Assembly (NCBI RefSeq): GCF_001677475.2
Contig: NZ_CP015229.1
Length of the DNA: 64,000 nucleotides
Reading direction: 5' to 3' (one strand)
DNA from: Escherichia coli
GTDB lineage: Bacteria; Pseudomonadota; Gammaproteobacteria; Enterobacterales; Enterobacteriaceae
In this document: positions 1 through 64,000 of the stretch, one piece after another
Numbering within the stretch: the stretch's first letter is position 1
Layout of the letters: the number at the start of each line of letters is the position of its first letter
Made by a program: the position numbers and the translations under genes
Notes under the pieces: generated by a model
What the model was told of the DNA's origin: nothing
The model's input: the letters and a program-made list of their open reading frames with translations, nothing else
Database searches by the model: none

Positions 1-1
1 A

Positions 2-790
2 AGCGCGATGTTGATCACCATGTTCTCGTTTATGGGCGCAGAAATTGTCACCATTGCCGCCGCGGAATCCGACACGCCGGAAAAACATATTGTCCGCGCC
101 ACCAACTCGGTTATCTGGCGTATTTCTATCTTCTATTTGTGTTCTATTTTTGTCGTTGTGGCATTAATACCGTGGAATATGCCGGGGCTGAAAGCCGTTG
201 GATCTTATCGCTCGGTTCTGGAATTGCTCAATATTCCCCATGCGAAATTAATCATGGACTGCGTGATATTACTTTCCGTAACCAGTTGCCTGAACTCGGC
301 GCTGTATACCGCTTCCAGAATGCTCTACTCCTTAAGCCGTCGCGGTGATGCTCCCGCGGTAATGGGTAAAATCAACCGCAGTAAAACCCCGTATGTGGCG
401 GTGTTACTCTCCACCGGAGCGGCATTTTTAACGGTGGTGGTGAATTATTACGCGCCTGCGAAAGTGTTTAAATTCCTGATCGACAGTTCCGGCGCTATCG
501 CCCTGCTGGTTTATTTAGTCATCGCCGTTTCACAGTTGCGGATGCGCAAAATTCTGCGAGCAGAAGGAAGCGAAATTCGCCTGCGTATGTGGCTTTATCC
601 CTGGCTCACCTGGCTGGTCATCGGCTTTATTACCTTTGTGTTGGTAGTGATGCTATTCCGTCCGGCGCAACAGTTAGAAGTGATCTCCACCGGCTTATTA
701 GCGATAGGGATTATCTGTACCGTGCCAATTATGGCTCGCTGGAAAAAGCTGGTATTGTGGCAAAAAACACCCGTTCATAATACGCGCTGA
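2..790 (+). CDS. gabP: GABA permease, C-terminal part (5' end lies outside the window)
   Basis: ORF-track frame 8..790 is open back to the window edge; hydrophobic APC-permease-like sequence; sits immediately upstream of csiR as in the gab operon. Confidence 0.75.
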   Translation, partial: SAMLITMFSFMGAEIVTIAAAESDTPEKHIVRATNSVIWRISIFYLCSIFVVVALIPWNMPGLKAVGSYRSVLELLNIPHAKLIMDCVILLSVTSCLNSALYTASRMLYSLSRRGDAPAVMGKINRSKTPYVAVLLSTGAAFLTVVVNYYAPAKVFKFLIDSSGAIALLVYLVIAVSQLRMRKILRAEGSEIRLRMWLYPWLTWLVIGFITFVLVVMLFRPAQQLEVISTGLLAIGIICTVPIMARWKKLVLWQKTPVHNTR

Positions 791-810
791 TCATGATCAG
801 GAGTCACACC

Positions 811-1473
811 ATGACCATTACGTCTCTGGATGGCTATCGCTGGCTGAAGAACGATATTATTCGCGGTAATTTTCAACCGGATGAAAAATTACGGATGAGT
901 TTGCTGACATCGCGTTATGCACTTGGCGTTGGGCCGTTACGGGAAGCTCTTTCGCAACTGGTGGCGGAACGGCTGGTCACGGTGGTGAATCAAAAAGGGT
1001 ATCGGGTGGCGTCAATGTCAGAGCAGGAGCTTCTCGATATTTTCGACGCCCGCGCCAATATGGAAGCGATGTTAGTGAGTCTGGCTATTGCCCGCGGTGG
1101 CGATGAGTGGGAGGCAGACGTTCTTGCGAAGGCGCATCTGCTCAGTAAGCTTGAGGCCTGTGACGCCAGTGAGAAAATGCTTGATGAGTGGGATCTGCGT
1201 CATCAGGCGTTTCATACTGCAATTGTGGCGGGCTGTGGTTCTCACTATTTGCTGCAAATGCGTGAACGGTTGTTTGATCTGGCGGCGCGCTATCGATTTA
1301 TCTGGCTGCGGCGAACAGTGCTTTCGGTGGAAATGCTGGAGGATAAACACGATCAGCACCAGACCCTGACTGCGGCGGTACTGGCGCGAGATACCGCGCG
1401 CGCCAGTGAGTTAATGCGCCAGCATTTACTGACGCCAATTCCCATTATCCAGCAGGCGATGGCTGGCAATTAA
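811..1473 (+). CDS. csiR: GntR-family transcriptional repressor CsiR
   Basis: ORF 793..1473; recognised N-terminus MTITSLDGYRWLKN begins at internal Met; synteny after gabP. Confidence 0.85.
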   Translation: MTITSLDGYRWLKNDIIRGNFQPDEKLRMSLLTSRYALGVGPLREALSQLVAERLVTVVNQKGYRVASMSEQELLDIFDARANMEAMLVSLAIARGGDEWEADVLAKAHLLSKLEACDASEKMLDEWDLRHQAFHTAIVAGCGSHYLLQMRERLFDLAARYRFIWLRRTVLSVEMLEDKHDQHQTLTAAVLARDTARASELMRQHLLTPIPIIQQAMAGN

Positions 1474-1923
1474 CTACTCTTCAGGAATACGCAACACTTG
1501 CCCCGGGTAAATTTTATCCGGGCTTTTTAGCATCGGTTTATTCGCTTCGAAGATTTTATTGTACAGATTGGCGTTACCGTAGACCTGTTTGGAAATGGCA
1601 CTCAGAGTGTCGCCAGACTTAACGGTATAAAACTGGCTGGCAGTGGCTGGTGTCACCGTTTTCACCTGATCATCGACACTGGCAATACCGGAAATATTCC
1701 CCACCGCAACAAGGATTTTCTCCTTTGCCTCCTGACTTAAGCCGTCACCAGTGACCGTCGCTTTGCCGTCGGCAATTTGAATGTTCACTTTATCGGCATC
1801 AGGTATACCGGTTTTGTTCAGATGCTCCTGCACCTTCTTCGCCTGATCGTCTTTATCGTGCTGACCTGTAACCGCGTCCCAGAGTTTTTCTCCGGCATCT
1901 TTCACAAAATTGAACAGACCCAT
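1474..1923 (-). CDS. ygaU: BON/LysM domain protein YgaU (Kbp)
   Basis: ORF 1474..1950; recognised start [11 protein letters not shown] at internal Met; C-terminal LysM-like [14 protein letters not shown]. Confidence 0.85.
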
Positions 1924-2006
1924 AGCTACCTCATTCGTTAACGGAAACACTCAGAAAGTGTAGCAGAGGAACGCGGCGCGTTAACGCCGCGGGGGTGAGG
2001 ACAGGT

Positions 2007-2165
2007 TTAATCGCGGGTTTGCACCCAGAACGCGTGAATCAAACCGGGGATATAGCCAAGCAGTGTCAGCAGAATATTAATAATGAACGCCCAACCGAAC
2101 CCTTTACCGAGCAGCACGCCGAGCGGCGGCAGAATGATGGTGATGACGATTCTCCAGAAACCCAT
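2007..2165 (-). CDS. yqaE: Small membrane protein YqaE (52 aa, below the ORF-track size cut-off)
   Basis: Manual minus-strand translation gives MGFWRIVITIILPPLGVLLGKGFGWAFIINILLTLLGYIPGLIHAFWVQTRD; conserved position between ygaU and ygaV. Confidence 0.8.
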   Translation of the reverse strand: MGFWRIVITIILPPLGVLLGKGFGWAFIINILLTLLGYIPGLIHAFWVQTRD

Positions 2166-2347
2166 ATGTACTCCCTATAAGAAAATTACTCATTGTTTAA
2201 AAAGAGATTTTATCTCTTAAGCGTAGTAATTTTAGCGGAGCCTGCCAGTTTGAGCTTACGCTTTTACTCTCATTTACGCTGCTGATGCTGGTATATGTTG
2301 CATTTTTAGTTTAGAGTTTACTTAATTTAGAAAAAACTTAAATAACT

Positions 2348-2647
2348 ATGACTGAACTCGCGCAATTACAGGCCAGTGCCGAACAGGCAGCGGCCTTATT
2401 GAAAGCAATGAGCCACCCTAAACGGTTGCTGATTCTGTGCATGCTTAGCGGTTCCCCCGGTACCAGTGCGGGAGAGCTGACGCGCATTACCGGACTGAGT
2501 GCCTCTGCGACATCACAGCATCTCGCTCGTATGCGGGACGAAGGGCTTATCGACAGCCAACGGGATGCCCAACGCATTCTATATTCCATTAAAAATGAGG
2601 CGGTAAATGCCATTATCGCCACCCTGAAAAATGTCTATTGTCCGTAA
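2348..2647 (+). CDS. ygaV: ArsR-family HTH transcriptional regulator YgaV
   Basis: 99-aa ORF; ArsR-type HTH; precedes the rhodanese gene ygaP with a 9-bp gap. Confidence 0.85.
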   Translation: MTELAQLQASAEQAAALLKAMSHPKRLLILCMLSGSPGTSAGELTRITGLSASATSQHLARMRDEGLIDSQRDAQRILYSIKNEAVNAIIATLKNVYCP

Positions 2648-2656
2648 GGAGTCACT

Positions 2657-3181
2657 ATGGCTTTGACAACCATTTCGCCGCATGATGCACAAGAATTAAT
2701 CGCACGCGGCGCAAAGTTAATCGATATTCGTGATGCTGATGAATATCTTCGTGAACATATTCCTGAAGCAGATCTGGCTCCATTATCCGTGCTCGAAAAG
2801 TCAGGTCTTCCGCCTAAATTACGTCGCGAGCAAATTATCTTCCACTGCCAGGCAGGTAAACGCACCAGTAATAACGCCGATAAATTAGCAGCGATTGCCG
2901 CACCCGCAGAAATCTTTTTACTCGAAGATGGGATTGATGGCTGGAAAAAAGCAGGATTGCCAGTTGCGGTAAATAAATCTCAACCCTTGCCGTTAATGCG
3001 CCAGGTGCAGATCGCCGCAGGTGGTTTAATATTAATCGGCGTTGTACTGGGTTATACCGTAAATAGCGGTTTCTTCTTATTAAGCGGCTTTGTTGGTGCC
3101 GGGTTACTGTTTGCAGGAATTAGCGGTTTTTGTGGGATGGCAAGGTTGTTAGATAAGATGCCTTGGAACCAACGAGCTTGA
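2657..3181 (+). CDS. ygaP: Membrane-anchored rhodanese (thiosulfate sulfurtransferase) YgaP
   Basis: 174-aa ORF; rhodanese active-site region FHCQAGKRT; hydrophobic C-terminal tail. Confidence 0.85.
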
Positions 3182-3227
3182 GAAGCGACGCCGGACGCGC
3201 CATAGCAGCGACATCCGGCCTCAGTAA

Positions 3228-3632
3228 TTAGATCAGGAAATCGTCGAGAGATTTACCTTCTGCCAGCGCCTGAGCGATTGGCTTCGGTGTACGGCCCTGA
3301 CCGGTCCAGGTTTTAGTTTCACCGTTAACATCGGTGAATTTATATTTTGCCGGACGCGGCTGGCGTTTTTTACCAGCGCGTGGGGCGGCCGCGGAGCTAT
3401 TACCCAATAACTCTTCCGGGTTAATTCCGTCAGCTTTCATCAGCTCCAGCCAGGTACTAATTTTTTCCTGGCGCTCTGCCAGTTCACGCTGCTGCTGTTC
3501 TTCTTCTTCACGTCTTTCTTTAGTGACAACCCTGAATTTTTCGAGCATTTCTTCAAGAACGTCAATGGAGAATTCGCGAGCCATCGCACGGAGGGTGCGA
3601 ATGTTATTTAAACTTTGTAACATTACGGACAT
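3228..3632 (-). CDS. stpA: H-NS paralogue StpA
   Basis: 134-aa ORF; recognised H-NS-family sequence including C-terminal [16 protein letters not shown]. Confidence 0.9.
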
Positions 3633-4299
3633 AATAAAGAAAACCTTTTAACGCCAAAACAAAAAAGTATTTCGTCGCGTAGTGTAAGCGATCACTTATT
3701 ATATTTCCACAAAATTTAATCTATTTACAGTCCTGCGCGAGATTATTTCAGCTGTTATTTTCTGAAACTCTCAGAATAATTTCAAGATTATATATTAGCC
3801 ATTTTGATGAGTAATTTAGGTTATTGGTGAACAGAGCGGCGCTCTCTGCTCGCTAATTCCGCAAGCCTGACAACACCAAAGTGAATAAAAATGCAATATA
3901 ACAGAATAAAAGAAAACATCCATCACTGGTGCTTTCTGCTGTTAATGTACATTGTCTGGCATAAAAAATGCTGAAAATGACCCGGTCACGACATACACCG
4001 AATTCTCTACGCTTATAGCGTTACCTCACCCCCAAACTTTCATTAGTGAAATTAAAGGCAAGCTAATATCTAATTGATTTAATTGAAAATAAATCATATC
4101 GGCATGTAAAAATCCACAATGTACAAAAAACGCGCCGTTACGGAATATTTTATCTACAAAAACTGACTAAATAAAAATTTTTCACTAATTGATTAGTCAT
4201 AGCCAGCGATATACGCTATGCGAAAATGCAGATGGCAATGAGATCCACTGCTTTCATCTCCATTAACATCCCATTACGCTTTTATTAAGGAGCATTAGC

Positions 4300-4749
4300 A
4301 TGTTCTCACCGCAGTCACGCTTGCGTCATGCAGTTGCAGATACGTTCGCGATGGTTGTTTACTGTTCTGTCGTGAACATGTGTATTGAAGTTTTCCTCTC
4401 CGGAATGAGCTTCGAACAGTCTTTTTATTCCAGATTGGTAGCGATTCCGGTGAACATCTTAATTGCATGGCCATACGGTATGTACCGCGATCTGTTTATG
4501 CGCGCGGCACGCAAAGTTAGCCCGTCGGGCTGGATAAAAAATCTGGCGGATATCCTGGCTTATGTGACGTTCCAGTCACCGGTGTATGTGGCGATCTTGT
4601 TAGTGGTGGGCGCAGACTGGCATCAGATTATGGCGGCGGTCAGTTCAAACATCGTTGTTTCGATGTTGATGGGGGCGGTTTATGGCTACTTCCTCGATTA
4701 TTGCCGCCGACTGTTTAAAGTCAGCCGTTACCAGCAGGTAAAAGCCTGA
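4300..4749 (+). CDS. alaE: L-alanine exporter AlaE
   Basis: 149-aa hydrophobic ORF after the long AT-rich spacer; synteny. Confidence 0.8.
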
Positions 4750-4785
4750 CTCTTCTTTTCGCGACTGGCATCGCCAGTCGCGTCT

Positions 4786-5130
4786 TTAACTGGCTTCGCC
4801 AAATAAACCATTTAAATAACGTTCAAGCGCAACACGCGAACTAAAGCCATGCGGGATACCGTAATGCTCGTGTCGCTCGCCTGCTAAATAGAGCGGAAAT
4901 TGTTGATAATGATCGCAAGTTTTAATATCGGAAGCGGGTTCAGCCAGTGTCGAACTACGTTCTTTTAATGTTGGATGAATTACCAGTGCGGTACGTCCCA
5001 TTCGCGCTTCGCGATTAACATAGACATAATTTTCCCCACGGCGGTAACCATACGCTTTCTGGGTTACCACATCGACAGTAAAACCGACTTTTTCAAGTAC
5101 GCGCGCCACCTCGTCTGGTCGTAAATACAT
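4786..5130 (-). CDS. ygaC: Uncharacterised protein YgaC
   Basis: 114-aa ORF; synteny. Confidence 0.75.
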
Positions 5131-5269
5131 ATTTGATCCTCGTTATTATCAACCGCGGGCCTACCTTACCTGATTGCGCATTCACAACGCTTTCAGAAAA
5201 GTCCATAAAGCCGCGATGAACCTCAGTTAAGAAAATTATGGTCTACACTGAAAATTACATCGAATTCTA

Positions 5270-5611
5270 ATGGGGGATCATATGTTTAACCGACCGAACC
5301 GCAACGACGTTGATGATGGCGTGCAGGATATCCAGAATGATGTCAATCAATTAGCTGACAGCCTCGAATCTGTATTGAAGTCCTGGGGCAGCGACGCCAA
5401 AGGGGAAGCTGAAGCCGCACGCAGTAAAGCTCAGGCATTGCTGAAAGAAACCAGGGCGCGAATGCATGGTCGTACTCGCGTCCAGCAAGCCGCACGCGAT
5501 GCCGTTGGCTGCGCGGATTCTTTTGTTCGTGAAAGACCCTGGTGTAGCGTGGGTACAGCAGCTGCGGTAGGTATTTTTATCGGCGCACTGTTAAGCATGC
5601 GCAAATCGTAG
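5270..5611 (+). CDS. ygaM: ElaB/YqjD-family membrane-anchored protein YgaM (true start may be the Met at 5282)
   Basis: 113-aa ORF; hydrophilic N-terminus with a C-terminal transmembrane anchor; synteny. Confidence 0.75.
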   Translation: MGDHMFNRPNRNDVDDGVQDIQNDVNQLADSLESVLKSWGSDAKGEAEAARSKAQALLKETRARMHGRTRVQQAARDAVGCADSFVRERPWCSVGTAAAVGIFIGALLSMRKS

Positions 5612-5642
5612 TGCAAAAATGATAATAAATACGCGTCTTTGA

Positions 5643-5672
5643 CCCCGAAGCCTGTCTTCGGGGTTTCTTTTT
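5643..5672 (+). terminator. Rho-independent terminator downstream of ygaM
   Basis: ccccgaag / cttcgggg stem followed by tttcttttt. Confidence 0.6.
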
Positions 5673-5740
5673 GCCTGGTGAATCACAAAAATCCCCCTAC
5701 CCCGTCACGCTCATATCCAGGGTAATTTCGACCACTATTT

Positions 5741-5756
5741 GCTATATATTGTGTGG
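5741..5756 (+). promoter_or_regulatory. NrdR-box-like AT-rich palindrome upstream of nrdH
   Basis: gctatatattgtgtgg partial palindrome about 100 bp upstream of nrdH; consensus quoted from memory only. Confidence 0.3.
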
Positions 5757-5858
5757 TTGAATCTTTTTTCAACTACATCTAGTATCTCTGTATCAACAGA
5801 GAGACAACCCGACGCGTATCATCGCGCCGTATCTTCATTTTAAACGGAAATACGAATC

Positions 5859-6104
5859 ATGCGCATTACTATTTACACTCGTAACGATTGCGTTCAGTGC
5901 CACGCCACCAAACGGGCGATGGAAAACCGGGGCTTTGATTTTGAAATGATTAATGTCGATCGCGTTCCAGAAGCGGCAGAAGCGCTGCGTGCTCAGGGCT
6001 TTCGTCAGTTGCCGGTAGTGATTGCTGGCGATCTTAGCTGGTCTGGTTTCCGTCCGGACATGATTAACCGTCTGCATCCAGCGCCACACGCGGCCAGTGC
6101 ATGA
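5859..6104 (+). CDS. nrdH: Glutaredoxin-like protein NrdH
   Basis: 81-aa ORF with CVQC redox motif; first gene of nrdHIEF. Confidence 0.9.
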
Positions 6105-6511
6105 GCCAGCTCGTCTACTTCTCCAGCAGCTCCGAAAACACGCAGCGTTTTATCGAACGTTTAGGTCTGCCCGCGGTGCGCATCCCGCTCAATGAGCGGG
6201 AACGGATTCAGGTAGACGGGCCTTACATCCTGATCGTGCCCTCTTACGGCGGCGGCGGTACGGCTGGCGCGGTGCCACGACAGGTAATCCGCTTTTTAAA
6301 CGACGAGCACAACCGGGCGTTGCTTCGCGGCGTTATTGCTTCGGGTAATCGCAACTTTGGTGAGGCGTATGGCCGCGCCGGAGATGTGATTGCTCAGAAA
6401 TGCGGCGTGCCGTGGCTGTACCGCTTTGAACTCATGGGTACGCAAAGCGATATCGAAAACGTTCGTAAAGGAGTAACTGAATTTTGGCAACGACAACCGC
6501 AGAATGCCTGA
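6101..6511 (+). CDS. nrdI: Flavodoxin-like protein NrdI
   Basis: 136-aa ORF overlapping the nrdH stop; synteny. Confidence 0.9.
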
Positions 6512-8628
6512 CGCAGGAAACGATGGATTACCACGCGCTGAATGCGATGCTTAACCTCTACGACAGCGCAGGTCGCATTCAGTTCGATAAAGACCGCCAG
6601 GCCGTTGACGCCTTTATTGCGACGCATGTGCGTCCGAACAGTGTGACCTTCGGTAGCCAGCAGCAGCGCCTGAACTGGCTGGTCAACGAAGGTTACTATG
6701 ATGAAAGCGTTCTTAATCGCTACTCTCGCGACTTTGTCATTACGCTGTTTGCCCACGCACACACCAGCGGTTTTCGTTTTCAGACATTCCTCGGAGCATG
6801 GAAGTTTTACACCAGCTATACGTTGAAGACATTCGACGGTAAGCGTTATCTGGAAGATTTTGCCGATCGAGTCACGATGGTGGCGCTGACGCTGGCACAA
6901 GGCGATGAAACACTGGCGACGCAACTGACCGATGAGATGCTGTCAGGACGCTTTCAGCCTGCAACACCGACATTCCTCAACTGTGGTAAGCAGCAGCGCG
7001 GCGAACTGGTTTCCTGTTTTTTGCTGCGTATTGAAGACAATATGGAGTCGATTGGTCGGGCGGTAAATTCCGCACTGCAACTGTCGAAACGCGGCGGCGG
7101 CGTAGCATTTTTGCTGTCGAATCTGCGGGAAGCGGGCGCGCCAATTAAACGTATTGAAAATCAATCTTCTGGCGTAATTCCGGTGATGAAAATGCTGGAA
7201 GACGCATTTTCCTATGCCAACCAACTCGGCGCGCGTCAGGGGGCTGGTGCAGTCTATTTACATGCTCATCATCCCGATATTCTGCGTTTTCTCGACACGA
7301 AACGGGAAAATGCCGACGAAAAAATCCGCATTAAAACACTGTCGCTTGGCGTGGTGATCCCGGATATCACTTTCCATCTGGCAAAAGAGAATGCGCAGAT
7401 GGCGCTGTTTTCGCCTTATGACGTAGAGCGAGTTTATGGCAAGCCGTTTGCCGATGTCGCCATTAGCGAACACTATGACGAACTGGTTGCCGATGAACGC
7501 ATCCGCAAAAAATACCTCAACGCCCGTGATTTCTTCCAGCGACTGGCAGAAATCCAGTTTGAGTCCGGCTATCCCTACATCATGTATGAAGACACGGTAA
7601 ACCGTGCTAACCCTATCGCCGGGCGCATAAATATGAGCAATCTTTGCTCAGAGATTTTGCAGGTTAACAGCGCATCAGAGTATAACGAGAATCTCGACTA
7701 TGCCCGCACAGGCCATGATATTTCCTGCAATTTAGGTTCGTTGAATATTGCGCACACCATGGATTCCCCGGACTTTGCCCGCACGGTAGAGACTGCCGTA
7801 CGCGGTTTAACGGCGGTGTCAGATATGAGTCATATCCGCAGCGTGCCGTCCATCGAAGCCGGAAATGCCGCCTCACACGCCATCGGGCTGGGGCAGATGA
7901 ATTTACACGGTTATCTGGCGCGAGAAGGCATCGCTTATGGTTCGCCGGAAGCACTGGATTTCACCAATCTCTATTTCTATACCATCACCTGGCACGCACT
8001 GCGTACCTCAATGTTGCTGGCACGCGAACGCGGTGAAACCTTCGCCGGGTTCAAACAGTCACGCTATGCCAGTGGTGAATATTTTAGCCAATATCTGCAA
8101 GGGAACTGGCAGCCGAAAACGGCGAAAGTTGGCGAACTGTTTACCCGTAGCGGTATTACGTTACCTACCCGTGAGATGTGGGCGCAGCTGCGCGACGACG
8201 TGATGTGCTACGGCATTTACAACCAGAATCTTCAGGCGGTGCCGCCAACCGGTTCTATCTCTTATATCAACCATGCTACGTCGAGTATTCATCCGATTGT
8301 GGCGAAAGTAGAGATACGCAAAGAGGGCAAAACAGGACGCGTTTACTACCCTGCCCCGTTTATGACTAACGAGAATCTGGCGCTGTATCAGGATGCTTAC
8401 GCAATCGGCGCAGAAAAGATCATCGACACCTACGCGGAAGCGACTCGCCATGTCGATCAGGGTTTGTCGCTGACGCTGTTTTTCCCCGATACCGCCACCA
8501 CTCGCGATATCAACAAAGCGCAGATTTACGCCTGGCGCAAGGGTATCAAAACGCTCTATTACATTCGCCTGCGTCAGATGGCGCTGGAAGGCACTGAAAT
8601 TGAAGGCTGCGTCTCCTGTGCACTTTAA
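6484..8628 (+). CDS. nrdE: Class Ib ribonucleotide reductase alpha subunit
   Basis: 714-aa ORF; RNR large-subunit features including a C-terminal CxxC pair (EGCVSCAL). Confidence 0.9.
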
Positions 8629-9597
<969 letters not shown>

Positions 9598-9952
9598 GGG
9601 TGTTATTTTCAAAAATATCACTACCCGCGACAGGGAAATAATTCCCGCCAAATAGCTTTTTATCACGCAAATATTTTGTGGCGATCTACACTGATACTCT
9701 GTTGCATTATTCGCCTGAAACCACAATATTCAGGCGTTTTTTCGCTATCTTTGACAAAAAATATCAACTTTTCTCGATTTGCTCTCAGCCCTTATATCAC
9801 GGGAAATTCCGGCGATTTGCTCGCATCAATATTCATGCCACATTTGCCATCAGGGGTTGCCTCAGATTCTCAGTATGTTAGGGTAGAAAAAAGTGACTAT
9901 TTCCATTGGGTAATATATCGACATAAACAAATAACAGGAATCTTTCTATTGC

Positions 9953-11155
9953 ATGGCAATTAAATTAGAAATTAAAAATCTTTATAAAATATTTGGTGAG
10001 CATCCACAGCGAGCGTTCAAATATATCGAACAAGGACTTTCAAAAGAACAAATTCTGGAAAAAACTGGGCTATCGCTTGGCGTAAAAGACGCCAGTCTGG
10101 CCATTGAAGAAGGCGAGATATTTGTCATCATGGGATTATCCGGCTCGGGTAAATCCACAATGGTACGCCTTCTCAATCGCCTGATTGAACCCACCCGCGG
10201 GCAAGTGCTGATTGATGGTGTGGATATTGCCAAAATATCCGACGCCGAACTCCGTGAGGTGCGCAGAAAAAAGATTGCGATGGTCTTCCAGTCCTTTGCC
10301 TTAATGCCGCATATGACCGTGCTGGACAATACTGCGTTTGGTATGGAATTGGCCGGAATTAATGCCGAAGAACGCCGGGAAAAAGCCATTGATGCACTGC
10401 GTCAGGTCGGGCTGGAAAATTATGCCCACAGCTACCCGGATGAACTCTCTGGCGGGATGCGTCAACGTGTGGGATTAGCCCGCGCGTTAGCGATTAATCC
10501 GGATATATTATTAATGGACGAAGCCTTCTCGGCGCTCGATCCATTAATTCGTACAGAGATGCAGGATGAGCTGGTAAAATTACAGGCGAAACATCAGCGC
10601 ACCATTGTCTTTATTTCCCACGATCTCGATGAAGCTATGCGTATTGGCGACCGAATTGCCATTATGCAAAATGGTGAAGTGGTGCAGGTTGGTACACCGG
10701 ATGAAATTCTTAATAATCCGGCGAATGATTATGTCCGTACCTTCTTCCGTGGCGTCGATATTAGCCAGGTGTTCAGTGCGAAAGATATTGCCCGTCGTAC
10801 ACCGAACGGCTTAATTCGTAAAACCCCCGGCTTCGGCCCGCGTTCGGCACTGAAATTATTGCAGGATGAAGATCGCGAATATGGCTACGTCATCGAACGC
10901 GGTAATAAGTTTGTCGGCGCTGTGTCTATCGATTCGCTTAAAGCCGCGTTAACGCAGCAGCAAGGTCTTGATGCGGCGCTGATTGATGCGCCGTTAGCGG
11001 TCGATGCACAAACGCCTCTTAGCGAGTTGCTCTCTCATGTCGGACAGGCACCCTGTGCGGTGCCCGTGGTCGACGAGGACCAACAGTATGTCGGCATCAT
11101 TTCGAAAGGAATGCTGCTGCGCGCTTTAGATCGTGAGGGGGTAAATAATGGCTGA
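9953..11155 (+). CDS. proV: Glycine betaine/proline ABC transporter ATPase ProV
   Basis: 400-aa ORF; Walker [13 protein letters not shown] signature [10 protein letters not shown]-terminal CBS-like region. Confidence 0.92.
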
Positions 11156-12212
11156 TCAAAATAATCCGTGGGATACCACGCCAGCGGCGGACAGTGCTGC
11201 ACAATCCGCAGACGCCTGGGGTACACCGACGACTGCACCGACTGACGGCGGTGGTGCTGACTGGCTGACCAGTACGCCTGCGCCAAACGTCGAGCATTTT
11301 AATATTCTCGATCCGTTCCATAAAACGCTGATCCCGCTCGACAGTTGGGTCACTGAAGGGATCGACTGGGTCGTTACCCATTTCCGTCCCGTCTTCCAGG
11401 GCGTGCGCGTTCCGGTTGATTATATCCTCAACGGTTTCCAGCAATTGCTGCTGGGTATGCCAGCGCCAGTGGCGATTATCGTTTTTGCTCTCATCGCCTG
11501 GCAGATTTCCGGGGTCGGAATGGGCGTGGCGACGCTGGTTTCGCTGATTGCCATCGGCGCAATCGGTGCCTGGTCGCAGGCAATGGTGACTCTGGCGCTG
11601 GTGTTAACCGCCCTGCTGTTCTGTATCGTCATCGGTTTGCCGTTGGGGATATGGCTGGCGAGAAGTCCGCGAGCGGCGAAAATTATTCGTCCACTGCTTG
11701 ATGCCATGCAGACCACGCCAGCGTTTGTTTATCTGGTGCCAATCGTCATGCTATTTGGTATCGGTAACGTGCCGGGCGTGGTGGTGACGATCATCTTTGC
11801 TCTGCCGCCGATTATCCGTCTGACCATTCTGGGGATTAACCAGGTTCCGGCGGATCTGATTGAAGCCTCGCGCTCATTCGGTGCCAGCCCGCGCCAGATG
11901 CTGTTCAAAGTTCAGTTACCGCTGGCGATGCCGACCATTATGGCGGGCGTTAACCAGACGCTGATGCTGGCCCTTTCTATGGTGGTCATTGCCTCGATGA
12001 TTGCCGTCGGCGGGCTGGGTCAGATGGTACTTCGCGGTATCGGTCGTCTGGATATGGGGCTTGCCACCGTTGGCGGCGTCGGGATTGTGATCCTCGCCAT
12101 TATCCTCGATCGCCTGACGCAGGCCGTTGGGCGCGACTCACGCAGTCGCGGCAACCGTCGCTGGTACACCACTGGCCCTGTTGGTCTGCTGACCCGCCCA
12201 TTCATTAAGTAA
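11148..12212 (+). CDS. proW: Glycine betaine/proline ABC transporter permease ProW
   Basis: 354-aa hydrophobic ORF overlapping the proV stop. Confidence 0.9.
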
Positions 12213-12269
12213 CTCTGCACTTGCCCGGTGACGCCGGGCATTATCACCCTGCCAAAAAAAGGAATAACA

Positions 12270-13262
12270 ATGCGACATAGCGTACTTTTTGCGACAGCGT
12301 TTGCCACGCTTATCTCTACACAAACTTTTGCTGCCGATCTGCCGGGCAAAGGCATTACTGTTAATCCAGTTCAGAGCACCATCACTGAAGAAACCTTCCA
12401 GACGCTGCTGGTCAGTCGTGCGCTGGAGAAATTAGGTTATACCGTCAATAAACCCAGTGAAGTGGATTACAACGTTGGCTACACCTCGCTTGCTTCCGGC
12501 GATGCAACCTTCACCGCCGTGAACTGGACGCCACTCCATGACAACATGTACGAAGCTGCCGGTGGCGATAAGAAATTTTATCGTGAAGGGGTATTTGTTA
12601 ACGGCGCGGCACAGGGTTACCTGATCGATAAGAAAACCGCCGACCAATACAAAATCACCAACATCGCACAACTTAAAGATCCGAAGATCGCCAAACTGTT
12701 CGATACCAACGGCGACGGTAAAGCGGATTTAACCGGCTGTAACCCAGGCTGGGGCTGCGAAGGTGCGATCAACCACCAGCTTGCCGCGTATGAACTGACC
12801 AACACCGTGACGCATAATCAGGGGAACTACGCAGCGATGATGGCCGACACCATCAGTCGCTACAAAGAGGGCAAACCGGTGTTTTATTACACCTGGACGC
12901 CGTACTGGGTGAGTAATGAGCTGAAGCCAGGGAAAGATGTGGTCTGGTTGCAGGTGCCGTTCTCCGCACTGCCGGGCGATAAAAACGCCGATACCAAACT
13001 GCCGAATGGTGCGAATTATGGCTTCCCGGTCAGCACCATGCATATCGTTGCCAACAAAGCCTGGGCCGAGAAAAACCCGGCAGCAGCGAAACTGTTTGCC
13101 ATTATGCAGTTGCCAGTGGCAGATATTAACGCCCAGAACGCCATTATGCATGACGGCAAAGCCTCAGAAGGCGATATTCAGGGCCATGTTGATGGTTGGA
13201 TCAAAGCCCACCAGCAGCAGTTCGATGGCTGGGTGAATGAGGCGCTGGCAGCGCAGAAGTAA
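12270..13262 (+). CDS. proX: Glycine betaine-binding periplasmic protein ProX
   Basis: ORF 12228..13262; recognised start [11 protein letters not shown] with signal peptide at internal Met. Confidence 0.88.
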
Positions 13263-13267
13263 TTTTT

Positions 13268-13352
13268 ATTCGGGCGGATAAGGCGTTTTTGCCTCATCCG
13301 CCGTTCTGTGCACAATGCCTGATGCGACGCTGGCGCGTCTTATCATGCCTAC
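13268..13352. repeat. REP/BIME-type palindromic repeats downstream of proX
   Basis: Two palindromic units incl. gcctgatgcgacgctggcgcgtcttatcatgcctaca. Confidence 0.6.
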
Positions 13353-13453
13353 AAACCACATCGCACATTTCAACAATCTATCTTTCATCCCATATTCATC
13401 AACATCCGCTATTATTGATTTCCAGCTTAATCATCACCTGATGAACAAAAATA

Positions 13454-14638
13454 ATGACTAAACCTAATCATGAGCTTAGCCCGGCGCTGATCGTGCTGAT
13501 GTCTATCGCCACCGGTCTGGCGGTAGCCAGTAACTATTACGCCCAGCCGTTGCTCGACACCATCGCGCGTAACTTTTCCCTTTCCGCCAGTTCGGCAGGC
13601 TTTATTGTTACCGCCGCGCAGTTGGGCTATGCCGCAGGTCTACTGTTTCTTGTTCCCCTCGGTGATATGTTTGAACGCCGCCGCCTGATTGTCTCGATGA
13701 CCTTACTGGCAGCGGGCGGTATGTTAATCACTGCCAGCAGTCAGTCACTGGCGATGATGATCCTCGGTACGGCATTAACCGGTTTATTCTCAGTCGTGGC
13801 ACAAATTCTGGTTCCGCTGGCAGCGACGCTGGCTTCACCGGACAAACGCGGCAAAGTGGTCGGCACCATTATGAGCGGGCTGCTGTTGGGGATCTTGCTG
13901 GCACGAACCGTTGCCGGGTTGCTGGCAAACCTCGGCGGCTGGCGCACCGTCTTTTGGGTTGCCTCGGTGTTAATGGCACTGATGGCGCTGGCATTATGGC
14001 GTGGTCTGCCACAAATGAAATCAGAAACCCACCTCAACTACCCACAGTTGCTTGGTTCCGTTTTCAGCATGTTTATCAGCGATAAGATCCTGCGCACCCG
14101 CGCGTTGCTGGGCTGCCTGACCTTTGCCAACTTCAGCATTCTCTGGACCTCAATGGCCTTTTTGCTTGCCGCTCCACCTTTTAACTACAGCGATGGTGTA
14201 ATTGGTCTGTTTGGACTTGCGGGAGCTGCCGGAGCGTTGGGCGCTCGTCCGGCGGGCGGTTTTGCCGACAAGGGCAAATCGCACCACACAACAACTTTCG
14301 GTCTGCTGCTGCTGTTACTTTCATGGCTGGCAATCTGGTTTGGTCACACTTCCGTACTGGCGCTGATTATCGGCATTCTGGTGCTGGACCTCACCGTGCA
14401 GGGCGTGCATATCACTAACCAGACGGTAATTTATCGAATACACCCTGATGCGCGTAATCGCCTGACCGCAGGTTACATGACCAGCTACTTTATTGGCGGT
14501 GCCGCCGGTTCGCTAATTTCAGCCTCAGCCTGGCAACATGGCGGTTGGGCTGGCGTTTGTCTGGCTGGCGCGACGATTGCCCTGGTTAACTTACTGGTCT
14601 GGTGGCGAGGTTTTCATCGTCAGGAAGCCGCAAATTAA
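13454..14638 (+). CDS. ygaY: MFS transporter YgaY (uninterrupted 394 codons here)
   Basis: 394-aa ORF with MFS-like hydrophobic pattern; synteny between proX and ygaZ. Confidence 0.8.
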   Translation: MTKPNHELSPALIVLMSIATGLAVASNYYAQPLLDTIARNFSLSASSAGFIVTAAQLGYAAGLLFLVPLGDMFERRRLIVSMTLLAAGGMLITASSQSLAMMILGTALTGLFSVVAQILVPLAATLASPDKRGKVVGTIMSGLLLGILLARTVAGLLANLGGWRTVFWVASVLMALMALALWRGLPQMKSETHLNYPQLLGSVFSMFISDKILRTRALLGCLTFANFSILWTSMAFLLAAPPFNYSDGVIGLFGLAGAAGALGARPAGGFADKGKSHHTTTFGLLLLLLSWLAIWFGHTSVLALIIGILVLDLTVQGVHITNQTVIYRIHPDARNRLTAGYMTSYFIGGAAGSLISASAWQHGGWAGVCLAGATIALVNLLVWWRGFHRQEAAN

Positions 14639-14761
14639 GCAATCAGCAACCGTTTTCGTGGCTTTACACTTATAAGGGTGTTAAGAAGCCCATCAGTCTG
14701 ATAAGGTTAAGATATTCATTCAGTCTATTTATAATATTAACAATCGTTAAGCGTACACTCT

Positions 14762-15499
14762 ATGGAAAGCCCTACTCCACAGCCTGCTCCTGGTTCGGCG
14801 ACCTTCATGGAAGGATGCAAAGACAGTTTACCGATTGTTATTAGTTATATTCCGGTGGCCTTTGCGTTCGGTCTGAATGCGACCCGTCTGGGATTCTCTC
14901 CTCTCGAAAGCGTTTTTTTCTCCTGCATCATTTATGCAGGCGCGAGCCAGTTCGTCATTACCGCGATGCTGGCAGCCGGGAGTAGTTTGTGGGTTGCTGC
15001 ACTGACCGTCATGGCAATGGATGTTCGCCATGTGTTGTATGGCCCGTCACTGCGTAGCCGTATTATTCAGCGTCTGCAAAAATCGAAAACCGCCCTGTGG
15101 GCGTTTGGCCTGACGGATGAGGTTTTTGCCGCCGCAACCGCAAAACTGGTACGCAATAATCGCCGCTGGAGCGAGAACTGGATGATCGGCATTGCCTTCA
15201 GTTCATGGTCATCGTGGGTATTTGGTACGGTAATAGGGGCATTCTCCGGCAGCGGCTTGCTGCAAGGTTATCCCGCCGTTGAAGCTGCATTAGGTTTTAT
15301 GCTTCCGGCACTCTTTATGAGTTTCCTGCTCGCCTCTTTCCAGCGCAAACAATCTCTTTGCGTTACCGCAGCGTTAGTTGGTGCCCTTGCAGGCGTAACG
15401 CTATTTTCTATTCCCGTCGCCATTCTGGCAGGCATTGTCTGTGGCTGCCTCACTGCGTTAATCCAGGCATTCTGGCAAGGAGCGCCCGATGAGCTATGA
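14762..15499 (+). CDS. ygaZ: AzlC-family branched-chain amino acid exporter subunit YgaZ
   Basis: 245-aa hydrophobic ORF; synteny. Confidence 0.85.
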
Positions 15500-15824
15500 G
15501 GTTCTGCTGCTTGGGTTACTGGTTGGCGCGGCGAATTATTGCTTCCGCTATTTGCCGCTGCGCCTGCGTGTGGGTAATGCCCGCCCAACCAAACGTGGCG
15601 CGGTAGGTATTTTGCTCGACACCATTGGCATCGCCTCGATATGCGCTCTGCTGGTTGTCTCTACCGCACCAGAAGTGATGCACGATACACGCCGTTTCGT
15701 GCCCACGCTGGTCGGCTTCGCGGTACTGGGTGCCAGTTTCTATAAAACACGCAGCATTATCATCCCAACACTGCTTAGTGCGCTGGCCTATGGGCTCGCC
15801 TGGAAAGTGATGGCGATTATATAA
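15489..15824 (+). CDS. ygaH: AzlD-family exporter small subunit YgaH
   Basis: 111-aa hydrophobic ORF overlapping the ygaZ 3' end. Confidence 0.85.
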
Positions 15825-15914
15825 CCCACAAGAATCATTTTTCTAAAACAATACATTTACTTTATTTGTCACTGTCGTTACTATATCGGCTGAAATTAAT
15901 GAGGTCATACCCAA

Positions 15915-16445
15915 ATGGATAGTTCGTTTACGCCCATTGAACAAATGCTAAAATTTCGCGCCAGCCGCCACGAAGATTTTCCTTATCAGGAGATCCTTCT
16001 GACTCGTCTTTGCATGCACATGCAAAGCAAGCTGCTGGAGAACCGCAATAAAATGCTGAAGGCTCAGGGGATTAACGAGACGTTGTTTATGGCGTTGATT
16101 ACGCTGGAGTCTCAGGAAAACCACAGTATTCAGCCTTCTGAATTGAGTTGTGCTCTTGGATCATCCCGTACCAACGCGACGCGTATTGCCGATGAACTGG
16201 AAAAACGCGGTTGGATCGAACGTCGTGAAAGCGATAACGATCGCCGCTGCCTGCATCTGCAATTAACGGAAAAAGGTCACGAGTTTTTGCGCGAGGTTTT
16301 ACCACCGCAGCATAACTGCCTGCATCAACTCTGGTCCGCGCTCAGCACAACAGAAAAAGATCAGCTCGAGCAAATCACCCGCAAATTGCTCTCCCGTCTC
16401 GACCAGATGGAACAAGACGGTGTGGTTCTCGAAGCGATGAGCTAA
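15915..16445 (+). CDS. mprA: MarR-family repressor MprA (EmrR)
   Basis: 176-aa ORF with MarR-type winged helix; immediately upstream of emrAB. Confidence 0.9.
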
Positions 16446-16492
16446 CGCGTCATCTCGCTCAAAAATCCAGATTTATAAAAGAAAAAATGACT

Positions 16493-16521
16493 GGCCAGCA
16501 TCGCAACATGCTGGCCTTTTT
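16493..16521 (+). terminator. Hairpin plus U-tract between mprA and emrA (terminator or attenuator)
   Basis: ggccagcat-cgcaac-atgctggcc perfect 9-bp stem followed by tttttgg. Confidence 0.5.
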
Positions 16522-16571
16522 GGCAAGCAGGTCGGCTCAGCCGATGAGTTAAGAAGATCGTGGAGAACAAT

Positions 16572-17744
16572 ATGAGCGCAAATGCGGAGACTCAAACCCC
16601 GCAGCAACCGGTAAAGAAGAGCGGCAAACGTAAGCGTCTGCTCCTCCTTCTCACCTTGCTCTTTATAATTATTGCCGTAGCGATAGGGATTTATTGGTTT
16701 TTGGTACTGCGTCATTTCGAAGAAACCGATGACGCATACGTGGCAGGGAATCAGATTCAAATTATGTCTCAGGTGTCTGGCAGCGTGACGAAAGTCTGGG
16801 CCGATAACACCGATTTTATAAAAGAAGGCGATGTTCTGGTCACTCTCGACCCGACAGATGCTCGCCAGGCGTTTGAAAAAGCCAAAACTGCACTGGCTTC
16901 CAGCGTTCGCCAAACCCACCAGCTGATGATTAACAGCAAACAGTTGCAGGCGAATATTGAGGTGCAAAAAATCGCCCTCGCGAAAGCACAAAGCGACTAC
17001 AACCGCCGAGTGCCGCTGGGCAATGCCAACCTGATTGGTCGCGAAGAGCTGCAACACGCCCGCGACGCCGTCACCAGTGCCCAGGCGCAACTGGACGTCG
17101 CTATTCAACAATACAATGCCAATCAGGCGATGATTCTGGGGACTAAACTGGAAGATCAGCCTGCCGTGCAACAGGCTGCCACCGAAGTACGTAACGCCTG
17201 GCTGGCGCTGGAGCGTACCCGTATTGTCAGTCCGATGACCGGTTATGTTTCCCGTCGTGCCGTGCAACCGGGTGCGCAAATTAGCCCAACGACGCCGCTG
17301 ATGGCGGTCGTTCCAGCCACCAATATGTGGGTGGATGCCAACTTTAAAGAGACGCAGATTGCCAATATGCGCATCGGTCAGCCGGTCACCATCACCACCG
17401 ATATTTACGGCGATGATGTGAAATACACCGGTAAAGTGGTTGGTCTGGATATGGGCACAGGTAGCGCATTCTCACTGCTTCCGGCGCAAAATGCGACCGG
17501 TAACTGGATCAAAGTCGTTCAGCGCCTGCCTGTGCGTATTGAACTGGACCAGAAACAGCTGGAGCAATACCCGCTGCGTATCGGTTTGTCCACGCTGGTG
17601 AGCGTCAATACCACTAACCGTGACGGTCAGGTACTGGCAAATAAAGTACGTTCCACACCGGTCGCGGTAAGTACCGCGCGTGAAATCAGCCTGGCACCTG
17701 TCAATAAACTGATCGACGATATCGTAAAAGCTAACGCTGGCTAA
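16572..17744 (+). CDS. emrA: Multidrug efflux membrane fusion protein EmrA
   Basis: ORF 16560..17744; recognised start MSANAETQTPQQ at internal Met. Confidence 0.9.
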   Translation: MSANAETQTPQQPVKKSGKRKRLLLLLTLLFIIIAVAIGIYWFLVLRHFEETDDAYVAGNQIQIMSQVSGSVTKVWADNTDFIKEGDVLVTLDPTDARQAFEKAKTALASSVRQTHQLMINSKQLQANIEVQKIALAKAQSDYNRRVPLGNANLIGREELQHARDAVTSAQAQLDVAIQQYNANQAMILGTKLEDQPAVQQAATEVRNAWLALERTRIVSPMTGYVSRRAVQPGAQISPTTPLMAVVPATNMWVDANFKETQIANMRIGQPVTITTDIYGDDVKYTGKVVGLDMGTGSAFSLLPAQNATGNWIKVVQRLPVRIELDQKQLEQYPLRIGLSTLVSVNTTNRDGQVLANKVRSTPVAVSTAREISLAPVNKLIDDIVKANAG

Positions 17745-17760
17745 TCCAGAGGTGCGTGTG

Positions 17761-19299
17761 ATGCAACAGCAAAAACCGCTGGAAGGCGCGCAACTGGTCA
17801 TTATGACGATTGCGCTGTCACTGGCGACATTCATGCAGGTGCTGGACTCCACCATTGCTAACGTGGCGATCCCCACTATCGCCGGGAATCTGGGCTCATC
17901 GCTCAGCCAGGGAACGTGGGTAATCACTTCTTTCGGGGTGGCGAATGCCATCTCGATCCCGCTTACCGGCTGGCTGGCAAAGCGCGTCGGGGAAGTGAAA
18001 CTGTTCCTCTGGTCAACCATCGCCTTTGCTATTGCGTCGTGGGCGTGTGGTGTCTCCAGCAGCCTGAATATGCTGATCTTCTTCCGCGTGATTCAGGGGA
18101 TTGTCGCCGGGCCGTTGATCCCGCTTTCGCAAAGTCTATTGCTGAATAACTACCCGCCAGCCAAACGCTCGATCGCGCTGGCACTGTGGTCGATGACGGT
18201 GATTGTCGCGCCAATTTGCGGCCCAATCCTCGGCGGGTATATCAGTGACAATTACCACTGGGGCTGGATATTCTTCATCAACGTACCGATTGGCGTGGCG
18301 GTGGTGTTGATGACACTGCAAACCCTGCGCGGACGCGAAACCCGCACCGAACGGCGGCGGATTGATGCCGTGGGGCTGGCACTGCTGGTTATTGGTATCG
18401 GCAGCCTACAGATTATGCTCGACCGCGGTAAAGAGCTGGACTGGTTTTCATCACAGGAAATTATCATCCTTACCGTGGTGGCAGTGGTGGCTATCTGCTT
18501 CCTGATTGTCTGGGAGCTGACCGACGATAACCCGATAGTCGATCTGTCGTTGTTTAAGTCGCGCAACTTCACCATCGGCTGTTTGTGTATCAGCCTCGCG
18601 TATATGCTCTACTTCGGCGCTATTGTTCTGCTGCCGCAGTTGTTGCAGGAGGTCTACGGTTACACGGCAACGTGGGCAGGTCTGGCCTCTGCGCCGGTAG
18701 GAATTATTCCGGTGATCCTGTCGCCGATTATCGGCCGCTTCGCGCATAAACTGGATATGCGGCGGCTGGTAACCTTCAGCTTTATTATGTATGCCGTCTG
18801 CTTCTACTGGCGTGCCTATACCTTTGAACCGGGTATGGATTTTGGCGCGTCGGCCTGGCCGCAGTTTATCCAGGGGTTTGCGGTGGCCTGCTTCTTTATG
18901 CCGCTGACCACCATTACGCTGTCTGGTTTGCCACCGGAACGACTGGCGGCAGCATCGAGCCTCTCCAACTTTACGCGAACGCTGGCGGGGTCTATCGGCA
19001 CGTCCATCACCACCACCATGTGGACCAACCGCGAGTCGATGCACCATGCGCAGTTGACTGAGTCGGTAAACCCGTTCAACCCGAATGCCCAGGCGATGTA
19101 CAGTCAACTGGAAGGGCTTGGGATGACGCAACAGCAGGCATCAGGCTGGATTGCCCAGCAGATCACCAATCAGGGGCTGATTATTTCCGCCAATGAGATC
19201 TTCTGGATGTCAGCCGGGATATTCCTCGTCCTGCTGGGGCTGGTGTGGTTTGCTAAACCGCCATTTGGCGCAGGTGGCGGCGGAGGCGGTGCGCACTAA
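17761..19299 (+). CDS. emrB: MFS multidrug efflux pump EmrB
   Basis: ORF 17752..19299; recognised start MQQQKPLEGAQL; Gly-rich C-terminal tail. Confidence 0.9.
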   Translation: MQQQKPLEGAQLVIMTIALSLATFMQVLDSTIANVAIPTIAGNLGSSLSQGTWVITSFGVANAISIPLTGWLAKRVGEVKLFLWSTIAFAIASWACGVSSSLNMLIFFRVIQGIVAGPLIPLSQSLLLNNYPPAKRSIALALWSMTVIVAPICGPILGGYISDNYHWGWIFFINVPIGVAVVLMTLQTLRGRETRTERRRIDAVGLALLVIGIGSLQIMLDRGKELDWFSSQEIIILTVVAVVAICFLIVWELTDDNPIVDLSLFKSRNFTIGCLCISLAYMLYFGAIVLLPQLLQEVYGYTATWAGLASAPVGIIPVILSPIIGRFAHKLDMRRLVTFSFIMYAVCFYWRAYTFEPGMDFGASAWPQFIQGFAVACFFMPLTTITLSGLPPERLAAASSLSNFTRTLAGSIGTSITTTMWTNRESMHHAQLTESVNPFNPNAQAMYSQLEGLGMTQQQASGWIAQQITNQGLIISANEIFWMSAGIFLVLLGLVWFAKPPFGAGGGGGGAH

Positions 19300-19309
19300 G
19301 GTTGTCAAA

Positions 19310-19331
19310 GGGAGCTGCGGCTCCCTTTTTA
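19310..19331 (+). terminator. Rho-independent terminator downstream of emrB
   Basis: gggagc-tgcg-gctccc stem followed by ttttt, directly after the emrB stop. Confidence 0.6.
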
Positions 19332-19556
19332 TTTGCTCATTCTGCAAACGGTTGTTTTATCCACTCATTCGGTGTATCTTTTCGCCGCCCCAAACTCTTC
19401 CATTCACCATTAACCGGTTCTGAGCATTCGCTCAGGTTGTTAATTCTCTTTTTCTTTCGCCCTCGCTTTCGCGGGTGATACTCACATTTTTCTTTTAACC
19501 CCATAACTCGCACCCTCGCGGGCGTACATTTATTACACACAAAATAATGGATTATT

Positions 19557-20264
19557 ATGAATACCCAACGAAAATACGGGAGAACCTGGCATTACCCTTT
19601 CTCCCCAGGCACCACCAGCGATGACCGTATTAACACCGATTACTGGCAGGATTTACAGGCCATCACGCAATTGGTGCACACAGAAAAACTCGACGGTGAA
19701 AATAACTGCCTTAACCGCTACGGCGTGTTTGCCCGTTCCCATGCCGCGCCTACGCAGTCGGCATGGACCTATAAAATTCGCCAACGCTGGCAACTGCTGA
19801 AAAACGATCTCGGCGATCTGGAGTTGTTTGGTGAAAATCTTTATGCCGTCCATTCGATTGAATATCGCGCCCTGGAGCAGGATTTTTATCTGTTTGCCGT
19901 TCGCTGCCAGGATATGTGGCTGAGCTGGGAAGAGGTGCAGTTTTACGCCGCTCTGTTTGATTTCCCCTGCGTTCCCGAAATCTCCGGCCCGCAGCCGGGG
20001 AATGATGAAAAAAGCTGGCAACGTGATTTTCTGGCGCTGACCAATGCGCGCGGCGCGTTCGATCCCTGGGATACGCAAACCGGGCAACCCTGTACGCTGG
20101 AAGGCATTGTCAGCCGAAATCGTGACGCGTTTTCCGTCGCTGACTTTTCGCATAACGTCTTCAAGTATGTGCGCAAAAATCATGTCAAAACCACCGTGCA
20201 CTGGAAACGACACTGGCAACGGGCGCGGATGGCCCATGAGTTCGCTTATGGAGAACAGTCATGA
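19557..20264 (+). CDS. Minimal ATP-dependent polynucleotide ligase (lysine nucleotidyltransferase family, RNA-ligase-like)
   Basis: 235-aa ORF; motif I K44-L-D-G47, motif III-like F91-G-E-N, motif IV E182-G-I-V, motif V K203-Y-V-R-K207 in canonical order. Confidence 0.7.
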
Positions 20265-21373
20265 TTTGGCAGCTTACCGACGACAAACGCTGGTCGACGC
20301 TACGCCAGCGTTTCAGTTGGGTTGAGGAGATGCATCACACGCCACAAGACCCGGAGCATCATGGTGAAGGTGACGTCGGCGTGCATACGGAAATGGTGCT
20401 TAACGCCCTCGTTACTCAGCCAGAATTCCAGCAACTCCCCGCTCAACAGCAGGAAGTTTTATGGGCGGCGGCGTTATTGCATGATGTTGAAAAGCGCAGC
20501 ACTACCGTGCAGGAAAACGGACGTATTCAGTCTCCAGGCCATGCTCGTCGGGGCGAACTGACGGCCCGACAAATTTTATGGCGCGATATCCCAACGCCGT
20601 TCGTGCTACGCGAGCAAATTGTTGCGCTGGTGCGTCTGCATGGGTTACCGCTATGGTTACTGGAACGTCCGGAACCGGAGCGTTTGCTGCTCACGGCTGC
20701 AATGCGCATCGACACGCGTCTGCTCGCTTTGCTTGCTCGTGCCGACCTGCTTGGTCGCCAAAGCCCGGATCAGCAATCAATGCTGGAACGCATCGATCTG
20801 TTCGAGCTGTTTTGCCATGAGCAACAATGCTGGGGAAAAGTGCGCCCGTTCGTTTCTGATTCCGCACGCTGGCACTACCTGACTCATGAGCAAAGTTCTC
20901 CTGATTTTGTTCCCTGGGGGGCTGAACCTTTTGAGGTTATTTTGCTGTGTGGCTTACCGGGTATGGGCAAAGATCGCTATATCAGTGAACAGTGCCAGGG
21001 AATGGACGTTATCAGCCTTGATGATATGCGGCGGCGAATCAATGCCAGCCCGGACGACAAAACCGCCACCGGGCGTATTGTGCAACAGGCAAAAGAAGAG
21101 GCGCGCGTTTTTTTACGCCAGAAAAAGCCGTTCATCTGGAATGCAACGAACATTACCCGCCAGCTGCGTAGCCAGCTCATCAGCTTGTTTACGGCCTACG
21201 GTGCAAGGGTAAAAATTATCTATCTGGAAGTGCCGTGGGCACAATGGAAGCAGCAAAATGCCAGGCGTGTGTATGCAGTTCCTGAAGTGGTCGTAATGCG
21301 GATGGCCTCAAGGCTGGAAGTTCCTCAACCTGATGAAGCACATAGCGTGGAGTATCGGGTGATTGAAAGGTAA
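20261..21373 (+). CDS. HD-domain phosphoesterase fused to a T4-Pnk-like 5'-OH polynucleotide kinase (HD-Pnk end-healing enzyme)
   Basis: 370-aa ORF; N-terminal HD signature ([11 protein letters not shown] ... LLHDVEK); C-terminal P-loop GLPGMGKD then [24 protein letters not shown] and [16 protein letters not shown], matching T4 Pnk as recalled; start overlaps the ligase stop (ATGA). Confidence 0.7.
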
Positions 21374-21379
21374 AAAAAC

Positions 21380-21416
21380 CGGGCGGTGCTGTCACCTGCC
21401 CGGCTTCTTTTGTTCC
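21380..21416. terminator. Probable bidirectional terminator between the HD-Pnk gene and convergent luxS
   Basis: A-run, ccgggcgg...cctgcccgg imperfect hairpin, then cttcttttgtt, in the 48-bp gap between two convergent stops. Confidence 0.5.
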
Positions 21417-21421
21417 ACTGA

Positions 21422-21937
21422 CTAAATGTGCAGTTCTTGCAACTTCTCTTTCGGCAGCGCCAGCTCTTCGTTGCTGTTGATGCGTACGTCACGTTCCAGA
21501 ATGCTACGCGCAATATCCTGCGCTTCCTGCAACGAGTGCATCTGGTAAGTGCCACACTGGTAGACGTTCAGTTCTGGGATCTGATTCTGATCCTGCACTT
21601 TCAGCACGTCTTCCATTGCCGCTTTCCAGGCATCAGCAACACGCTGCTCATCTGGCGTACCAATCAGACTCATATAAAAACCGGTGCGGCAGCCCATTGG
21701 CGAGATATCGATAATCTCTACACCATTACCGTTAAGATGGTTACGCATAAAACCAGCAAACAGGTGCTCCAGGGTATGGATCCCTCTTTCTGGCATCACT
21801 TCTTTGTTCGGCACGCAGAAGCGCAGATCGAACACGGTGATTGCGTCGCCATGCGGGGTGTTCATTGTTTTCGCCACCCGAACTGCAGGCGCTTCCATCC
21901 GGGTATGATCGACTGTGAAGCTATCTAACAACGGCAT
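21422..21937 (-). CDS. luxS: S-ribosylhomocysteine lyase LuxS
   Basis: 171-aa ORF; recognised LuxS sequence incl. metal-binding HTLEHL. Confidence 0.93.
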
Positions 21938-22005
21938 TTAGCCACCTCCGGTAATTTTTTTAAAAATTTTCTGAACTCTTTCTTCCCAGGCGAGTCTGAG
22001 TATAT

Positions 22006-22079
22006 GAAAGACGCGCATTTGTTATCATCATCCCTGAATTCAGAGATGAAATTTTGGCCACTCACGAGTGGCCTTTTTC
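22006..22079 (+). ncRNA. micA: MicA (SraD) small regulatory RNA
   Basis: Recognised sequence gaaagacgcgcatttgttatcatcatccctgaattcagagatgaaattttggccactcacgagtggcctttttc with terminal hairpin; between luxS and gshA on the opposite strand. Confidence 0.75.
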
Positions 22080-22086
22080 TTTTCTG

Positions 22087-23670
<1,584 letters not shown>

Positions 23671-23715
23671 TTAATTAGCATAACTGTAATGGTGACCATA
23701 TGTGCAGGCCTACAA

Positions 23716-24144
23716 TTAGTGCCACCACATCATGCCCTGAACGGTCGCTGCTGCAACTGCAACATAGCGTAACGCTTTACCAAGGCACAAAAAAAAGATT
23801 ACCGGCCCCCAGGAGATGCGCATCCATCCCGCTAACAGACACAGTAAATCGCCAACTACGGGCATCCAGCTTAATAATAGCGTGACTGCACCATAGCGTT
23901 TCAGCCAGCCAGTAGCTTTCTCTTGCCAGCGCGATGTTTTACGCAATGGAAAGAAACGCCCAAGGATAACGTTAGTTAACCCTCCAAGGCTATTACCCAT
24001 TGTTGCTGTTAAAACTAAAACCCAGGGATGACTGATCCCGGAAAGCAACATTGCCACCAGCACGACTTCGGAGTTGCCGGGTAATAGTGTAGCGCTGAGA
24101 AAACTACTGGCAAACAACGAGAAAAGCGATAACGCTTCACTCAC
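23716..24144 (-). CDS. yqaA: DedA/SNARE-associated family inner-membrane protein YqaA
   Basis: 142-aa hydrophobic ORF; synteny. Confidence 0.85.
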   Translation of the reverse strand: MSEALSLFSLFASSFLSATLLPGNSEVVLVAMLLSGISHPWVLVLTATMGNSLGGLTNVILGRFFPLRKTSRWQEKATGWLKRYGAVTLLLSWMPVVGDLLCLLAGWMRISWGPVIFFLCLGKALRYVAVAAATVQGMMWWH

Positions 24145-24707
24145 AGCAAGCGAACATCCACAGCGTCCATGCCTGCTGCGCGGGCCGCCTGAATACCGAA
24201 ATCGGCATCTTCAAAGACCACACACTGTGTCGGTTGCACGCCCATACGCTGCGCGCACAACAAAAATGTGTCTGGCGCGGGTTTATGGTGTTTGACGTGA
24301 TCGGCAGCGACGACGGCGTCAAAATAACGGCGTAATCCCAGGTGCGCCAGCAATGCCTCAGCGATGGCGCTTTCACTCCCCGTTCCTACAGCCATTGGGC
24401 GACGACCATGCCAACTTTTCACCACTTCAACAAGAGGAAGCGGCTCGACACTATCCAGCAGCATACTTCTTACTGCTTCTGTTTTTTCACGCGCTAACGC
24501 ATGCGGGTCGAGATCGGCCTGATTCAGCTCAATAATCGCCTGAGCAATACGCCAGGTGGGCGAGCCATTAAGCGCAATCATTGCCTGAACATCGTACTGA
24601 AGACCGTAGTGCCCTAATACTTCGCGCCACGCTTTACGGTGCGTAGGCTCCGTATCCAGGATTGTGCCATCCATATCAAAAATTAAACCTGCATAACGCT
24701 CGTACAT
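24141..24707 (-). CDS. yqaB: HAD-superfamily sugar phosphatase YqaB
   Basis: 188-aa ORF; HAD motif I FDMDGTILDTE. Confidence 0.88.
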   Translation of the reverse strand: MYERYAGLIFDMDGTILDTEPTHRKAWREVLGHYGLQYDVQAMIALNGSPTWRIAQAIIELNQADLDPHALAREKTEAVRSMLLDSVEPLPLVEVVKSWHGRRPMAVGTGSESAIAEALLAHLGLRRYFDAVVAADHVKHHKPAPDTFLLCAQRMGVQPTQCVVFEDADFGIQAARAAGMDAVDVRLL

Positions 24708-24917
24708 GGTCTTCTCGCAAGTCGAAAAATATGACGCTACTTTAGCGTAATTGCTTGATTTTGTCGCTGATGGCGAAGGAGAAGAAAATTCAGGAAATAG
24801 ATAAAGTAGTTATTTAGAAATGAGATATTTTTGAAGGAAATTTGTGGGAGAAGATGGTGCCTGCGGTTAGTACTGCTACCTCTTCGATACCTTCATTGCT
24901 GAAGATTACGGAGAATA

Positions 24918-24994
24918 TGGTGCATCCGGGAGGATTCGAACCTCCGACCGCTCGGTTCGTAGCCGAGTACTCTATCCAGCTGAGCTACGGATGC
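24918..24994 (-). tRNA. argQ: tRNA-Arg (ACG), copy 1
   Basis: Reverse complement gives a 77-nt tRNA ending in CCA with recognised tRNA-Arg sequence; symbol assigned by position. Confidence 0.9.
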
Positions 24995-25096
24995 ATCGGG
25001 AAAACTTATTTTACTGCTGATATTGATACCGCTACTAAAGCCATATCAAATAAGAAAATCCATCTTAACCATCATCACTGATGATTACGGAGAATA

Positions 25097-25173
25097 TGGT
25101 GCATCCGGGAGGATTCGAACCTCCGACCGCTCGGTTCGTAGCCGAGTACTCTATCCAGCTGAGCTACGGATGC
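25097..25173 (-). tRNA. argZ: tRNA-Arg (ACG), copy 2
   Basis: Identical 77-nt repeat. Confidence 0.9.
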
Positions 25174-25235
25174 ATCGGGAAATTTATTTTACTGCTGATA
25201 TTGATACCGCTACTAAAGCCATATCAAGTAAGAGA

Positions 25236-25312
25236 TGGTGCATCCGGGAGGATTCGAACCTCCGACCGCTCGGTTCGTAGCCGAGTACTCTATCCAGCTG
25301 AGCTACGGATGC
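25236..25312 (-). tRNA. argY: tRNA-Arg (ACG), copy 3
   Basis: Identical 77-nt repeat. Confidence 0.9.
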
Positions 25313-25374
25313 ATCGGGAAACTTACTTTACTGCAGATTTTTTGATACCGCTACTAAAGCCGTATCAAGTAAGA

Positions 25375-25395
25375 GATGGTGCATCCGGGAGGATT
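25375..25395 (-). pseudogene. Truncated tRNA-Arg fragment (3'-terminal ~21 nt only)
   Basis: gatggtgcatccgggaggatt matches the 3' end of the tRNA-Arg repeat, then diverges into spacer-like sequence. Confidence 0.6.
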
Positions 25396-25511
25396 ACTCG
25401 CCTTGCGGCTCGCCCTTCGGGCCGTTGCTAAAGCAACGTTATCCTTCCTGGTGCTTGCGGCTAGTACCGCCACCTCTTCCACATCTTCATCGCTGAAGAT
25501 TACGGATAATA

Positions 25512-25588
25512 TGGTGCATCCGGGAGGATTCGAACCTCCGACCGCTCGGTTCGTAGCCGAGTACTCTATCCAGCTGAGCTACGGATGC
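25512..25588 (-). tRNA. argV: tRNA-Arg (ACG), copy 4
   Basis: Identical 77-nt repeat. Confidence 0.9.
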
Positions 25589-25591
25589 AAA

Positions 25592-25684
25592 TGGCGGTGA
25601 GGCGGGGATTCGAACCCCGGATGCAGCTTTTGACCGCATACTCCCTTAGCAGGGGAGCGCCTTCAGCCTCTCGGCCACCTCACC
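25592..25684 (-). tRNA. serV: tRNA-Ser (GCU)
   Basis: 93-nt long-variable-arm tRNA; reverse complement matches the tRNA-Ser(GCU) sequence as recalled. Confidence 0.88.
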
Positions 25685-25998
25685 ACACGCCTCTTACGAG
25701 TGCTTCGAAGAACTTGTTTATCGCTCATCGTCGCTGCGTGGCGCACATATTACTTTCTGAGACTTATAAGTCAAACAATTTTTCCCACACTTTTATCGTT
25801 TGCACACTTCACGCTCAATTAGTCTGTAAAAACGTCAAAAAGAGTGTTTTATCAACAGAAAAACGGAGGTCTGTCAGATAGCAGTAATGCAAAAAAATGG
25901 AGACTTAAGTTGAATGAACGGGAGTAAAGCGAAAAGACAATGGAGTGAAGAAGAAATTTGAGGGTGCGTCTCACCGATAAAGATGAGACGCGGAAAGA

Positions 25999-26184
25999 TT
26001 AGTAACTGGACTGCTGGGATTTTTCAGCCTGGATACGCTGGTAGATCTCTTCACGGTGAACAGAAACTTCCTTCGGGGCATTTACGCCAATACGTACCTG
26101 GTTGCCCTTTACCCCTAAAACTGTCACGGTGACCTCATCCCCAATCATGAGGGTCTCACCAACTCGACGAGTCAGAATCAGCAT
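25999..26184 (-). CDS. csrA: Carbon storage regulator CsrA
   Basis: 61-aa [64 protein letters not shown] recognised in full. Confidence 0.97.
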
Positions 26185-26418
26185 TCTTTGCTCCTTGAAA
26201 GATTAAAAGAGTCGGGTCTCTCTGTATCCCGGCATTATCCATCATATAACGCCAAAAAGTAAGCAATGACAAACACATTACATGTAAGCAGTCATGGCAT
26301 TACATTCTGTTAAACCTAAGTTTAGCCGATATACACAACTTCAACCTGACTTTATCGTTGTCGATAGCGTTAATGCGAATGCCGTGAAGCGAGTCCACGG
26401 CATTGCCTGACGCTTATA

Positions 26419-29049
26419 TTATTGCAATTTCGCGCTGACCCAGCCTTTCACACTGGCTAACGCTGCAGGTAAGGCCGCAGCATCCGTACCACCGGCTTGC
26501 GCCATGTCAGGACGTCCACCACCCTTGCCGCCCACCTGCTGAGCGACCACACCAATCAGTTCCCCTGCTTTCACACGATCTGTGACGTCCTTAGATACGC
26601 CTGCAATCAGAGAAACCTTACCTTCGACTACCGTTGCCAGCACGATAATTGTCGACCCCAGCTGATTTTTTAAATCGTCAACCATGGTACGCAACATTTT
26701 CGGCTCAACACCGCTAAGCTCGCTAACCAACAGCTTAACACCATTAACATCAATTGCCTTACTGGAAAGATTTGCGCTCTCCTGTGCGGCAGCTTGTTCT
26801 TTAAGCTGTTGTAACTCTTTTTCCAGCTGACGCGTACGTTCCAGTACTGAGCGCACTTTATCAGCCAGATTATTGCTATCGCCTTTCAGCAGATGCGCGA
26901 CTTCGCTTAAGCGATCGCTGTCTGCATGAACGGTCGCGATAGCGCCTTCTCCGGTTACCGCTTCGATACGACGAACGCCTGCAGCAGTACCCGATTCAGA
27001 GATGATGCGGAACAGACCAATATCACCAGTGCGACTGGCGTGAGTACCGCCACACAGCTCGGTGGAGAAATCGCCCATGCTCAGCACGCGTACGCGCTCA
27101 TCATACTTCTCACCAAACAGCGCCATCGCACCTTTCGCTTTCGCCGCTTCGAGATCCATGATGTTGGTTTCGATCGGCAAGTTACGGCGAATCTGTGCGT
27201 TCACCAGGTCTTCGACCGCACGAATCTCTTCTGGTTTCATCGCTTCGTTGTGTGAGAAGTCGAAGCGCAGCACTTTGTCGTTAACCAGTGAACCTTTCTG
27301 CGATACATGAGTACCCAGAACCTGGCGCAGCGCAGCGTGCATCAGGTGCGTTGCGGAGTGATTCAGACGAATACGGGCGCGAAGAGCCTCATCAACATCA
27401 GCCTGCACCGCGTCGCCCACTTTCAGAGAACCCGCAGCAAGTTTACCGATGTGACCAATCGCCTGGCCGTATTTCTGCGTATCTTCCACCGCAAAGGAGA
27501 AGTTAGCGCCTTTCAGTTCGCCTTTATCACCAACCTGACCGCCGGATTCCGCATAGAATGGCGTTTGATCCAGCACGACCACAGCTTCCTGGCCTGCATT
27601 GATGGCATCAACCGCTTTACCATCAACAAACAGCGCGGTCACTTTGCCGTTCAGTTCCAGATGGTCATAGCCTTTAAATTCAGATGCGCTGTCAACACGG
27701 ATCATTGCGTTGTAATCGGCACCAAAGCCGCTGGCTTCGCGCGCGCGACGACGCTGCTCTTCCATTGCTGCTTCGAAACCAGCTTCGTCAACTTTGATGT
27801 TGCGCTCACGACAAACATCAGCCGTCAGGTCAACCGGGAAGCCATAGGTGTCGTACAGACGGAAAGCCGTTTCACCATCCAGCGTATCACCAGAAAGTTT
27901 TGCCAGCTCTTCATCCAGCAGCGCCAGACCGCGCTCCAGAGTACGGGCAAACTGCTCTTCTTCAGTCTTCAGCACCTGCTCAACCTGCGCCTGCTGGCGT
28001 TTCAGGTCTTCACCCGCAGAGCCCATTACGTCGATCAGCGGACCAACCAGTTTGTAGAAGAAGGTTTCTTTCGCGCCCAGCATATTGCCGTGACGCACTG
28101 CGCGACGAATGATACGACGCAGTACATAACCACGGTTTTCATTGGACGGCATTACGCCATCCGCGATCAGGAACGCACAAGAACGAATGTGGTCAGCGAT
28201 TACGCGCAGCGATTTATTGCTCAGATCGGTCGCGCCAGTGACTTTCGCTACCGCCTGGATCAGCGTGCGGAACAGGTCGATGTCATAGTTAGAGTTAACG
28301 TGTTGCAGCACCGCAGCAATACGCTCCAGACCCATACCGGTATCTACAGACGGCTTCGGCAGCGGTTCCATCGTGCCATCTGCCTGGCGGTTGAACTGCA
28401 TGAAGACGATGTTCCAGATCTCAATGTAGCGATCGCCGTCTTCTTCCGGACTTCCCGGAGGGCCACCCCAAATGTGGTCGCCGTGATCGTAGAAGATTTC
28501 GGTGCACGGGCCGCACGGACCAGTGTCACCCATCTGCCAGAAGTTGTCAGATGCGTATGGCGCACCTTTGTTATCGCCGATGCGAATAATACGTTCGCGC
28601 GGGATCCCTACTTCTTTTTCCCAGATTTCGTAGGCTTCGTCGTCGCTTTCATAGACGGTAACCCACAGACGCTCTTTCGGCAGGGCAAACCATTTTTCAC
28701 TGGTCAGCAGTTCCCATGCAAACTGAATGGCATCGTGTTTGAAATAGTCGCCGAAGCTGAAGTTGCCCAGCATTTCGAAGAAGGTATGGTGACGCGCGGT
28801 GTAACCGACGTTTTCCAGGTCGTTGTGTTTACCACCCGCACGCACGCAGCGTTGGGAAGTGGTAGCGCGGGAATAATTACGCTTGTCGAGCCCAAGGAAC
28901 ACATCCTTGAACTGGTTCATCCCGGCGTTGGTAAACAACAAAGTTGGGTCGTTATGGGGTACCAGGGAGCTGCTGGCAACTACCTGATGTCCCTTACTAT
29001 GGAAAAAGTCGAGAAACGCCTGACGGATCTCAGCGGTGCTCTTGCTCAT
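26419..29049 (-). CDS. alaS: Alanine--tRNA ligase AlaS
   Basis: 876-aa ORF; recognised N-terminus [24 protein letters not shown]. Confidence 0.95.
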
Positions 29050-29176
29050 AATTATCCTGAAATCAAGCTAACGAAATATCGCCACCAGCTCCAGCGTGTC
29101 TTAACCGCCGGGCTGGTAACTGAAAAGTGGGAATAAGATAAGTTTTCTTGACTGGGAAGTAAAATACCGTATGCGT

Positions 29177-29677
29177 TCAGTCGGCAAAATTTCGCCAAAT
29201 ATCCTGGATATCTTCCATCAGATAGCCACGATAGAGCAGAAAACGCTGGATCTTAACTTTTTCTGAAAAGACAGTTGGCAAAGGTTCACCATATTTTCGC
29301 GTCGCCTGATCGCGCGCCAGTGCGCACCAGTCGATGTCACATTCACGCATCGCTTTTTCTGTCGCTTCGCGGGAAATACCTTTCTGATTCAGTTCCTGAC
29401 GAATACGCGCAGGTCCATAACCTTTGCGGCTACGGCTGGCGATAAAGCGCGCAACAAATCGGCTGTCATCAAGATAGCCATGTTCATGGCACCAGGCAAT
29501 AACGCGCTCGTAATCTTCTGCCGTGGCATCAATCTCTTCCGGGCCATTTTTGCCCATAATCGGTGCCGCGAGTTTACGTCGCAGTTCTTGCTCACTGTGA
29601 TCGCGCACCGCCAGAATGCGTACCGCACGATCCAACAGGCGAGCATATGCCGGGCGACGGGACGTTGATTCTGTCAT
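29177..29677 (-). CDS. recX: RecA inhibitor RecX
   Basis: 166-aa ORF downstream of recA on the same strand; recognised RecX sequence. Confidence 0.9.
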
Positions 29678-29837
29678 GGCATATCCTTACAACTTAAAAA
29701 AGCAAAAGGGTCGCAGATGCGACCCAGGTTTTGCTGATAAACAGATTTAATAGTCAATGAGTGTGCAGAATGTTCCCGCAGGCCCAATTCGTTAGAAGAT
29801 CGAGGTGAGAGTAATTTTTCACGCCAGTGCTGACCTG

Positions 29838-29879
29838 TTCCCCTCACCCTCACCCTCTCCCCAAAGGGGCGAGGGGACC
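29838..29879. repeat. GC-rich imperfect palindromic element in the recA-recX spacer
   Basis: ttcccctcaccctcaccctctccccaaaggggcgaggggacc. Confidence 0.5.
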
Positions 29880-29919
29880 GTCCGTGCACACATTATCTAT
29901 TATCATCAATAACGAACGA

Positions 29920-31060
<1,141 letters not shown>

Positions 31061-31558
31061 TCAAGTGTTTTGTAGAAATTGTTGCCACAAGGTCTGCAAT
31101 GCATACGCAGTAGCCCGACGACGCACCGCATCACGGTCACCGCTGAAGCATTCCCGCCGGATAATGCCTTCACCGCGGGCAGTGGCAAAAGCAAACCAGA
31201 CGGTGCCGACAGGCTTCTCTTCACTGCCGCCATCCGGCCCGGCGATACCACTAATAGACACGGCATAATCAGCACGAGCCGCTTTCAGTGCGCCTATCGC
31301 CATTTCCACCACGACGGGTTCGCTCACCGCGCCATGCTGCGCCAGCGTCTCTTCGCGTACGCCGATCATTTGCGCTTTCGCTTCGTTACTGTAGGTGACA
31401 AATCCGCGTTCAAACCAGGCGGAACTGCCGGCAATATCGGTAATCACTTTCGCTACCCAACCACCGGTACAAGACTCAGCAGTTGTTACGGTTGCGCCAC
31501 GGGCTTTCAGCGCCTGCCCAACCTGTTCGCTTAACTGCATCAGTTCACTGTCAGTCAT
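31061..31558 (-). CDS. pncC: NMN amidohydrolase PncC (YgaD)
   Basis: CinA-C-domain-like ORF (31061..31561 in the track) directly upstream of recA. Confidence 0.85.
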   Translation of the reverse strand: MTDSELMQLSEQVGQALKARGATVTTAESCTGGWVAKVITDIAGSSAWFERGFVTYSNEAKAQMIGVREETLAQHGAVSEPVVVEMAIGALKAARADYAVSISGIAGPDGGSEEKPVGTVWFAFATARGEGIIRRECFSGDRDAVRRRATAYALQTLWQQFLQNT

Positions 31559-31702
31559 CACAACCTCTGTCAGTCAAAAATTTATGCCGGACAAGATAGC
31601 ACTTTCGTCAGGAAGATGGTGTTGGCGTTGCAATTTTACGAGGAGGATTCAGAAAAAAGCTGATTAGCCAGAGGGAAGCTCACGCCCCCCTCTTGCAAAT
31701 AG

Positions 31703-32788
31703 TTACTGCACGCGCGCCAGCGCCACGGCTTGTCCTAACTGCCAGACCGCCATTGCGTAATGGGTGCTGTGGTTATAACGGGTAATGGTGTAGAAGTTCG
31801 GCAGACCGTACCAGTACTGGTAACCTGTTCCAACATCCAGACGCAGCAGGCTGGCTTGTTGATGGTTGCCTAGCGGCTGCTGTGGCGTTAAACCTGCCGC
31901 GGCAAGCTGCGAAATGCTGTACTTGGTTTTGAAGCCATTTGGCAAGCCTGGAGCCTGACCGTTTGCCATTACCGCGACCTGATCGCCTTTCACCCAGCCG
32001 TGCGCTTTGAAATAATTCGCCACGCTACCGATCGCATCAACCGGATCCCACAGGTTGATATGCCCGTCGCCGCTGAAATCTACCGCATATTGTTTGTAAG
32101 ACGACGGCATAAACTGTCCGTAGCCCATCGCCCCGGCAAAGGAACCTTTCAGATTGAGCGGATCGTCCTGCTCGTCACGCGCCATCAGCAGGAAGGTTTC
32201 CAGCTCGCCAGAGAAATACTCCGCGCGGCGTGGGTAGTTAAATGACAGCGTTGCCAGCGCATCGAGGATGCGAGTTTTCCCCATCACGCGCCCCCAGCGG
32301 GTTTCAACGCCGATAATCCCGACGATAATTTCCGGCGGTACGCCATACACCTGCCACGCGCGATTCAACGCATCTTCATACTGATTCCAGAAAACCACAC
32401 CGTTCTGCACGTTGTCCGGCGTAATAAATTTTTTGCGATAACGCAGCCATGCGCCGTTCGGACCTGATGGCGGTTTCACCGATGTGGTTGGTGCCTGGTT
32501 ATCCATCAGCCGCAGTACCGAATCCAGACGTTTCGCCTGGGAGAGAATTTCCTGCAACTGCTGACGATCGAAACCGTGTTTGTTCACCATTTTGTCGATG
32601 AACTGCTGGGCATTCGGGTTATTGGCGAAGTCACCGCCCATCTGCATCACATTGTGCTGCGGCTCAAGCAGGAAGCCGCCAGACGGCGTTCCGGTGGTCG
32701 TATCAGTCTCAGTAGGTTTTGGCTTGCTGCTACAGGCGGCAAGCAACACAAAAAGGGGAAGCAATGTTACATAACGACGCTTGAACAT
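31703..32788 (-). CDS. mltB: Membrane-bound lytic murein transglycosylase B
   Basis: ORF 31703..32893; recognised lipoprotein start MFKRRYVTLLPLFVLLAACSS at internal Met. Confidence 0.88.
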   Translation of the reverse strand: MFKRRYVTLLPLFVLLAACSSKPKPTETDTTTGTPSGGFLLEPQHNVMQMGGDFANNPNAQQFIDKMVNKHGFDRQQLQEILSQAKRLDSVLRLMDNQAPTTSVKPPSGPNGAWLRYRKKFITPDNVQNGVVFWNQYEDALNRAWQVYGVPPEIIVGIIGVETRWGRVMGKTRILDALATLSFNYPRRAEYFSGELETFLLMARDEQDDPLNLKGSFAGAMGYGQFMPSSYKQYAVDFSGDGHINLWDPVDAIGSVANYFKAHGWVKGDQVAVMANGQAPGLPNGFKTKYSISQLAAAGLTPQQPLGNHQQASLLRLDVGTGYQYWYGLPNFYTITRYNHSTHYAMAVWQLGQAVALARVQ

Positions 32789-33025
32789 GAGGGGTCCATT
32801 TAACAGATTCAACCAGGGGCAAGTATGGTAAAGCATCCCGCCCCGCACAAGGAAGCGGTAGTCACTGCCCGATACGGACTTTACATAACTCAACTCATTC
32901 CCCTCGCTATCTTTTTATTTAAACTTTCAAATTAAAATATTTATCTTTCATTTTGCGATCAAAATAACACTTTTAAACCTTTCAATCTGATTATATTAGG
33001 TTGCCATTTGGTAATAAAACAATAA

Positions 33026-34563
<1,538 letters not shown>

Positions 34564-34573
34564 AGGCTGAAAC

Positions 34574-35728
<1,155 letters not shown>

Positions 35729-35773
35729 TCAACAGCGGAGATCCCTTAAGGATCTCCGCGAGACTAATAGAAT

Positions 35774-35803
35774 GCCTGATGCGCTACGCTTCTCAGGCCT
35801 ACA
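35774..35803. repeat. REP-type palindromic unit downstream of srlD
   Basis: gcctgatgcgctacgcttctcaggcctaca. Confidence 0.55.
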
Positions 35804-35833
35804 GGACTTCCGCCACTACATTAAGGAGAAGTT

Positions 35834-36193
35834 ATGGTATCCGCACTCATCACCGTCGCCGTTATCGCCTGGTGCGCGCAACTGGCCTTAGGCGGTTGGC
35901 AAATTTCTCGTTTTAACCGTGCCTTCGACACGCTATGTCAGCAAGGGCGGGTTGGCGTGGGCCGTTCCAGCGGGCGCTTTAAACCGCGGGTCGTGGTCGC
36001 CATCGCCCTGGACGATCAGCAACGCATCGTCGACACCTTGTTTATGAAAGGACTGACCGTCTTCGCCCGACCGCAAAAAATTCCCGCAATTACCGGTATG
36101 CATGCGGGTGATTTACAGCCCGATGTGATCTTTCCCCATGATCCACTATCACAGAATGCTCTATCATTGGCGCTTAAACTGAAACGTGGATAA
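35834..36193 (+). CDS. gutM: Glucitol operon activator GutM
   Basis: 119-aa ORF; synteny. Confidence 0.85.
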   Translation: MVSALITVAVIAWCAQLALGGWQISRFNRAFDTLCQQGRVGVGRSSGRFKPRVVVAIALDDQQRIVDTLFMKGLTVFARPQKIPAITGMHAGDLQPDVIFPHDPLSQNALSLALKLKRG

Positions 36194-36259
36194 TTTCGTT
36201 GTGAATGTTACTTGCTTGCGAAGTTATCATTTTGAAACCTAAATCAGGTAATCACGCCC

Positions 36260-37033
36260 ATGAAACCTCGTCAGCGTCAGGCCGCCATTCTGGAGTATCT
36301 GCAAAAGCAGGGTAAATGCTCGGTTGAAGAATTGGCGCAATACTTTGACACCACAGGCACAACCATTCGCAAAGATCTGGTCATTCTGGAACATGCCGGA
36401 ACCGTCATTCGTACTTATGGCGGAGTGGTGTTGAATAAAGAGGAATCCGATCCGCCTATCGATCATAAAACGCTCATCAACACCCACAAGAAAGAGCTGA
36501 TTGCAGAAGCTGCCGTTAGTTTTATTCATGATGGCGACTCAATAATTCTTGATGCTGGCAGTACCGTTTTGCAGATGGTCCCCCTGCTCTCGCGCTTTAA
36601 TAACATCACAGTGATGACCAACAGCCTGCATATCATCAATGCGCTATCCGAACTGGATAATGAACAAACTATCCTGATGCCAGGCGGAACGTTTCGTAAA
36701 AAATCGGCCTCATTTCACGGGCAGCTGGCAGAGAATGCCTTCGAACATTTCACCTTCGACAAATTGTTTATGGGCACCGACGGCATCGATCTCAATGCGG
36801 GCGTAACCACGTTCAACGAGGTTTATACCGTCAGTAAGGCAATGTGCAATGCCGCGCGCGAAGTGATTTTGATGGCGGACTCATCAAAGTTTGGCCGTAA
36901 AAGCCCCAACGTAGTTTGCAGTCTTGAAAGCGTCGATAAGCTAATTACCGACGCAGGTATCGATCCGGCGTTTCATCAGGCGCTGGAAAAGAAAGGGATC
37001 GATGTGATCATAACCGGAGAGAGCAATGAGTGA
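36260..37033 (+). CDS. srlR: DeoR-family glucitol operon repressor SrlR
   Basis: 257-aa ORF; DeoR-type N-terminal HTH. Confidence 0.88.
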
Positions 37034-37991
37034 AGCACTACTGAACGCGGGACGTCAGACGTTAATACTGGAGTTGCAGGAAGCAAGCCGTTTACCGGAA
37101 CGTCTGGGCGATGATTTTGTTCGCGCCGCCAATATCATCCTGCACTGCGAAGGCAAAGTGGTGGTTTCGGGAATTGGCAAATCGGGCCACATTGGTAAGA
37201 AAATCGCCGCAACGCTTGCCAGTACCGGCACACCGGCTTTTTTTGTCCATCCCGCAGAAGCACTGCACGGCGATCTGGGGATGATTGAAAGCCGCGATGT
37301 GATGCTGTTTATCTCTTACTCCGGTGGTGCGAAGGAACTGGATCTGATTATTCCGCGTCTGGAAGACAAATCTATCGCGCTGCTGGCGATGACCGGCAAA
37401 CCGACGTCACCGCTGGGCCTGGCGGCAAAAGCGGTGCTGGATATCTCCGTAGAACGCGAAGCCTGTCCGATGCACCTTGCGCCGACCTCCAGCACCGTCA
37501 ATACCCTGATGATGGGTGACGCGCTGGCGATGGCGGTCATGCAGGCACGCGGATTTAATGAAGAAGATTTTGCCCGCTCCCACCCAGCTGGGGCACTGGG
37601 CGCTCGCTTGCTGAATAAAGTGCATCATCTGATGCGCCGTGATGACGCTATCCCACAGGTAGCATTAACCGCTAGCGTGATGGACGCGATGCTGGAACTC
37701 AGCCGCACCGGTTTAGGTCTGGTGGCAGTGTGCGATGATCAACGACTGGTGAAAGGCGTCTTTACTGACGGCGATTTACGTCGCTGGCTGGTTGGCGGCG
37801 GCGCACTCACCACGCCAGTTAATGAAGCGATGACGACAGGCGGCACCACATTACAGGCGCAAAGTCGCGCCATCGACGCTAAAGAGATCCTGATGAAGCG
37901 CAAAATCACTGCCGCACCGGTGGTGGATGAAAACGGCAAACTCACCGGCGCAATTAACCTGCAGGATTTCTATCAGGCCGGGATTATTTAA
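37026..37991 (+). CDS. gutQ: Arabinose-5-phosphate isomerase GutQ (SIS + CBS domains)
   Basis: 321-aa ORF overlapping the srlR stop. Confidence 0.88.
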
Positions 37992-39502
37992 TCCTTCAAT
38001 CCCAGACGTTTCGCCAGCCGATGCAGGTTGGCGACGTCGGTTTCCAGCATCCGCGCGCAGGCGGCCCAGTTGTGATGATTTTGTGCCAGTGCCTGGCGAA
38101 TAGTTTCACGCTGGAACGCTTCTGTCGCTTCACGCAGATTTTGCTTAATAACGGGCACCGCCGCCGCTTCTGGCGTCGGCAACGTCACCTCAGGAAAAGC
38201 AAAATGTTGCGCCTCAAGAATCACTTCATCGCCGCTGCGGGTGGCTCTCGACAGTACTACCGCCCGATGAATAGCATGTTCCAGTTCACGCACGTTTCCC
38301 GGAAAACTGTAGTGTTGCAGTAAATTTCGCGCTCCGGAACTTAACACTACGCGGGAGAGCCCCAGCCGCAAACGGCACTGCTCACAGAAATACCCCGCCA
38401 GAAGAGTGACGTCATCGCCCCGCTCACGCAGCGGCGGCACCGAAAGCGGAAACACGCTCAGGCGATGGAACAAATCGGCGCGGAATCGCCCTGCCAGCAC
38501 CTCTTCACGCAAGTCGCGGTTAGTCGCCGCCAGCACGCGCACATCGACCCGCAAACTGCGGTCATCGCCAACGCGCTGAATATCGCCATACTGCAACACC
38601 CGCAGCAGCTTGGCCTGCAATGCCAACGACAACTCGCCGATCTCATCGAGAAACAGCGTGCCGTTATCCGCCATTTCAAACTTCCCGCTGCGGTTACTGA
38701 TAGCGCCAGTAAACGCTCCTTTCACATGCCCGAACAATTCACTTTCCGCCACACTTTCCGGCAGTGCGGCACAGTTGAGATAGACCAGCGGATTCACCGC
38801 CCGTGGCGAGGCTTCATGAATCGCTTTCGCCACCAGCTCCTTACCGGTTCCCGTCTCACCGCTGATTAAGACGTTGAGATCGGACGCCGCCACAATCTCA
38901 ATCTCTTTTTTTAATTGCGTCATACCTGGCGACAGACCGATCATCTGCGTCTGTTTCACCGCTTCAAACGGCGCGGCATCGCCCGGCAGCATATTCTGGC
39001 TTTCCAGTTGCTCAATCAGCAACGCATTGCTTAACGCTCCCGCCGCCAGCGCGGCAATCAGGCGTAACTCTTCGTCGCTGAAAACATCGAACTGATCGGG
39101 CTGCATCCCGTCGAGCGTCAGTGCGCCGATCAGGTTTTGCCCGGCAAACAACGGCAGACCAACGCAGGCGTGAACCTTCAGTCTCTCCTGCCCGGGAATC
39201 AAACCGTCATAGGGATCGGGCAATTCGCTGTCTGCGGGAAAGCGCACCACGTCCCCAGCGCGGGCAATCGCTTCCAGCCGAGGATGCCCTTCCAGCGCAA
39301 AGCGTCTACCGAGTACATCCTTCGCCAGCCCGTCGATGGCAAGCGGAATAAACTGCCGCGAGTCGTAACGTAGCAACGCAGACGCATCGCACTCCAGCAC
39401 CTGACGCAGCGTGGTGATCAGGCGCTGAAAACGATCCTGATGACCAATCCCACGCTGCAATTCGATGGCGATATTCGCCAGCACATCAACGGAAAAACTC
39501 AT
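37988..39502 (-). CDS. norR: Sigma54-dependent NO-responsive activator NorR
   Basis: 504-aa ORF; AAA+ sigma54-activator domain with GETGTGKE and GAFTGA motifs; C-terminal HTH. Confidence 0.92.
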
Positions 39503-39514
39503 CTTTGCCTCACT

Positions 39515-39570
39515 GTCAATTTGACTATTGATATTGTCATATTGACCATTTTATTGATAGTCATTTTGAC
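39515..39570. promoter_or_regulatory. Three NorR binding sites (GT-N7-AC) in the norR-norV intergenic region
   Basis: gtcaatttgac (39515-25), gtcatattgac (39536-46), gtcattttgac (39560-70). Confidence 0.8.
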
Positions 39571-39625
39571 TACTCACTAATGAGCATAAATTAATTTATA
39601 CATTAAAAACAATCAGATAAAAAAC

Positions 39626-39642
39626 TGGCACGCAATCTGCAA
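39626..39642 (+). promoter_or_regulatory. Sigma54 (-24/-12) promoter of norVW
   Basis: tggcacgcaatctgca fits the TGGCAC-N5-TTGC class, about 45 bp upstream of the norV start. Confidence 0.75.
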
Positions 39643-39688
39643 TTAACAAGACATCTTTTTAGAACACGCTGAATAAATTGAGGTTGCT

Positions 39689-41128
39689 ATGTCTATTGTG
39701 GTGAAAAATAACATTCATTGGGTGGGTCAACGTGACTGGGAAGTACGTGATTTTCACGGCACGGAATATAAAACGCTGCGCGGCAGCAGCTACAACAGCT
39801 ACCTCATCCGCGAAGAAAAAAACGTGCTGATCGACACCGTCGACCATAAATTCAGCCGCGAATTTGTGCAGAACCTGCGTAATGAAATCGATCTGGCGGA
39901 TATCGATTACATCGTGATTAACCATGCAGAAGAGGACCACGCCGGGGCGCTGACTGAACTGATGGCGCAAATTCCCGATACGCCGATCTACTGTACAGCC
40001 AACGCTATCGACTCGATAAATGGTCATCACCATCATCCGGAGTGGAATTTTAATGTGGTGAAAACTGGCGACACGCTGGATATCGGCAACGGCAAACAGC
40101 TCATTTTTGTCGAAACACCAATGCTGCACTGGCCGGACAGCATGATGACTTACCTGACAGGCGACGCGGTGCTGTTCAGTAACGATGCTTTCGGTCAGCA
40201 CTACTGCGACGAGCATCTGTTCAACGATGAAGTGGATCAGACCGAGCTTTTCGAGCAGTGCCAGCGTTACTACGCCAATATCCTGACGCCGTTCAGCCGC
40301 CTGGTAACGCCGAAAATTACCGAGATCCTGGGCTTTAACTTGCCAGTCGATATGATAGCGACCTCTCACGGCGTGGTATGGCGCGATAACCCGACGCAAA
40401 TTGTCGAGCTGTACCTGAAATGGGCGGCGGATTATCAGGAAGACAGAATCACCATTTTCTACGACACCATGTCGAATAATACCCGCATGATGGCTGACGC
40501 TATCGCCCAGGGGATCGCGGAAACCGACCCGCGCGTAGCGGTGAAAATTTTCAACGTCGCCCGAAGCGATAAAAACGAAATCCTGACCAATGTCTTCCGC
40601 TCAAAAGGCGTGCTGGTCGGCACTTCGACGATGAATAACGTGATGATGCCGAAAATCGCCGGGCTGGTGGAGGAGATGACCGGATTGCGCTTTCGTAATA
40701 AACGCGCCAGTGCTTTCGGCTCTCACGGCTGGAGCGGCGGTGCGGTGGATCGTCTTTCCACTCGCCTGCAGGATGCAGGTTTCGAAATGTCGCTTAGCCT
40801 GAAAGCCAAATGGCGACCGGATCAGGACGCTCTGGAGTTATGCCGTGAACACGGTCGTGAAATTGCCCGTCAATGGGCGCTTTCGCCGCTGCCGCAGAAC
40901 ACGGTGAATACGGTGGTTAAAGAAGAAACCTGTGCCACCACGACGGCTGACCTCGGCCCACGGATGCAATGCAGCGTCTGCCAGTGGATTTACGATCCGG
41001 CAAAAGGCGAGCCAATGCAGGACGTTGCGCCAGGAACGCCGTGGAGTGAAGTCCCGGATAACTTCCTGTGCCCGGAATGTTCACTCGGCAAAGACGTCTT
41101 TGACGAACTGGCATCGGAGGCAAAATGA
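39689..41128 (+). CDS. norV: Anaerobic NO reductase flavorubredoxin NorV
   Basis: 479-aa ORF; C-terminal rubredoxin CxxC pairs. Confidence 0.92.
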
Positions 41129-42258
41129 GCAACGGCATTGTGATCATTGGTTCGGGCTTCGCCGCCCGCCAACTGGTGAAAAATATTCGCAAACAGGACG
41201 CCAGTATTCCATTAACCCTGATTGCCGCCGACAGCATGGATGAGTACAACAAACCTGACCTCAGCCATGTGATCAGTCAGGGGCAACGTGCCGACGACCT
41301 TACCCGCCAGACGGCAGGTGAATTTGCCGAGCAGTTTAATCTGCGCCTGTTTCCGCACACCTGGGTGACGGATATCGATGCCGAAGCCCATGTGGTGAAA
41401 AGTCAGAATAATCAGTGGCAATACGACAAGTTAGTGCTGGCAACCGGTGCCAGCGCCTTTGTCCCGCCAGTGCCCGGGCGTGAGTTAATGCTGACGTTAA
41501 ATAGTCAGCAAGAGTATCGCGCCTGTGAAACGCAACTGCGGGATGCCCGACGCGTGTTGATTGTCGGCGGTGGTTTGATTGGTAGCGAACTGGCGATGGA
41601 TTTTTGTCGTGCAGGCAAAGCGGTCACGCTAATCGACAACGCTGCCAGTATTCTGGCATCGTTAATGCCACCGGAAGTAAGCAGCCGCTTGCAGCATCGG
41701 TTGACGGAGATGGGCGTTCATCTGCTGTTGAAATCTCAGTTGCAGGGGCTGGAAAAAACGGATTCTGGCATTCGGGCAACGCTGGATCGCCAACGCAGCA
41801 TCGAAGTGGACGCGGTAATTGCCACAACCGGACTGCGCCCGGAAACCGCCCTGGCACGACGCGCCGGGCTGACGATTAATCGCGGCGTTTGCGTCGATAG
41901 TTATCTGCAAACCAGTAATGCCGATATTTATGCGCTGGGCGATTGCGCAGAAATTAACGGTCAGGTACTGCCGTTCCTCCAGCCGATTCAACTTAGCGCG
42001 ATGGTGCTGGCAAAAAATCTTCTCGGCAATAACACGCCGCTGAAACTACCGGCGATGCTGGTGAAAATCAAAACGCCGGAATTACCGCTGCATCTGGCAG
42101 GCGAAACCCAGCGTCAGGATTTACGCTGGCAGATTAATACCGAACGCCAGGGAATGGTGGCGCGCGGCGTTGACGATGCTGACCAGCTTCGCGCCTTTGT
42201 GGTCAGTGAGGATCGGATGAAAGAGGCATTTGGATTGTTGAAAACGTTGCCGATGTAG
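41125..42258 (+). CDS. norW: NADH:flavorubredoxin reductase NorW
   Basis: 377-aa ORF; FAD motif GSGFAARQ and second dinucleotide fold GGGLIGSE. Confidence 0.9.
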
Positions 42259-42279
42259 GCGGGCTACTGTACCTAAAAT

Positions 42280-42366
<87 letters not shown>

Positions 42367-42386
42367 GTGTCCAAATGCAGCACGTT

Positions 42387-44639
42387 TTATCCGTTCTGGA
42401 CTTCCCCTGCCAACCAACGCGCCGCAGCAATAACCCCCTGCCCCAGAGACAAACCGCCATCACCTGCCGGTAAACTCTGTGGAAAGAGCAATGTGAAATC
42501 AGCGAGATAATGCGCCAGACGTGCACGCAGCAAACGGTTATGAATAACCCCGCCGCTAAATACCAGCGTAGTGATACCGTGCATCGTGGCCTGCTCACGC
42601 ATCAATGCGGCAAAACCCTGCGCCAGCGTATCATGAAACGCCCACGCGCGTTGATTAACCGGTGCCTGCCAGTTCAGCCACTGCTGCCAGAAGGTGGCGA
42701 GATCCAGTTGATTGTCCACCAGCGGCATCGTCACCGGATGCGTCACTCCGTGGCACGAAGCTGCGAGCGCCTCCAGAGCACAAGCCGCTTCACCTTCATA
42801 ACTTAACGTGGCTGGCGCACAACCCAGTGCCGCCGCCACAGCATCGAACAAACGCCCACACGATGACGCCAGCGGCGCGTTAATTCCACGCTCAATGGCC
42901 CGCGCCAGCACGCTCCAGTTTTGCTGTTGCACACTTGCCGTTTCAGGGTAATTCTGCCACTGCGGCACAAAGCGCAGGCACTGCGCCAGCAGGTTACGCC
43001 ACGGCTGCTTTGCAGCCAAATCGCCCCCCGGAAGCGCCACCGCAGGCAAGCCGCCCAGGTGCTCACATTCGCGATAGTTCACCCGCAGGCACTCGCCGCC
43101 CCACAAAGCGCCGTTCTCCCCCATACCGATACCGTCGAGCGTCAACGCAATGACATCACCGCCATCCAGCGGCCAGTGATGTTCTGCCAGACACGCCGCT
43201 GCGTGGGCATGATGATGAAGCACCGTTTGCGTCGGCAGATTCATTTCGCTCGCCCACTGGCTGGAGACATAGCCCGGATGCACGTCATGCACAACGTATT
43301 GCGGGGTAAAATCGTAGATGTTTTGCATCAGGCGTAACGCTTCGCGCCACTGCATCTGGATGCCATCGTCACTTAAATCGCCCAGATGCTGACTCAACAC
43401 CGCTTGCTCACCGCGCACCAGGCAGAAGGTATTTTTCAGATCCGCGCCGAGACACAGCACAGGCGGAACATTTTTAAAGCCCGGAGGCAAAGCCAGCGCA
43501 TCCGGCACATACCCCCGCGAACGGCGCAGCATTTCGCCGCTTTCGCGCACCACCGAATCATCCATCCGCTGCACGATGTCGCGGTTATGTATCAAGAATC
43601 CGTCGGCAATGCCCTGCAAATCCGCCAGCGCCTGTTCGTTGCTGATAGCTGGTGGTTTACCGCTCAGGTTGCCGGAGGTCATCACCAGCGGGCATTGCAG
43701 TTCCTGTAACAGCAAATGCTGGAGCGGGTTCGCAGGCAACATTACCCCGACTTCGTTAAGGCCAGGGGCGATATCATCACAAAGCTCAGGTACATATTTT
43801 TTATCCACCAGCACAATCGGCGCGGCGGGCGTGGTAAGCAACTGGCGCGCAGCGTCTGGTAAACCGTCAGCCACTGGCAACATGACCGCCAGCGGTTTCG
43901 CCGGGCGATGTTTGCGCGCCCGAAGTGTCGCCACCGCGTTACTGTTACGTGCATCGCAGGCAAGATGAAATCCGCCAATCCCTTTGATGGCGACAATGTT
44001 GCCCATTTTTAACTGTGCGATAGCTGCCTGTAATGCCGCCTCTTGTTCCGCATGTTCATCATGACTTACCCATTCAAGATGGGGGCCACACTCCGGGCAG
44101 GCCACCGGCTGGGCGTGGAAGCGACGATCGAGCGGGTCACAGTACTCTTTGTCACAAGCCGGACACAGCGGAAACGCCGCCATCACGGTAAACGGGCGAT
44201 CGTAAGGCATGGCGCGAATAATGGTGAAACGCGGGCCACAGTGGGTACAGTTGATAAACGGATAACGCCAGCGTCGTTCGCCTGGGGTATTCATTTCGGC
44301 AAGGCAAGCAGGGCAAGTCGCGGCATCGGGAACAATTTGCGTATTCATGACGCCACCCGCGCTCTGGCGGATGGTGAACTCAGTGGGCAGTTGTGACCAG
44401 ATAAACGGCTCACGCTCGACGCTATCAATACGCGCCAGTGGCGGGCAGTGCTGATGCAATTGAACAAGAAACGCTTCCGGATCTTCCAGCAGCCGGACTT
44501 CTACGCCATCGCCGTCATTACAGACATCGCCGTGAAGATTTAATTGCTGTGCCAGTTGCCAGACAAACGGACGAAAACCGACGCCCTGCACTTTGCCACG
44601 AATACGCAGTTGGACACCGCAAGATGTGTTTTTTGCCAT
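42387..44639 (-). CDS. hypF: Carbamoyltransferase HypF (hydrogenase maturation)
   Basis: ORF 42387..44711; recognised start [24 protein letters not shown]; two zinc-finger CxxC pairs. Confidence 0.92.
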
Positions 44640-44791
44640 TAAGTTATTCCCGCCATCATGAATTGCGTAACCCGCCCAGCCGGACACGACAGCGTCGCAT
44701 CCGGCAGTCACAGGTCGGCGATACCGCCCGCTTCGTATTCTACGAATATTTCCGGGAATTCCTTTGATGCCAGAACAGTTCTGTAAGATTT

Positions 44792-45319
44792 TTAGAACAT
44801 CAGCGCCGTACGGCGACGTTTTTCTGCGCTCAGTTGTTCAAGTTTATTACGATCGACACAAATCAGCGCATGAGTCGGGCAAGCCGCCATACACGCCGGG
44901 CCGTCTTCACGATGGTTGCACAGGTCGCATTTATTGGCTTCGGCTTTGTCAGCTCGTACGTTAAGTCCTGCGCCGCTGTTGCGAATCACCGGACGTACCA
45001 CCACTTCCATCGCGCCATACGGGCAAGCCACAACGCAGGTTTTGCAACCAATACAACGTTCCTGCATCACATGAACAAACCCTTTATCACGACTGATAGC
45101 ACCATTCGGGCAGACGTTAGCGCACGGTGCATCTTCACACTGACGGCAAACTGTCGCCGTGGAAATGTTCACACCTTTAATGACATGGATTCGCGGTAAA
45201 AAAGTTTCCGGGGTCAGCGATGCACAGTCCTGATTCTCCTGATGAGAAACCACGCACGCCACTTCACAGGTACGGCAACCAATACATTTACTCGCGTCAG
45301 CAATGATGAAACGGTTCAT
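44792..45319 (-). CDS. hydN: Ferredoxin-like electron-transport protein HydN
   Basis: ORF 44792..45334; four 4Fe-4S cysteine clusters; recognised start [15 protein letters not shown]. Confidence 0.88.
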
Positions 45320-45467
45320 CAAATTCTCCAGCAATAACAGTTAATGCGCCGATACATTCACAAATCATGCCAGTTTTTAATACACTGTTATTTAAGGAAA
45401 TTAATTTCTGTAATGCAGGAAAAATGATGTCATCGACACTAGTGACGATGACATGTGATGACAATTT

Positions 45468-46478
45468 TTATCGCGAAAGAGCAATGAGTGAGTCGCGGCG
45501 GATCAGTTTTCCGCTGAAGGTTTTCGGCGGTGAGAAATCCCCGCCATCGAGCATAAAAATCAGCCGTCCAATAATTTCCTGAATCATCTCAGTCACCGGA
45601 ATTTTTACGCTGGAGAGCGCCGGAACGATATAGGGGGCAATGGCGATATCATCGAATCCGATAACTGACACCTGCTCTGGCACCGCTACGCCGCGCTCGT
45701 GTAACGCTTTCATCGCACCTATCGCCATATCGTCGTTACTGGCAACTAACGCGCTAAATTTAGCCCCACGTTCGAGCAACGTTTCTACCCCTTCGGCACC
45801 GCTGGCGGGCGTCCATTTACCGTTAGCGATAAGTTTTTCATTGAACGCAATACCATGCTGCGCCAGCGCGTCTTTATATCCGGCAAGACGTTCAATGCTG
45901 GTGGGGGAATCCATCGAGCCGGTAAGGAAAGCAATCTCCTGATGTCCGGCGTTTATCAACTCTGCCACGGCGTTAAAGCTGGTCTGTTTATGATCGCACC
46001 AGACGCTATGGCTGCTGTTTTTGCGCAGGCGGCGATTAAGCACCATTATCGGCTGACTGTGTGCGTCAATGATGTCATCAATCTCATCCACGCTTAAAAA
46101 ACGCGGGTAAATCATAATGGCGTCGCAGCGCAAATCCAGCAGATACTGAATCGCCTGGCGCTCTTCTTCGGCGCTATGTTTACCATCTGCCAATAGCAAC
46201 TGTCGCCCTTTCTCTTCCGCCATTCGCGCGGCATGAAACAGTAATTCACTAAAATAAATGCCGTGGTAAAGCGTGTTGGTCACTACCAGCCCCAGCGTCT
46301 GAGTACTCTTCGCCGACAGATTGCGCGCCAGCAAATTTGGGCGGTAACCGCTCTCTTCTACCGCCTGAAACACGCGATCTTTCGTCTCCTGGCTGACGTA
46401 GCCATTACCTGAAAGCACGCGGGAAACGGTCGCTTTTGAAACCCCGGCGCGCTTCGCCACTTCCAGCATCGTCGTCAT
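45468..46478 (-). CDS. ascG: LacI/GalR-family repressor AscG
   Basis: ORF 45468..46544; recognised start MTTMLEVAKRAGVSKATVSRVLSG with HTH. Confidence 0.88.
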   Translation of the reverse strand: MTTMLEVAKRAGVSKATVSRVLSGNGYVSQETKDRVFQAVEESGYRPNLLARNLSAKSTQTLGLVVTNTLYHGIYFSELLFHAARMAEEKGRQLLLADGKHSAEEERQAIQYLLDLRCDAIMIYPRFLSVDEIDDIIDAHSQPIMVLNRRLRKNSSHSVWCDHKQTSFNAVAELINAGHQEIAFLTGSMDSPTSIERLAGYKDALAQHGIAFNEKLIANGKWTPASGAEGVETLLERGAKFSALVASNDDMAIGAMKALHERGVAVPEQVSVIGFDDIAIAPYIVPALSSVKIPVTEMIQEIIGRLIFMLDGGDFSPPKTFSGKLIRRDSLIALSR

Positions 46479-46737
46479 CATTTTCATCCCTTTACACGCA
46501 ATCAACGCAGTGTACTGCACCGTTTGCCGATTGTCCTTGCGCAATCGGCGGGAAAAATATTCAGGTGACCGGTTTCACAAATATAAAAAATGAACAATTA
46601 ACTCTCTTGCTTATTCAGTGACAACTATTCATGATTTTGTGAAACCGGTTTCCTAATTCCGTTTCAGCATCGGCATTTTTCCGTCACGTCGACTGATAAC
46701 AACTACATCTACCCTACTGATAACAGGATAAAATCCG

Positions 46738-49628
<2,891 letters not shown>

Positions 49629-49636
49629 GTAACATT

Positions 49637-49718
49637 GCCGGATGTGGCGTGAACGCCTTATCCGGCTTACATAGTTCGTGCGACATGTAGGCCCGATAAG
49701 CGCAGCGCATCGGGCAAT
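49637..49718. repeat. REP/BIME palindromic repeats downstream of ascB
   Basis: gccggatgtggcgtgaacgccttatccggcttaca and atgtaggcccgataagcgcagcgcatcgggcaat. Confidence 0.65.
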
Positions 49719-49741
49719 CTGGAGTTTGGCATCAGTCAAAA

Positions 49742-50161
49742 TCAAAGAAACCATTCCGGCTTAACGCCAAATCGGGCTGAAAGTGCCTTAATATGGGATA
49801 TTGTCAGGGATCGTTGCCCAGACAAAATCTGACTGACCAGGGATTTAGAGCCGATTTCGTTCTTCAAATCCGCGTAGGTCAGATTATGTTGATCAATCAG
49901 CGTACGAAGTAACGCCACGCCAACCGGCATTGCTGCAACGGCTTTGTCGAACTCTGCAAACTTTTCGTTATTGTTTTCATATTCTGCAATGCGGCTCGCC
50001 AGAAAGTCGATAAGTGGATTGGTGTCATCTTCTTCAATCAAATATTCGACCAGTTCCAGTGCTTCACGATAATCATCTTCTGAGTCACTGCCTCCCAGAA
50101 AGGGGACTGCATTGACCAGTTCTCTTGTTGCTTTAACAGCGCGTGCAGCATTAGCAGTCAT
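49742..50161 (-). CDS. HigA-like XRE-family HTH antitoxin
   Basis: 139-aa ORF; C-terminal XRE HTH (IGSKSLVSQILSGQRSLTISHIKALSARFGV) and N-terminal region resembling chromosomal HigA (YgjM) as recalled. Confidence 0.65.
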   Translation of the reverse strand: MTANAARAVKATRELVNAVPFLGGSDSEDDYREALELVEYLIEEDDTNPLIDFLASRIAEYENNNEKFAEFDKAVAAMPVGVALLRTLIDQHNLTYADLKNEIGSKSLVSQILSGQRSLTISHIKALSARFGVKPEWFL

Positions 50162-50186
50162 TCTTGGTTCTCTCTGTAGTATCGTG

Positions 50187-50288
50187 TCAGACGCCCACTT
50201 TTCTAAAATGCCAGTTTTGATCGGTATAATAAGGCATGGTCAGGAGAGGTTTCAGCGCCCGCTTTTGTGCGTATTCGCTGTCACTCAT
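50187..50288 (-). pseudogene. 33-codon ORF upstream of the HigA-like gene; possible remnant of a HigB/RelE-type toxin gene
   Basis: MSDSEYAQKRALKPLLTMPYYTDQNWHFRKVGV; stop is 25 nt upstream of the antitoxin ATG; in-frame stop 10 codons upstream of its ATG. Confidence 0.3.
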
Positions 50289-50396
50289 CGGCAGATATTC
50301 GGTAAAGCTGGTGGCCTACGCAGGAAGCACTAAGCTCAATAAAAAAGCGCACATCCCTGTCCTGATTTTCAATTCCCTGAATTCCTTAATGAAGAA

Positions 50397-50867
50397 CTAC
50401 TCTTCTTCCACCGCTAACTGCGCGAAGCCGCCATTCCCTTCCCAGCCTTCCAGTCGTTGATAAACGGTTTCTACCGCATCTTTAATCGGTTGGGTCATCG
50501 GATAGTAAAAGCCGACGATATCCGGCTGGATACCAAGGAAAATCACTTCGCCAATGTCTTCTTTTAACTGGTCGATAAGGTAATTCAACGGCATGTTATG
50601 GGTAGTCATCATAAACATCTCGGCGATGTCATCCGGGTCGATGATGCGGATCTCGCCGGGGTTTAGCCCCATATCCGTGGCGTCGACAATCAGTAACCGC
50701 GTAGGGCGCAGTTCACGGATGGCGACAATGTCGTTTTCCGGTGCGCTACCGCCGTCAATCACCACCCAATTACCTTTCGGCGCGGCGGCGCACTTTTCCG
50801 CCAGCAGCGGACCTGCGCCATCATCGCCCATCATGCTATTGCCAACACAGAGTAAAACGTCAGTCAC
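50397..50867 (-). CDS. hycI: Hydrogenase 3 maturation protease HycI
   Basis: 156-aa ORF; synteny. Confidence 0.9.
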   Translation of the reverse strand: MTDVLLCVGNSMMGDDGAGPLLAEKCAAAPKGNWVVIDGGSAPENDIVAIRELRPTRLLIVDATDMGLNPGEIRIIDPDDIAEMFMMTTHNMPLNYLIDQLKEDIGEVIFLGIQPDIVGFYYPMTQPIKDAVETVYQRLEGWEGNGGFAQLAVEEE

Positions 50868-51270
50868 GCAGTCTCCTCACCATCAAATAGATGGCGTTTT
50901 CCTGATGAATATCATGCAGCATACTTAACAGCATTGTACTCCATTCCTGCTGCTGCGAAGTTTGCGCTGCCCGGGCTTTATCGAATGCGTTGGCCAGCAT
51001 CGGCACATGGTTAATGTCGATGACGATCTCACCATATTTCGGCACGCCTTCCATTTTGCGGCGGGCTTCGCTGCCCGCCTCCAGAGTGGCAATCCATGCC
51101 AGATATTCATCCCACGGGCAGGTGAGCGCCGCTTCCAGGCAATCGATAACCCCAAGGTGGTGACCAATCGCCAGGCTGTAATAGACCACCTGCTGCGCCT
51201 CGGCGGGCGTGGCATCGTTCTCATCAATAAATTTACGGCTCAGTTGACTGAACACCACCTTTTCACTCAT
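50860..51270 (-). CDS. hycH: Formate hydrogenlyase maturation protein HycH
   Basis: 136-aa ORF; synteny. Confidence 0.9.
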
Positions 51271-52034
51271 CGGATACGCGCCTCTTCAACAACATGATTC
51301 AGATGGCTGACAATCTCGTTCAGACGCGGATCGTTTTCCGCTTCCAGCCAGCGTGCAACCTGCTCTTCGCCCTGCCCTAACCGTGTAAGGTAATCATCGG
51401 CAATCTGGCGACCGTAGCGGTAACCCGCCAGGCGACGCGCTTCGCGATCCACTTTCACGCGCAGCGGCTGCACCATATCCGGATGCAGAATCTCTGCCGG
51501 TTGCTCATCCAGTTCGCCTGGCTCACGGGCGTGGATTTTCTGCTCCAGCAGGCCGAGCGCCATTGCAAAGCCGTACAGCGTGGCGGCAGGCGTTGGCGGG
51601 CAACCTGGGATGTAAACATCCACCGGGACGATTTTATCCGTACCGCCCCACACGCAGTAGAGATCGTGGAAAATGCCCCCGCTGTTGCCGCAGGCACCGT
51701 AGGAGATACAGATTTTCGGATCCGGCGCGGACTGCCACGCACGCAGCGCAGGGGATCGCATTGCACGGGTGACCGCGCCGGTAAACAGTAAAATATCCGC
51801 ATGACGCGGGGACGGAACAACTTTAATACCGAAGCGTTCTGCATCGAACAGCGGCGAAAGCGTGGCGAAAATTTCAATTTCGCAGCCGTTGCAGCCACCG
51901 CAGTCCACGCGGTAAACGTAGGCAGAACGTTTGATTTTTTTCAGTAACGACGCCTTCATGCTGGCGATGGATTCATCCACCGTCATCGGAACCGGAATGC
52001 CGTTGGCGTCACGGGGGCCTAATAAATTGCTCAT
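51267..52034 (-). CDS. hycG: Hydrogenase 3 small subunit HycG
   Basis: 255-aa ORF; NuoB-like Fe-S cysteine motifs. Confidence 0.92.
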
Positions 52035-52576
52035 CAGATGGCCTCTTTCATATGGCGAGTCAGTTCAATACGGTCGGACGGCACCAGGCATTTCTGGCGC
52101 TTACATTCCGGGCAAGTCTCAAAGCTTTCGCGGTGGTTTTCCGCGCGGCTGTCGCCGTTGTGCTTAAGCAGCGCAATGGCGTAGTCGATCTCTTTCTGGA
52201 CGGCGAAAGGACGATTGCAGACGCGGCAGTTGCACAGCGCGAAGCGGGACTGTTGCAGGAAGTCTTCTTTCTTCCACACCGCCAGTTCGTACTCTTGCGA
52301 CAGTTTGATCGCCGCCGTCGGGCAAACTTCTTCGCAGCGTCCACAGAAGATGCAGCGGCCAAGATTGAACTCCCAGGCCAACTCACCGGTGGCGAGGTCA
52401 GTTTCAACCGTTAAGGCGTTTGACGGGCAGGCATTGACGCAGGCCGCGCAGCCGATGCACTGCTGCGGGTTCTGCTCTGGCTTACCACGGAAGTTTTTAT
52501 CAACCGCAATCGGCTCCAGCGGATAAGACGAGGTCGCCGTGCCGGTTTTGATGACTTTTTTGATAAAGGTAAACAT
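52034..52576 (-). CDS. hycF: Formate hydrogenlyase Fe-S subunit HycF
   Basis: 180-aa ORF with two CxxCxxCxxxCP ferredoxin motifs. Confidence 0.92.
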
Positions 52577-52585
52577 GGCGATTCC

Positions 52586-54295
52586 TTATTTCAGCGGCGA
52601 GTTTTTACGCTCAATGCTGTAACGCTCGAGTTCTTTGTACGGCACCACTTTGCTCTTCTTCTTACGCACATCGACCACGGTCATGCGGTCGGTACAGGAA
52701 TAGCAAGGGTCGAGGCTACCGATAATCAGCGGCGCATCAGAAACGGTGTTGCCGCGCAGCATGTAGCGCAGGGTCGGCCAGTTCGCATAGGTCGCGGCAC
52801 GGCAGCGCCAGCGGTACAGCTTCTGGTTGTCACCGGTCATGCTCCAGTGGATATCATCGCCACGCGGCGCTTCGGCAAAGCCCAACGCAAAACGGTGTGG
52901 AATGTAGGTGAATCCTTCCACCGCCAGCGGACCGCCTGGCAGGTTGTCCAGTCCGTAGTCGATCATATTGAGCGAGGTAAAGACTTCGTTGATACGCACT
53001 TTCAGACGCGAAATAACGTCGCAGCCCTGCTCGCTGTGAACTTCCATCGGCAGCAGGCCATAACCGACAAACGGGTGATCAGCACGGGTATCACGAGCGT
53101 GGCCGCTGGCGCGGACCATCGGGCCAACGTTACTGAAATCGCGGGCAATTTCCGGGTCCAGACGACCAATGCCGTCAGTGCGTTGTTCCATGTTCGGTGT
53201 GCTCAGCAGCACGTCCACCAGCTCCTGCACTTCACGACGCATCTGTTGCGCCAGCTGGCGGGTCTGGATCATGTCATCTTTCAGCAGATCGCGACGAATC
53301 CCGCCGATCAGGTTCAGGCCGTAGGTTTTACGCGCACCGGTAAGGATCTCCGCCATTTTCATGGAGGTTTCACGCACGCGGAAGAACTGCATAAAGCCGG
53401 AGTCGAAGCCGGTAAAGTGGCAGGCGAGGCCGAGGTTGAGCAGATGCGAGTGCAGGCGTTCCACTTCCAGCAGAATAGCGCGGATCATCTGCGCACGTTC
53501 CGGCACCACGATGCCCATCGCATTCTCAACGGAGGTGGTGTACGCCGTGCTGTGGGCGAAGCCGCAGATGCCGCAAACACGGTCAGAGAGGAAGGTCACT
53601 TCGTTGTAACCCATGCGGGTCTCCGCCAGTTTTTCCATGCCGCGATGGACGTAGAACAGGCGGTAGTCGGCGTCGATAATGTTTTCGCCATCGACGAACA
53701 GACGGAAGTGACCCGGTTCGTCGGAAGTGACGTGCAGCGGACCAATCGGCACGACGTTGTTTTTCTTGTCGCCCAGTTCGTTGATGAACTCGTAGGTTTC
53801 AGCATCAGTAGTCGGTGCCGGACGCTGACGATAATCCATGCTGTCTTTACGCAGCGGATAAAGTTCATCCGGCCAGTCATCCGGCAGCACCAGACGACGT
53901 TCATCCGGCAAACCAACCGGAATCAAACCGTACATATCGCGCACTTCACGCTCGCCCCACACCGCCGCCGGAACGCGCGGCGTCACGGACGGATATTCCG
54001 GTTTGTTGGCGTCAACTTCGACGCGAACCGTGATCCAGCACTTAGTCCCCTTCTCCATCGACAGCACGTAATAAACGGCGTAATGACCATTCAGTTTGCG
54101 TTCGTCGTTACCAAACAGCACCGACAGCCAGCCACCCTGCTTGTAGTAGAGAAACTCCACCACTTCCGGCAGATAGTTCACCTTTACGGTCACGGTCAGC
54201 TGATCTTTGGTCTGCCAGGCGTGGTCCAGCACGACGCCCGGAAATGCCTCATTCAGCGCGGCGAGATAATGTTGACCTAATTTTTCTTCAGACAT
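52586..54295 (-). CDS. hycE: Hydrogenase 3 [NiFe] large subunit HycE
   Basis: ORF 52586..54316; recognised start MSEEKLGQHYLAALNEAFPG; NiFe ligand cysteines near both termini. Confidence 0.92.
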   Translation of the reverse strand: MSEEKLGQHYLAALNEAFPGVVLDHAWQTKDQLTVTVKVNYLPEVVEFLYYKQGGWLSVLFGNDERKLNGHYAVYYVLSMEKGTKCWITVRVEVDANKPEYPSVTPRVPAAVWGEREVRDMYGLIPVGLPDERRLVLPDDWPDELYPLRKDSMDYRQRPAPTTDAETYEFINELGDKKNNVVPIGPLHVTSDEPGHFRLFVDGENIIDADYRLFYVHRGMEKLAETRMGYNEVTFLSDRVCGICGFAHSTAYTTSVENAMGIVVPERAQMIRAILLEVERLHSHLLNLGLACHFTGFDSGFMQFFRVRETSMKMAEILTGARKTYGLNLIGGIRRDLLKDDMIQTRQLAQQMRREVQELVDVLLSTPNMEQRTDGIGRLDPEIARDFSNVGPMVRASGHARDTRADHPFVGYGLLPMEVHSEQGCDVISRLKVRINEVFTSLNMIDYGLDNLPGGPLAVEGFTYIPHRFALGFAEAPRGDDIHWSMTGDNQKLYRWRCRAATYANWPTLRYMLRGNTVSDAPLIIGSLDPCYSCTDRMTVVDVRKKKSKVVPYKELERYSIERKNSPLK

Positions 54296-54312
54296 GCTCA
54301 AACTCTCTTTAA

Positions 54313-55236
54313 TCACGCCGCCAGCAAGGAGACGAACGCTAAAAATGCAAAGCCAAACCCAGCCCAGGTAATGCGCGGAGTAATATCAAGACGCAGACGG
54401 GCCATGCTGTTTTCGAACAGCGCGATAACCAGTACGCCGACTACCAGTTTGACGATGGCAATCACCAGCGCCAGCAGCAGTCCACCAGCGGTGAAGGTTT
54501 CCATTTGTCCCCACGGAATAAACACCCCGACGAACATCTGCAACACCACCAGCTGTTTCAGGCTGATACCCCATTTCATGACGCCAAAGCCGCTACCGCT
54601 GTATTCGGAGAGGGGACCTTCCTGCAACTCCTGCTCGGCTTCCGCCAGGTCGAATGGCAGTTTGCCCATTTCGATAAAAGTGGCGAACGCACAGGCACAA
54701 AGCGCCAGCACCAGCGGAATGCTCTGGCTCAGCGGCCAGTGATAAACGGTGTCGGTGATGTTGCTGATGTTGGTGGAACCGGCAACCTGTGCGGCAACCC
54801 ACAGACCAAGCAGCAGCATCGGTTCGACCAGCACGCCAAGCATCGCTTCACGGCTCGCGCCGATAGCGGTAAACGGGCTACCGGTATCCAGACCGGAAAT
54901 GGCAAAGAAGAAACGCGCGATGGCAAAGAGATACAGTAAGGTGATCAAATCGCCCAGCTGCGGCAGCGGAGAACCAACGGTCACCACCGGCAGCGCAGTA
55001 GCGATAGTCAGCATGACGCCCACCATCACATACGGCGTCAGGCGGAACACCCAGCCGGAGGCATCCGGGCCAACGCTCTGGCGACCCAGCAGTTTGATAA
55101 TGTCGCGATACTCCTGCAACACGCCCGGCCCGCGACGGTTATGCAAGCGGGCGCGCGCCACGCGGGTTATACCGGAGAGCAGCGGCGCAACGGCAAATAA
55201 CACCAGCGCCTGAATTAACGGATATAAAACACTCAT
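54313..55236 (-). CDS. hycD: Formate hydrogenlyase membrane subunit HycD
   Basis: 307-aa hydrophobic ORF; synteny. Confidence 0.9.
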   Translation of the reverse strand: MSVLYPLIQALVLFAVAPLLSGITRVARARLHNRRGPGVLQEYRDIIKLLGRQSVGPDASGWVFRLTPYVMVGVMLTIATALPVVTVGSPLPQLGDLITLLYLFAIARFFFAISGLDTGSPFTAIGASREAMLGVLVEPMLLLGLWVAAQVAGSTNISNITDTVYHWPLSQSIPLVLALCACAFATFIEMGKLPFDLAEAEQELQEGPLSEYSGSGFGVMKWGISLKQLVVLQMFVGVFIPWGQMETFTAGGLLLALVIAIVKLVVGVLVIALFENSMARLRLDITPRITWAGFGFAFLAFVSLLAA

Positions 55237-55238
55237 TC

Positions 55239-57065
55239 TCAGGCTCCTCGTGAAACAATAATCACCACCAGTACCGCCAGTTCAACCAGCGCCATCCGGC
55301 GGAACAGCAACGCACTCCCCTCGCACTGCCAGCCCGGTACCAGCGACACCGGATTCAGCCATTTGCGCAGTTTCAGCACCGGCGCAAACGCCTGTTTCAC
55401 CGGCATGGCAAAACCGTGAGCAGTAATCACCATTGATTTTTCATGGTCGTAGCCGCACACCCAGGCCGCGCCGCGGGAACGCGACGGCAAACGATCGCCT
55501 TTGCAAATCGCCATAATGATGAATGGCAGCAGCGGGCAGGCAATCAGCAGCAACGTGATCATGGGTTGAGAAACGGTGGTGTTAGCAGGCTCCAGCGGCA
55601 GAGGTACAGCAGCAGAGAGCATCGGCAGCAGCCACGGCGCAGCAACACCGCCAATTACGCAGCAAATCGCCAGTGCCACAACGCTTACGCTCATCAGGAG
55701 CGGCGCACTGGTGGCGTTTTCGGCTTCTTTGGTACGCGGCGCGCCGAGGAACGTGACGCCATAGACTTTCGCCATACACATCACTGCCAGCGCACCGGTA
55801 ATTGCCAGCCCCACAGCGAGCAGCGGCCCCAGCAGACGGGCAACAAACGCGCCACTATTGCTCAGTTTGAAGAAGGATTGATAGATAACCCATTCACCGG
55901 CAAAACCGTTCAACGGCGGCAGCGCAGCCATTGCCATCAGCCCGACTAACATAGCGATGGAGATAACCGGCATTTTCTTGCCAATACCACCGAGTTTTTC
56001 GATATCGCGATGACCGGTACGGAACCAGACGCTCCCCGCCCCGAGGAACAGTACGCTTTTGAACAGGCTATGGTTAAGCAGATGGTACAGGCCACCGACC
56101 AGGCCAAGAGCAATCAGCGCCGGTTGTTCGAGCGCGATACCCGTTACGCCAGCCCCCAGCCCCAGCAGGATGATGCCGATATTTTCCAGTGTGTGGTAAG
56201 CCAGCAGACGCTGGATGTTGTGCTCCATCAGCGCATACAAACCACCGACGAACGCGGTGATCATGCCGAGCACCAGCAGCGCAATTCCCCACCACAGCGG
56301 CGCGTTACCGCCCAGCAGAGACAGGGTTAAAATGCCCAGCAGGCCGATTTTCATTACCACCGTGGAAAACAGCGCGGCAGCTGGCGCAGAGGCGTTAGCA
56401 TGTGCCTGCGGCACCCAGCCGTGCAGCGGAATAATCCCGGCCAGCAGGCCAAAGCCAATCACACCGAGCAGCCAGATATCGGAACCGAGCGGCAGCTGTT
56501 GCATACGCATATCCAGCAGGCGCAGATCCAGCGTGCCGTAACGCTGCCACAGCAGCCAGCAAGCAATCGCCAGCAGCAGAGTGCCAAGACGCCCCAGCGC
56601 AAACCACAGTTTGCCCTCTTTGCTGTTGCTGGTGAGGAACACCGCACACAAGGCCATGACTTCGGCCATTACCACGAACATGCCGAGGTTGCTGGCAATG
56701 ACGGCGCAGACGGCGGCAGCCATCAACATATTGATCTGCAAGCCGTTGCACTTCACCTGCGCGTGGCGATGCCAGTCAATGTTGTAGAGGCTGACAAACA
56801 GACCGCACAGACCGAGCGTAATCAGCCAAATCGCGTTAAGCGGAGAAATTTGCACATCGTAGCTTACCAGCGACAGCGCACCGCTCACGCCAACCGCGCC
56901 AGTCAGCACAGTAAAGCCCGCGGCTGCCGTATACAGGCTACCCACCGCGCCGCCAATTCCGGCTATCCAGCCGCTTAGCGCCTTTTGAAAAGAAAAGAGA
57001 AATGCCAGAACAGCGGCGGCGGCAAACCACGCCACGCCGCTATTGATCAGGGAAATTGCGCTCAT
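55239..57065 (-). CDS. hycC: Formate hydrogenlyase membrane subunit HycC (antiporter-like)
   Basis: 608-aa hydrophobic ORF; synteny. Confidence 0.9.
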   Translation of the reverse strand: MSAISLINSGVAWFAAAAVLAFLFSFQKALSGWIAGIGGAVGSLYTAAAGFTVLTGAVGVSGALSLVSYDVQISPLNAIWLITLGLCGLFVSLYNIDWHRHAQVKCNGLQINMLMAAAVCAVIASNLGMFVVMAEVMALCAVFLTSNSKEGKLWFALGRLGTLLLAIACWLLWQRYGTLDLRLLDMRMQQLPLGSDIWLLGVIGFGLLAGIIPLHGWVPQAHANASAPAAALFSTVVMKIGLLGILTLSLLGGNAPLWWGIALLVLGMITAFVGGLYALMEHNIQRLLAYHTLENIGIILLGLGAGVTGIALEQPALIALGLVGGLYHLLNHSLFKSVLFLGAGSVWFRTGHRDIEKLGGIGKKMPVISIAMLVGLMAMAALPPLNGFAGEWVIYQSFFKLSNSGAFVARLLGPLLAVGLAITGALAVMCMAKVYGVTFLGAPRTKEAENATSAPLLMSVSVVALAICCVIGGVAAPWLLPMLSAAVPLPLEPANTTVSQPMITLLLIACPLLPFIIMAICKGDRLPSRSRGAAWVCGYDHEKSMVITAHGFAMPVKQAFAPVLKLRKWLNPVSLVPGWQCEGSALLFRRMALVELAVLVVIIVSRGA

Positions 57066-57673
57066 TTAGCCTCTCCACTTTGAGCCTGCTGAAACAAGGT
57101 GAGATCGCCAAAGTCCGTGTTAAAGGTCAGCTCACGCTTACGTTTGCTGACGCGGGCGATATCGGTGTTATCCACCAGATGCAGGGCTTTAGTCGGGCAC
57201 ATCCGCACGCAGGCCGGACCTTGTTCATCAAAACTACAAAGGTCACATTTGACGGCGATCGCGCGAATACCTGGCACCCAGTCAAGCAGCGTACTGATAC
57301 GCGCCGGAGCAGGCGGTGCCGGTGGCGCTTTCGGGGTATTGGCATTTGCAGGAATATCCAGCGGACGGCTGCCGGAAAATTCAATTGCGCCAAACGGGCA
57401 GGCGATGCCGCACAGTTTGCAGCTTACGCACAGGCTTTCATTCAACTGCACGGCCCCATTAACGCGGGTGATGGCGTTAACCGGGCAGACCACCGCGCAG
57501 GGTGCATCTTCACAATGGTGACAGAGCTGCGGTGCAGATTCTTTTTCATTTAGCATCACTCTCAGGCGCGGCATTGATTGCAGGCCGTGCTGGCGATGCG
57601 TCTCTGAACAGGCAGCCTCACAAGTGTGGCAGCCGATACAGAGCGTGGAGTCAGCAATTACAAAACGATTCAC
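57062..57673 (-). CDS. hycB: Formate hydrogenlyase Fe-S subunit HycB
   Basis: 203-aa ORF with multiple 4Fe-4S cysteine clusters. Confidence 0.9.
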   Translation of the reverse strand: MNRFVIADSTLCIGCHTCEAACSETHRQHGLQSMPRLRVMLNEKESAPQLCHHCEDAPCAVVCPVNAITRVNGAVQLNESLCVSCKLCGIACPFGAIEFSGSRPLDIPANANTPKAPPAPPAPARISTLLDWVPGIRAIAVKCDLCSFDEQGPACVRMCPTKALHLVDNTDIARVSKRKRELTFNTDFGDLTLFQQAQSGEAK

Positions 57674-57797
57674 CAGGCATTCCTCAGGTGATTGTCATTT
57701 TTGACGAAAACATGCCGATGAAATGTCATTTTCGACACTCATCGACACGCCCATCCCCAAACAGGCGTAACGCCTGCAAAACGGGCAAAGCCTCAGC

Positions 57798-58259
57798 TCA
57801 TGCTGCCGGGCTTTGTCCCTTTACCAGTTGGCTTAAATTCACCGGCACATTGTTTTCAATGGCGGTATATAAGCTGTCGTAAACGCCAGCGATTTTTTCG
57901 AGATAGTGTTCCAGAACCTGTTCGCGATCGCGGATGTTGACCTTGCCATCAATCATGCCGTCAATGCTCAGTTGCGCCTGCGCAATCCGCTGTTTGTCTT
58001 CGCCATCTTTTGTTTCGACGTAATACTCGATGGTGTGGCTGTTAAAGCCATCCGCCAGGGTGACGTAAATGCGAAAATGTTCAAAAAGGACGAAACAGAG
58101 TTCTTTGTCCGGCGCGCAGCTCATGGCGTGATGCAGGCGCGCTTTCGATAACGTGATCCCCTGAACCAGCGAATTGCAGTAGATGTGCCACTGGTCCTGT
58201 AGGCGACGATGCCGCTGTGCGATGTAATCGGCTTTCTCGCTTATTTCCCAAATAGTCAT
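57798..58259 (-). CDS. hycA: Formate hydrogenlyase regulatory protein HycA
   Basis: 153-aa ORF; first gene of the hyc operon, divergent from hypA. Confidence 0.9.
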   Translation of the reverse strand: MTIWEISEKADYIAQRHRRLQDQWHIYCNSLVQGITLSKARLHHAMSCAPDKELCFVLFEHFRIYVTLADGFNSHTIEYYVETKDGEDKQRIAQAQLSIDGMIDGKVNIRDREQVLEHYLEKIAGVYDSLYTAIENNVPVNLSQLVKGQSPAA

Positions 58260-58296
58260 TGTCAGGTTACCCGTTTAACAGAGATGCCAGTTTTAA

Positions 58297-58311
58297 GCAT
58301 TTTCTGTGCCA
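58297..58311 (-). promoter_or_regulatory. Candidate sigma54 promoter of the hyc operon
   Basis: Minus strand reads tggcacagaaaatgc (GG/GC elements with standard spacing), about 40 bp upstream of hycA. Confidence 0.5.
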
Positions 58312-58424
58312 ACTTTTAATTTATTGTTATTAAAGCGATTTTTAAGCTAAAGATGAATTTCGTCGCCGTGTCGACGTGTCATTTCGACATCATCGACATT
58401 ATTCACCGCAGGGATAATCAACAC

Positions 58425-58440
58425 TGGCACAATTATTGCT
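58425..58440 (+). promoter_or_regulatory. Candidate sigma54 promoter of the hyp operon
   Basis: tggcacaattattgct fits TGGCAC-N5-TTGC, about 30 bp upstream of hypA. Confidence 0.6.
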
Positions 58441-58470
58441 TGTAGCTGGCAATAGTTAATGGGAGGCGAT

Positions 58471-58821
58471 ATGCACGAAATAACCCTCTGCCAACGGGCA
58501 CTGGAATTGATCGAACAGCAGGCCGCAAAACACGGCGCAAAACGCGTAACTGGGGTCTGGCTCAAAATTGGCGCATTTTCTTGTGTCGAAACCAGCTCTC
58601 TTGCCTTTTGTTTTGATCTGGTTTGCCGCGGCAGCCTGGCGGAAGGTTGTAAACTGCACCTCGAAGAACAAGAGGCCGAATGCTGGTGTGAAACATGCCA
58701 ACAGTATGTGACGCTACTAACCCAGCGCGTCCGCCGCTGTCCACAGTGTCATGGTGACATGCTACAGATTGTGGCAGACGACGGTTTACAGATTCGGCGG
58801 ATAGAAATAGACCAGGAGTGA
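58471..58821 (+). CDS. hypA: Hydrogenase nickel incorporation protein HypA
   Basis: ORF 58459..58821; recognised start MHEITLCQRALELIE; zinc CxxC pairs. Confidence 0.92.
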   Translation: MHEITLCQRALELIEQQAAKHGAKRVTGVWLKIGAFSCVETSSLAFCFDLVCRGSLAEGCKLHLEEQEAECWCETCQQYVTLLTQRVRRCPQCHGDMLQIVADDGLQIRRIEIDQE

Positions 58822-58824
58822 GCG

Positions 58825-59697
58825 ATGTGTACAACATGCGGTTGCGGTGAAGGCAACCTGTATATCGAGGGTGATGAACATAACCCTCATTCCGCGTTTC
58901 GTAGCGCGCCATTTGCCCCGGCGGCACGCCCGAAGATGAAAATCACCGGCATTAAAGCGCCTGAATTTACCCCCAGCCAGACTGATGAAGGCGACCTGCA
59001 TTACGGTCATGGCGAAGCGGGCACACACGCGCCGGGCATGAGCCAGCGTCGAATGCTGGAAGTTGAAATTGACGTGCTGGACAAAAACAACCGTCTGGCT
59101 GAACGCAACCGCGCGCGCTTTGCTGCCCGCAAGCAACTGGTGCTCAACCTGGTTTCCAGCCCTGGTTCCGGTAAAACCACCCTGCTGACGGAAACCTTAA
59201 TGCGCCTGAAAGACAGCGTTCCGTGCGCAGTTATTGAAGGCGACCAGCAAACCGTGAACGATGCCGCACGCATTCGCGCTACCGGCACACCAGCGATTCA
59301 GGTGAACACCGGTAAAGGCTGCCATCTTGACGCACAGATGATTGCCGACGCCGCACCGCGTCTGCCGCTGGACGATAACGGTATTCTGTTTATAGAAAAC
59401 GTTGGCAACCTCGTATGCCCGGCCAGCTTCGATCTCGGTGAAAAACACAAAGTGGCGGTGCTTTCCGTTACCGAAGGTGAAGACAAACCGCTGAAATATC
59501 CGCATATGTTTGCCGCCGCCTCGCTGATGCTGCTCAACAAAGTTGACCTGCTGCCGTATCTCAACTTTGACGTTGAGAAGTGCATCGCCTGCGCCCGCGA
59601 AGTCAATCCAGAAATTGAAATCATCCTTATTTCCGCCACCAGCGGCGAAGGGATGGACCAGTGGCTGAACTGGCTGGAGACACAGCGATGTGCATAG
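58825..59697 (+). CDS. hypB: Hydrogenase nickel incorporation GTPase HypB
   Basis: 290-aa ORF; N-terminal [10 protein letters not shown] metal site; P-loop GSPGSGKTT. Confidence 0.92.
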
Positions 59698-59960
59698 GCG
59701 TTCCCGGCCAGATCCGCACCATTGACGGTAACCAGGCTAAAGTCGACGTCTGCGGCATTCAGCGCGATGTCGATTTAACGTTAGTCGGCAGCTGCGATGA
59801 AAACGGTCAGCCGCGCGTGGGCCAGTGGGTACTGGTTCACGTTGGCTTTGCCATGAGCGTAATTAATGAAGCCGAAGCACGCGACACTCTCGACGCCTTA
59901 CAAAACATGTTTGACGTTGAGCCGGATGTCGGCGCGCTGTTGTATGGCGAGGAAAAATAA
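59688..59960 (+). CDS. hypC: Hydrogenase maturation chaperone HypC
   Basis: ORF 59661..59960; recognised start [15 protein letters not shown] at internal Met, overlapping the hypB 3' end. Confidence 0.9.
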
Positions 59961-61081
59961 TGCGTTTTGTTGATGAATATCGCGCGCCGGAACAGGTGAT
60001 GCAGTTAATTGAGCATCTGCGCGAACGTGCTTCACATCTCTCTTACACCGCCGAACGCCCTCTGCGGATTATGGAAGTGTGTGGCGGTCATACCCACGCC
60101 ATTTTTAAATTCGGCCTCGACCAGTTACTGCCGGAAAACGTTGAGTTTATCCACGGTCCGGGTTGCCCGGTGTGCGTACTGCCAATGGGTAGAATCGACA
60201 CCTGCGTGGAGATTGCCAGCCATCCGGAAGTCATCTTCTGTACCTTTGGCGATGCCATGCGCGTACCAGGGAAACAGGGTTCGCTGTTGCAGGCAAAAGC
60301 ACGCGGTGCCGATGTGCGCATCGTTTACTCGCCAATGGATGCGTTGAAACTGGCGCAGGAGAATCCAACCCGTAAAGTGGTATTCTTCGGCTTAGGTTTT
60401 GAAACCACCATGCCGACCACCGCCATCACGTTGCAACAGGCAAAAGCCCGCGATGTGCAGAATTTTTACTTCTTCTGCCAGCACATTACGCTCATCCCAA
60501 CACTGCGCAGTTTGCTGGAACAGCCGGATAACGGTATCGACGCGTTCCTCGCGCCGGGCCACGTTAGTATGGTTATCGGCACAGATGCCTATAATTTTAT
60601 CGCCAGCGATTTTAATCGTCCGCTGGTGGTCGCTGGTTTCGAACCACTTGATCTACTACAAGGCGTGGTGATGCTGGTAGAGCAGAAAATAGCGGCCCAC
60701 AGCAAAGTAGAGAATCAGTACCGTAGGGTGGTGCCTGACGCAGGTAACCTGCTGGCGCAACAGGCGATAGCCGACGTGTTCTGTGTTAACGGCGATAGCG
60801 AATGGCGTGGCCTTGGGGTGATCGAATCTTCTGGCGTGCATCTGACGCCGGATTATCAACGATTCGATGCCGAAGCACATTTCCGCCCGGCACCGCAGCA
60901 GGTCTGCGATGACCCGCGTGCGCGTTGTGGCGAAGTATTAACGGGCAAATGTAAGCCGCATCAATGCCCGCTATTTGGTAACACCTGTAATCCTCAAACC
61001 GCGTTTGGTGCACTGATGGTCTCCTCCGAAGGAGCGTGCGCTGCGTGGTATCAGTATCGTCAGCAGGAGAGTGAAGCGTGA
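59960..61081 (+). CDS. hypD: Hydrogenase maturation factor HypD
   Basis: 373-aa ORF; conserved CGGHTH and GPGCPVC motifs. Confidence 0.92.
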   Translation: MRFVDEYRAPEQVMQLIEHLRERASHLSYTAERPLRIMEVCGGHTHAIFKFGLDQLLPENVEFIHGPGCPVCVLPMGRIDTCVEIASHPEVIFCTFGDAMRVPGKQGSLLQAKARGADVRIVYSPMDALKLAQENPTRKVVFFGLGFETTMPTTAITLQQAKARDVQNFYFFCQHITLIPTLRSLLEQPDNGIDAFLAPGHVSMVIGTDAYNFIASDFNRPLVVAGFEPLDLLQGVVMLVEQKIAAHSKVENQYRRVVPDAGNLLAQQAIADVFCVNGDSEWRGLGVIESSGVHLTPDYQRFDAEAHFRPAPQQVCDDPRARCGEVLTGKCKPHQCPLFGNTCNPQTAFGALMVSSEGACAAWYQYRQQESEA

Positions 61082-62088
61082 ATAATATCCAACTCGCCCA
61101 CGGCAGCGGCGGCCAGGCGATGCAGCAATTAATCAACAGCCTGTTTATGGAAGCCTTTGCCAACCCGTGGCTGGCAGAGCAGGAAGATCAGGCACGTCTT
61201 GATCTGGCGCAGCTGGTAGCGGAAGGCGACCGTCTGGCGTTCTCCACCGACAGTTACGTCATTGACCCGCTGTTTTTCCCTGGCGGCAATATCGGCAAGC
61301 TGGCGATTTGCGGCACCGCGAATGACGTTGCGGTCAGTGGCGCTATTCAGCGCTATCTCTCCTGTGGCTTTATCCTCGAAGAAGGATTGCCGATGGAGAC
61401 ACTGAAAGCCGTAGTGACCAGCATGGCAGAAACCGCCCGCGCGGCAGGTATTGCCATTGTTACTGGCGATACTAAAGTGGTGCAGCGCGGCGCGGCAGAT
61501 AAACTGTTTATCAACACCGCTGGCATGGGCGCAATTCCGGCGAATATTCACTGGGGCGCAAAGACGCTAACCGCAGGCGATGTATTGCTGGTGAGCGGTA
61601 CACTCGGCGACCACGGGGCGACTATACTTAACCTGCGTGAGCAGCTGGGGCTGGATGGCGAACTGGTCAGCGACTGCGCGGTGCTGACGCCGCTTATTCA
61701 GACGCTGCGTGACATTCCCGGCGTGAAAGCGCTGCGTGATGCCACCCGTGGTGGTGTAAACGCGGTGGTTCATGAGTTCGCGGCAGCCTGCGGTTGTGGT
61801 ATTGAAATTTCAGAAGCGGCACTGCCGGTTAAACCTGCCGTGCGCGGCGTTTGCGAACTGCTGGGACTGGACGCTCTGAACTTTGCCAACGAAGGCAAAC
61901 TAGTAATAGCCGTTGAACGCAACGCAGCAGAGCAAGTTTTGGCAGCGTTACATTCCCATCCACTGGGAAAAGACGCGGCGCTGATTGGTGAAGTGGTGGA
62001 ACGTAAAGGTGTTCGTCTTGCTGGTCTGTATGGCGTGAAACGAACCCTCGATTTACCACACGCCGAACCGCTTCCGCGTATATGCTAA
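61078..62088 (+). CDS. hypE: Hydrogenase maturation factor HypE (carbamoyl dehydratase)
   Basis: 336-aa ORF; PurM-like fold; C-terminal PRIC. Confidence 0.9.
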   Translation: MNNIQLAHGSGGQAMQQLINSLFMEAFANPWLAEQEDQARLDLAQLVAEGDRLAFSTDSYVIDPLFFPGGNIGKLAICGTANDVAVSGAIQRYLSCGFILEEGLPMETLKAVVTSMAETARAAGIAIVTGDTKVVQRGAADKLFINTAGMGAIPANIHWGAKTLTAGDVLLVSGTLGDHGATILNLREQLGLDGELVSDCAVLTPLIQTLRDIPGVKALRDATRGGVNAVVHEFAAACGCGIEISEAALPVKPAVRGVCELLGLDALNFANEGKLVIAVERNAAEQVLAALHSHPLGKDAALIGEVVERKGVRLAGLYGVKRTLDLPHAEPLPRIC

Positions 62089-62161
62089 TAAAATTCTAAA
62101 TCTCCTATAGTTAGTCAATGACCTTTTGCACCGCTTTGCGGTGCTTTCCTGGAAGAACAAA

Positions 62162-64000
62162 ATGTCATATACACCGATGAGTGATCTCGGACAGCAAGGG
62201 TTGTTCGACATCACTCGGACACTATTGCAGCAGCCCGATCTGGCCTCGCTGTGTGAGGCTCTTTCGCAACTGGTAAAGCGTTCTGCGCTCGCCGACAACG
62301 CGGCTATTGTGTTGTGGCAAGCGCAGACTCAACGTGCGTCTTATTACGCGTCGCGTGAAAAAGACACCCCCATTAAATATGAAGACGAAACTGTTCTGGC
62401 ACACGGTCCGGTACGCAGCATTTTGTCGCGCCCTGATACGCTGCATTGCAGTTACGAAGAATTTTGTGAAACCTGGCCGCAGCTGGCCGCAGGTGGGCTA
62501 TACCCAAAATTTGCTCACTATTGTCTGATGCCACTGGCGGCGGAAGGGCATATTTTTGGTGGCTGTGAATTTATTCGTTATGACGATCGCCCCTGGAGCG
62601 AAAAAGAGTTCAATCGTCTGCAAACATTTACGCAGATCGTTTCTGTCGTCACCGAACAAATCCAGAGTCGCGTCGTTAACAATGTTGACTATGAGTTGTT
62701 ATGCCGGGAACGCGATAACTTCCGCATCCTGGTCGCCATCACCAACGCGGTGCTTTCCCGCCTGGATATGGACGAACTGGTCAGCGAAGTCGCCAAAGAA
62801 ATCCATTACTATTTCGACATTGATGATATCAGCATCGTCTTACGCAGCCACCGTAAAAACAAACTCAACATCTACTCCACTCACTATCTTGATAAACAGC
62901 ATCCCGCCCACGAACAGAGCGAAGTCGATGAAGCCGGAACCCTCACCGAACGCGTCTTCAAAAGTAAAGAGATGCTGTTGATTAATCTCCACGAGCGGGA
63001 CGATTTAGCCCCCTATGAACGTATGTTGTTCGACACTTGGGGCAACCAGATTCAAACCTTGTGCCTGTTACCGCTGATGTCTGGCGACACCATGCTGGGC
63101 GTGCTAAAACTGGCGCAATGCGAAGAGAAAGTATTTACCACTACCAATCTGAATTTACTGCGCCAGATTGCCGAACGTGTGGCAATCGCTGTCGATAACG
63201 CCCTCGCCTATCAGGAAATTCATCGTCTGAAAGAACGGCTGGTTGATGAAAACCTCGCCCTGACCGAGCAGCTCAACAATGTTGATAGTGAATTTGGCGA
63301 GATTATTGGCCGCAGCGAAGCCATGTACAGCGTACTTAAACAAGTTGAAATGGTGGCGCAAAGTGACAGTACCGTTCTGATCCTCGGTGAAACTGGCACG
63401 GGTAAAGAGCTGATTGCCCGTGCTATCCATAATCTCAGTGGGCGTAATAATCGCCGCATGGTCAAAATGAACTGCGCGGCGATGCCTGCCGGATTGCTGG
63501 AGAGTGATCTGTTTGGTCATGAGCGTGGGGCTTTTACCGGTGCCAGCGCCCAGCGCATTGGTCGTTTTGAACTGGCGGATAAAAGCTCCCTGTTCCTCGA
63601 CGAAGTGGGCGATATGCCACTGGAGTTACAGCCGAAGTTGCTGCGTGTATTACAGGAACAGGAGTTTGAACGTCTTGGCAGCAACAAAATCATTCAGACG
63701 GACGTACGTCTAATCGCCGCAACTAACCGCGATCTGAAAAAAATGGTCGCCGACCGAGAGTTCCGTAGCGATCTCTATTACCGCCTGAACGTATTCCCGA
63801 TTCACCTGCCGCCACTACGCGAGCGTCCGGAAGATATTCCGCTGCTGGCGAAAGCCTTTACCTTCAAAATTGCCCGCCGACTGGGGCGCAATATCGACAG
63901 CATTCCTGCCGAGACACTGCGCATATTGAGCAACATGGAATGGCCGGGTAACGTACGCGAACTGGAAAATGTCATTGAGCGCGCGGTATTGCTAACACGC
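62162..64000 (+). CDS. fhlA: Formate hydrogenlyase transcriptional activator FhlA, N-terminal ~613 codons (3' end outside window; absent from the ORF track because no stop is reached)
   Basis: Manual translation from ATG 62162 (MSYTPMSDLGQQGLFDITRTLLQQ...) stays open to the window end; sigma54-activator motifs GETGTGKE and GAFTGA near 63400-63540. Confidence 0.88.
   Translation, partial: MSYTPMSDLGQQGLFDITRTLLQQPDLASLCEALSQLVKRSALADNAAIVLWQAQTQRASYYASREKDTPIKYEDETVLAHGPVRSILSRPDTLHCSYEEFCETWPQLAAGGLYPKFAHYCLMPLAAEGHIFGGCEFIRYDDRPWSEKEFNRLQTFTQIVSVVTEQIQSRVVNNVDYELLCRERDNFRILVAITNAVLSRLDMDELVSEVAKEIHYYFDIDDISIVLRSHRKNKLNIYSTHYLDKQHPAHEQSEVDEAGTLTERVFKSKEMLLINLHERDDLAPYERMLFDTWGNQIQTLCLLPLMSGDTMLGVLKLAQCEEKVFTTTNLNLLRQIAERVAIAVDNALAYQEIHRLKERLVDENLALTEQLNNVDSEFGEIIGRSEAMYSVLKQVEMVAQSDSTVLILGETGTGKELIARAIHNLSGRNNRRMVKMNCAAMPAGLLESDLFGHERGAFTGASAQRIGRFELADKSSLFLDEVGDMPLELQPKLLRVLQEQEFERLGSNKIIQTDVRLIAATNRDLKKMVADREFRSDLYYRLNVFPIHLPPLRERPEDIPLLAKAFTFKIARRLGRNIDSIPAETLRILSNMEWPGNVRELENVIERAVLLTR

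Follow-up and report, generated by a model that had tools for sequence, protein, structure and literature searches.

A probable shared control region with two conserved ends between the divergent stpA and alaE genes of Escherichia coli

Introduction

The promoters of ilvIH, dadAX, oppA and pap are controlled by Lrp through multiple phased sites, with bridging or wrapping of the DNA. Small RNA genes that lie between protein-coding genes, such as that of MicA, are typically well conserved.

The spacer between stpA and alaE is itself already-described regulatory DNA, and binding of H-NS, RNA polymerase and Lrp to it has been published. In K-12, genomic SELEX found that the spacer binds the RpoD holoenzyme and carries one or more H-NS sites; the best-scoring promoter proposed from those data on the alaE side was GTGATA-17-TCTAAT (PMC3946193). 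Expression of stpA is repressed by H-NS and is auto- and cross-regulated by StpA (PMC2814080; PMC4668568). Loss of hns derepresses stpA (PMC2814080; PMC4668568, with reference to Sonden & Uhlin 1996 and Free & Dorman 1997). Transcription of stpA is raised by osmotic and temperature upshift, and Lrp sustains stpA in minimal medium (PMC4668568; PMC2814080).

The role of Lrp was described in a 2023 study that used the stpA-alaE locus as a model and combined ChIP-seq, PalaE-lacZ assays, qRT-PCR of stpA and alaE, and AFM (PMC10127797). Lrp gave a double ChIP peak, with one part in the spacer and the other inside ygaP, and removal of the ygaP peak lowered Lrp activation of stpA by more than 5-fold (PMC10127797). 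As seen by AFM, purified Lrp bridges the stpA-alaE fragment, and leucine abolishes this bridging (PMC10127797). Lrp slightly represses alaE in minimal medium and activates it strongly once leucine, isoleucine and valine are supplied (PMC10127797). An lrp allele was associated with higher alaE expression in a later genetic study (PMC12003319). Two further papers on alaE contain nothing about cis-elements, and we found no published effect of H-NS on this gene. All of this published work on binding and regulation was done in K-12 and other laboratory or clinical strains rather than in the strain analyzed here.

Results

The spacer is the longest ORF-free and most AT-rich stretch of the window

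The window is a 64,000-nucleotide stretch of the E. coli chromosome (NZ_CP015229.1). In it, stpA and alaE have the neighbours ygaV, ygaP, ygaC, ygaM and nrdHIEF, as in MG1655. The StpA and AlaE proteins that it encodes are 100% identical to their K-12 counterparts. The spacer between the two genes (Table 1) is 97.8% identical to that of K-12 and differs in length from the MG1655 spacer (668 bp, at K-12 coordinates 2,798,496-2,799,163) by a single base pair. It is single-copy, and 5419 of the 5426 complete E. coli genomes contain it; in one strain, half of it has been lost through an IS1-associated deletion.

The GC content of the spacer is far below that of the window as a whole (0.525). The lowest-GC 667-bp stretch of the window lies at 3600-4266 (GC 0.34), and the second-lowest is the nrdF-proV spacer (GC 0.393), which is the proU regulatory region. 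Tracts of at least four A/T occur at 31.5 per kb in the spacer and at 9.6 per kb in the window, a roughly three-fold difference. Within the spacer, AT-richness peaks in the two conserved promoter modules described below (GC approximately 0.30) and is weaker in the centre. A search for direct, inverted and tandem repeats returned just the short matches usual for AT-rich DNA. The sequence CTAATTGATT is present twice, with 115 bp between the copies.

Measured as the longest stretch without an ORF of at least 60 aa, the gap spans 648 bp (3652-4299). The runners-up are 287 bp, clipped by the end of the window, and 234 bp, and the other ORF-poor region of the window, at 24.7-26.4 kb, has five tRNA genes inside it. 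The longest ORFs lying wholly within the spacer encode 41 and 36 aa. A 59-aa antisense ORF (4295-4474) reaches its right end. Neither MG1655 nor any other RefSeq E. coli genome that we inspected carries an annotated feature in the spacer, RNA genes included.

A first-pass annotation, made from the sequence of this DNA, had described the spacer as the longest non-coding stretch of the window, strongly AT-rich with many A/T tracts, and upstream of both divergent genes. These descriptions agree with our measurements, the first in the sense of freedom from ORFs of at least 60 aa. Its statement that no ORF of 60 codons or more is present is right for frames contained in the spacer, but a 105-aa ORF antisense to stpA (3334-3651) intrudes by 19 nt. 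The same annotation regarded the spacer as a typical target of H-NS/StpA silencing. The published H-NS site from SELEX and the repression of stpA bear this out; however, it overlooked Lrp, the best-documented player at this locus.

Table 1. Features of the stpA-alaE region. Positions are those of the window; promoters, leaders and protein-binding sites are predictions.
Feature	Position	Strand	Remarks
stpA	3228-3632	minus	H-NS paralogue gene, left flank of spacer
stpA-alaE divergent intergenic region	3633-4299	none	667 bp, GC 0.348
Predicted stpA 5' UTR	3633-3675	minus	cross-genus conservation scores 6-9/10 over 3633-3660
stpA Shine-Dalgarno AAGG	3644-3647	minus	within predicted 5' UTR
Predicted stpA core promoter	3681-3709	minus	-35 TGGAAA (3704-3709), 17 bp, -10 TACACT (3681-3686)
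Upstream stpA regulatory block	3740-3786	minus	partly conserved across genera
Imperfect palindrome centred on CAGCTG	3740-3763	minus	in upstream stpA block
Promoter-like TTGAAA-17-GAAAAT	3757-3785	minus	in upstream stpA block
Lrp-consensus-like 15-mer	3772-3786	minus	in upstream stpA block
Fast-evolving spacer centre	3820-4064	none	GC approximately 0.40
GC-rich palindrome AGAGCG-G-CGCTCT	3833-3845		E. coli only
Hairpin with T-tract	3912-3936	minus	E. coli and Escherichia sp. L004 only; six positions polymorphic within E. coli
Candidate upstream alaE promoter GTGA(A/T)A-17-TCTAAT	4045-4073	plus	proposed from SELEX data
IHF-consensus-like site TATCTAATTGATT	4067-4079	minus	reverse complement of WATCAANNNNTTR, 1 mismatch; conservation 7-9/10
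Candidate upstream alaE promoter TTGAAA-19-AAAAAT	4083-4113	plus	from promoter scan
Conserved GTAAAAATCC block	4104-4113	plus	(G/A)AAAAT in other genera
Lrp-consensus-like box ACGGAATATTTTATCTACAAAAA	4140-4162	plus	CAGAGTATTTTATCGACAAAAA in most genera
Predicted alaE core promoter	4168-4217	plus	-35 TTGATT (4189-4194), 17 bp, weak -10 TACGCT (4212-4217)
A/T-rich UP-like tract TAAATAAAAATTTTTCA	4168-4184	plus	upstream of alaE -35
Dyad CAG-N9-CTA	4205-4219	plus	overlaps alaE -10
Predicted alaE 5' UTR	4224-4299	plus	approximately 75 nt, length near-constant in 45 genomes
20-codon upstream ORF	4226-4288	plus	begins near predicted alaE start, ends inside alaE Shine-Dalgarno
Stem-loop at 5' end of alaE leader	4228-4261	plus	different-sequence hairpins in other Escherichia species
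Conserved early-leader motif GATCCACTG	4242-4250	plus	AAAnCACTA in most other genera
alaE Shine-Dalgarno AAGGAG	4287-4292	plus	in predicted 5' UTR
alaE	4300-4749	plus	L-alanine exporter gene, right flank of spacer

Conserved modules at both ends flank an unconserved middle

Using AlaE as a probe, we collected 80 enterobacterial loci, and a stpA homologue lies divergently upstream of alaE in 58 of them. Spacers were extracted from 47 of these 58 and compared together with that of the window (48 in total). They are 475-789 bp long, with a GC content of 0.31-0.43 against a local background of approximately 0.52. The alignment divides the spacer into three parts: a stpA-side module, an alaE-side module and an unconserved middle. 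Blocks conserved across genera lie at 3633-3710 and 4065-4260.

Variation within E. coli was examined against K-12 and among 9 diverse strains. All 15 differences between this spacer and that of K-12 fall within 3660-4133, with none in 4134-4299. Among the 9 strains, the proportion of variable sites is 1.9% (2 sites) at 3633-3735, 3.6% at 3736-3819, 18.4% at 3820-4064, 12% at 4065-4139 and 3.8% at 4140-4299. Third-codon positions of the neighbouring genes are 3-15% variable in the same set, a comparison to be read with the choice of strains in mind, as they were taken from the low-identity end of a spacer-based ranking and spacer diversity is therefore inflated relative to the genes. This bias leaves the contrast within the spacer untouched. 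We conclude that the spacer is very probably a bipartite control region shared by the divergent stpA and alaE genes, with a conserved module at each end.

Standard motif scans do not single out the conserved sites

A standard promoter and terminator scan of the spacer gave counts equal to those in shuffled sequences. Promoter-like hexamers are plentiful on both strands of such AT-rich DNA, and the exact hexamers, start sites and leader lengths given here are predictions. The Lrp consensus YAGHAWATTWTDCTR, at up to 3 mismatches, has 3 matches in the spacer, compared to 2.9 expected in shuffles, and the high-affinity H-NS motif (tCGATAAATT-like) has one 8/10 match, compared to 1.6 expected. Since these Lrp and H-NS counts equal those of shuffles, we did not use the scans as evidence on their own. 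Instead, we infer the pairing of conserved blocks with proteins from position and conservation only. For both genes we predict a conserved -35/-10 pair with 17-bp spacing (TTGATT-TACGCT for alaE and TGGAAA-TACACT for stpA).

The alaE-side module is an array of conserved DNA sites

The 235-bp alaE-side module (4065-4299) is conserved in more than 20 genera, and equally so in 19 genomes in which alaE lacks a neighbouring stpA. Because it is retained in those genomes, the module belongs to alaE. At its upstream edge, approximately 150 bp ahead of where alaE transcription is predicted to begin, the IHF-like site keeps a fixed position in 24 genomes, being exact in 10 of the 24 and having one mismatch in another 10. 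The conserved block at 4104-4113 is possibly an additional protein-binding site, or else the -10 element of a candidate upstream promoter (TTGAAA-19-AAAAAT, with TG). Further downstream, the Lrp-like box is near-invariant in more than 20 genera; it is centred approximately 75 bp before the predicted start and departs from the consensus at 2-4 positions in 21 of 24 genomes.

Within this array, the sequences AAATAAAAAT, CTAgTTG and CAG..ATA..CTA are invariant or almost so, and the TTG and TAnnCT of the promoter are near-invariant. We place the probable start of alaE transcription at approximately 4224. The published dependence of alaE on Lrp is consistent with a weak -10 that has an activator box nearby on its upstream side. 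The dyad over the -10 always lies 95-99 nt from the alaE ATG. We also considered this dyad as a hairpin and rejected it, because its inner positions show no covariation and nothing but the outer AG/CT is fixed.

The alaE leader folds unremarkably as a single sequence (z = -1.18). Since the 235-bp block has no conserved RNA structure, its conservation acts at the level of DNA. Outside Escherichia, the early-leader motif sits in a C/A-rich stretch; the E. coli leader is not C/A-rich. As far as we could find, the IHF-like site and the early-leader motif appear undescribed.

The stpA-side module contains a conserved promoter-like pair

On the stpA side, in a module that extends from 3633 to approximately 3735, the pattern cTGGAAa...TAcAcT is kept in most genera, and a relaxed promoter scan also lists this pair. 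A perfect TATAAT (3698-3703) lies within the promoter spacer, only in Escherichia, Salmonella and C. koseri. Transcription of stpA would start at approximately 3675, or at approximately 3691 if TATAAT is used, giving a predicted leader of approximately 40-60 nt. The fold of this leader is unremarkable (z = -0.87). In the block further upstream (3740-3786), GTTATTT is common to genera, and 3.6% of sites are variable within E. coli. This block may be an Lrp or H-NS site.

The centre of the spacer evolves rapidly

Within E. coli, no other part of the locus varies as much as the centre (approximately 3820-4064; 18.4%, compared to 2-4% in the flanking modules). Between genera, the centre is unalignable and its length ranges from 140 to 454 bp, and even among Escherichia species its sequence is scrambled outside a few short islands (ATAAAtATGCA, CATAAAAAATGCTGAA and ATTCTCTAC). 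The median GC content of the centre elsewhere is 0.385, with values up to 0.52. In C. koseri and Raoultella it is at the background level of 0.49-0.52, showing that an AT-rich centre is not obligatory. In a crude, home-made wedge model, predicted curvature peaks at approximately 3974 and approximately 4145, both exceeding the 95th percentile for the first 12 kb.

Alternative explanations for the spacer

It is possible, though on balance we doubt it, that the centre is functionless neutral filler, produced by AT-biased mutation under relaxed selection and bound by H-NS only passively. Its polymorphism, at or above that of third-codon positions in the strain set biased as described above, its lack of alignment and its wide length range between genera, the background GC of C. 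koseri and Raoultella, and the IS1-associated loss of half the spacer in one strain are all consistent with this explanation. However, a spacer of at least 475 bp is kept in all 47 genomes with the stpA-alaE pairing, short islands are preserved in Escherichia, the crude model places a curvature peak at approximately 3974, and Lrp bridging requires DNA between its sites. A neutral centre is in any case compatible with a bipartite control region rather than opposed to it. The same hypervariability weighs against an independent sRNA gene, which the first-pass annotation had raised together with a small protein. Such a gene might produce a minus-strand transcript ending at 3912-3936/3903-3911, or an antisense RNA ending at approximately 4220 opposite the alaE leader. 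A relaxed search did find three hairpins followed by T-runs, all on the minus strand, with T-tracts starting at 3911, 3977 and 4226 (dG of -9.0, -6.5 and -13.0 kcal/mol, respectively). Promoter-like hexamers are frequent on either strand, and the hairpin opposite the alaE leader has, by eye, a minus-strand G:U wobble where the plus strand has an A.C mismatch. None of these relaxed candidates is conserved, though, and the hairpin at 3912-3936 is limited and polymorphic in the manner listed in Table 1. Read in the sense direction, the candidate at 4228-4261 is the stem-loop that begins the alaE leader. A standard terminator scan found no terminator inside the spacer. A whole-window Rfam search at gathering thresholds gave no match in the spacer, and a permissive search of 3000-5000 to E = 10 gave only chance-level matches far below gathering (CRISPR-DR63, MIR398, rli43 and others). 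RNA gene annotation is absent here from the inspected RefSeq genomes, and a literature search found no sRNA adjoining stpA or ygaW. We consider an sRNA gene in the spacer very unlikely.

A translated small protein or regulatory uORF is just as improbable. The first-pass annotation had proposed small-ORF and sRNA prediction with conservation analysis as a check, and its suggestion of an unannotated sRNA or small protein is not supported: the spacer has no Rfam match, no conserved structure, no convincing pairing of a promoter with a terminator and no small ORF that has a Shine-Dalgarno sequence or bears marks of purifying selection, and its centre is the most polymorphic part of the locus. Out of 31 small ORFs of at least 10 codons, 0 have a good Shine-Dalgarno sequence; those starting with ATG have none, and a 4-base match occurs just once, before a GTG ORF of 10 codons. 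The strongest candidate, the 20-codon ORF upstream of alaE, is intact only in E. coli, Escherichia sp. L004 and E. albertii, where neither its length nor the position of its stop changes. Leaderless initiation is conceivable, since its ATG coincides with the predicted transcription start, and the overlap of its stop codon (4286-4288) with the AAGGAG of alaE is a geometry that could couple translation. However, a hand count between E. coli and E. albertii gives 11 of 20 identical residues (55%) at 76% nucleotide identity, which indicates no purifying selection. The frame is disrupted in three other Escherichia lineages (L005, L006 and L009) by a stop after 5 codons and a 6-nt deletion, the L009 ORF starts with GTG rather than ATG, and the ATG is missing in Salmonella, Citrobacter, Enterobacter and Klebsiella. 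Chance alone would also produce a 20-codon open frame in about a quarter to a third of cases. We judge this uORF to be probably non-functional as a peptide. It is also very unlikely that most alaE transcription begins at an upstream promoter and that 4080-4299 is a long structured leader RNA, such as an amino-acid riboswitch or attenuator. The SELEX study ranks the GTGATA-17-TCTAAT promoter top on the alaE side (PMC3946193), the conservation of 4065-4260 is unusually high for non-coding DNA, and alaE does respond to amino acids. Against this, the consensus fold of the 235 nt from 24 genomes has 0 compensatory pairs and consists of just a 5-bp hairpin located between the Shine-Dalgarno sequence and the start of the coding sequence (-2.6 kcal/mol in total), and that of the 75-nt leader from 29 sequences contains the same invariant 5 bp with 0 compensatory changes. 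The region has no Rfam match and no plus-strand terminator or attenuator hairpin. The conserved columns, made up of A/T runs and short dyads as is usual in DNA bound by proteins, fit a -35/17 bp/-10 arrangement. The amino-acid response is already accounted for by Lrp (PMC10127797).

Discussion

The spacer has a three-part anatomy, is conserved at its ends and not in its middle, and yields no evidence of an RNA or peptide gene. In the bipartite control region that we favour, the stpA end would consist of a sigma-70 promoter (TGGAAA-17-TACACT, with TATAAT in addition in Escherichia), a leader of approximately 40-60 nt and AT-rich upstream sites. The alaE end would consist of a weak sigma-70 promoter in need of help (TTGATT-17-TACGCT), a UP-like tract, the Lrp-like box approximately 75 bp upstream, more conserved sites reaching to approximately 155 bp upstream, and a leader of approximately 75 nt downstream. 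The two modules would be joined by approximately 250-330 bp that evolve rapidly, are mostly AT-rich and probably have no sequence-specific content. This central linker would be hardly constrained in sequence, if at all, serving either as a platform for spreading and bridging or as neutral filler.

From this arrangement and the published data, the following mechanism can be proposed. Filaments of H-NS and StpA would cover the AT-rich DNA and limit stpA expression, through cross- and auto-repression in a feedback loop between paralogues. In minimal medium, Lrp oligomers on the spacer and on the ygaP site approximately 1 kb away would bridge and activate stpA. Lrp would slightly repress alaE until leucine or alanine alters its assembly and alaE is turned on, with Lrp on the conserved upstream array offsetting the weak alaE promoter. 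It is also conceivable, though unlikely, that the alaE array extends beyond Lrp control: the IHF-like site might bind an architectural factor, and the early-leader motif might receive post-transcriptional input from an sRNA or RNA-binding protein. If true, this would add architectural and post-transcriptional inputs into alanine export.

The spacer resembles a textbook-style long divergent control region, in which nucleoid proteins set the levels of an H-NS paralogue and of a safety-valve exporter of amino acids. Two conserved promoter modules and a fast-evolving linker account for its length. The gap needs no new gene annotation, and it has little significance beyond housekeeping. The exact limits of the conserved alaE array, the IHF-like site and the early-leader motif are mildly new and should be taken as leads rather than findings. 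The limits of the array (4065-4260) are precise enough to steer site-directed work on Lrp, and possibly on IHF.

Compared to AT-rich promoter regions silenced by H-NS/StpA, such as proU, the stpA-alaE spacer is likewise AT-rich non-coding DNA upstream of a sigma-70 promoter. It shares with them a published H-NS site, the increase of stpA in hns mutants and a three-fold density of A/T tracts. It differs in being a core region, vertically inherited across Enterobacteriaceae and not horizontally acquired, and in that the silenced gene encodes the paralogue of the silencer, creating a feedback loop. Furthermore, matches to the high-affinity H-NS motif are no commoner in it than expected by chance. 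The window also contains an intergenic sRNA gene for comparison, that of MicA (22006-22077; Rfam score 83.9 bits). Like such genes, the spacer lies between protein-coding genes and has hairpin and T-run motifs that can be found in it, but it has no match to an Rfam family, its candidate hairpins are not conserved and the DNA around them is the most variable of the locus.

The likeness to the Lrp-controlled promoters of ilvIH, dadAX, oppA and pap lies in the published double peak of Lrp, the leucine-sensitive bridging and the Lrp-dependent regulation at stpA-alaE, as well as in the conserved AT-rich blocks upstream of the weak alaE promoter, one of which is near the Lrp consensus. The stpA-alaE locus differs from these promoters in that one Lrp assembly would serve two divergent genes, with a partner site approximately 1 kb away in the ygaP coding region.

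Variation of the stpA-alaE spacer among E. coli genomes

The spacer between the divergent stpA and alaE genes (3633-4299) varies within the species. When it was compared with all complete RefSeq E. coli genomes, no identical copy was found; the best match was 98.8% identical, and most genomes fell between 95 and 99%. Unlike the spacer, the StpA and AlaE proteins encoded in the window are 100% identical to those of K-12. Divergence of the spacer despite K-12-identical flanking proteins is consistent with the spacer's hypervariable centre.

In one swine isolate, E. coli QL57EC (locus L083), IS1X2 with a neighbouring deletion is present at L083 2843-3919, corresponding to window positions of about 3975-4440. 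What is lost is the spacer's right half, the entire alaE promoter and the AlaE N-terminus, and alaE is annotated as a pseudogene. In this isolate stpA and its promoter are still intact.

Two sequence features lie within the spacer. The palindrome, midway in the AT-rich centre, is restricted to E. coli and the closest relative of E. coli. Among E. coli strains, four positions inside or adjoining it are variable (3831, 3836, 3837 and 3841). No function is suggested for it. The repeated 10-mer, CTAATTGATT, occurs as two copies, each within a block that is kept across genera. The distance between them is exactly 115 bp, which corresponds to about 11 helical turns. The first copy contains the IHF-like site, and the second contains the predicted alaE -35 element.

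Features of the window
Feature	Position	Strand	Description
Palindrome	3833-3845		AGAGCG-G-CGCTCT, perfect, GC-rich, 13 bp
10-mer, copy 1	4070-4079
10-mer, copy 2	4185-4194
nrdF-proV spacer	about 9597-9951		353 bp, upstream of proV
naRNA4/CssrE	13272-13349		Rfam match at gathering level, 69.7 bits
sRNA MicA	22006-22077		Rfam match at gathering level, 83.9 bits
tRNA cluster	24918-25684	minus	four identical tRNA-Arg(ACG), one tRNA-Ser(GCT)

alaE leaders of other genera

Outside Escherichia, the first 30 nt or so past the predicted alaE start are strikingly C/A-rich (e.g. GTCAAACAAACCAACCTAAAGCACTAA), as seen in Enterobacter, Klebsiella, Citrobacter and Kosakonia loci (e.g. L025, L070, L008 and L046). 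The E. coli leader is without this C/A-richness. GcvB targets C/A-rich sequence in the mRNAs of amino-acid transporters, and the leaders outside Escherichia, judged by their composition, appear to be the same kind of sequence.

In Citrobacter amalonaticus, and in no other species, the alaE 5' UTR carries a GC-rich, hairpin-prone insertion (GGCCCCTGAGGGGCGAAGCCC...) of about 130 bp. It separates the conserved leader motif from the Shine-Dalgarno sequence and resembles a small repetitive or mobile element.

RNA genes and AT-rich regions elsewhere in the window

The MicA and naRNA4/CssrE matches are positive controls: where the window holds a known sRNA, it is readily detected. The tRNA cluster explains the window's other ORF-poor region.

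A GC scan of the whole window placed the second lowest-GC stretch at 9509-10175 (GC 0.393), within which the nrdF-proV spacer lies. This spacer is the classical proU regulatory region, which is silenced by H-NS, so that both of the window's most AT-rich spots are known targets of H-NS.

Follow-up and report, generated by a model that had tools for sequence, protein, structure and literature searches.

An intact ygaY transporter gene in a non-K-12 Escherichia coli, and the replication slippage that may explain its loss in K-12

The nearest characterised relative of the MFS protein YgaY, by sequence, is YnfM. TCDB lists YgaY (UniProt P76628) as 2.A.1.36.3, within the YnfM family (PMC5417439). 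YnfM has been reported to be the glutarate exporter of E. coli BL21(DE3), with export sensitive to CCCP (PMC12622518), and it also promotes the efflux of anthocyanin (PMC12014714). Our search of the searchable literature found no experiment on intact YgaY; in all papers that mention ygaY, the K-12 pseudogene serves as a neutral site or marks a place in the chromatin, and many laboratories use the K-12 locus for neutral integration or as a control site. In K-12, an H-NS bridge joins the downstream regulatory element of proU to ygaY, ygaY transcripts are low, and they rise modestly after hyperosmotic shock, which has been ascribed to read-through from proVWX; in a K-12 stpA mutant the ygaY transcript goes up 4- to 11-fold after shock. 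The gene, its protein sequence, the pseudogene status of the K-12 copy and the family placement are already known from public databases and papers. To this picture, the slippage explanation and the genome census reported here are modest additions.

The window analysed here is a stretch of 64,000 nucleotides from the E. coli contig NZ_CP015229.1. Between proX and ygaZ it contains a single ATG-start ORF of 394 codons without interruption (Table 1), and the same 1185-nt CDS is called by RefSeq annotators in other E. coli genomes. The predicted protein matches Pfam MFS_1 (PF07690) over two stretches at 142.2 bits (cut-off 33.4, E=2.6e-41). An identical protein is found on at least 1000 public contigs, where the exact sequence carries the labels 'MFS transporter [Escherichia coli]' and 'Putative uncharacterized transporter YgaY'. 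The Pfam score, the recurrence of the exact protein on these contigs, a dN/dS of 0.01-0.05 and the AlphaFold2 model described below make this ORF clearly a real gene. An earlier note on this DNA had described an intact, MFS-like frame of 394 codons, and the ORF listing, the Pfam match and the model all agree with that description. By its chromosomal position (proX-ygaY-ygaZ) and its near-identical sequence, the gene belongs to the orthologue group of K-12 b2681, formerly ygaX/ygaY; it is the same gene in the same place, and the window protein is 100% identical to K-12 YgaY once the K-12 frame is restored. The earlier note had also set the gene between 'the proU and ygaZH export systems'. The position is correct, but only ygaZH exports, whereas ProU (proVWX) takes up glycine betaine and proline.

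Table 1. Features at and around ygaY in the window (positions are those of the window).
Feature	Coordinates	Strand	Basis or remark
proX, upstream neighbour	12270..13262	+	exact protein publicly named ProX; K-12 synteny
proX-ygaY intergenic spacer	13263..13453	+	3' half AT-rich by inspection
REP-derived element, Rfam naRNA4 (RF02564)	13272..13349	+	cmscan, 69.7 bits (gathering score 59.5)
ygaY CDS, intact	13454..14638	+	394 codons and TAA stop; 12-TM MFS transporter
7 bases GGCAGCG, missing in K-12	13708..13714	+	codons 86-88, in TM3 (model helix 75-94)
Imperfect 7-bp tandem repeat GGCAGCG GGCGGTA, window allele	13708..13721	+	junctions of seven alleles and K-12
Predicted sigma-70 promoter TTAAGA-17-TATAAT, ygaY/ygaZ gap	14707..14735	+	promoter scan, 10/12 matches
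ygaZ-ygaH, L-valine exporter genes, downstream	14762..15824	+	ORFs; exact proteins named YgaZ and YgaH; synteny
Two-gene accessory insert between emrB and luxS	19557..21373	+	
MicA sRNA gene	22006..22077	+	Rfam RF00078, 83.9 bits
AlaS gene	26419..29046	-	
Protein-coding gene	55239..57062	-	

The K-12 copy is broken, as the earlier note had stated. In MG1655 (NC_000913.3), ygaY (b2681) is annotated as a pseudogene of 1178 nt, and in a DH5-alpha derivative PGAP labels it 'MFS transporter, frameshifted'. Current RefSeq has one tag, b2681, but the older literature wrote the two halves as 'ygaXY' (PMC3946193), which fits the two K-12 locus tags of the earlier note. Aligned globally, the window gene and b2681 differ by a single 7-base indel, the lesion, accompanied by 36 substitutions. 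Without the 7 bases, the K-12 frame meets a stop at codon 89 and the remaining protein reads on in another frame. All 36 substitutions are synonymous, and K-12 with the 7 bases restored encodes the window protein. Since the K-12 copy carries no amino-acid change beyond the deletion, the lesion is recent, and up to that event the gene was under selection. K-12 ygaY is neither identical to the window copy nor intact, and the contrast that the earlier note drew between the two holds.

The likely origin of the deletion can be read from the alleles nearest to K-12. In T7Express (B), O103:H2 12009 and the hospital isolate Z226-5, the site reads CT-GGCGGCA-GGCGGCA-TG, and this perfect repeat is the state of A/B1-type alleles; K-12 reads CT-GGCGGCA-TG, with a single copy. 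Synonymous differences make the repeat imperfect in the window allele. Because the closest intact alleles carry a perfect tandem repeat of which one copy is left in K-12, the comparison points to the loss of one repeat unit by replication slippage: two GGCGGCA units within TM3 have become one in K-12, shifting the frame and leading to the stop at codon 89. Such an origin is a tidy textbook example rather than a discovery. As a separate observation, the perfect (GGCGGCA)x2 lies inside ygaY, at codons 86-90, in at least 1503 complete genomes and constitutes a potential slippage hot-spot.

To follow the two states through the species, 5426 complete E. coli genomes, 5413 of which have the ygaY locus, were searched with short junction probes, on which a 28-nt megablast seed cannot form without spanning the junction. 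The probe for the K-12 form, a 40-mer centred on its junction, matched 353 of the 5426 genomes, all at 100% identity, and all 60 matches listed of these 353 are K-12 laboratory strains or derivatives (MG1655, BW25113, C600, JM109, MC4100, TG1, J53, S17-1, EPI300 and the like). For the intact junction, synonymous polymorphism breaks the 28-nt seed, and the first probe caught only 2145 genomes; two more allele-specific probes were added, which found 1664 and 452. The 1664 genomes are those matched by the perfect-repeat probe, at least 1503 of them at 99% identity or more. The four probes together left about 800 of the 5413 locus-bearing genomes unclassified, whose junction variants gave no seed, and ORF integrity was looked at directly in eight genomes, so other lineage-specific lesions are possible. 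An intact 1185-nt CDS is annotated in T7Express (B), LF82 (B2), O103:H2 12009 (B1), FSIS11705876, Res13 and Z226-5, and the intact-junction probe falls on a feature annotated as 'ygaY: transporter' in O157:H7 Sakai.

A probe for the 7-bp deletion on the non-K-12, perfect-repeat background gave no full-length exact match; the only full-coverage matches were K-12 types, at 92.5%. Nor did the probes reveal an independent occurrence of the deletion junction outside K-12 derivatives (60 of the 353 matches listed). From these junctions, the K-12 pseudogene appears to have arisen once, and the lack of a second deletion on the perfect-repeat background outside K-12 is consistent with selection removing such mutants. 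The earlier note had taken the intact frame as the mark of a non-K-12 lineage. The source is indeed not K-12, as seen from the missing 7-bp deletion, the 36 synonymous differences and the two-gene insert between emrB and luxS, but intactness as such is a poor mark of lineage, being the norm in essentially every non-K-12 E. coli examined.

Beyond E. coli, orthologs of about 394 amino acids are found in E. fergusonii and E. marmotae (98% identity), E. albertii (96%) and Citrobacter (93%). The window has the gene order nrdF-proVWX-ygaY-ygaZH-mprA(emrR)-emrAB, which matches K-12 and other E. coli, and Citrobacter has the same order, nrdF-proVWX-ygaY-ygaZH-emrR-emrAB. Nei-Gojobori dN/dS lies between 0.009 and 0.053 among E. 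coli alleles and is 0.04 against Citrobacter, where dS is about 1.1. Purifying selection on the gene is strong, and each of the non-K-12 genomes inspected has an intact copy. Given the spread of orthologs, the synteny and the low dN/dS, intact ygaY is the ancestral, selected state, to which K-12 is the exception. One homolog, a predicted protein of 596 amino acids on an ENA metagenome contig of 5428 bp, reaches 1092 bits in the comparison with YgaY (73% identity). A single copy would give far less; the protein may have arisen by fusion or by partial duplication in tandem, or it may be an artefact of assembly.

A promoter scan found no sigma-70 consensus promoter upstream of ygaY, and the terminator-like hits of the promoter/terminator scan showed no excess over shuffle expectation. 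In the gap between ygaY and ygaZ, the scan predicts a sigma-70 promoter whose hexamers are those of a constitutive RpoD promoter described between the two genes in K-12 (PMC3946193). This promoter drives ygaZH, which is therefore independent of ygaY transcription; a single operon in which ygaZH relies on ygaY was rejected on account of this separate constitutive promoter. The proX-ygaY spacer holds a naRNA4/REP element directly after proX, and the many dispersed short matches per genome fit the REP-element nature of this segment. The spacer also varies in length within E. coli: O103:H2 12009, E6474 and D217-5 have about 100 bp more, and the first ~98 nt of the spacer query are divergent in other E. 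coli genomes. Going by K-12 data, ygaY is probably expressed at a low level, to which osmotic shock adds some read-through from proVWX. One could go further and tie YgaY to osmotic stress, with read-through from proVWX after hyperosmotic shock supplying a carrier for an osmolyte-related or stress metabolite. The proVWX-ygaY adjacency kept in Escherichia and Citrobacter and the transcript rise in the stpA mutant make this reading compatible with the data, yet we regard it as a long shot. If it were true, K-12, the reference strain of osmoregulation, would miss one component of the wild-type response.

An exhaustive homolog search of 1.84 billion cluster representatives returned 1144 clusters at E<=1e-30, and 97 full-length homologs at 35-56% identity were aligned for the model and for conservation. 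The AlphaFold2 model is all-helical, with a mean pLDDT of 95.5 and a pTM of 0.93. From its DSSP string we read 12 transmembrane helices and a cytoplasmic linker helix. The N-terminal half comprises helices 10-40 (kinked), 45-65, 75-94, 99-126, 129-161 and 163-184, followed by the linker at 196-209; the C-terminal half comprises 211-239, 247-272, 276-298, 301-329 and 331-393, the last of which we read as two. With an MFS_1 profile match, twelve helices in two six-helix bundles and motif A, YgaY is a member of the MFS. Motif A, in the TM2-TM3 loop, takes the variant form P68-L-G70-D71-M-F-E-R75-R76-R77 (against G-x-x-x-D-R/K-x-G-R-R/K), with P68 conserved in 97/97, G70 in 88/97, D71 in 95/97 and R75 in 80/97 homologs, and a second motif-A-like element, G268-x-x-x-D272-K/R, follows TM8. 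Inside the helices there is a conserved polar set of Y28/Q31/P32 (TM1), Q56 (TM2), Q117 (TM4) and R151 (TM5, kept in 96/97 homologs), joined by D312/Q316/H319/N322/Q323 in TM10 and by R336. D312, kept in 85/97 homologs, is the sole conserved acidic residue within a TM helix.

When the model was compared with the PDB by Foldseek, the DHA1 drug/metabolite:H+ antiporters SotB (6KKK; TM-score 0.85), MdfA (4ZP0, 6EUQ; 0.83-0.84) and NorA (8TTF; 0.80) came first, over ~380-399 alignment columns, ahead of VMAT, FLVCR and SPNS2. These proteins have the same 12-TM, two-domain architecture as the YgaY model but share only 15-18% sequence identity with it. The DHA1 family models do not accept YgaY: TIGR00710 (Bcr/CflA) scores 50.4 against a threshold of 200.9 bits, EmrD 38.1 against 479, and the SotB-type model NF002921 (sugar transporter) 63.8 against a cut-off of 401. 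Inspection of TM5 for DHA1 motif C (G-x-x-x-G-P-x-x-G-G) did not make it evident; the helix reads G137-T-I-M-S-G142-L-L-L-G146-I-L-L-A-R151, which has the glycine spacing, no G-P and no G-G. The likeness to DHA1 seen in the model is one of fold and probable mechanism, not of family membership. Among NCBIfam models, 25 of the MFS match YgaY, none near its cut-off, and none supplies a specific subfamily name; a sequence search of the PDB returned weak partial hits only (GlcP, 3e-8; SotB, 5e-4).

Placement in TCDB 2.A.1.36 ('acriflavin-sensitivity') is borne out by full-length homology to YnfM: BLASTP aligns the two proteins end to end over 409 columns at 26% identity (E=2e-20). This homology does not imply a shared substrate. 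YnfM (2.A.1.36.1) shares with YgaY the 12-TM MFS architecture, the Y-x-x-Q-P of TM1, the aspartate of motif A, an arginine in TM5 and a histidine in TM10, whereas Q56, D312, Q316, N322 and Q323 of the YgaY family are absent from YnfM in the pairwise alignment. Their surroundings differ as well, as ynfM adjoins the divergent LysR-type gene ynfL and ygaY has no such neighbour. The neighbourhoods of distant homologs (50-57% and 46% identity) gave no clue to the substrate, consisting of unrelated genes: ferritin/EamA/MCP, pheA/mutY/old-yellow-enzyme and flagellar genes.

Taken together, these features allow a mechanism to be proposed. YgaY would be a proton-coupled carrier working by the alternating access of the MFS, and its likeliest task, to judge from its fold and its distant homology, is the export of a small metabolite that may be anionic. 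The DHA1-like fold, the kinship with YnfM and the conserved, membrane-embedded D312 together with R151 and the polar set support this proposal; D312 in TM10 is a candidate for the site of protonation, and the candidate substrate site would consist of R151 and the cluster of glutamines and asparagines. Export is favoured because the fold is nearest to DHA1 antiporters and the nearest characterised relative, YnfM, exports. Both the direction and the coupling ion are inferences from fold and distant homology, and MFS importers and exporters share this fold; we lean towards export. It is unlikely that YgaY simply shares the substrate of YnfM. As a whole, the reading of ygaY as an intact ancestral gene, lost in K-12 by slippage and encoding a putative proton-coupled MFS carrier that is likeliest an exporter, appears to us highly probable.

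Several other explanations have to be weighed against this reading. The most serious concerns direction: YgaY could be an importer, a substrate:H+ symporter for an organic acid or another gut nutrient. The MFS fold alone leaves direction unfixed, a sequence search of the PDB puts the glucose/H+ symporter GlcP first (N-terminal half only, E=3e-8), the top NCBIfam model is an aromatic acid/H+ symport subfamily (78 bits, far under its cut-off of 418), and the D-galactonate:H+ symporter is found among the fold hits at rank 37. However, these symporter hits span only residues ~20-190, the generic MFS N-domain, while the full-length structural ranking puts the exporters SotB, MdfA and NorA first and efflux is the role of the only members of the TCDB family that have been characterised, represented by YnfM. 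We consider import possible but unlikely. Even if YgaY exports, it might do so as a redundant paralogue of YnfM, for the same dicarboxylates (glutarate, succinate, 2-oxoglutarate). For this speak the common TCDB family, the full-length homology with R151 conserved in the pairwise alignment, and the export of glutarate by YnfM. Yet in BL21(DE3) glutarate export was no longer detectable once ynfM alone had been deleted (PMC12622518). Since ygaY is intact in T7Express, a B strain derived from BL21, YgaY did not take over the export in that setting; moreover, the identity is only 26%, and D312/Q316/N322/Q323 of TM10 align with S/F/A/S in YnfM. Redundancy is accordingly an improbable account, clearly more so than import.

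The remaining two explanations question the status of the gene rather than its function. Intact ygaY might be cryptic in wild strains, bound by H-NS, unexpressed and heading to loss, with K-12 the first to lose it. In K-12, ygaY is reported to show an H-NS signal and to take part in a bridge mediated by H-NS, and its transcript levels there are low; no consensus promoter was found upstream. Relaxed selection is, however, incompatible with a dN/dS of 0.01-0.05 in E. coli and 0.04 against Citrobacter (at a saturating dS), and the ORF has kept its length across Escherichia and Citrobacter; in addition, the perfect repeat, which is prone to slippage, is present in at least 1503 genomes, and no second deletion was found. 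A gene on its way out is thus very improbable. Still less credible is that the K-12 form is the original and the 7 bases of the window a secondary insertion, a duplication that restored the long frame. A tandem repeat is gained by duplication as easily as it is lost by deletion, but the 394-aa frame occurs in all other sampled E. coli phylogroups and in E. fergusonii, E. marmotae, E. albertii and Citrobacter, the short form is confined to K-12 derivatives, and the two K-12 halves, in two different frames, translate to a protein identical to that of the window. An insertion in the window is refuted by the long form in the outgroups, and we assign this explanation a next to vanishing probability.

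Some further observations were made elsewhere in the window. Between emrB and luxS, which in K-12 lie 63 bp apart with no insert, there is a two-gene accessory insert. Its first gene encodes a 235-aa protein of the RNA_ligase family (PF09414), and its second a 370-aa protein with an AAA_33 kinase domain, which weakly resembles the Pnkp kinase and the HD region of the CCA-adding/repair enzyme. The pair looks like an RNA-repair-type cassette of a ligase and a kinase/phosphatase, and PADLOC returned no defence hit on the insert. The MicA sRNA gene is located between luxS and gshA as in K-12. Over 25 kb (1-25000), the window reaches at most 98.2% identity to any of the 5426 complete E. coli genomes, and it is 99.98% identical to a contig of the draft assembly GCA_043014985.2. 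Neither AlaS nor the product of the gene at 55239..57062 has an exact match among about 15 billion proteins. From these comparisons, the window represents a natural, under-represented E. coli lineage, and certainly not K-12.

For the biology of E. coli, the finding is of modest weight and mainly recalls that ygaY is mutant in K-12. Whatever has been learnt in K-12 from knockout collections, phenotype screens or surveys of transporters is uninformative on YgaY, and the use of ygaY as a neutral site is safe only in K-12. The purifying selection on the gene (dN/dS about 0.01-0.05) shows that natural Escherichia and Citrobacter draw some benefit from the protein. This makes YgaY an orphan transporter worth de-orphanising, and doing so needs a non-K-12 strain or a K-12 strain in which the 7 bp have been repaired.

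Follow-up and report, generated by a model that had tools for sequence, protein, structure and literature searches.

A probable leaky intrinsic terminator between mprA and emrA of Escherichia coli and the conservation of its hairpin among enteric bacteria

The region between the repressor gene mprA and the efflux genes emrAB of Escherichia coli contains a stable stem-loop, here called SL1, directly followed by a short U-tract. Together these very probably constitute an intrinsic (Rho-independent) terminator within the mprA-emrAB operon, with leaky read-through to emrAB. The terminator is already described in E. coli, with a 3' end mapped in 2021 and a printed description from 2025. What is new beyond the published description is the variation of the tail among genera and the presence of a second small stem-loop, SL2. 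A terminator in this position would account for repressor mRNA greatly exceeding pump mRNA despite the shared operon, and bears on the way in which EmrAB-mediated drug efflux stays low and inducible. The comparative observations, among them a natural IS4 insertion in the hairpin of a clinical isolate, are a modest lead on how other enterics set the ratio of repressor to pump.

The mprA-emrA locus

The window analyzed here is a 64-kb stretch of E. coli DNA in which ygaZ, ygaH, mprA, the intergenic region, emrA and emrB follow one another, all on the plus strand. The MarR-family repressor gene mprA (emrR) occupies 15915..16445 (+), with 16445 the final nucleotide of its stop codon; it is identified from the open reading frame list and from the RefSeq annotation of identical DNA, in which the flanking genes are named emrR, emrA and ygaH. 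The genes emrA (16572-17744, +, start codon ATG at 16572-16574) and emrB (17761-19299, +) are assigned from the open reading frame list and the K-12 annotation. Between mprA and emrA lies an intergenic region of 126 nt (16446-16571, +) that is unannotated in RefSeq. The first-pass annotation had delimited this interval as 16446-16559; the start is correct, but the region runs 12 nt further than that end.

The 900 bases around the site have a match in 5417 of 5426 complete E. coli genomes, in one copy each, which is chromosomal in every case. Comparison of 15480-16600 with K-12 MG1655 shows just three differences, all at coding positions, and an mprA-emrA intergenic region that is 100% identical. 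Because of this identity, experiments in K-12 are directly applicable to the window. Window positions are converted to NC_000913.3 by adding 2,794,855, a conversion that rests on the 100% identical alignment.

Further from the site, the window departs from K-12 in two places. The gene ygaY (13454-14638, +), annotated as a pseudogene in K-12, is an intact MFS-type open reading frame of 394 amino acids. Past emrB, where K-12 has luxS directly next, two open reading frames are present at 19557-21373 (+), encoding a 235-amino acid RNA_ligase (PF09414) protein and a 370-amino acid AAA_33 kinase-like protein. They resemble an RNA-repair-type gene pair and appear to be an insertion relative to K-12.

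The SL1 hairpin and its U-tract

SL1 (16493..16516, +) reads GGCCAGCAT-CGCAAC-ATGCTGGCC and is evident both in the sequence itself and in a terminator scan. Its stem, GGCCAGCAU against AUGCUGGCC, consists of nine perfect pairs, six of which are G-C, closed by the loop CGCAAC. The folding energy is -16.7 kcal/mol, and the hairpin is retained in both the minimum free energy (MFE) and the centroid structures of the whole intergenic region. The U-tract (TTTTT, 16517..16521, +) directly abuts the stem, is followed by GG, and falls short of the canonical 7-8 U. SL1 is located 47 nt past the mprA stop, and the terminator 50 nt ahead of the emrA ATG at 16572. According to the available text of PMC4824070, a terminating ribosome suppresses terminator hairpins only at a distance of a few base pairs; at 47 nt past the stop codon, SL1 is therefore outside the range of such suppression.

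Local folding z-scores are modest (-1.8 and -2.2), and folding energy alone is thus not decisive for SL1. A direct count gives a better test against chance: the 64-kb window holds three sites with a perfect 9-bp stem, a loop of 3-8 nt and at least 5 T among the 8 nt that follow, whereas 200 dinucleotide shuffles yield 0.11 +/- 0.31. SL1 with its U-tract is not a chance feature, and the hairpin and U-tract that the first-pass annotation had placed between mprA and emrA are borne out by sequence, fold and shuffle count. The other two sites are located at 5642-5664 (+) and at 19307..19328 (+). The latter, AAAGGGAGC-TGCG-GCTCCCTTT followed by TTATTT, is found just 3' of the emrB stop, and is likely to be the terminator at the end of the operon.

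Directly 5' of SL1, sequence and alignment reveal an A-rich block, AAAAGAAAAAA (16477..16487, +), which is A-rich in most Enterobacteriaceae and contains ARN repeats, the type of motif recognized by Hfq through its distal face. It is possible to speculate that Hfq binds to this block.

The RNA 3' end and the mprA transcript

A 3' end at this element has been detected in vivo. The Term-seq data of Adams et al. 2021 (PMC7815308, eLife) include a 3' end at K-12 position 2811376 (+), given in the LB OD600 ~0.4 sheet of Supplementary file 1 with a mean of 861 reads and classed as 'orphan'. The sequence printed for this end is ATTTATAAAAGAAAAAATGACTGGCCAGCATCGCAACATGCTGGCCTTTTT before the dividing mark and GGCAAGCAGG after it, or, in a shorter form, ...GGCCAGCATCGCAACATGCTGGCCTTTTT before the mark and GGCAAGCAGG after it. 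This position corresponds to 16521 in the window, the fifth and last T of the U-tract. Term-seq or 3'-end mapping, which had been suggested as a check on the hairpin, thus already has a published result. The end is missing from the LB 2.0 and M63 sheets, and is accordingly called in one of three growth conditions. The tables of Adams 2021 contain no further 3' end between 2811000 and 2811999 in K-12. Nor do they give any bicyclomycin-sensitive (Rho-termination) region in the same interval, which is weak evidence of independence from Rho, since the locus is weakly expressed.

A second line of evidence comes from a study of the sRNA UhpU (PMC12704781, PNAS 2025), which, in the portion of the paper available, names the site as a Rho-independent terminator. 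In the same portion, northern blots reveal a main mprA isoform of ~900 nt rather than a ~3.5-kb mprA-emrAB transcript, and 5' RACE places the start of the mprA RNA within ygaH, at codon 49, with a predicted length of 888 nt to the terminator. Given the ygaH start at 15489, codon 49 is located at 15633-15635, and 888 nt counted from 15634 end at 16521, in agreement with the terminator. As far as the available text of PMC12704781 and the tables of PMC7815308 go, the K-12 mprA-emrA terminator and the one considered here are the same element, with the same DNA, the same 3' end coordinate and the same interpretation; there is no difference in E. coli. The ~900-nt isoform, as given in the available part of PMC12704781, also backs the earlier suggestion that the hairpin uncouples repressor and pump transcript levels. 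Both mprA and emrA go unmentioned in the SMRT-Cappable-seq supplements, and a search for a published read-through fraction across SL1 found none.

The low read count (861) and the detection of the end in only one of the three conditions count against the terminator, and Term-seq as a method cannot separate RNAs that were terminated there from RNAs whose 3' ends were trimmed as far as a stable hairpin. We infer that the 3' end at 16521 arises from termination and not from trimming, and that termination at SL1 is both incomplete and constitutive. The first-pass annotation had proposed a partial terminator or attenuator. The terminator is supported by the Term-seq end and the northern blots and 'partial' is a deduction; an attenuator, in the sense of conditional read-through, is not supported.

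A model for leaky termination

In the model favored here, RNA polymerase from the mprA promoters would transcribe the GC-rich SL1 and the five U's that follow it. A large share of the complexes would release their RNA at the U-tract, producing mprA-only transcripts ending at 16521, while the remaining polymerases would pass SL1 and generate emrAB mRNA. Repressor mRNA would then be in excess over pump mRNA derived from the same promoters. Sub-maximal termination would additionally leave the pump genes expressible once MprA leaves its operator. A scan of the plus strand from 15955 to 16929 detected no promoter-like site that might serve as an internal emrA promoter; in combination with the established operon model, this suggests that emrAB expression depends on read-through at SL1.

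The element has the features expected of an intrinsic terminator, namely a GC-rich stable hairpin, a U-rich tract abutting the stem, and an in-vivo 3' end at the U-tract. Its strength is a separate matter. The short U-tract, five U and then GG, suggests sub-maximal efficiency. For strong terminators, a 2026 preprint proposes a consensus, GC(U)7RU or 'HUB', with a 7-nt U-tract, GC at -11/-10 and RU at -2/-1 (bioRxiv 10.64898/2026.05.29.728758). SL1 resembles it in that a GC-rich stem directly abuts the U-run. However, ...CUGGCC UUUUU GGCA has five U rather than seven, the stem ends in GGCC and is followed by the tail UUUUUGGCA, and no register fits both edges of the consensus. This departure concerns the strength of SL1 and not its status as a terminator. 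SL1 would be expected to be weaker than a consensus GC(U)7RU terminator, and the U5 tract without a clean GC(U)7RU register would fit, though not prove, a weak-to-moderate terminator.

Conservation across Enterobacterales

Searching with a degenerate DNA pattern that encodes DELEKRGWI, a motif of EmrR, gave 120 DNA stretches (L002-L121), nearly all of them from Enterobacterales. A GCCAG...CUGGC hairpin 3' of the emrR stop is present at 88 of the 115 loci in which the emrR 3' end is complete, and the median core start is +49 from the stop. These hairpins comprise 75 distinct variants, with loops of 3-14 nt and free loop sequence. Covariation is apparent on both sides of the core. The second inward pair is A-U in 47 cases and G-C in 18, and the third inward pair is G-C (21), U-A (8), C-G (7) or A-U (6); the first outward pair is G-C (51), G-U (12) or U-A (8). 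The hairpin is missing in the loci from Serratia, Rahnella, Hafnia, Edwardsiella, Dickeya and Lonsdalea, where emrA is often non-adjacent or the spacer unrelated.

When 56 Enterobacteriaceae intergenic regions are aligned with MAFFT, 96.4% of the cells assigned to the SL1 stem are paired, and double changes occur in four of the nine pairs. The observed values are not attained in any of 500 shuffles, and pairing in slid controls is only 23-44%. Within Enterobacteriaceae, the outer eight stem pairs are almost invariant.

The tail is far more flexible than the stem. CUUUUUGGC, the tail found in E. coli and E. albertii, is in the minority; most Enterobacteriaceae, represented by 31 variants, have CUUUCUGA(C/U). 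Others have CUGUCUGA or CUGUCAGG, which are essentially without a U-tract, and the Pantoea tail is UUUUUCGAC. Many genera thus keep the hairpin with an interrupted tail (UUUCUGA) or with nearly no U-tract (CUGUCUGAC, CUGUCAGG). Since the stem is kept despite a weak or missing U-tract, canonical termination alone does not explain its conservation. It may be that canonical termination is not the sole selected function of the stem, or that weak tails suffice. The cross-genus conservation, the variable U-tract and the second stem-loop are not reported in the available text of PMC12704781 or PMC7815308.

SL2 and a possible intercistronic module

Fold and alignment identify the second small conserved stem-loop, SL2 (GUCGGC UCA GCCGAU, 16531..16545, +), 10 nt past the U-tract and ~17 nt ahead of the emrA Shine-Dalgarno sequence. 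Pairing of SL2 reaches 91.7% across the 56 Enterobacteriaceae, and three of its five pairs show double changes. In the alignment, a nearly invariant leader, AAATAATAAGATCGTGGAGAA, is located 3' of SL2. The Shine-Dalgarno GGAG (16562-16565, +) and the start codon ATG (16572-16574, +) of emrA, assigned from the K-12 annotation and the alignment, fall within the block AAGATCGTGGAGAA (16562..16574), which is nearly invariant between genera. If emrAB RNA is processed, SL2 could stabilize its 5' end.

The conserved hairpin, the weak tails and SL2 in combination hint at a further role, such as RNA stability or processing. One possible, though rather doubtful, extension is that SL1, SL2 and the invariant emrA leader form a single RNA module in Enterobacteriaceae and Erwiniaceae whose function is not, or not only, canonical termination. 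The module would set the repressor-to-pump ratio via processing and stability or via factor-assisted termination, and the Escherichia lineage and a few others would have secondarily tightened it to a U5 terminator. The suggestion comes from comparative sequence data, namely a stem that hardly varies even in genera whose U-tract is interrupted or missing.

Alternative functions of SL1

If SL1 were instead mainly an RNA-stability or processing element, polymerase would read on into emrA, the RNA would be cut or end later, and exonucleases would trim it back to SL1. The single-stranded UUUCUGAC/AAAC segment that separates SL1 from SL2 might, for instance, be where RNase E cuts. SL1 would then protect the mprA 3' end and SL2 would cap the emrAB 5' end, with differential stability setting the ratio. 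Several observations are compatible with such a role: the hairpin is kept in genera with a poor or missing U-tract, a covarying SL2 follows immediately downstream, and the 3' end is just 5 nt beyond the stem, where Term-seq is blind to the difference between trimming and termination. However, an end on the last U of a tract that abuts a GC-rich stem is the canonical intrinsic signature. No downstream Rho-termination region is listed, the authors of PMC12704781, in the text available, read the site as a Rho-independent terminator, and a literature search for cleavage data found none. This alternative is considered unlikely, and is ranked second to the terminator because the E. coli 3' end falls on the U-tract abutting the stem.

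It is more improbable still that SL1 is a regulated attenuator, in which read-through would be switched by a ribosome on a leader open reading frame, by an antiterminator fold, or by Hfq or an sRNA acting on the A-rich block. The conserved ARN-like block is indeed directly 5' of the stem, and the 3' end is called in one of three growth conditions; a single-condition end is equally explained by low expression. A 21-codon open reading frame, MTGQHRNMLAFLASRSAQPMS (16487-16552, +), begins with ATG and extends across both hairpins, but only in E. coli. A leader peptide from this frame was rejected, as the ATG is replaced by CTG, CCG or CGG in other genera, and the frame is probably non-functional. 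For an antiterminator fold, it is relevant that SL1 persists in MFE and centroid alike. A long-range pairing of UCCAGAUUU (16466-16474) with the emrA Shine-Dalgarno region, seen in the single-sequence MFE, was also rejected: across genera its helix is 78.0% paired, compared with 77.6% in shuffles, and 131 of 500 shuffles are as high, so that covariation lends it no support. An Rfam search with E-values up to 10 returned sub-threshold chance matches only, the best of which, isrD (E = 2.4), reaches 17 bits where the gathering score is 37. For a 3'UTR-derived, Hfq-dependent sRNA, too, this sub-threshold isrD match is all that Rfam offers. No conserved alternative structure, leader peptide or Rfam family match of the kind that would be associated with regulated attenuation was thus found.

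A role of the palindrome as DNA bound by a protein dimer, for instance as an additional MprA operator, has a negligible probability: both arms are nearly invariant across Enterobacteriaceae, but the spacer between them varies from 3 to 14 nt, the arms change in a compensatory manner (GGCC to AUGCC/GGCAU; CAU/AUG to CAG/CUG, CAC/GUG or UUG/CAA), the element does not resemble the AT-rich sequence of the mprA promoter region (15850-15900), and an RNA 3' end maps to it. Variable spacing and compensatory changes favor an RNA hairpin over a dimer site of fixed geometry.

Two further candidates were rejected. A REP/BIME-type repeat does not fit the copy number, since the intergenic region occurs at a median of one place per E. 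coli genome and in one copy in the window. In the case of a bidirectional terminator, the minus-strand U-run starts 5 nt past the stem (AGUCAUUUUU), and no minus-strand 3' end is listed.

Comparison with known systems

Leaky intrinsic terminators within operons set the ratio of upstream to downstream expression; examples include rpsU-dnaG-rpoD and the 'tuned' terminators detected by end-enriched RNA-seq. The terminator proposed here is similar in that SL1 and its U-tract are located between co-oriented genes of an operon, with no known internal promoter and with downstream expression dependent on read-through. It differs in that the gene preceding it encodes the repressor of the operon itself, which places the terminator within an autoregulatory loop.

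Intercistronic stabilizer hairpins, such as the REP hairpins between malE and malF and the processing and stability system of papB-papA, offer a second comparison. As in those systems, a stable hairpin is present at the 3' end of the upstream cistron, and the upstream message is the more abundant. Unlike them, SL1 is single-copy and not a REP element, and the 3' end is carried by the adjacent U-tract.

One natural disruption of the element was found. In E. coli AF57, a UK blood-culture isolate (NZ_OZ546943.1), an IS4 is inserted in the right arm of SL1 (L122, 1575-3001; equivalent to window positions ~16502-16513) with a 12-bp target duplication, CGCAACATGCTG. The insertion splits emrR from emrAB and destroys the terminator. 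This natural knock-out could alter emrAB expression.

Follow-up and report, generated by a model that had tools for sequence, protein, structure and literature searches.

The locus between emrB and luxS raises the question of how two genes that are missing from K-12 came to occupy this site in another Escherichia coli chromosome. An earlier note described these genes as a cassette with clean boundaries and no mobility genes, and took it to be either an old acquisition or an ancestral locus lost in the K-12 lineage, not a recent island. The locus was analysed in a window of 64,000 nucleotides, which is the whole stretch of DNA examined (contig NZ_CP015229.1). The genes are arranged in the order emrR-emrA-emrB (emrB ends at 19299), a 257-bp non-coding region, LIG, HD-Pnk and luxS. 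According to the ORF list and domain searches, the insert contains two ORFs alone, both of them for predicted repair enzymes. The features are as follows.

19300-19556: upstream region of the cassette, exactly 257 bp, GC content 0.444
19557-20264, plus strand: LIG ORF, 235 amino acids
20261-21373, plus strand: HD-Pnk ORF, 370 amino acids, the start of which shares 4 nt (ATGA) with the end of LIG
21422-21937, minus strand: luxS, convergent, 48 bp past HD-Pnk and followed by MicA and gshA
19300-21416, plus strand: allele-specific segment, 2,117 bp, which stands in for the 63-bp emrB-luxS spacer of K-12/BL21-type E. coli

LIG matches the Pfam family RNA_ligase (PF09414) with an E-value of 4.4e-28, and its translation contains the nucleotidyl-transferase motif I as K44-L-D-G. 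Its orthologues are annotated as "RNA ligase family protein" in RefSeq. LIG is predicted to be an ATP-dependent RNA ligase-like protein. None of the NCBIfam models matches LIG, and its PDB matches, which are to hemocyanin only, are spurious. HD-Pnk matches Pfam AAA_33 at its C-terminus (residues 226-355, E 3.5e-30) and, weakly, Pfam HD at its N-terminus (residues 62-139, E 0.021). Its kinase region matches the NCBIfam model of the bacterial Pnkp kinase region, TIGR04075 (E 7e-8), and the protein matches the PDB chains 4gp6, 4gp7, 4jst and 4mde (E 3e-4), which bear the depositor name "Metallophosphoesterase" and which we take to be the kinase domain of Clostridium thermocellum Pnkp. The same key residues are found in all of 10 homologues drawn from Enterobacterales, Bacteroidota and Lachnospiraceae, which represent three phyla: H34, H42, H74-D75, H127 and D162 in the HD domain, and G236-K237-D238 and D254 in the P-loop kinase domain. 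As judged from the domain matches and the invariant residues, HD-Pnk consists of an N-terminal HD phosphoesterase and a C-terminal P-loop polynucleotide kinase, and the ligase-like ORF lies directly upstream, its 3' end running into the start of HD-Pnk. Neither LIG nor HD-Pnk matches any family of the PADLOC 2.0 anti-phage defence profiles at E <= 0.01.

The biochemical role of the cassette is likely to be the repair of RNA (or nucleic-acid) breaks by end healing and sealing. This role is proposed from the domain content and from the published LIG/HD-Pnk cluster of Runella slithyformis, which is described as an end-healing and sealing pair encoded by overlapping ORFs (Munir and Shuman 2017, via PMC6097658). 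By analogy, the HD domain would strip 2',3'-cyclic phosphate or 3'-phosphate from RNA ends, 5'-OH ends would receive a phosphate from the P-loop kinase, and LIG would seal the ends through a lysyl-AMP intermediate at K44. Runella LIG self-adenylylates but sealed none of the 3'-OH/5'-PO4 substrates tested (PMC6097658). The E. coli cassette resembles the Runella cluster as published in that an upstream ligase-like ORF overlaps an ORF for an HD and P-loop kinase protein. It differs in the absence of an adjacent Tpt1 or MTase-HIT pair. It also differs in having a fixed enterobacterial slot between emrB and luxS and a conserved promoter and leader of its own.

The cassette may also be compared with other repair systems. 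Like RtcB2-PrfH (PMC9304027, PMC9223846), it is an accessory RNA-repair operon with a patchy distribution that is decayed in some E. coli; the rtcB2-prfH module of K-12 carries an internal deletion (PMC9304027). RtcB joins 3'-P/5'-OH ends directly using GTP, in which it differs from the cassette enzymes, and the cassette of the window stands alone without an rtcB2-prfH neighbour. In Serratia and Chania, however, the LIG-HD-Pnk pair is located directly downstream of rtcB2-prfH, and the two modules are physically contiguous. The rtcB2-prfH module repairs 16S rRNA cut by colicin E3 (PMC9304027), and because it adjoins LIG-HD-Pnk in Yersiniaceae, ribotoxin damage is a candidate substrate class for the pair. 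The cassette shares a related Pnkp kinase domain and the heal-then-seal logic with bacterial Pnkp/Hen1 and T4 Pnk/Rnl. It differs from them in that its 3' healing would use an HD domain instead of a calcineurin-type or DxD phosphatase, that its ligase is a separate small protein, and that no Hen1 methyltransferase is present. We found no literature linking the emrB/luxS locus with an RNA ligase. The cassette is a known kind of system; the new points are its fixed cross-genus slot, the evidence that it has decayed repeatedly, and a leader that is conserved and previously undescribed.

Positions 1-41508 of the window are collinear with BL21(DE3) at about 98% identity, and the only large indel in them lies at about 19301-21416. 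Homology to BL21 and K-12 stops exactly at the emrB stop (19299/19300) and restarts at about 21417, 6 nt ahead of the luxS stop. The spacer of the empty allele is an unrelated sequence of 63 bp with its own hairpin, AGCCAGTTCATTTGAACTGGCT, followed by T6. Alignment of the junctions against K-12, which the earlier note had suggested, defines the breakpoints, but its outcome is replacement by the 63-bp spacer and not a simple indel. As judged from these alignments, the two E. coli alleles differ by replacement, with no clean indel between them.

The cassette is present in 998 of 5426 complete E. coli genomes, and every copy is single and chromosomal. The empty spacer of the K-12 type is present in 4313 of these genomes (about 80%), O157:H7 and BL21 among them. 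The proposal that the locus had been lost in the K-12 lineage is right in that K-12 is empty, but empty is the majority state of E. coli and not a peculiarity of K-12. The cassette is a deeply rooted accessory operon. Most laboratory strains of E. coli and many pathogenic ones lack it (K-12, BL21, O157:H7), while B2 strains such as ST131 keep it intact.

A predicted terminator lies at either end of the cassette.

19307-19333, plus strand: intrinsic terminator of emrB, termed type A, with stem 19307-19315 / 19320-19328 followed by a T-run
21373-21415, both strands: bidirectional intrinsic terminator of the cassette and convergent luxS, with stem 21380-21404 flanked by A7 and, at its opposite end, by a T-rich tract

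The type A hairpin is AAAGGGAGC-TGCG-GCTCCCTTT (19307-19328), followed by TTATTTG. It contains 9 pairs and folds as RNA at -15.7 kcal/mol (z -3.3). This site has the GC-rich stem-loop and the following UUUUUAUUU of a predicted intrinsic terminator. The emrB terminator hairpin had been placed at 19310-19331, which is off by 3 nt. The right hairpin is CCGGGCGGTG-CUGU-CACC(U)GCCCGG (21380-21404); A7 precedes it and CTTCTTTTGTT comes after it. Its folding energy is -18 kcal/mol for the plus strand and -25.8 kcal/mol (z -6.0) for the luxS strand. The hairpin is followed by CUUCUUUUGUU on the plus strand and by U7 on the luxS strand, as expected for a predicted intrinsic terminator in either direction. 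The right terminator is probably bidirectional, because the strong fold on the luxS strand precedes U7 and the plus strand folds as well. The hairpin that had been described as shared by the cassette and convergent luxS is therefore real and folds on either strand. Both hairpins that had been taken as the clean boundaries exist, but relative to the K-12-type allele they lie inside the variable segment, because homology breaks at the emrB stop and restarts at about 21417.

The type A terminator is common to all occupied Escherichia alleles, the remnant allele of E. albertii, Klebsiella spallanzanii and the Enterobacteriaceae locus L019. Relatives of the right terminator are found at the same position in other Escherichia, in K. 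spallanzanii and in L019. K-12 and Salmonella lack the type A hairpin and use a non-homologous hairpin, termed type B. The type B hairpin of empty E. coli is homologous to the emrB terminator in all Salmonella alleles, whether occupied or empty. The occupied and empty alleles of E. coli are not linked by one simple deletion, because their terminators pair with different genera (type A with Klebsiella and L019, type B with Salmonella). The 63-bp spacer of K-12 was also searched for residual homology to the cassette. A 14-mer and a 12-mer in Chania HD-Pnk are chance matches (E 0.06 and about 1, respectively), and apart from these the sole likeness of the spacer is the type B hairpin that is also present in Salmonella.

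Signs of mobility were sought at and around the insert. No repeats bracket the cassette in 18800-22000, where only short, imperfect direct and inverted repeats at chance level are present. No integrase, recombinase, transposase or IS is present in the insert or in the 19-20 kb or so around it, and the annotated neighbours in BL21 are all core genes. No tRNA is located at either junction; the only tRNAs of the window, the argQZYV-serV cluster at 24918-25684, are 3.5 kb away and are also present in the empty genome of BL21. The composition of the cassette was compared with that of 48 ORFs in the window, for which GC is 0.534 +/- 0.031 and GC3 is 0.587 +/- 0.060, and codon usage was compared as a likelihood. 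LIG has a GC of 0.527 (z -0.22), a GC3 of 0.593 (z +0.10) and a codon-usage z of +0.44. The corresponding values for HD-Pnk are 0.538 (z +0.15), 0.553 (z -0.57) and -1.37. There is no compositional break between the cassette and the 48 ORFs, with |z| <= 0.6 for GC and GC3 of both cassette ORFs.

The earlier note had stated that mobility genes, IS ends, flanking repeats and a tRNA target are absent, and this statement is borne out by the repeat search, the positions of the tRNAs and the synteny with BL21. Its estimate by eye that the composition is native agrees with the computed GC, GC3 and codon usage, all of which fall inside the distribution of the 48 ORFs. The findings that it had named as contrary to its reading, namely flanking repeats, a nearby integrase and a jump in composition, were looked for and none of them is present. 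By its sequence, the cassette is a non-mobile chromosomal operon and not a genomic island.

Relatives of the cassette were collected by a scan of GTDB species representatives followed by exact-protein look-ups, and metagenomes were scanned with the leader motif. The cassette is located between emrB and luxS in two representatives of cryptic, non-coli clades of Escherichia (L005 and L006). The same slot is occupied in K. spallanzanii (L007, and 8 of 8 further places), in Salmonella enterica, where it is polymorphic, and in L019. The metagenome scan provides eight further contigs with emrB, leader and LIG in this order, which represent at least two additional lineages. A look-up for empty Klebsiella alleles with the LuxS protein of K. 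spallanzanii gave occupied loci only.

The synonymous divergence (dS, Nei-Gojobori) between the window and Klebsiella or Salmonella is 1.5-1.6 for LIG, saturated for HD-Pnk and 0.86-1.7 for the full-length flanking genes. Recent transfer between these genera is excluded, because the dS of the cassette is equal to or greater than that of the flanks. The dN/dS of the cassette is 0.03-0.11 between genera, indicating that the cassette is under purifying selection. Escherichia LIG and HD-Pnk are 86.4% and 77.4% identical to those of K. spallanzanii, and 83.0% and 75.6% identical to those of Salmonella, respectively. In protein distances, the Salmonella cassette is nearest to that of K. spallanzanii and the Escherichia cassette is equidistant from all, whereas emrA and emrB group Escherichia with Salmonella. 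Descent need not have been strictly vertical, because the distances of the cassette are not fully congruent with those of emrA and emrB. The nearest relatives outside the enterobacteria are in Bacteroidota (62-65% identity for LIG and 54% for HD-Pnk), including homologues in Niastella with identities of 64% and 54%, respectively. This kinship suggests an ancient transfer across phyla.

In K. pneumoniae and Enterobacter, a gene for an AraC-type regulator and a LeuA-like gene adjoin luxS, so that the slot acts as an insertion hot spot as well. In one metagenomic lineage, three extra genes are located between the cassette and luxS, and in an E. coli-like contig a lipoprotein-like gene is located between emrB and the leader. 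The cassette is found at other chromosomal sites, likewise without mobility genes, in Yersiniaceae, Morganellaceae and Budviciaceae (Serratia, Chania, Xenorhabdus and Pragia) and in L020. The cassette has therefore moved at least several times. The emrB/luxS slot resembles strain-variable hot spots between convergent core genes in that it holds variable cargo without mobility genes and permits allele exchange by flanking homology. It differs from them in that its cargo persists across genera with deep divergence, as compared with the fast turnover that is typical of such sites.

Decay of the cassette is directly visible. The E. albertii allele retains the type A terminator with some 12 nt beyond it, followed by the last 88 codons of HD-Pnk; the deletion is about 1.77 kb, corresponding roughly to 19342-21112 of the window, and REPs are inserted ahead of luxS. 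LIG is frameshifted in CFT073, HD-Pnk contains an internal stop in an O145 strain and a frameshift in strain 2017-02-2CC, and a deletion in Ecol_542 extends from ygaY into LIG. Six occupied strains including ST131, which were chosen blind to defects at even steps down the match ranking, are all intact. Among Salmonella strains with an identical EmrB protein, some are occupied and some are empty. The cassette is undergoing piecemeal loss. The cross-genus slot, the deep dS and the visible loss uphold the view that the locus is an old acquisition or an ancestral locus and not a recent island.

The explanation that we consider probable is that 19300-21416 is a self-contained, non-mobile operon that is a long-term resident of the emrB/luxS slot of Enterobacteriaceae, is subject to losses and allele exchange, and likely serves RNA repair. 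The operon would consist, in this order, of the emrB terminator, a weak sigma-70 promoter, a structured leader of about 170 nt, LIG, HD-Pnk and the terminator common with luxS. Presence or absence within a species would arise by repeated loss through internal deletion, frameshift or replacement of the whole spacer, and by a second route in which whole alleles are exchanged through homologous recombination in the flanking core genes. A different history, which is unlikely in our judgement, is an ancient gain. The empty type B spacer would then be ancestral to Escherichia and Salmonella, and recombination would have brought the cassette with the type A terminator from a Klebsiella-like enteric into an early ancestor of Escherichia; Salmonella would have received the cassette separately, and the slot would be a recurrent hot spot. 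The distribution of the terminators fits such a gain, since empty E. coli has type B in common with all Salmonella, and occupied Escherichia has type A in common with K. spallanzanii and L019. So does the Escherichia cassette, which is slightly closer to that of K. spallanzanii than to that of Salmonella, the reverse of the flanks, and so do the other cargo in this slot elsewhere and the other sites of the cassette in other families. However, E. albertii, the two cryptic-clade representatives and E. coli carry the cassette or its remnant, so that any gain predates the radiation of Escherichia. In addition, synonymous sites between genera are saturated, and Salmonella has the type B terminator together with the cassette. 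Moreover, no foreign flank is visible, because over its last 100 bp emrB does not differ from the emrB of some empty strains. Even a gain of this age would still fit the "old acquisition" that had been proposed.

That the lineage of this strain recently gained the cassette as an island or integrative element, through site-specific recombination or transposition, is hardly credible. In favour of it are the patchy distribution in E. coli (18% of complete genomes) and the closest non-enterobacterial relatives in Bacteroidota, at 62-65% (LIG) and 54% (HD-Pnk) identity. However, integrase, transposase, IS ends, direct repeats and a tRNA junction are all lacking, GC, GC3 and codon usage are native, and PADLOC gives no match. 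The cassette is never plasmid-borne and is single in all of the 998 occupied E. coli genomes, and several genera have it in the same slot with deep divergence. Recent acquisition as an island is effectively refuted. It is also very unlikely that turnover of REP/BIME elements, the extragenic palindromes at the slot, drives insertion and deletion of the cassette. Occupied Salmonella alleles have TGCCGGATGACGGCTT on either side of the cassette where empty alleles carry a BIME, REPs are located between the HD-Pnk remnant and luxS in E. albertii, and a transposase of the IS110 family is located at the right-hand REP in L027. These observations would favour REP/BIME turnover, but no REPs are present at the junctions of the window or in any occupied allele of E. 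coli, the empty Salmonella alleles are not the expected recombination product of the two flanking repeats, and the end points of the E. albertii deletion are outside the REPs. The long-term resident operon is ordinary as an "island", and is a tidy example of an ancient accessory locus. Its occupied and empty strains constitute natural, isogenic-like material for the study of a predicted heal-and-seal RNA repair pair.

The 257-bp region had been pointed out as the obvious place for the promoter of the cassette, and a position-conserved putative promoter and a leader are indeed found in it.

19352-19380, plus strand: putative sigma-70 promoter, -35 TTGTTT (19352-19357), 17-nt spacer, -10 TATCTT (19375-19380)
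19381-19556, plus strand: conserved non-coding leader, a putative 5' UTR of about 170 nt, recognised by cross-genus conservation
19419-19436, plus strand: leader hairpin 1, TCTGAGC-ATTC-GCTCAGG, followed by a U-rich tract
19458-19477, plus strand: leader hairpin 2, CGCCC-N10-GGGTG
19546-19551, plus strand: weak Shine-Dalgarno (SD) region, AAUGGA, 5 nt ahead of the ATG

The promoter hexamers of E. coli match the consensus at 7 of 12 positions and were missed by a stock scan. In Escherichia, Klebsiella, Salmonella, L058 and L063, the hexamers are invariant and the spacer is fixed in length and variable in its letters. At the homologous position, L019 has TTGCAA-17-TATTAT (9/12) and L020 has TTGTCA-17-TATTAT (10/12). 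Invariant hexamers separated by a variable spacer of fixed length are, at the sequence level, a classic promoter footprint. We infer that the transcription start site of the cassette is near 19387. Basal expression is probably low, because the promoter matches the consensus at just 7 of 12 positions. A second promoter candidate at 19503-19530 (7/12) was set aside, because its hexamers are not conserved. Inspection by eye of the regulatory region of the cassette for sigma-54, sigma-32, sigma-E and LexA-box motifs gave none that is convincing or conserved.

Conservation across genera runs in blocks from about 19352 to the ATG. The invariant blocks of the leader are CGCCGCCCC (19383-19391), TTCCATTCAC (19398-19407) and AATAATGGATTAT (19543-19555). 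The leader is 98.5-99.5% identical in most Escherichia pairs, which is above the identity of the adjacent coding sequence, and about 77-79% identical across genera, where synonymous sites are saturated. It has a minimum free energy (MFE) of -34.7 kcal/mol (z -3.3). The leader is kept in L020, in which the cassette occupies a different genomic context; as it moves with the genes, it is part of the cassette. Two small ORFs in the leader, one of 58 amino acids on the plus strand and one of 67 amino acids on the minus strand, were rejected, because indels of 1 nt and 9 nt between genera break their frames. Rfam 15 gives no match in 19300-19556, either for this region at E <= 1 or for the whole window at gathering scores; the nearest Rfam match to the leader is MicA at 22006-22077.

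Leader hairpin 1 was flagged by a terminator-like scan and folds at -11.6 kcal/mol (z -3.1). Its CTGAGC/GCTCAG stem is unchanged in 15 leaders, in which the loop has 7 variants of 4-5 nt, and the closing U.G pair is changed to G.U in L019. Hairpin 1 is a candidate attenuator or processing element. Hairpin 2 shows covariation at its second pair: Escherichia has G.U, Klebsiella, Salmonella and the L056 group have A-U, and L058 has G-C. The loop of this hairpin varies in sequence and in length (7-10 nt), and the hairpin is missing in L019. UCCAUU (19399-19404) is predicted by MFE folding and RNAalifold to pair with the SD sequence AAUGGA (19546-19551). This pairing is complete in 13 of 15 leaders and retained with G.U in L019, but L060 and L058 break its central pair without compensation. 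Sequestration of the SD region by UCCAUU may occur, but the model is weak and was downgraded because these two natural variants break the central pair.

The leader probably holds expression low and conditional through the weak promoter and the attenuator-like element formed by the hairpin and U-tract. It is conceivable, though we regard this as doubtful, that the leader of about 170 nt is an undescribed cis-regulatory RNA through which RNA damage or translation stress controls how strongly the repair enzymes are expressed, and that the presence/absence polymorphism is long-lived in E. coli and Salmonella because exposure to ribotoxins such as colicins and CDI toxins fluctuates. One possible mechanism would be relief of attenuation or of SD occlusion upon cleavage of the leader or upon ribosome stalling. 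The leader offers precise targets for mapping, namely the putative transcription start near 19387 and the hairpin at 19419-19436.

Two mutually non-homologous terminators of emrB, termed type A and type B, are found in E. coli. The type A hairpin, which accompanies the cassette in the occupied allele, is common to occupied E. coli alleles, Klebsiella, L019 (an enteric with the cassette in the emrB-luxS slot) and E. albertii. The type B hairpin, which marks the empty allele, is common to empty E. coli alleles and all Salmonella alleles. The occupied and empty E. coli alleles are thus not connected by any single indel. In Salmonella, the cassette has REP-like TGCCGGATGACGGCTT copies on either side, and an IS110-family transposase is inserted at the right-hand REP of L027. 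The features of the slot are as follows.

BL21 (L001), 1601-1663: empty site, with the type B hairpin
Salmonella (L022-L029), about 5040-5085: type B hairpin
Salmonella (L022), 5083-5100 and 7246-7262: REP-like copies around the cassette
Salmonella (L024-L029), about 5075-5180: BIME in the slot of empty alleles
K. pneumoniae and Enterobacter (L052 and L053), 3069-5491: AraC-type regulator and LeuA-like gene, luxS-proximal side of the slot
L066, 523-5380, emrB-luxS interval: AraC-type regulator, LeuA-like gene and 555-aa coiled-coil/FKBP-like ORF, together with the cassette
E. coli-like metagenome contig (L060), 6236-7636, minus strand: 466-aa lipoprotein-like ORF, separating emrB from the cassette leader
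Serratia (L033), 2187-5819, and Chania (L034), 2203-5819, acnB/yacL interval: rtcB2-prfH, then LIG-HD-Pnk

In L060, the Shine-Dalgarno region of LIG is AAAGGA instead of AATGGA. In Serratia and Chania, rtcB2-prfH lies immediately upstream of LIG-HD-Pnk, and these genes constitute an RNA-repair cluster of four genes, which ties the cassette to a 16S rRNA repair module already known (rtcB2-prfH).

The E. coli cassette is inactivated independently in four strains, by a LIG frameshift in CFT073 (L031), by an internal stop of HD-Pnk in O145 RM8988-C1 (L032), by an HD-Pnk frameshift in 2017-02-2CC (L045) and by a deletion that extends from ygaY through emrRAB into LIG in Ecol_542 (L030).

The source strain represents a somewhat divergent Escherichia lineage absent among complete genomes, because no complete RefSeq E. 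coli genome exceeds 98.9% identity over emrRAB (window 15900-19299) and the top match of the full-length cassette is 97.6%. The region considered in this respect is window 15900-19299 and 1-41508.

Elsewhere in the window, the recX-recA interval contains about 190 bp (29726-29915) in excess of that of BL21, and this extra stretch includes CCCCTCACCCTCACCCTCTCCCCAAAGGGGCGAGGGGAC, which resembles a box C-type intergenic repeat. In the proX/ygaY interval, 13272-13349 matches naRNA4, a REP-derived nucleoid-associated RNA, with 69.7 bits (Rfam), and the BL21 alignment shows a small rearrangement at this place.

What the first reader, a model, noticed from the sequence alone, without database searches (positions are those of the whole stretch)
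19332..21416. Two-gene ligase + HD-Pnk cassette between emrB and luxS: candidate nucleic-acid end-healing/sealing (RNA repair) system absent from K-12
emrB and convergent luxS are separated by about 2.1 kb here. In the K-12 gene order as I recall it they are adjacent, with consecutive locus numbers and no gene between. The gap holds two overlapping (ATGA) co-directional genes. The first carries the ordered motifs of a covalent lysine-nucleotidyltransferase ligase. The second fuses an HD phosphohydrolase domain to a P-loop domain that aligns by eye with the T4 polynucleotide kinase 5'-kinase module. Those three activities are the full set needed to repair a break with 2',3'-cyclic-phosphate and 5'-OH ends, as left by anticodon nucleases, colicin-type tRNases and many toxin RNases. 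HD-Pnk enzymes paired with a ligase have been characterised biochemically in other bacteria, as far as I recall, but the biological role and this chromosomal context appear unexplored. A repair or counter-defence role against RNA-cleaving toxins is an inference.
Basis: partly seen in the sequence, partly recalled or inferred. Interest (0 to 1): 0.88.

Follow-up and report, generated by a model that had tools for sequence, protein, structure and literature searches.

The report
Ligase plus HD-kinase RNA-repair gene pair
Between emrB and luxS this E. coli strain carries two intact, overlapping genes, a small RNA-type ligase and a fused HD-phosphoesterase/polynucleotide-kinase, which belong to a nucleic-acid "heal and seal" cassette already described in other bacteria; its natural substrate is still unknown and K-12 has lost it.

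Summary
The window matches K-12 base for base up to emrB's stop codon and again from 5 bp before luxS's stop. Between these points it holds 2116 bp where K-12 has 57 bp.

The insert carries a 235-aa ligase (Pfam RNA_ligase 4e-28, all nucleotidyltransferase motifs invariant). An ATGA overlap joins it to a 370-aa protein with an HD domain and a P-loop kinase domain. The kinase is structurally closest to Clostridium thermocellum Pnkp kinase and T4 Pnk.

This is the ligase/HD-Pnk cassette that Shuman's laboratory described in Runella slithyformis, with the same gene order and the same ORF overlap.

- It is not a mobile island. It sits downstream of emrB in at least seven Enterobacteriaceae genera.
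- 999 of 5426 complete E. coli genomes carry it, including ST131, NC101, ATCC 25922 and W.
- It is under strong purifying selection (dN/dS 0.03-0.11).
- Elsewhere it lies beside RtcB, PrfH, Tpt1 and RlaP genes, and a huge phage carries it. This favours RNA over DNA as the substrate.

Verdict: a new, uncharacterised member of a known kind. Three things remain unexplained: the ligase's substrate, a conserved 220-nt upstream leader, and an invariant GKD P-loop.

The parts
19307..19328 (+). emrB intrinsic terminator hairpin (AAAGGGAGCTGCGGCTCCCTTT followed by a T run). It marks the upstream edge of the cassette-specific DNA.
   Evidence: Terminator scan. The hairpin is kept in other genera through compensatory changes, GGGAGC/GCTCCC versus GGGATC/GATCCC.
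19336..19556 (+). Conserved non-coding region upstream of the ligase. Its elements are:
- candidate sigma-70 promoter TTGTTT (19352-19357), 17-nt spacer, TATCTT (19375-19380);
- box CTTCCATTCAC (19397-19407);
- hairpin CTGAGC-loop-GCTCAG (19419-19436);
- GC-rich boxes;
- AATAATGGATTAT (19543-19555), which contains the Shine-Dalgarno GGA.
UCCAUU (19399-19404) is complementary to AAUGGA (19546-19551).
   Evidence: The blocks are invariant or nearly so in 13 Enterobacteriaceae loci from at least 7 genera, although the proteins are only 71-77% identical. The hairpin loop varies in length while the stem does not. There is no Rfam match and no covariation. The MFE fold pairs the box with the SD region. 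Promoter and anti-SD readings are inference.
19557..20264 (+). LIG: a 235-aa stand-alone ATP-dependent polynucleotide (RNA-type) ligase consisting of the nucleotidyltransferase domain only.
- Motif I: K44-L-D-G-E-N.
- Motif III: FGE93N.
- Motif IIIa: F113..R116.
- Motif IV: E182-G-I-V-S-R187.
- Motif V: K203-Y-V-R-K207.
- An invariant N-terminal [19 protein letters not shown] segment.
   Evidence: Pfam PF09414 4.4e-28. Invariant columns in a 26-sequence alignment. AF2 model pLDDT 79.5. Best folds are Naegleria Rnl, T4 Rnl2, archaeal Rnl3 and fungal Trl1-LIG, all at 20% identity or less. dN/dS 0.03-0.07.
20261..21373 (+). HD-Pnk: a 370-aa bifunctional end-healing enzyme.
- N-terminal HD phosphoesterase domain (about residues 1-210): H34, H42, H74-D75, H94, H127 and D162 are invariant.
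- C-terminal P-loop 5'-OH polynucleotide kinase domain (about residues 224-366): G-L-P-G-M-G-K237-D238, D254, R257, N294 and R336 are invariant.
Its ATG overlaps the LIG stop codon (ATGA).
21372..21414 (.). Bidirectional terminator shared by HD-Pnk and the convergent luxS: an A run, the hairpin CCGGGCGGTG-CTGT-CACCTGCCCGG, then a T-rich run. It marks the downstream edge of the cassette-specific DNA; homology with K-12 resumes at 21417.
   Evidence: Read directly from the sequence. K-12 breakpoints. The terminator scan did not call it, probably because of the bulged stem.

Best explanation
The region is a self-contained two-gene operon for healing and sealing broken nucleic acid, most probably RNA. 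It belongs to the same family as the Runella slithyformis LIG/HD-Pnk cassette.

Proposed mechanism:
1. An RNase that cuts by transesterification (an anticodon nuclease, a colicin-type tRNase or rRNase, a contact-dependent or toxin-antitoxin RNase) leaves 2',3'-cyclic-phosphate (or 3'-phosphate) and 5'-OH ends.
2. The HD domain of ORF-B removes the 2',3'-cyclic or 3'/2' phosphate, using a transition metal, to give 3'-OH.
3. The P-loop domain of ORF-B phosphorylates the 5'-OH.
4. ORF-A, charged with AMP on Lys44, adenylylates the 5'-phosphate and seals the break.

ORF-A is a bare nucleotidyltransferase domain. Its Runella homologue self-adenylylates but does not seal ordinary substrates. I therefore infer that the ligase needs either HD-Pnk as a partner (supported by the translationally coupled ATGA overlap and adjacency in 80 of 80 loci) or a specific RNA structure such as a tRNA anticodon loop or ribosome-embedded rRNA.

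The pair has its own promoter and leader downstream of the emrB terminator. It is an old chromosomal gene pair of Escherichia and Enterobacteriaceae that was deleted in the lineage leading to K-12.

Shown here: gene structure, domain families, catalytic motifs, fold, conservation, distribution and neighbourhoods. Shown by others for homologues: kinase and phosphoesterase activities and ligase adenylylation. Inferred: RNA as the in-vivo substrate, complex formation and the counter-toxin role.
For: Anatomy and families:
- ORFs and ATGA overlap.
- Pfam RNA_ligase 4e-28; AAA_33 3.5e-30 plus HD.
- Invariant ligase motifs I-V; invariant HD and kinase catalytic residues.

Fold:
- The ligase matches RNA ligases (NgrRnl, Rnl2, Rnl3, Trl1-LIG).

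[quoted passage not shown] HD-Pnk there is a proven 2',3'-phosphoesterase/5'-kinase, and the ligase forms E-AMP (PMC6097658).

Pairing: LIG lies directly upstream of HD-Pnk in 80 of 80 genome loci from two phyla.

RNA-repair neighbours:
- RtcB in 26 of 80 loci.
- RtcB-PrfH-LIG-HD-Pnk in 14 of 80 loci (Serratia, Bacteroides).
- Tpt1/KptA in 3 loci.
- RlaP pairs in Cytophagia-type loci.
RtcB2-PrfH repairs colicin-E3-cut ribosomes (PMC9304027, PMC9223846). RlaP adds nucleotides to damaged RNA 3' ends (PMC12776372).

A huge phage carries an HNH-LIG fusion followed by HD-Pnk.

Selection: dN/dS 0.03-0.11.

Ancestry: the same emrB-linked position in Escherichia, Salmonella, Klebsiella, Kosakonia, Phytobacter and others.
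Against: - No activity has been measured for the E. coli proteins.
- The one homologous ligase studied did not join any 3'-OH/5'-PO4 RNA or DNA substrate tried (PMC6097658), so 'sealing' is unproven for the whole family.
- Runella HD-Pnk is described as a DNA/RNA end-healing enzyme. The title of Schmier & Shuman 2018 (seen only as a reference) says that Deinococcus HD-Pnk abets resistance to ionizing radiation and mitomycin C, which points to DNA.
- In the window the cassette stands alone, with no RtcB, PrfH, RlaP or Tpt1 next to it.
- About 8% of sampled E. coli carriers, including ATCC 25922, have a frameshifted ligase, so the ligase is dispensable in some lineages.
- The P-loop has Asp in place of the usual Ser/Thr.
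- I could not retrieve the Runella protein sequences to measure identity directly.
Confidence: 0.65

Rival explanations
1. The cassette repairs DNA, not RNA. HD-Pnk converts 3'-phosphate/5'-OH DNA breaks (oxidative or radiation damage, or nuclease products) to 3'-OH/5'-phosphate, and the ligase seals or processes DNA ends.
For: [quoted passage not shown] The title of Schmier & Shuman 2018 states that D. radiodurans HD-Pnk abets resistance to ionizing radiation and mitomycin C. The kinase fold also matches mammalian PNKP, a DNA repair enzyme.
Against: All recurrent neighbours are RNA-repair or ribosome-rescue genes: RtcB, PrfH, Tpt1, RlaP. No DNA-repair gene recurs. The ligase falls in Pfam RNA_ligase and its nearest folds are RNA ligases, with DNA ligases much weaker. 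No LexA box or SOS-type signal is evident in the conserved leader on reading the sequence; I ran no formal search. The Runella ligase did not seal DNA substrates either (PMC6097658).
Confidence: 0.15
2. The ligase is not a conventional sealing enzyme. One option is that it needs a 2'-phosphate at the 3' end, as fungal and plant tRNA ligases do, and leaves a 2'-PO4 junction that Tpt1/KptA removes. The other is that it only transfers AMP (RNA 5'-adenylylation or capping, or a signalling role), with HD-Pnk preparing the ends.
For: The Runella ligase makes E-AMP but does not join 3'-OH/5'-PO4 ends, and the authors link the cluster to Tpt1 (PMC6097658). Tpt1/KptA homologues sit beside LIG/HD-Pnk in L076, L077 and L084. 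Fungal Trl1-LIG is among the fold matches. The protein lacks any extra nick-sensing domain (235 aa).
Against: From my recollection of the Munir & Shuman 2017 abstract, which I could not read here, Runella HD-Pnk removes 2'-phosphates as well as 3' and cyclic phosphates. That would destroy the required 2'-PO4 end. Tpt1 is adjacent in only 3 of 80 loci, and RtcB adjacency is far more common. K-12 keeps kptA without the cassette. All sealing motifs (IV, V) are intact and invariant.
Confidence: 0.12
3. The pair is an anti-phage defence or toxin module rather than a repair system.
For: Patchy presence and absence among strains. Homologues occur in conflict-rich contexts and in phages.
Against: No PADLOC family matches either protein. 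There is no nuclease or toxin domain. The chromosomal position is fixed across genera with no island features. Phage carriage fits counter-defence (repair) better than defence.
Confidence: 0.04
4. The pair is a decaying, functionless remnant in E. coli.
For: It is lost in about 82% of complete genomes. A 10-bp frameshifting deletion in the ligase is present in ATCC 25922-type alleles, and there is a partial deletion in strain Ecol_542.
Against: Both ORFs are intact here. dN/dS is 0.03-0.11 at dS 0.03-0.22. All catalytic residues are invariant. The promoter/leader is conserved across genera.
Confidence: 0.04

Closest known systems
Runella slithyformis LIG / HD-Pnk cluster (Munir & Shuman 2017; described in PMC6097658) and Deinococcus radiodurans HD-Pnk (Schmier & Shuman 2018)
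   Same: The two-gene order is the same, with the ligase ORF's 3' end overlapping the HD-Pnk ORF's 5' end. The domain architecture is the same: N-terminal HD and C-terminal P-loop Pnk. The ligase is small and stand-alone. Orthologues from the same order as Runella (Dyadobacter, Chryseolinea, Adhaeribacter) are 54-58% (HD-Pnk) and 52-65% (ligase) identical to the E. coli proteins.
   Different: In Runella the pair is preceded by Tpt1 and an MTase-HIT gene. Here it stands alone between emrB and luxS, with an Enterobacteriaceae-specific conserved leader. No biochemistry exists for the E. coli proteins. Direct identity to the Runella proteins could not be measured.
Bacteriophage T4 Pnkp + Rnl1 (tRNA anticodon-loop repair against PrrC)
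   Different: The phosphoesterase here is an HD domain, not a HAD/DxDxT phosphatase. The ligase is a 235-aa bare nucleotidyltransferase domain unrelated to Rnl1 beyond the superfamily. It is chromosomal in a host, not phage-borne, although one huge phage has it.
Bacterial Pnkp-Hen1 RNA repair system (Clostridium thermocellum; Pnkp1/Rnl/Hen1 of Capnocytophaga)
   Different: There is no Hen1 2'-O-methyltransferase. The phosphatase there is calcineurin-type, not HD. In Pnkp the ligase is fused; here it is a separate gene.
RtcB-type repair (RtcBA; RtcB2-PrfH ribosome rescue and repair)
   Same: The purpose is the same: rejoining RNase-cut RNA. The genes are physically linked, as RtcB(-PrfH)-LIG-HD-Pnk, in Serratia and Bacteroides.
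   Different: The chemistry is opposite. RtcB joins 3'-P/2',3'>P to 5'-OH directly with GTP. This cassette must first convert the ends to 3'-OH/5'-P. There is no RtcB or PrfH in this locus.
E. coli CCA-adding enzyme HD domain
   Different: There is no Pol-beta nucleotidyltransferase head domain. The match is far below the family cut-off (22 versus 451 bits).

Membership tests
HD-Pnk bifunctional end-healing enzymes (Runella/Deinococcus type) | N-terminal HD metal-dependent phosphoesterase domain with the H...HD...H...D ligand set | tested here: met
   H34, H42, H74-D75, H94, H127 and D162 are invariant in 26 homologues. Pfam HD is weak on this protein (0.021) but PF01966 is precomputed on many homologues. 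NCBIfam HDIG 0.0014 and the Cca HD region 4.5e-5. The N-domain model is all-helical with pLDDT above 90.
HD-Pnk bifunctional end-healing enzymes (Runella/Deinococcus type) | C-terminal P-loop 5'-OH polynucleotide kinase domain of the T4 Pnk / bacterial Pnkp clade, with a general-base Asp and phosphate-binding Arg residues | tested here: met
HD-Pnk bifunctional end-healing enzymes (Runella/Deinococcus type) | Encoded immediately downstream of, and overlapping, a putative ATP-dependent ligase ORF | tested here: met
   ATGA overlap at 20261-20264. LIG lies directly upstream in 80 of 80 loci. This matches the description in PMC6097658.
HD-Pnk bifunctional end-healing enzymes (Runella/Deinococcus type) | Sequence orthology to the biochemically characterised Runella or Deinococcus protein | not testable with these tools
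   The two primary papers are not held. Runella did not appear among the 80 loci kept by the genome scan or among named hits of a Dyadobacter-seeded search. Orthology is inferred from 54-58% identity to other Cytophagales members.
HD-Pnk bifunctional end-healing enzymes (Runella/Deinococcus type) | Kinase and 2',3'-phosphoesterase activities | not testable with these tools
   Needs biochemistry.
ATP-dependent polynucleotide ligases (covalent lysyl-AMP nucleotidyltransferases), RNA-ligase branch PF09414 | Motif I KxDGxN with the adenylylated lysine, then motifs III, IIIa, IV and V in order | tested here: met
   K44-L-D-G-E-N49, E93, F113/R116, E182-G-x-V-x-R187 and K203..R206-K207 are all invariant or nearly so. 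Pfam PF09414 is matched end to end (model 2-171 of 171, 4.4e-28).
ATP-dependent polynucleotide ligases (covalent lysyl-AMP nucleotidyltransferases), RNA-ligase branch PF09414 | Nucleotidyltransferase fold | tested here: met
   AF2 model pLDDT 79.5. Foldseek probability 1.0 to NgrRnl, T4 Rnl2, Rnl3 and Trl1-LIG, but TM only 0.4-0.5 and identity 20% or less.
Named RNA ligase families Rnl1-Rnl5 / Trl1-LIG | A family-specific extra domain (C-terminal in Rnl1, Rnl2, Rnl3 and Trl1; N-terminal in Rnl5) flanking the nucleotidyltransferase domain | tested here: not met
   The protein is 235 aa, the nucleotidyltransferase domain alone with a short basic tail. It has no PDB sequence relative and no NCBIfam family. 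It is therefore not filed under any of these families. It is a separate clade with an invariant N-terminal [19 protein letters not shown] signature.
Pnkp-Hen1 repair system | Hen1 methyltransferase partner and a calcineurin-type phosphatase domain in Pnkp | tested here: not met
   Only two genes lie between emrB and luxS. There is no metallophosphoesterase or methyltransferase domain.
Known anti-phage defence systems (PADLOC-DB) | Match to a defence-system protein model | tested here: not met
   No PADLOC family for either protein.
Genomic island / mobile element | Integrase or transposase, flanking repeats, tRNA attachment site, plasmid or phage copies in the species | tested here: not met
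   No flanking repeats. No extra ORFs. GC is 0.49-0.57, like the neighbouring DNA. All 999 E. coli copies are chromosomal and single. The same site is occupied in other genera.

The most novel reading that the evidence does not exclude
The bare ligase is a structure-specific or partner-dependent RNA ligase of a new family. Together with HD-Pnk it repairs translation-machinery RNA that RtcB cannot handle. Candidate substrates are rRNA or tRNA breaks whose cyclic phosphate has already been opened or removed, or breaks with a 2'-phosphate that hand a substrate to the orphan E. coli enzyme KptA.

On this reading the conserved 220-nt leader is a damage-responsive switch that controls translation of the ligase through the anti-SD/SD pairing. 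ExPEC lineages such as ST131 would then own a second, RtcB-independent ribosome/tRNA repair pathway that protects them from colicins and contact-dependent RNase toxins in the gut.
Probability: 0.15. Interest if true: 0.7.

Novelty: new member of a known kind. Interest (0 to 1): 0.4.

Why it matters
The LIG/HD-Pnk cassette is widespread. There are at least 4800 HD-Pnk clusters at 90% identity, spread over several phyla and huge phages. Its biology is nevertheless a blank: the ligase's substrate is unknown and no phenotype links the pair to RNA damage.

Finding an intact, selected copy at a fixed site in genetically tractable E. coli offers a direct route to the answer, because K-12 is a natural null background. 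Carriers include ST131, NC101 and W. ATCC 25922 has a natural frameshift in the ligase. Complementation and deletion can be tested under colicin E3/E5/D, CDI toxins, phage anticodon nucleases and ribosome-targeting stress.

The work could also explain two things:
- why many bacteria place this pair next to RtcB-PrfH;
- whether E. coli KptA has a physiological substrate.

As it stands this is an annotation-level refinement of a known system, not a new kind of system.

Tried and rejected
- **Mobile island.** Rejected. There are no repeats, integrase or tRNA site. The window is collinear with K-12 from gabP to ascB apart from this indel. The same position is occupied in other genera.
- **Defence system.** No PADLOC hit.
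- **Known RNA in the 257-bp spacer.** Rfam found nothing at gathering threshold or at E of 10 or less, apart from noise. RNAalifold gave no covariation, so the leader structure stays a hypothesis.
- **Small ORF in the spacer.** The 67-aa minus-strand ORF at 19337-19540 is rejected, because the inter-genus alignment has many 1-2-nt indels.
- **PDB sequence search with the ligase.** It returned only mollusc hemocyanins, through a WxxWQxxQ-like stretch, summed over repeats with per-domain E above 0.2. I treat these as spurious.
- **Retrieving the prototype sequences.** Attempts to read Munir & Shuman 2017, Schmier & Shuman 2018 and Burroughs & Aravind 2016 failed because they are not held. The RlaP preprint's supplement is not held either. 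The genome scan kept only the best 80 of 276 species and Runella was not among them. A Dyadobacter-seeded protein search did not return a named Runella protein.
- **Leader motifs outside Enterobacteriaceae.** A search upstream of LIG or rtcB in Serratia, Xenorhabdus, Providencia, Proteus, Budviciaceae and Bacteroidota found none.
- **True plasmid carriage.** Only megaplasmids, chromids or mislabelled chromosomes matched.
- **Literature on this E. coli locus.** A search for emrB + luxS + RNA ligase found none.
Full report
**Observation**

ORF-A is at 19557-20264 (+, 235 aa) and ORF-B at 20261-21373 (+, 370 aa). They overlap by ATGA. emrA and emrB lie upstream, with emrB stopping at 19299. luxS (21422-21937, minus strand), MicA (22006-22077; Rfam 83.9 bits) and gshA lie downstream.

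In K-12 MG1655, emrB (b2686) and luxS (b2687) are 63 bp apart with no gene between them. BLAST against K-12 shows 98.3-98.8% identity, so the window is E. coli. Identity stops at window 19300 and restarts at 21417, so 2116 bp here replace 57 bp in K-12. Across the roughly 50 kb compared (gabP to ascB) this is the only large difference.

GC content of the insert (0.49-0.57) resembles its surroundings. No direct or inverted repeats flank it and it has no integrase or transposase.

**What the two proteins are**

ORF-A:
- It matches Pfam RNA_ligase (PF09414) over the whole model at 4.4e-28.
- In an alignment of 26 homologues spanning Enterobacterales and Bacteroidota (60-87% identical), every motif of the covalent lysine nucleotidyltransferases is invariant or nearly so. 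These are K44-L-D-G-E-N (I), FGE93N (III), F113/R116 (IIIa), E182-G-I-V-S-R187 (IV) and K203-Y-V-R-K207 (V).
- An N-terminal [19 protein letters not shown] segment is also invariant and is peculiar to this clade.
- The AlphaFold model (pLDDT 79.5) matches RNA ligases best: Naegleria Rnl, T4 Rnl2, archaeal Rnl3 and fungal Trl1-LIG. TM is only 0.4-0.5 and identity 20% or less. DNA ligases score lower.
- It has no close relative in the PDB by sequence (the hemocyanin hits are spurious) and no NCBIfam model.
- At 235 aa it is a nucleotidyltransferase domain with no accessory domain. It therefore does not belong to Rnl1-5 or Trl1-LIG.

ORF-B:
- Its C-terminal P-loop domain matches AAA_33 at 3.5e-30 (residues 226-355).
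- The catalytic Asp (D254, aligned with the ISSD of CthPnkp) and the Arg residues are invariant.
- Its N-terminal domain of about 210 residues is all-helical (pLDDT above 90) and carries invariant H34, H42, H74-D75, H94, H127 and D162.
- The HD assignment is weak on this sequence alone (Pfam 0.021; NCBIfam HDIG 0.0014 and the CCA-enzyme HD region 4.5e-5). PF01966 is, however, recorded on many close homologues.
- One oddity: the Walker A motif is G-L-P-G-M-G-K-D in all 26 aligned sequences and in the phage copy, with Asp where Ser/Thr is usual.

**Relation to what is known**

The introduction of PMC6097658 describes a Runella slithyformis cluster. [quoted passage not shown] That is exactly the anatomy found here.

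The same passage reports that the Runella ligase forms ligase-AMP but ligates none of the 3'-OH/5'-PO4 DNA or RNA substrates tested, and that the natural substrates are unknown.

I could not obtain the Runella or Deinococcus sequences, so orthology is inferred. Members from the same bacterial order (Dyadobacter, Chryseolinea, Adhaeribacter, Fulvivirgaceae) are 54-58% identical for HD-Pnk and 52-65% for the ligase. My recollection of the 2017 abstract is that homologues occur in 11 phyla, often with a ligase. This agrees with what I found but comes from memory, not from a tool.

**Distribution and history**

- A genome scan with two strict peptide patterns found 276 species. In all 80 loci kept, the ligase lies directly upstream of HD-Pnk.
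- In the eight Enterobacteriaceae loci (Escherichia x2, Phytobacter, UBA3516, Klebsiella spallanzanii, Kosakonia, Enterobacter sp., Superficieibacter) the pair follows emrR-emrA-emrB. In five of them luxS comes next. Strain ENNIH3 also has the pair directly after emrRAB. A Salmonella contig has no emrB on it but carries the same upstream leader.
- Escherichia albertii and cryptic Escherichia lineages have the pair too.
- 999 of 5426 complete E. coli genomes carry it. Every copy is single and chromosomal. Carriers include ST131, JJ1887, NC101, clone D i14, ATCC 25922 and W. Most of these are phylogroup B2 by my own knowledge.

The simplest history is an old chromosomal gene pair that was deleted in the ancestors of K-12 and most A/B1/E strains. 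A recent gain is less likely.

Between E. coli alleles dN/dS is 0.03-0.07 for the ligase and 0.06-0.11 for HD-Pnk. dS is 0.03-0.22 in the cassette and 0.04-0.08 in luxS, and the cassette value is the higher of the two in most comparisons, so these are old, selected alleles.

There is some decay:
- ATCC 25922-type alleles have a 10-bp deletion (ligase nt 349-358) that PGAP annotates as a frameshift. About 5 of 60 evenly sampled carriers have this shorter span.
- One strain has a partial deletion.

**Why RNA rather than DNA**

In the window the pair stands alone. Elsewhere its recurrent neighbours are all RNA-repair genes:
- RtcB is adjacent in 26 of 80 loci.
- The order RtcB-PrfH-LIG-HD-Pnk occurs in 14 of 80 loci, in both Serratia and Bacteroides. 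The PrfH and RtcB family assignments come from NCBIfam TIGR03072 and TIGR03073.
- A Tpt1/KptA homologue is adjacent in three loci. One is a five-gene Dysgonomonas cluster, RtcB-PrfH-Tpt1-LIG-HD-Pnk (L077).
- Pairs of RlaP genes follow the cassette in Fulvivirgaceae, Parachryseolinea and Flammeovirgaceae.

RtcB2-PrfH rescues and repairs colicin-E3-cut ribosomes (PMC9304027, PMC9223846). RlaP adds one or two nucleotides to damaged RNA 3' ends (PMC12776372).

A 462-kb uncultured phage carries an HNH-ligase fusion followed directly by HD-Pnk. These are 39% and 36% identical to the window proteins and share the same N-terminal ligase signature and GKD P-loop. Ligase-only homologues occur in other jumbo phages. 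This fits the phage RNA-repair theme reviewed in PMC7824862.

Evidence for DNA repair comes only from the broad in-vitro specificity of the prototype and the Deinococcus phenotype named in a paper title.

**Mechanism proposed**

1. HD-Pnk heals the ends. The HD domain converts 2',3'>P, 3'-P or 2'-P to OH, and the P-loop domain converts 5'-OH to 5'-P.
2. The ligase, adenylylated on K44, seals the break.

The ligase is a bare catalytic domain and its Runella homologue is stuck after step 1. I therefore infer that sealing needs HD-Pnk as a partner, or a specific RNA architecture. The invariant adjacency and the translational coupling are consistent with a complex. By analogy and from my own knowledge, the isolated nucleotidyltransferase domain of T4 Rnl2 also cannot perform overall nick sealing without its C-terminal domain.

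The steps 'RNA in vivo', 'complex' and 'counter-toxin role' are inferences.

**The upstream spacer**

The 257 bp between emrB and the ligase are not filler.

- First comes the emrB terminator (19307-19328), which is kept in other genera through compensatory changes.
- Several blocks follow that are invariant across at least 7 genera, whereas the proteins are only 71-77% identical:
  - GGTTGTTTTATC and GGTGTATCTTT, which read as a TTGTTT-N17-TATCTT promoter at 19352-19380;
  - CTTCCATTCAC;
  - a CTGAGC/GCTCAG hairpin whose loop varies in length and sequence while the stem does not (19419-19436);
  - GC-rich boxes;
  - AATAATGGATTAT at the ribosome-binding site.
- UCCAUU (19399-19404) is complementary to AAUGGA (19546-19551), and the MFE fold pairs them.

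Against a structured RNA: there is no covariation, the fold z-score is only -1.9 and no Rfam family matches. The blocks are absent upstream of the cassette outside Enterobacteriaceae. I record this region as a probable promoter plus regulatory leader of unknown logic.

**Verdict**

It is a new, uncharacterised E. coli member of a published kind of system. PGAP annotates it generically, and no NCBIfam or PADLOC model covers it.

Its value is practical. It puts an enigmatic, widespread repair cassette into a tractable organism that offers natural null and frameshift backgrounds. I score interest at 0.4. The more novel reading, a partner- or structure-dependent ligase giving a second ribosome/tRNA repair route, possibly feeding KptA and controlled by the leader, gets a probability of about 0.15.

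Noticed in passing
window 19336-19556: The spacer upstream of the ligase has sequence blocks invariant across at least 7 Enterobacteriaceae genera. They comprise a candidate promoter (TTGTTT-N17-TATCTT), a hairpin with an invariant stem and variable loop (19419-19436), and a box (UCCAUU, 19399-19404) complementary to the Shine-Dalgarno region (AAUGGA, 19546-19551). No Rfam family matches, there is no covariation, and the blocks are absent outside Enterobacteriaceae.
   Followed up: partly
window 20957-20980 (ORF-B residues 233-240): The kinase Walker A motif is GLPGMGKD. Asp replaces the usual Ser/Thr after the lysine in all 26 aligned homologues and in the phage copy (GLPGSGKD). This is an unusual, family-wide P-loop variant whose consequence for Mg/NTP binding is unknown.
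   Followed up: partly
L092 1501-2198 (E. coli ATCC 25922 / 'FDA strain Seattle 1946'): The ligase gene has a 10-bp deletion (nt 349-358 of the window gene) and is annotated as frameshifted, while HD-Pnk is intact. About 5 of 60 evenly sampled carrier genomes (clone D i14, an O18:H1 strain and others) have the same shorter span. ATCC 25922 is the strain used for RtcB2-PrfH work, so it is a natural ligase-null.
   Followed up: partly
window 19557-21373 versus 21422-21937: In most comparisons, synonymous divergence between E. coli alleles of the cassette (dS 0.03-0.22) is higher than in the adjacent luxS (0.04-0.08). No complete genome has an allele closer than 98.0% to the window's. This suggests old allelic lineages or recombination at this locus.
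   Followed up: no
L095 5584-7787 (uncultured huge phage LR756500.1): A 364-aa protein fuses an N-terminal HNH-like Cys/His region to the same ligase clade. HD-Pnk follows it directly, so the cassette also travels in a 462-kb phage.
   Followed up: partly
L077 about 2800-7100 (Dysgonomonas sp. ZJ279): A five-gene co-oriented cluster, RtcB-PrfH-Tpt1/KptA-LIG-HD-Pnk, combines both ligation chemistries, a ribosome-rescue factor and a 2'-phosphotransferase.
   Followed up: partly
window 29725-29916: The recX-recA spacer is about 175 bp longer than in K-12. The extra DNA contains a CCCTCACCCTCACCCTCTCCCCAAAGGGGCGAGGGGA palindromic, BoxC-like repeat element.
   Followed up: no
window 13272-13349 and 24860-25690: Rfam calls a naRNA4 (REP-derived nucleoid-associated RNA) copy at 13272-13349. 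The argQZYV-serV tRNA array is present, with spacer lengths different from K-12.
   Followed up: no
ORF-A residues about 78-166: phmmer against the PDB returns only mollusc hemocyanin functional units, with a summed E of 3e-9 over repeats but each domain E above 0.2, through a Y..HS.EY...F.....W..W.E.Q-like stretch. I judge this spurious, but it could mislead automated annotation.
   Followed up: partly

Follow-up and report, generated by a model that had tools for sequence, protein, structure and literature searches.

A probable HD-Pnk end-healing enzyme and an RNA-ligase-type partner encoded in a two-gene cassette between emrB and luxS of Escherichia coli

What is the function of a 370-residue Escherichia coli protein whose current RefSeq labels are 'ATP-binding protein' and 'AAA family ATPase', and does it act together with the product of the adjoining gene, annotated as 'RNA ligase family protein'? 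Both genes lie in the window analysed here, a stretch of 64,000 nt of E. coli DNA (RefSeq assembly GCF_001677475.2, contig NZ_CP015229.1), where the first protein is encoded by ORF2 at positions 20261-21373 on the + strand. The frame is intact from its ATG at 20261 to its TAA stop codon at 21371-21373, and stops crowd the opposite strand in the ORF2 register. This reading frame is far beyond chance, because it has 3700 homologous representatives at E ≤ 1e-3 (550 at E ≤ 1e-30), a dN/dS of ~0.1 and a ribosome-binding site. Generic resources said little about its function: NCBIfam gave partial sub-threshold matches only, with no equivalog model covering the gene; PHROGs matched the cassette to generic polynucleotide-kinase and RNA-ligase families only; and the PADLOC defence models held no family for ORF1 or ORF2 at E ≤ 0.01. 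A preliminary description had proposed that ORF2 fuses an HD phosphoesterase to a T4-Pnk-like 5′-OH polynucleotide kinase. All the motifs that it quoted are present in the translation, including LLHDVEK (aa 72-78) and GLPGMGKD (aa 231-238), with the other quoted blocks at aa 32-42, 250-260, 291-306 and about 318-348.

The kinase half is the more readily recognized. A C-terminal P-loop domain of the 5′-OH polynucleotide kinase type occupies positions 20924..21373 on the + strand, stop codon included (aa 222-370), and Pfam assigned aa 226-355 to AAA_33 with an E value of 3.5e-30. Its key residues are the P-loop GLPGMGK237-D238, D254 (nt 21020-21022), R257, the N294-A-T-N block and the lid Q332-N-x-x-R336. 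When solved structures were searched with the single ORF2 sequence, Clostridium thermocellum Pnk was matched at E 3e-4 and T4 Pnk at E 0.03; with a profile built from 65 homologues, the values were 1e-15 and 2e-10, respectively. The T4 Pnk blocks cited in the preliminary description proved to be correct and to align with ORF2 as it had said. In the phmmer alignment to PDB 1ly1, T4 residues K15, D35, R38 and R126 all found their counterparts, namely K237, D254, R257 and R336 of ORF2, and these four are conserved in at least 97% of the 65 homologues. The Asp that had been likened to the T4 residue is D254, the counterpart of D35 and a candidate general base.

ORF2 departs from T4 Pnk at two of the aligned positions, where S16 is replaced by Asp238 and R122 by Gln332. 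These are not defects of the ORF2 copy, because Asp is the family norm after the P-loop lysine (55 of 65 sequences) and because Gln and Arg occur at about equal frequency at position 332 among the 65 homologues. The HD-Pnk of Runella slithyformis carries a GKD P-loop and a QNxxR lid as well and is active; both substitutions are therefore compatible with activity. The 65-homologue profile also matched Capnocytophaga Pnkp1, mammalian PNKP and the tRNA-specific kinase PSTK (1.5e-17). PSTK was the best PDB profile match of the kinase domain, and we counted this against the HD-Pnk reading. In an alternative reading, the kinase would act not on polynucleotides in general but on a specific tRNA-linked or small-molecule substrate, in the manner of PSTK, gluconate kinase or a zeta toxin, and the substrate of the HD domain would be a nucleotide or second messenger; we consider this alternative very improbable.

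The N-terminal half of ORF2 is an all-helical domain of the HD phosphoesterase type (positions 20261..20890 on the + strand, about aa 1-210), in which the candidate metal ligands are H42, H74-D75 (nt 20480-20485), H94, H127 and D162. This domain was harder to detect. Of the profile searches that the preliminary description had called for, the one for the kinase was positive, as given above; the one for HD was negative on the single sequence, where the Pfam HD model scored below significance (E 0.021), and positive with the family profile, which at 8.5e-11 matched the C-terminal part of 3wfo, a class II tRNA nucleotidyltransferase. NCBIfam gave weak partial matches of ORF2 to HDIG and to the HD region of a CCA addition/repair protein. 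To judge from these sequence matches, the ORF2 HD domain appears most similar to that of tRNA CCA-repair enzymes. The AlphaFold model of ORF2 (pLDDT 97) reproduced the two-domain arrangement, with the N-terminal half matching HD-domain proteins and the C-terminal half matching the C. thermocellum and T4 polynucleotide kinases, and the N-terminal HD fold holds the H...HD...H...H...D ligand set that marks membership.

The conserved His and Asp residues claimed for this half are invariant in the 65 homologues. The full set of invariant positions in these sequences, which extend down to 30% identity, comprises Q29, H34, E36, H42, H74, D75, K78, H94, G98, H127 and D162. This bears on whether the HD domain could be catalytically silent, serving as a scaffold, a nucleic-acid-binding or a regulatory module and leaving ORF2 effectively a kinase alone. 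Such a reading draws on the weak single-sequence Pfam score and on the Deinococcus radiodurans homologue DR_B0098, in which the H81A and D82E substitutions left the 3′-phosphatase signal unchanged, so that it was not attributable to the HD motif (PMC1997131). The authors of that study, however, blamed a contaminating E. coli phosphatase for the result (PMC1997131). Moreover, none of seven candidate metal-ligand residues varies among the 65 homologues, and since this invariance holds down to 30% identity, the HD residues show the pattern of an active site. A 2′,3′-phosphoesterase activity, together with kinase activity, has also been reported for the Runella enzyme, which is 52% identical to ORF2 (Munir & Shuman 2017, as cited in PMC6097658). 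A silent HD domain is hardly credible on this evidence.

The full-length comparison connects the two halves. The Runella locus was reached from E. coli KptA through PDB 7kw8 (Runella Tpt1) and its protein cluster to contig CP002859.1. It encodes Tpt1, an MTase-HIT fusion and, after a spacer of ~150 nt, a PF09414 ligase overlapping a 368-aa AAA_33 protein, in agreement with the published description of the cluster (PMC6097658). ORF2 and this 368-aa protein, the Runella HD-Pnk, are 52% identical and 66% similar over their full length (E 8e-138). The alignment has a single one-residue gap, and this match settles membership of the HD-Pnk family. ORF2 could also be aligned to DR_B0098 over 99% of its length (tblastn E 3e-17; BLASTP 28% identity, E 3e-31), with H74 and D75 falling on the H81/D82 HD motif of the Deinococcus protein. 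The proposed fusion is borne out by the Runella identity and by the structural match of both halves, and the domain order that had been ascribed to the HD-Pnk class is collinear with that of the Runella and Deinococcus enzymes. We conclude that ORF2 is very probably the E. coli orthologue of bacterial HD-Pnk, a predicted bifunctional end-healing enzyme working within a heal-and-seal cassette. The enzyme class has been described before, and ORF2 is an additional member of it rather than a new system.

The other member of the cassette is ORF1 (positions 19557-20264 on the + strand, 235 aa), a stand-alone ATP-dependent adenylyltransferase of the RNA-ligase type that belongs to the LigB/'LIG' family. 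It was assigned to Pfam PF09414 (RNA ligase) at E 4.4e-28 and has 57% identity to Runella 'LIG' and 36% to DR_B0100/LigB. The covalent nucleotidyltransferase motifs are in place within the adenylyltransferase fold: the motif I lysine is K44 (TEK44LDGEN; nt 19686-19688), followed by FGEN (III), IIIa, EGIV (IV) and FKYVRK (V). Across 28 homologues, these motifs and an N-terminal KYxRTxHxPxSPGxxxDD signature show little or no variation. ORF1 consists of the adenylyltransferase domain alone, without an OB or DNA-binding domain. Its closest folds are the RNA ligases Rnl2, Rnl5 and Rnl3 and the RNA-editing ligase, with DNA ligases ranking behind; searched against solved structures, its family profile gave no significant sequence match. 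PDB matches of ORF1 to hemocyanin and picornavirus VP2 were spurious and arose from a W-x-x-W-Q/E-rich segment. Runella LIG (PMC6097658) and Deinococcus LigB (PMC5397189) both form ligase-AMP, and each sealed none of the tested 3′-OH/5′-PO4 substrates. Because neither enzyme sealed the substrates offered, the seal step is unproven in any organism, and sealing by ORF1 is the weakest link of the heal-and-seal model.

The layout of the two genes is that of a compact unit. The ORF1 stop and the ORF2 start overlap as ATGA at 20261-20264 on the + strand, and a GGAG ribosome-binding site for ORF2 lies within the end of ORF1 at 20250..20253, 7 nt before the ORF2 start; both were read from the sequence. 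The overlap suggests translational coupling of ORF1 and ORF2. Upstream, the intrinsic terminator of emrB at 19307..19328 on the + strand (9-bp stem and T run; -15.7 kcal/mol, z -3.3) parts the cassette from the efflux operon, and its hairpin is kept by a compensatory change in Klebsiella spallanzanii. Downstream, ORF2 on the + strand and the convergent luxS on the - strand have in common a bidirectional intrinsic terminator at 21379..21403, a GC-rich hairpin that stands between an A7 run and a T-rich run and folds at -19.4 kcal/mol (z -2.6) on the + strand and at -25.8 kcal/mol (z -5.1) on the - strand. The wider neighbours are emrA and emrB upstream and luxS, MicA, gshA, yqaA, yqaB and a tRNA cluster downstream; the core genes around the cassette reach 99.2% identity to E. 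coli genomes, as expected for DNA of this species or a very close one.

Neither a strict nor a loose scan found a sigma-70 promoter upstream of the cassette, and no LexA box or sigma-54 promoter was found there. A 28-nt block in the leader or promoter region, TAACCGGTTCTGAGC-N4-GCTCAGGTT at 19411..19438 on the + strand, ~120 nt upstream of ORF1, contains an inverted repeat at 19420-19435 of the pattern CTGAGC-N4-6-GCTCAG. Between E. coli, K. spallanzanii and Enterobacter sp., the arms of this repeat do not change, and its loop takes lengths of 4 to 6 nt. The block was scored as terminator-like in the terminator scan and fitted neither the LexA nor the sigma-54 consensus. It may be a regulatory site, either an operator or a 5′-UTR hairpin.

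Of 5426 complete E. coli genomes, 999 carry ORF2 at full length (~18%; the count is 1000 with a wider query), always in single copy and always on the chromosome, and E. coli plasmids gave no match. In K-12, 63 bp separate the emrB stop from the luxS stop; here ~2.1 kb take the place of this spacer, and homology to K-12 resumes exactly at the emrB stop on one side and 7 nt before the luxS stop on the other. No flanking direct or inverted repeats and no mobility genes were found at the cassette, and its GC content is that of the flanks. The cassette also occupies the emrB-luxS site in K. spallanzanii (HD-Pnk 77% identical) and Enterobacter sp. (71%). Because these species share the site, the cassette is old at emrB-luxS and has probably been lost repeatedly.

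Its absence from ~82% of complete E. coli genomes could also mean that the cassette is a decaying remnant, functionless at present in this strain. ORF2 has indeed decayed in E. coli O145 RM9872, where codon 219 is an internal stop, and truncated E. coli proteins make up several large clusters (P0027, P0036 and P0053). In the strain analysed here, by contrast, ORF1 and ORF2 are both intact, and the cassette has kept its ribosome-binding site, the ATGA coupling and its two terminators. Comparison of E. coli alleles gave a dN/dS of 0.10-0.12 for ORF2 and 0.02-0.07 for ORF1; the cassette is under purifying selection (dN/dS ~0.1). The tenure of the same site in K. spallanzanii and Enterobacter sp. 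speaks for long-term retention, and we give the remnant explanation very little credence.

Beyond the Enterobacterales, named homologues of ORF2 occur in Bacteroidota, Cyanobacteria, Actinomycetota, Alpha-, Beta- and Gammaproteobacteria, Bacillus and Deinococcus, and the only full-length phage homologue is in one uncultured 462-kb phage. Identity of the enterobacterial proteins to their Bacteroidota counterparts is 52-58%, against 34-37% for the Pseudomonas, Ralstonia and Variovorax proteins, which points to a possible ancient transfer between Bacteroidota and Enterobacterales. In a scan of one genome per species, 411 species had a close relative and 80 loci were kept, none of them from Runella. 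A ligase gene lay directly upstream of HD-Pnk on the same strand in 79 of these 80 loci, and in most related loci the ligase gene runs up to, or into, the HD-Pnk start. The wider neighbourhoods vary; neither Tpt1 nor MTase-HIT was found near the pair in Larkinella or Dyadobacter. Because of this variation, the conserved unit is the ligase and HD-Pnk gene pair.

Taken together, ORF1 and ORF2 would make up a heal-and-seal cassette of two genes that is self-contained, bounded by terminators of its own and inserted between emrB and luxS. The C-terminal P-loop domain of ORF2 would transfer the NTP gamma-phosphate to a 5′-OH end by means of K237, D254, R257 and R336. The HD domain, with a transition metal bound by H42, H74/D75, H94, H127 and D162, would convert 2′,3′-cyclic-phosphate, 3′-phosphate and 2′-phosphate ends to hydroxyls, and ORF1, charged with AMP at K44, would seal the ends healed by ORF2. 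We infer the activities of E. coli ORF2, and the sealing of healed ends by ORF1, from the Runella and Deinococcus homologues.

The evidence divides on the natural substrate. RNA is favoured by the family and fold of the ligase, by the CCA-repair-like HD domain and by the Tpt1 neighbour in Runella; DNA is favoured by the radiation phenotype in Deinococcus. In the latter case, the cassette would mainly repair DNA breaks with 3′-phosphate and 5′-OH ends left by oxidative or radiation damage, as has been proposed for the Deinococcus operon. PMC6300522 and PMC5397189 describe the DR_B0100-0098 operon as radiation-induced and loss of DR_B0098 as causing sensitivity to ionising radiation; DR_B0098 is likewise given as required for radiation resistance by Schmier & Shuman 2018, as cited in PMC6300522. 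The Runella enzyme, too, is called a DNA/RNA end-healing enzyme in a title cited in PMC6097658. Against a role in DNA repair, ORF1 belongs to an RNA-ligase Pfam family, has RNA ligases as its nearest folds and is without an OB or DNA-binding domain. The ORF2 HD domain comes closest to those of tRNA CCA-repair enzymes, Tpt1 of the Runella cluster is an RNA enzyme, and a LexA box is absent upstream of the cassette. DNA repair in place of RNA repair is a possible but unlikely main role.

A more specific RNA-repair scheme can be drawn by analogy with yeast. The cassette might be the front end of a pathway in which HD-Pnk heals, the LigB-like ligase seals and KptA, the core Tpt1 homologue, removes the 2′-phosphate. 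The healed tRNA or mRNA ends would be those left by ribonucleases that need no metal, among them tRNA-cleaving colicins, anticodon nucleases and toxin RNases, and the ligase would seal a special end configuration, for example one with a 2′-phosphate. This scheme is speculative, and we regard it as rather improbable. If true, it would provide a physiological substrate both for the 'orphan' ligase and for bacterial Tpt1/KptA, and the cassette would be a strain-specific protection against RNA-targeting toxins.

The main reading, a heal-and-seal cassette, already has practical value. HD-Pnk and its ligase form a known but poorly understood repair module, whose healing chemistry has been established in two non-model bacteria. 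The E. coli cassette places this module, with its orphan ligase, in the most tractable genetic system, and E. coli offers natural carriers as well as an empty-site strain (K-12) and a pseudogene strain (O145 RM9872) as controls. The assignment also corrects a weak RefSeq annotation whose present label is uninformative.

Among known systems, the Runella locus is the closest. Its HD-Pnk resembles ORF2 in length (368 versus 370 aa), in the order of an N-terminal HD and a C-terminal Pnk domain, and in its GKD P-loop, D-x-x-R motif and QNxxR lid; both loci have an upstream PF09414 ligase (57% identical to ORF1 in Runella) that overlaps the HD-Pnk start. The two differ in their surroundings: Tpt1 and a methyltransferase-HIT fusion come before the pair in Runella, whereas the E. 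coli cassette has neither and is flanked by emrB and luxS.

The D. radiodurans operon on the megaplasmid, DR_B0100 (RNA ligase family), DR_B0099 (PARG-like) and DR_B0098, is more distant. Its HD-Pnk is collinear with ORF2, and its first gene belongs to the ORF1 ligase family, with K40 corresponding to K44. The 5′-kinase activity of DR_B0098 is weakened by R371K (PMC1997131). In contrast to ORF2, DR_B0098 has 413 aa, a canonical GKS P-loop and an RxxxR lid, and its operon differs from the E. coli cassette in being radiation-induced, in its megaplasmid location and in the PARG/macro-domain gene between ligase and HD-Pnk.

Likeness to other end-healing enzymes is confined to single domains. T4 Pnkp has an N-terminal kinase and a C-terminal DxDxT (HAD) 3′-phosphatase, whereas the phosphoesterase of ORF2 is an unrelated N-terminal HD domain; ORF2 ends with its kinase domain, with no domain after it, and its match to T4 Pnkp covers the kinase domain only (1ltq residues 4-138), so that it does not have the T4-type architecture. 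CthPnkp combines kinase, binuclear metallophosphoesterase and ligase in one polypeptide and has a Hen1 methyltransferase partner, whereas the E. coli cassette has an HD phosphoesterase and a separate small ligase, without Hen1. Finally, compared with the class II CCA-adding and repair enzymes that carry an HD domain (E. coli Cca; the PDB 3wfo group), ORF2 is without a nucleotidyltransferase head and has its HD domain fused to a kinase.

The cassette, which pairs ORF1 (an RNA-ligase-type adenylyltransferase) with ORF2 (the HD-Pnk protein), occupies the interval between emrB and luxS in three genera, represented by E. coli, Klebsiella spallanzanii (L065) and Enterobacter sp. BIGb0383 (L073). The predicted hairpin of the emrB terminator (19307-19328, plus strand) is preserved in Klebsiella, where a compensatory change has turned GGGAGC/GCTCCC into GGGATC/GATCCC. 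Within the cassette leader lies a conserved block, TAACCGGTTCTGAGC-N4-GCTCAGGTT (19411-19438), whose two arms are unchanged across E. coli, K. spallanzanii and Enterobacter sp. and whose loop varies from 4 to 6 nt among them. This block could be an operator or a 5′-UTR hairpin. Its sequence agrees with neither the LexA nor the sigma-54 consensus. Rfam placed three sets of RNA genes in the window, namely the MicA sRNA between luxS and gshA (22006-22077), naRNA4 (CssrE; 13272-13349) and five clustered tRNA genes, all minus-strand (24921-25684). The positions of MicA and the tRNAs agree with the E. coli emrB-luxS-gshA-yqaAB region.

The orthologue of HD-Pnk in E. coli O145 RM9872 (L089, 1501-2613) is annotated as a pseudogene: codon 219, which lies between the two domains, HD and kinase, is an internal stop. 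The ligase gene beside it is intact. Truncated E. coli proteins form large clusters of 288 aa (P0027), 262 aa (P0036) and 252 aa (P0053), suggesting that decay of the protein has been recurrent in some E. coli lineages. In a longer variant of the E. coli protein from NCBI (P0001, 417 aa), 47 aa at the linker between HD and kinase domains are duplicated in tandem, and the repeat includes ARADLLGRQ.

When ORF1 (19557-20261) was searched with phmmer, residues 78-166 gave seemingly significant matches to mollusc hemocyanins, with a whole-sequence E-value of 3e-9. The matches are made up of many weak repeats of a segment resembling YxxxS(L/I)xYxxxDxxFxLxxxxxxxxWxxWQExQ, and because not one stretch is significant alone, we judged the relationship spurious.

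Next to the published four-gene cluster of Runella slithyformis (L091) are, on one side, a gene with an HNH_4 domain (6859-8016), which overlaps the start of Tpt1, and, downstream, a gene for a RecQ-family helicase (11582-13729). At the Larkinella locus, a PcrA/UvrD helicase and YbeY lie upstream. Among the phage matches to HD-Pnk, the sole record with a full-length homologue was LR756500.1, an uncultured 462-kb phage (24519-25559; 34% identity, 94% coverage); the remaining matches covered the kinase domain only. The HD-Pnk and ligase proteins of Enterobacterales share 52-69% identity with their Bacteroidota homologues (loci L016-L083), whereas identity between ORF2 and its HD-Pnk counterparts in Pseudomonas, Ralstonia and Variovorax is only about 34-37%. 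This closer resemblance to Bacteroidota suggests an old transfer between phyla.
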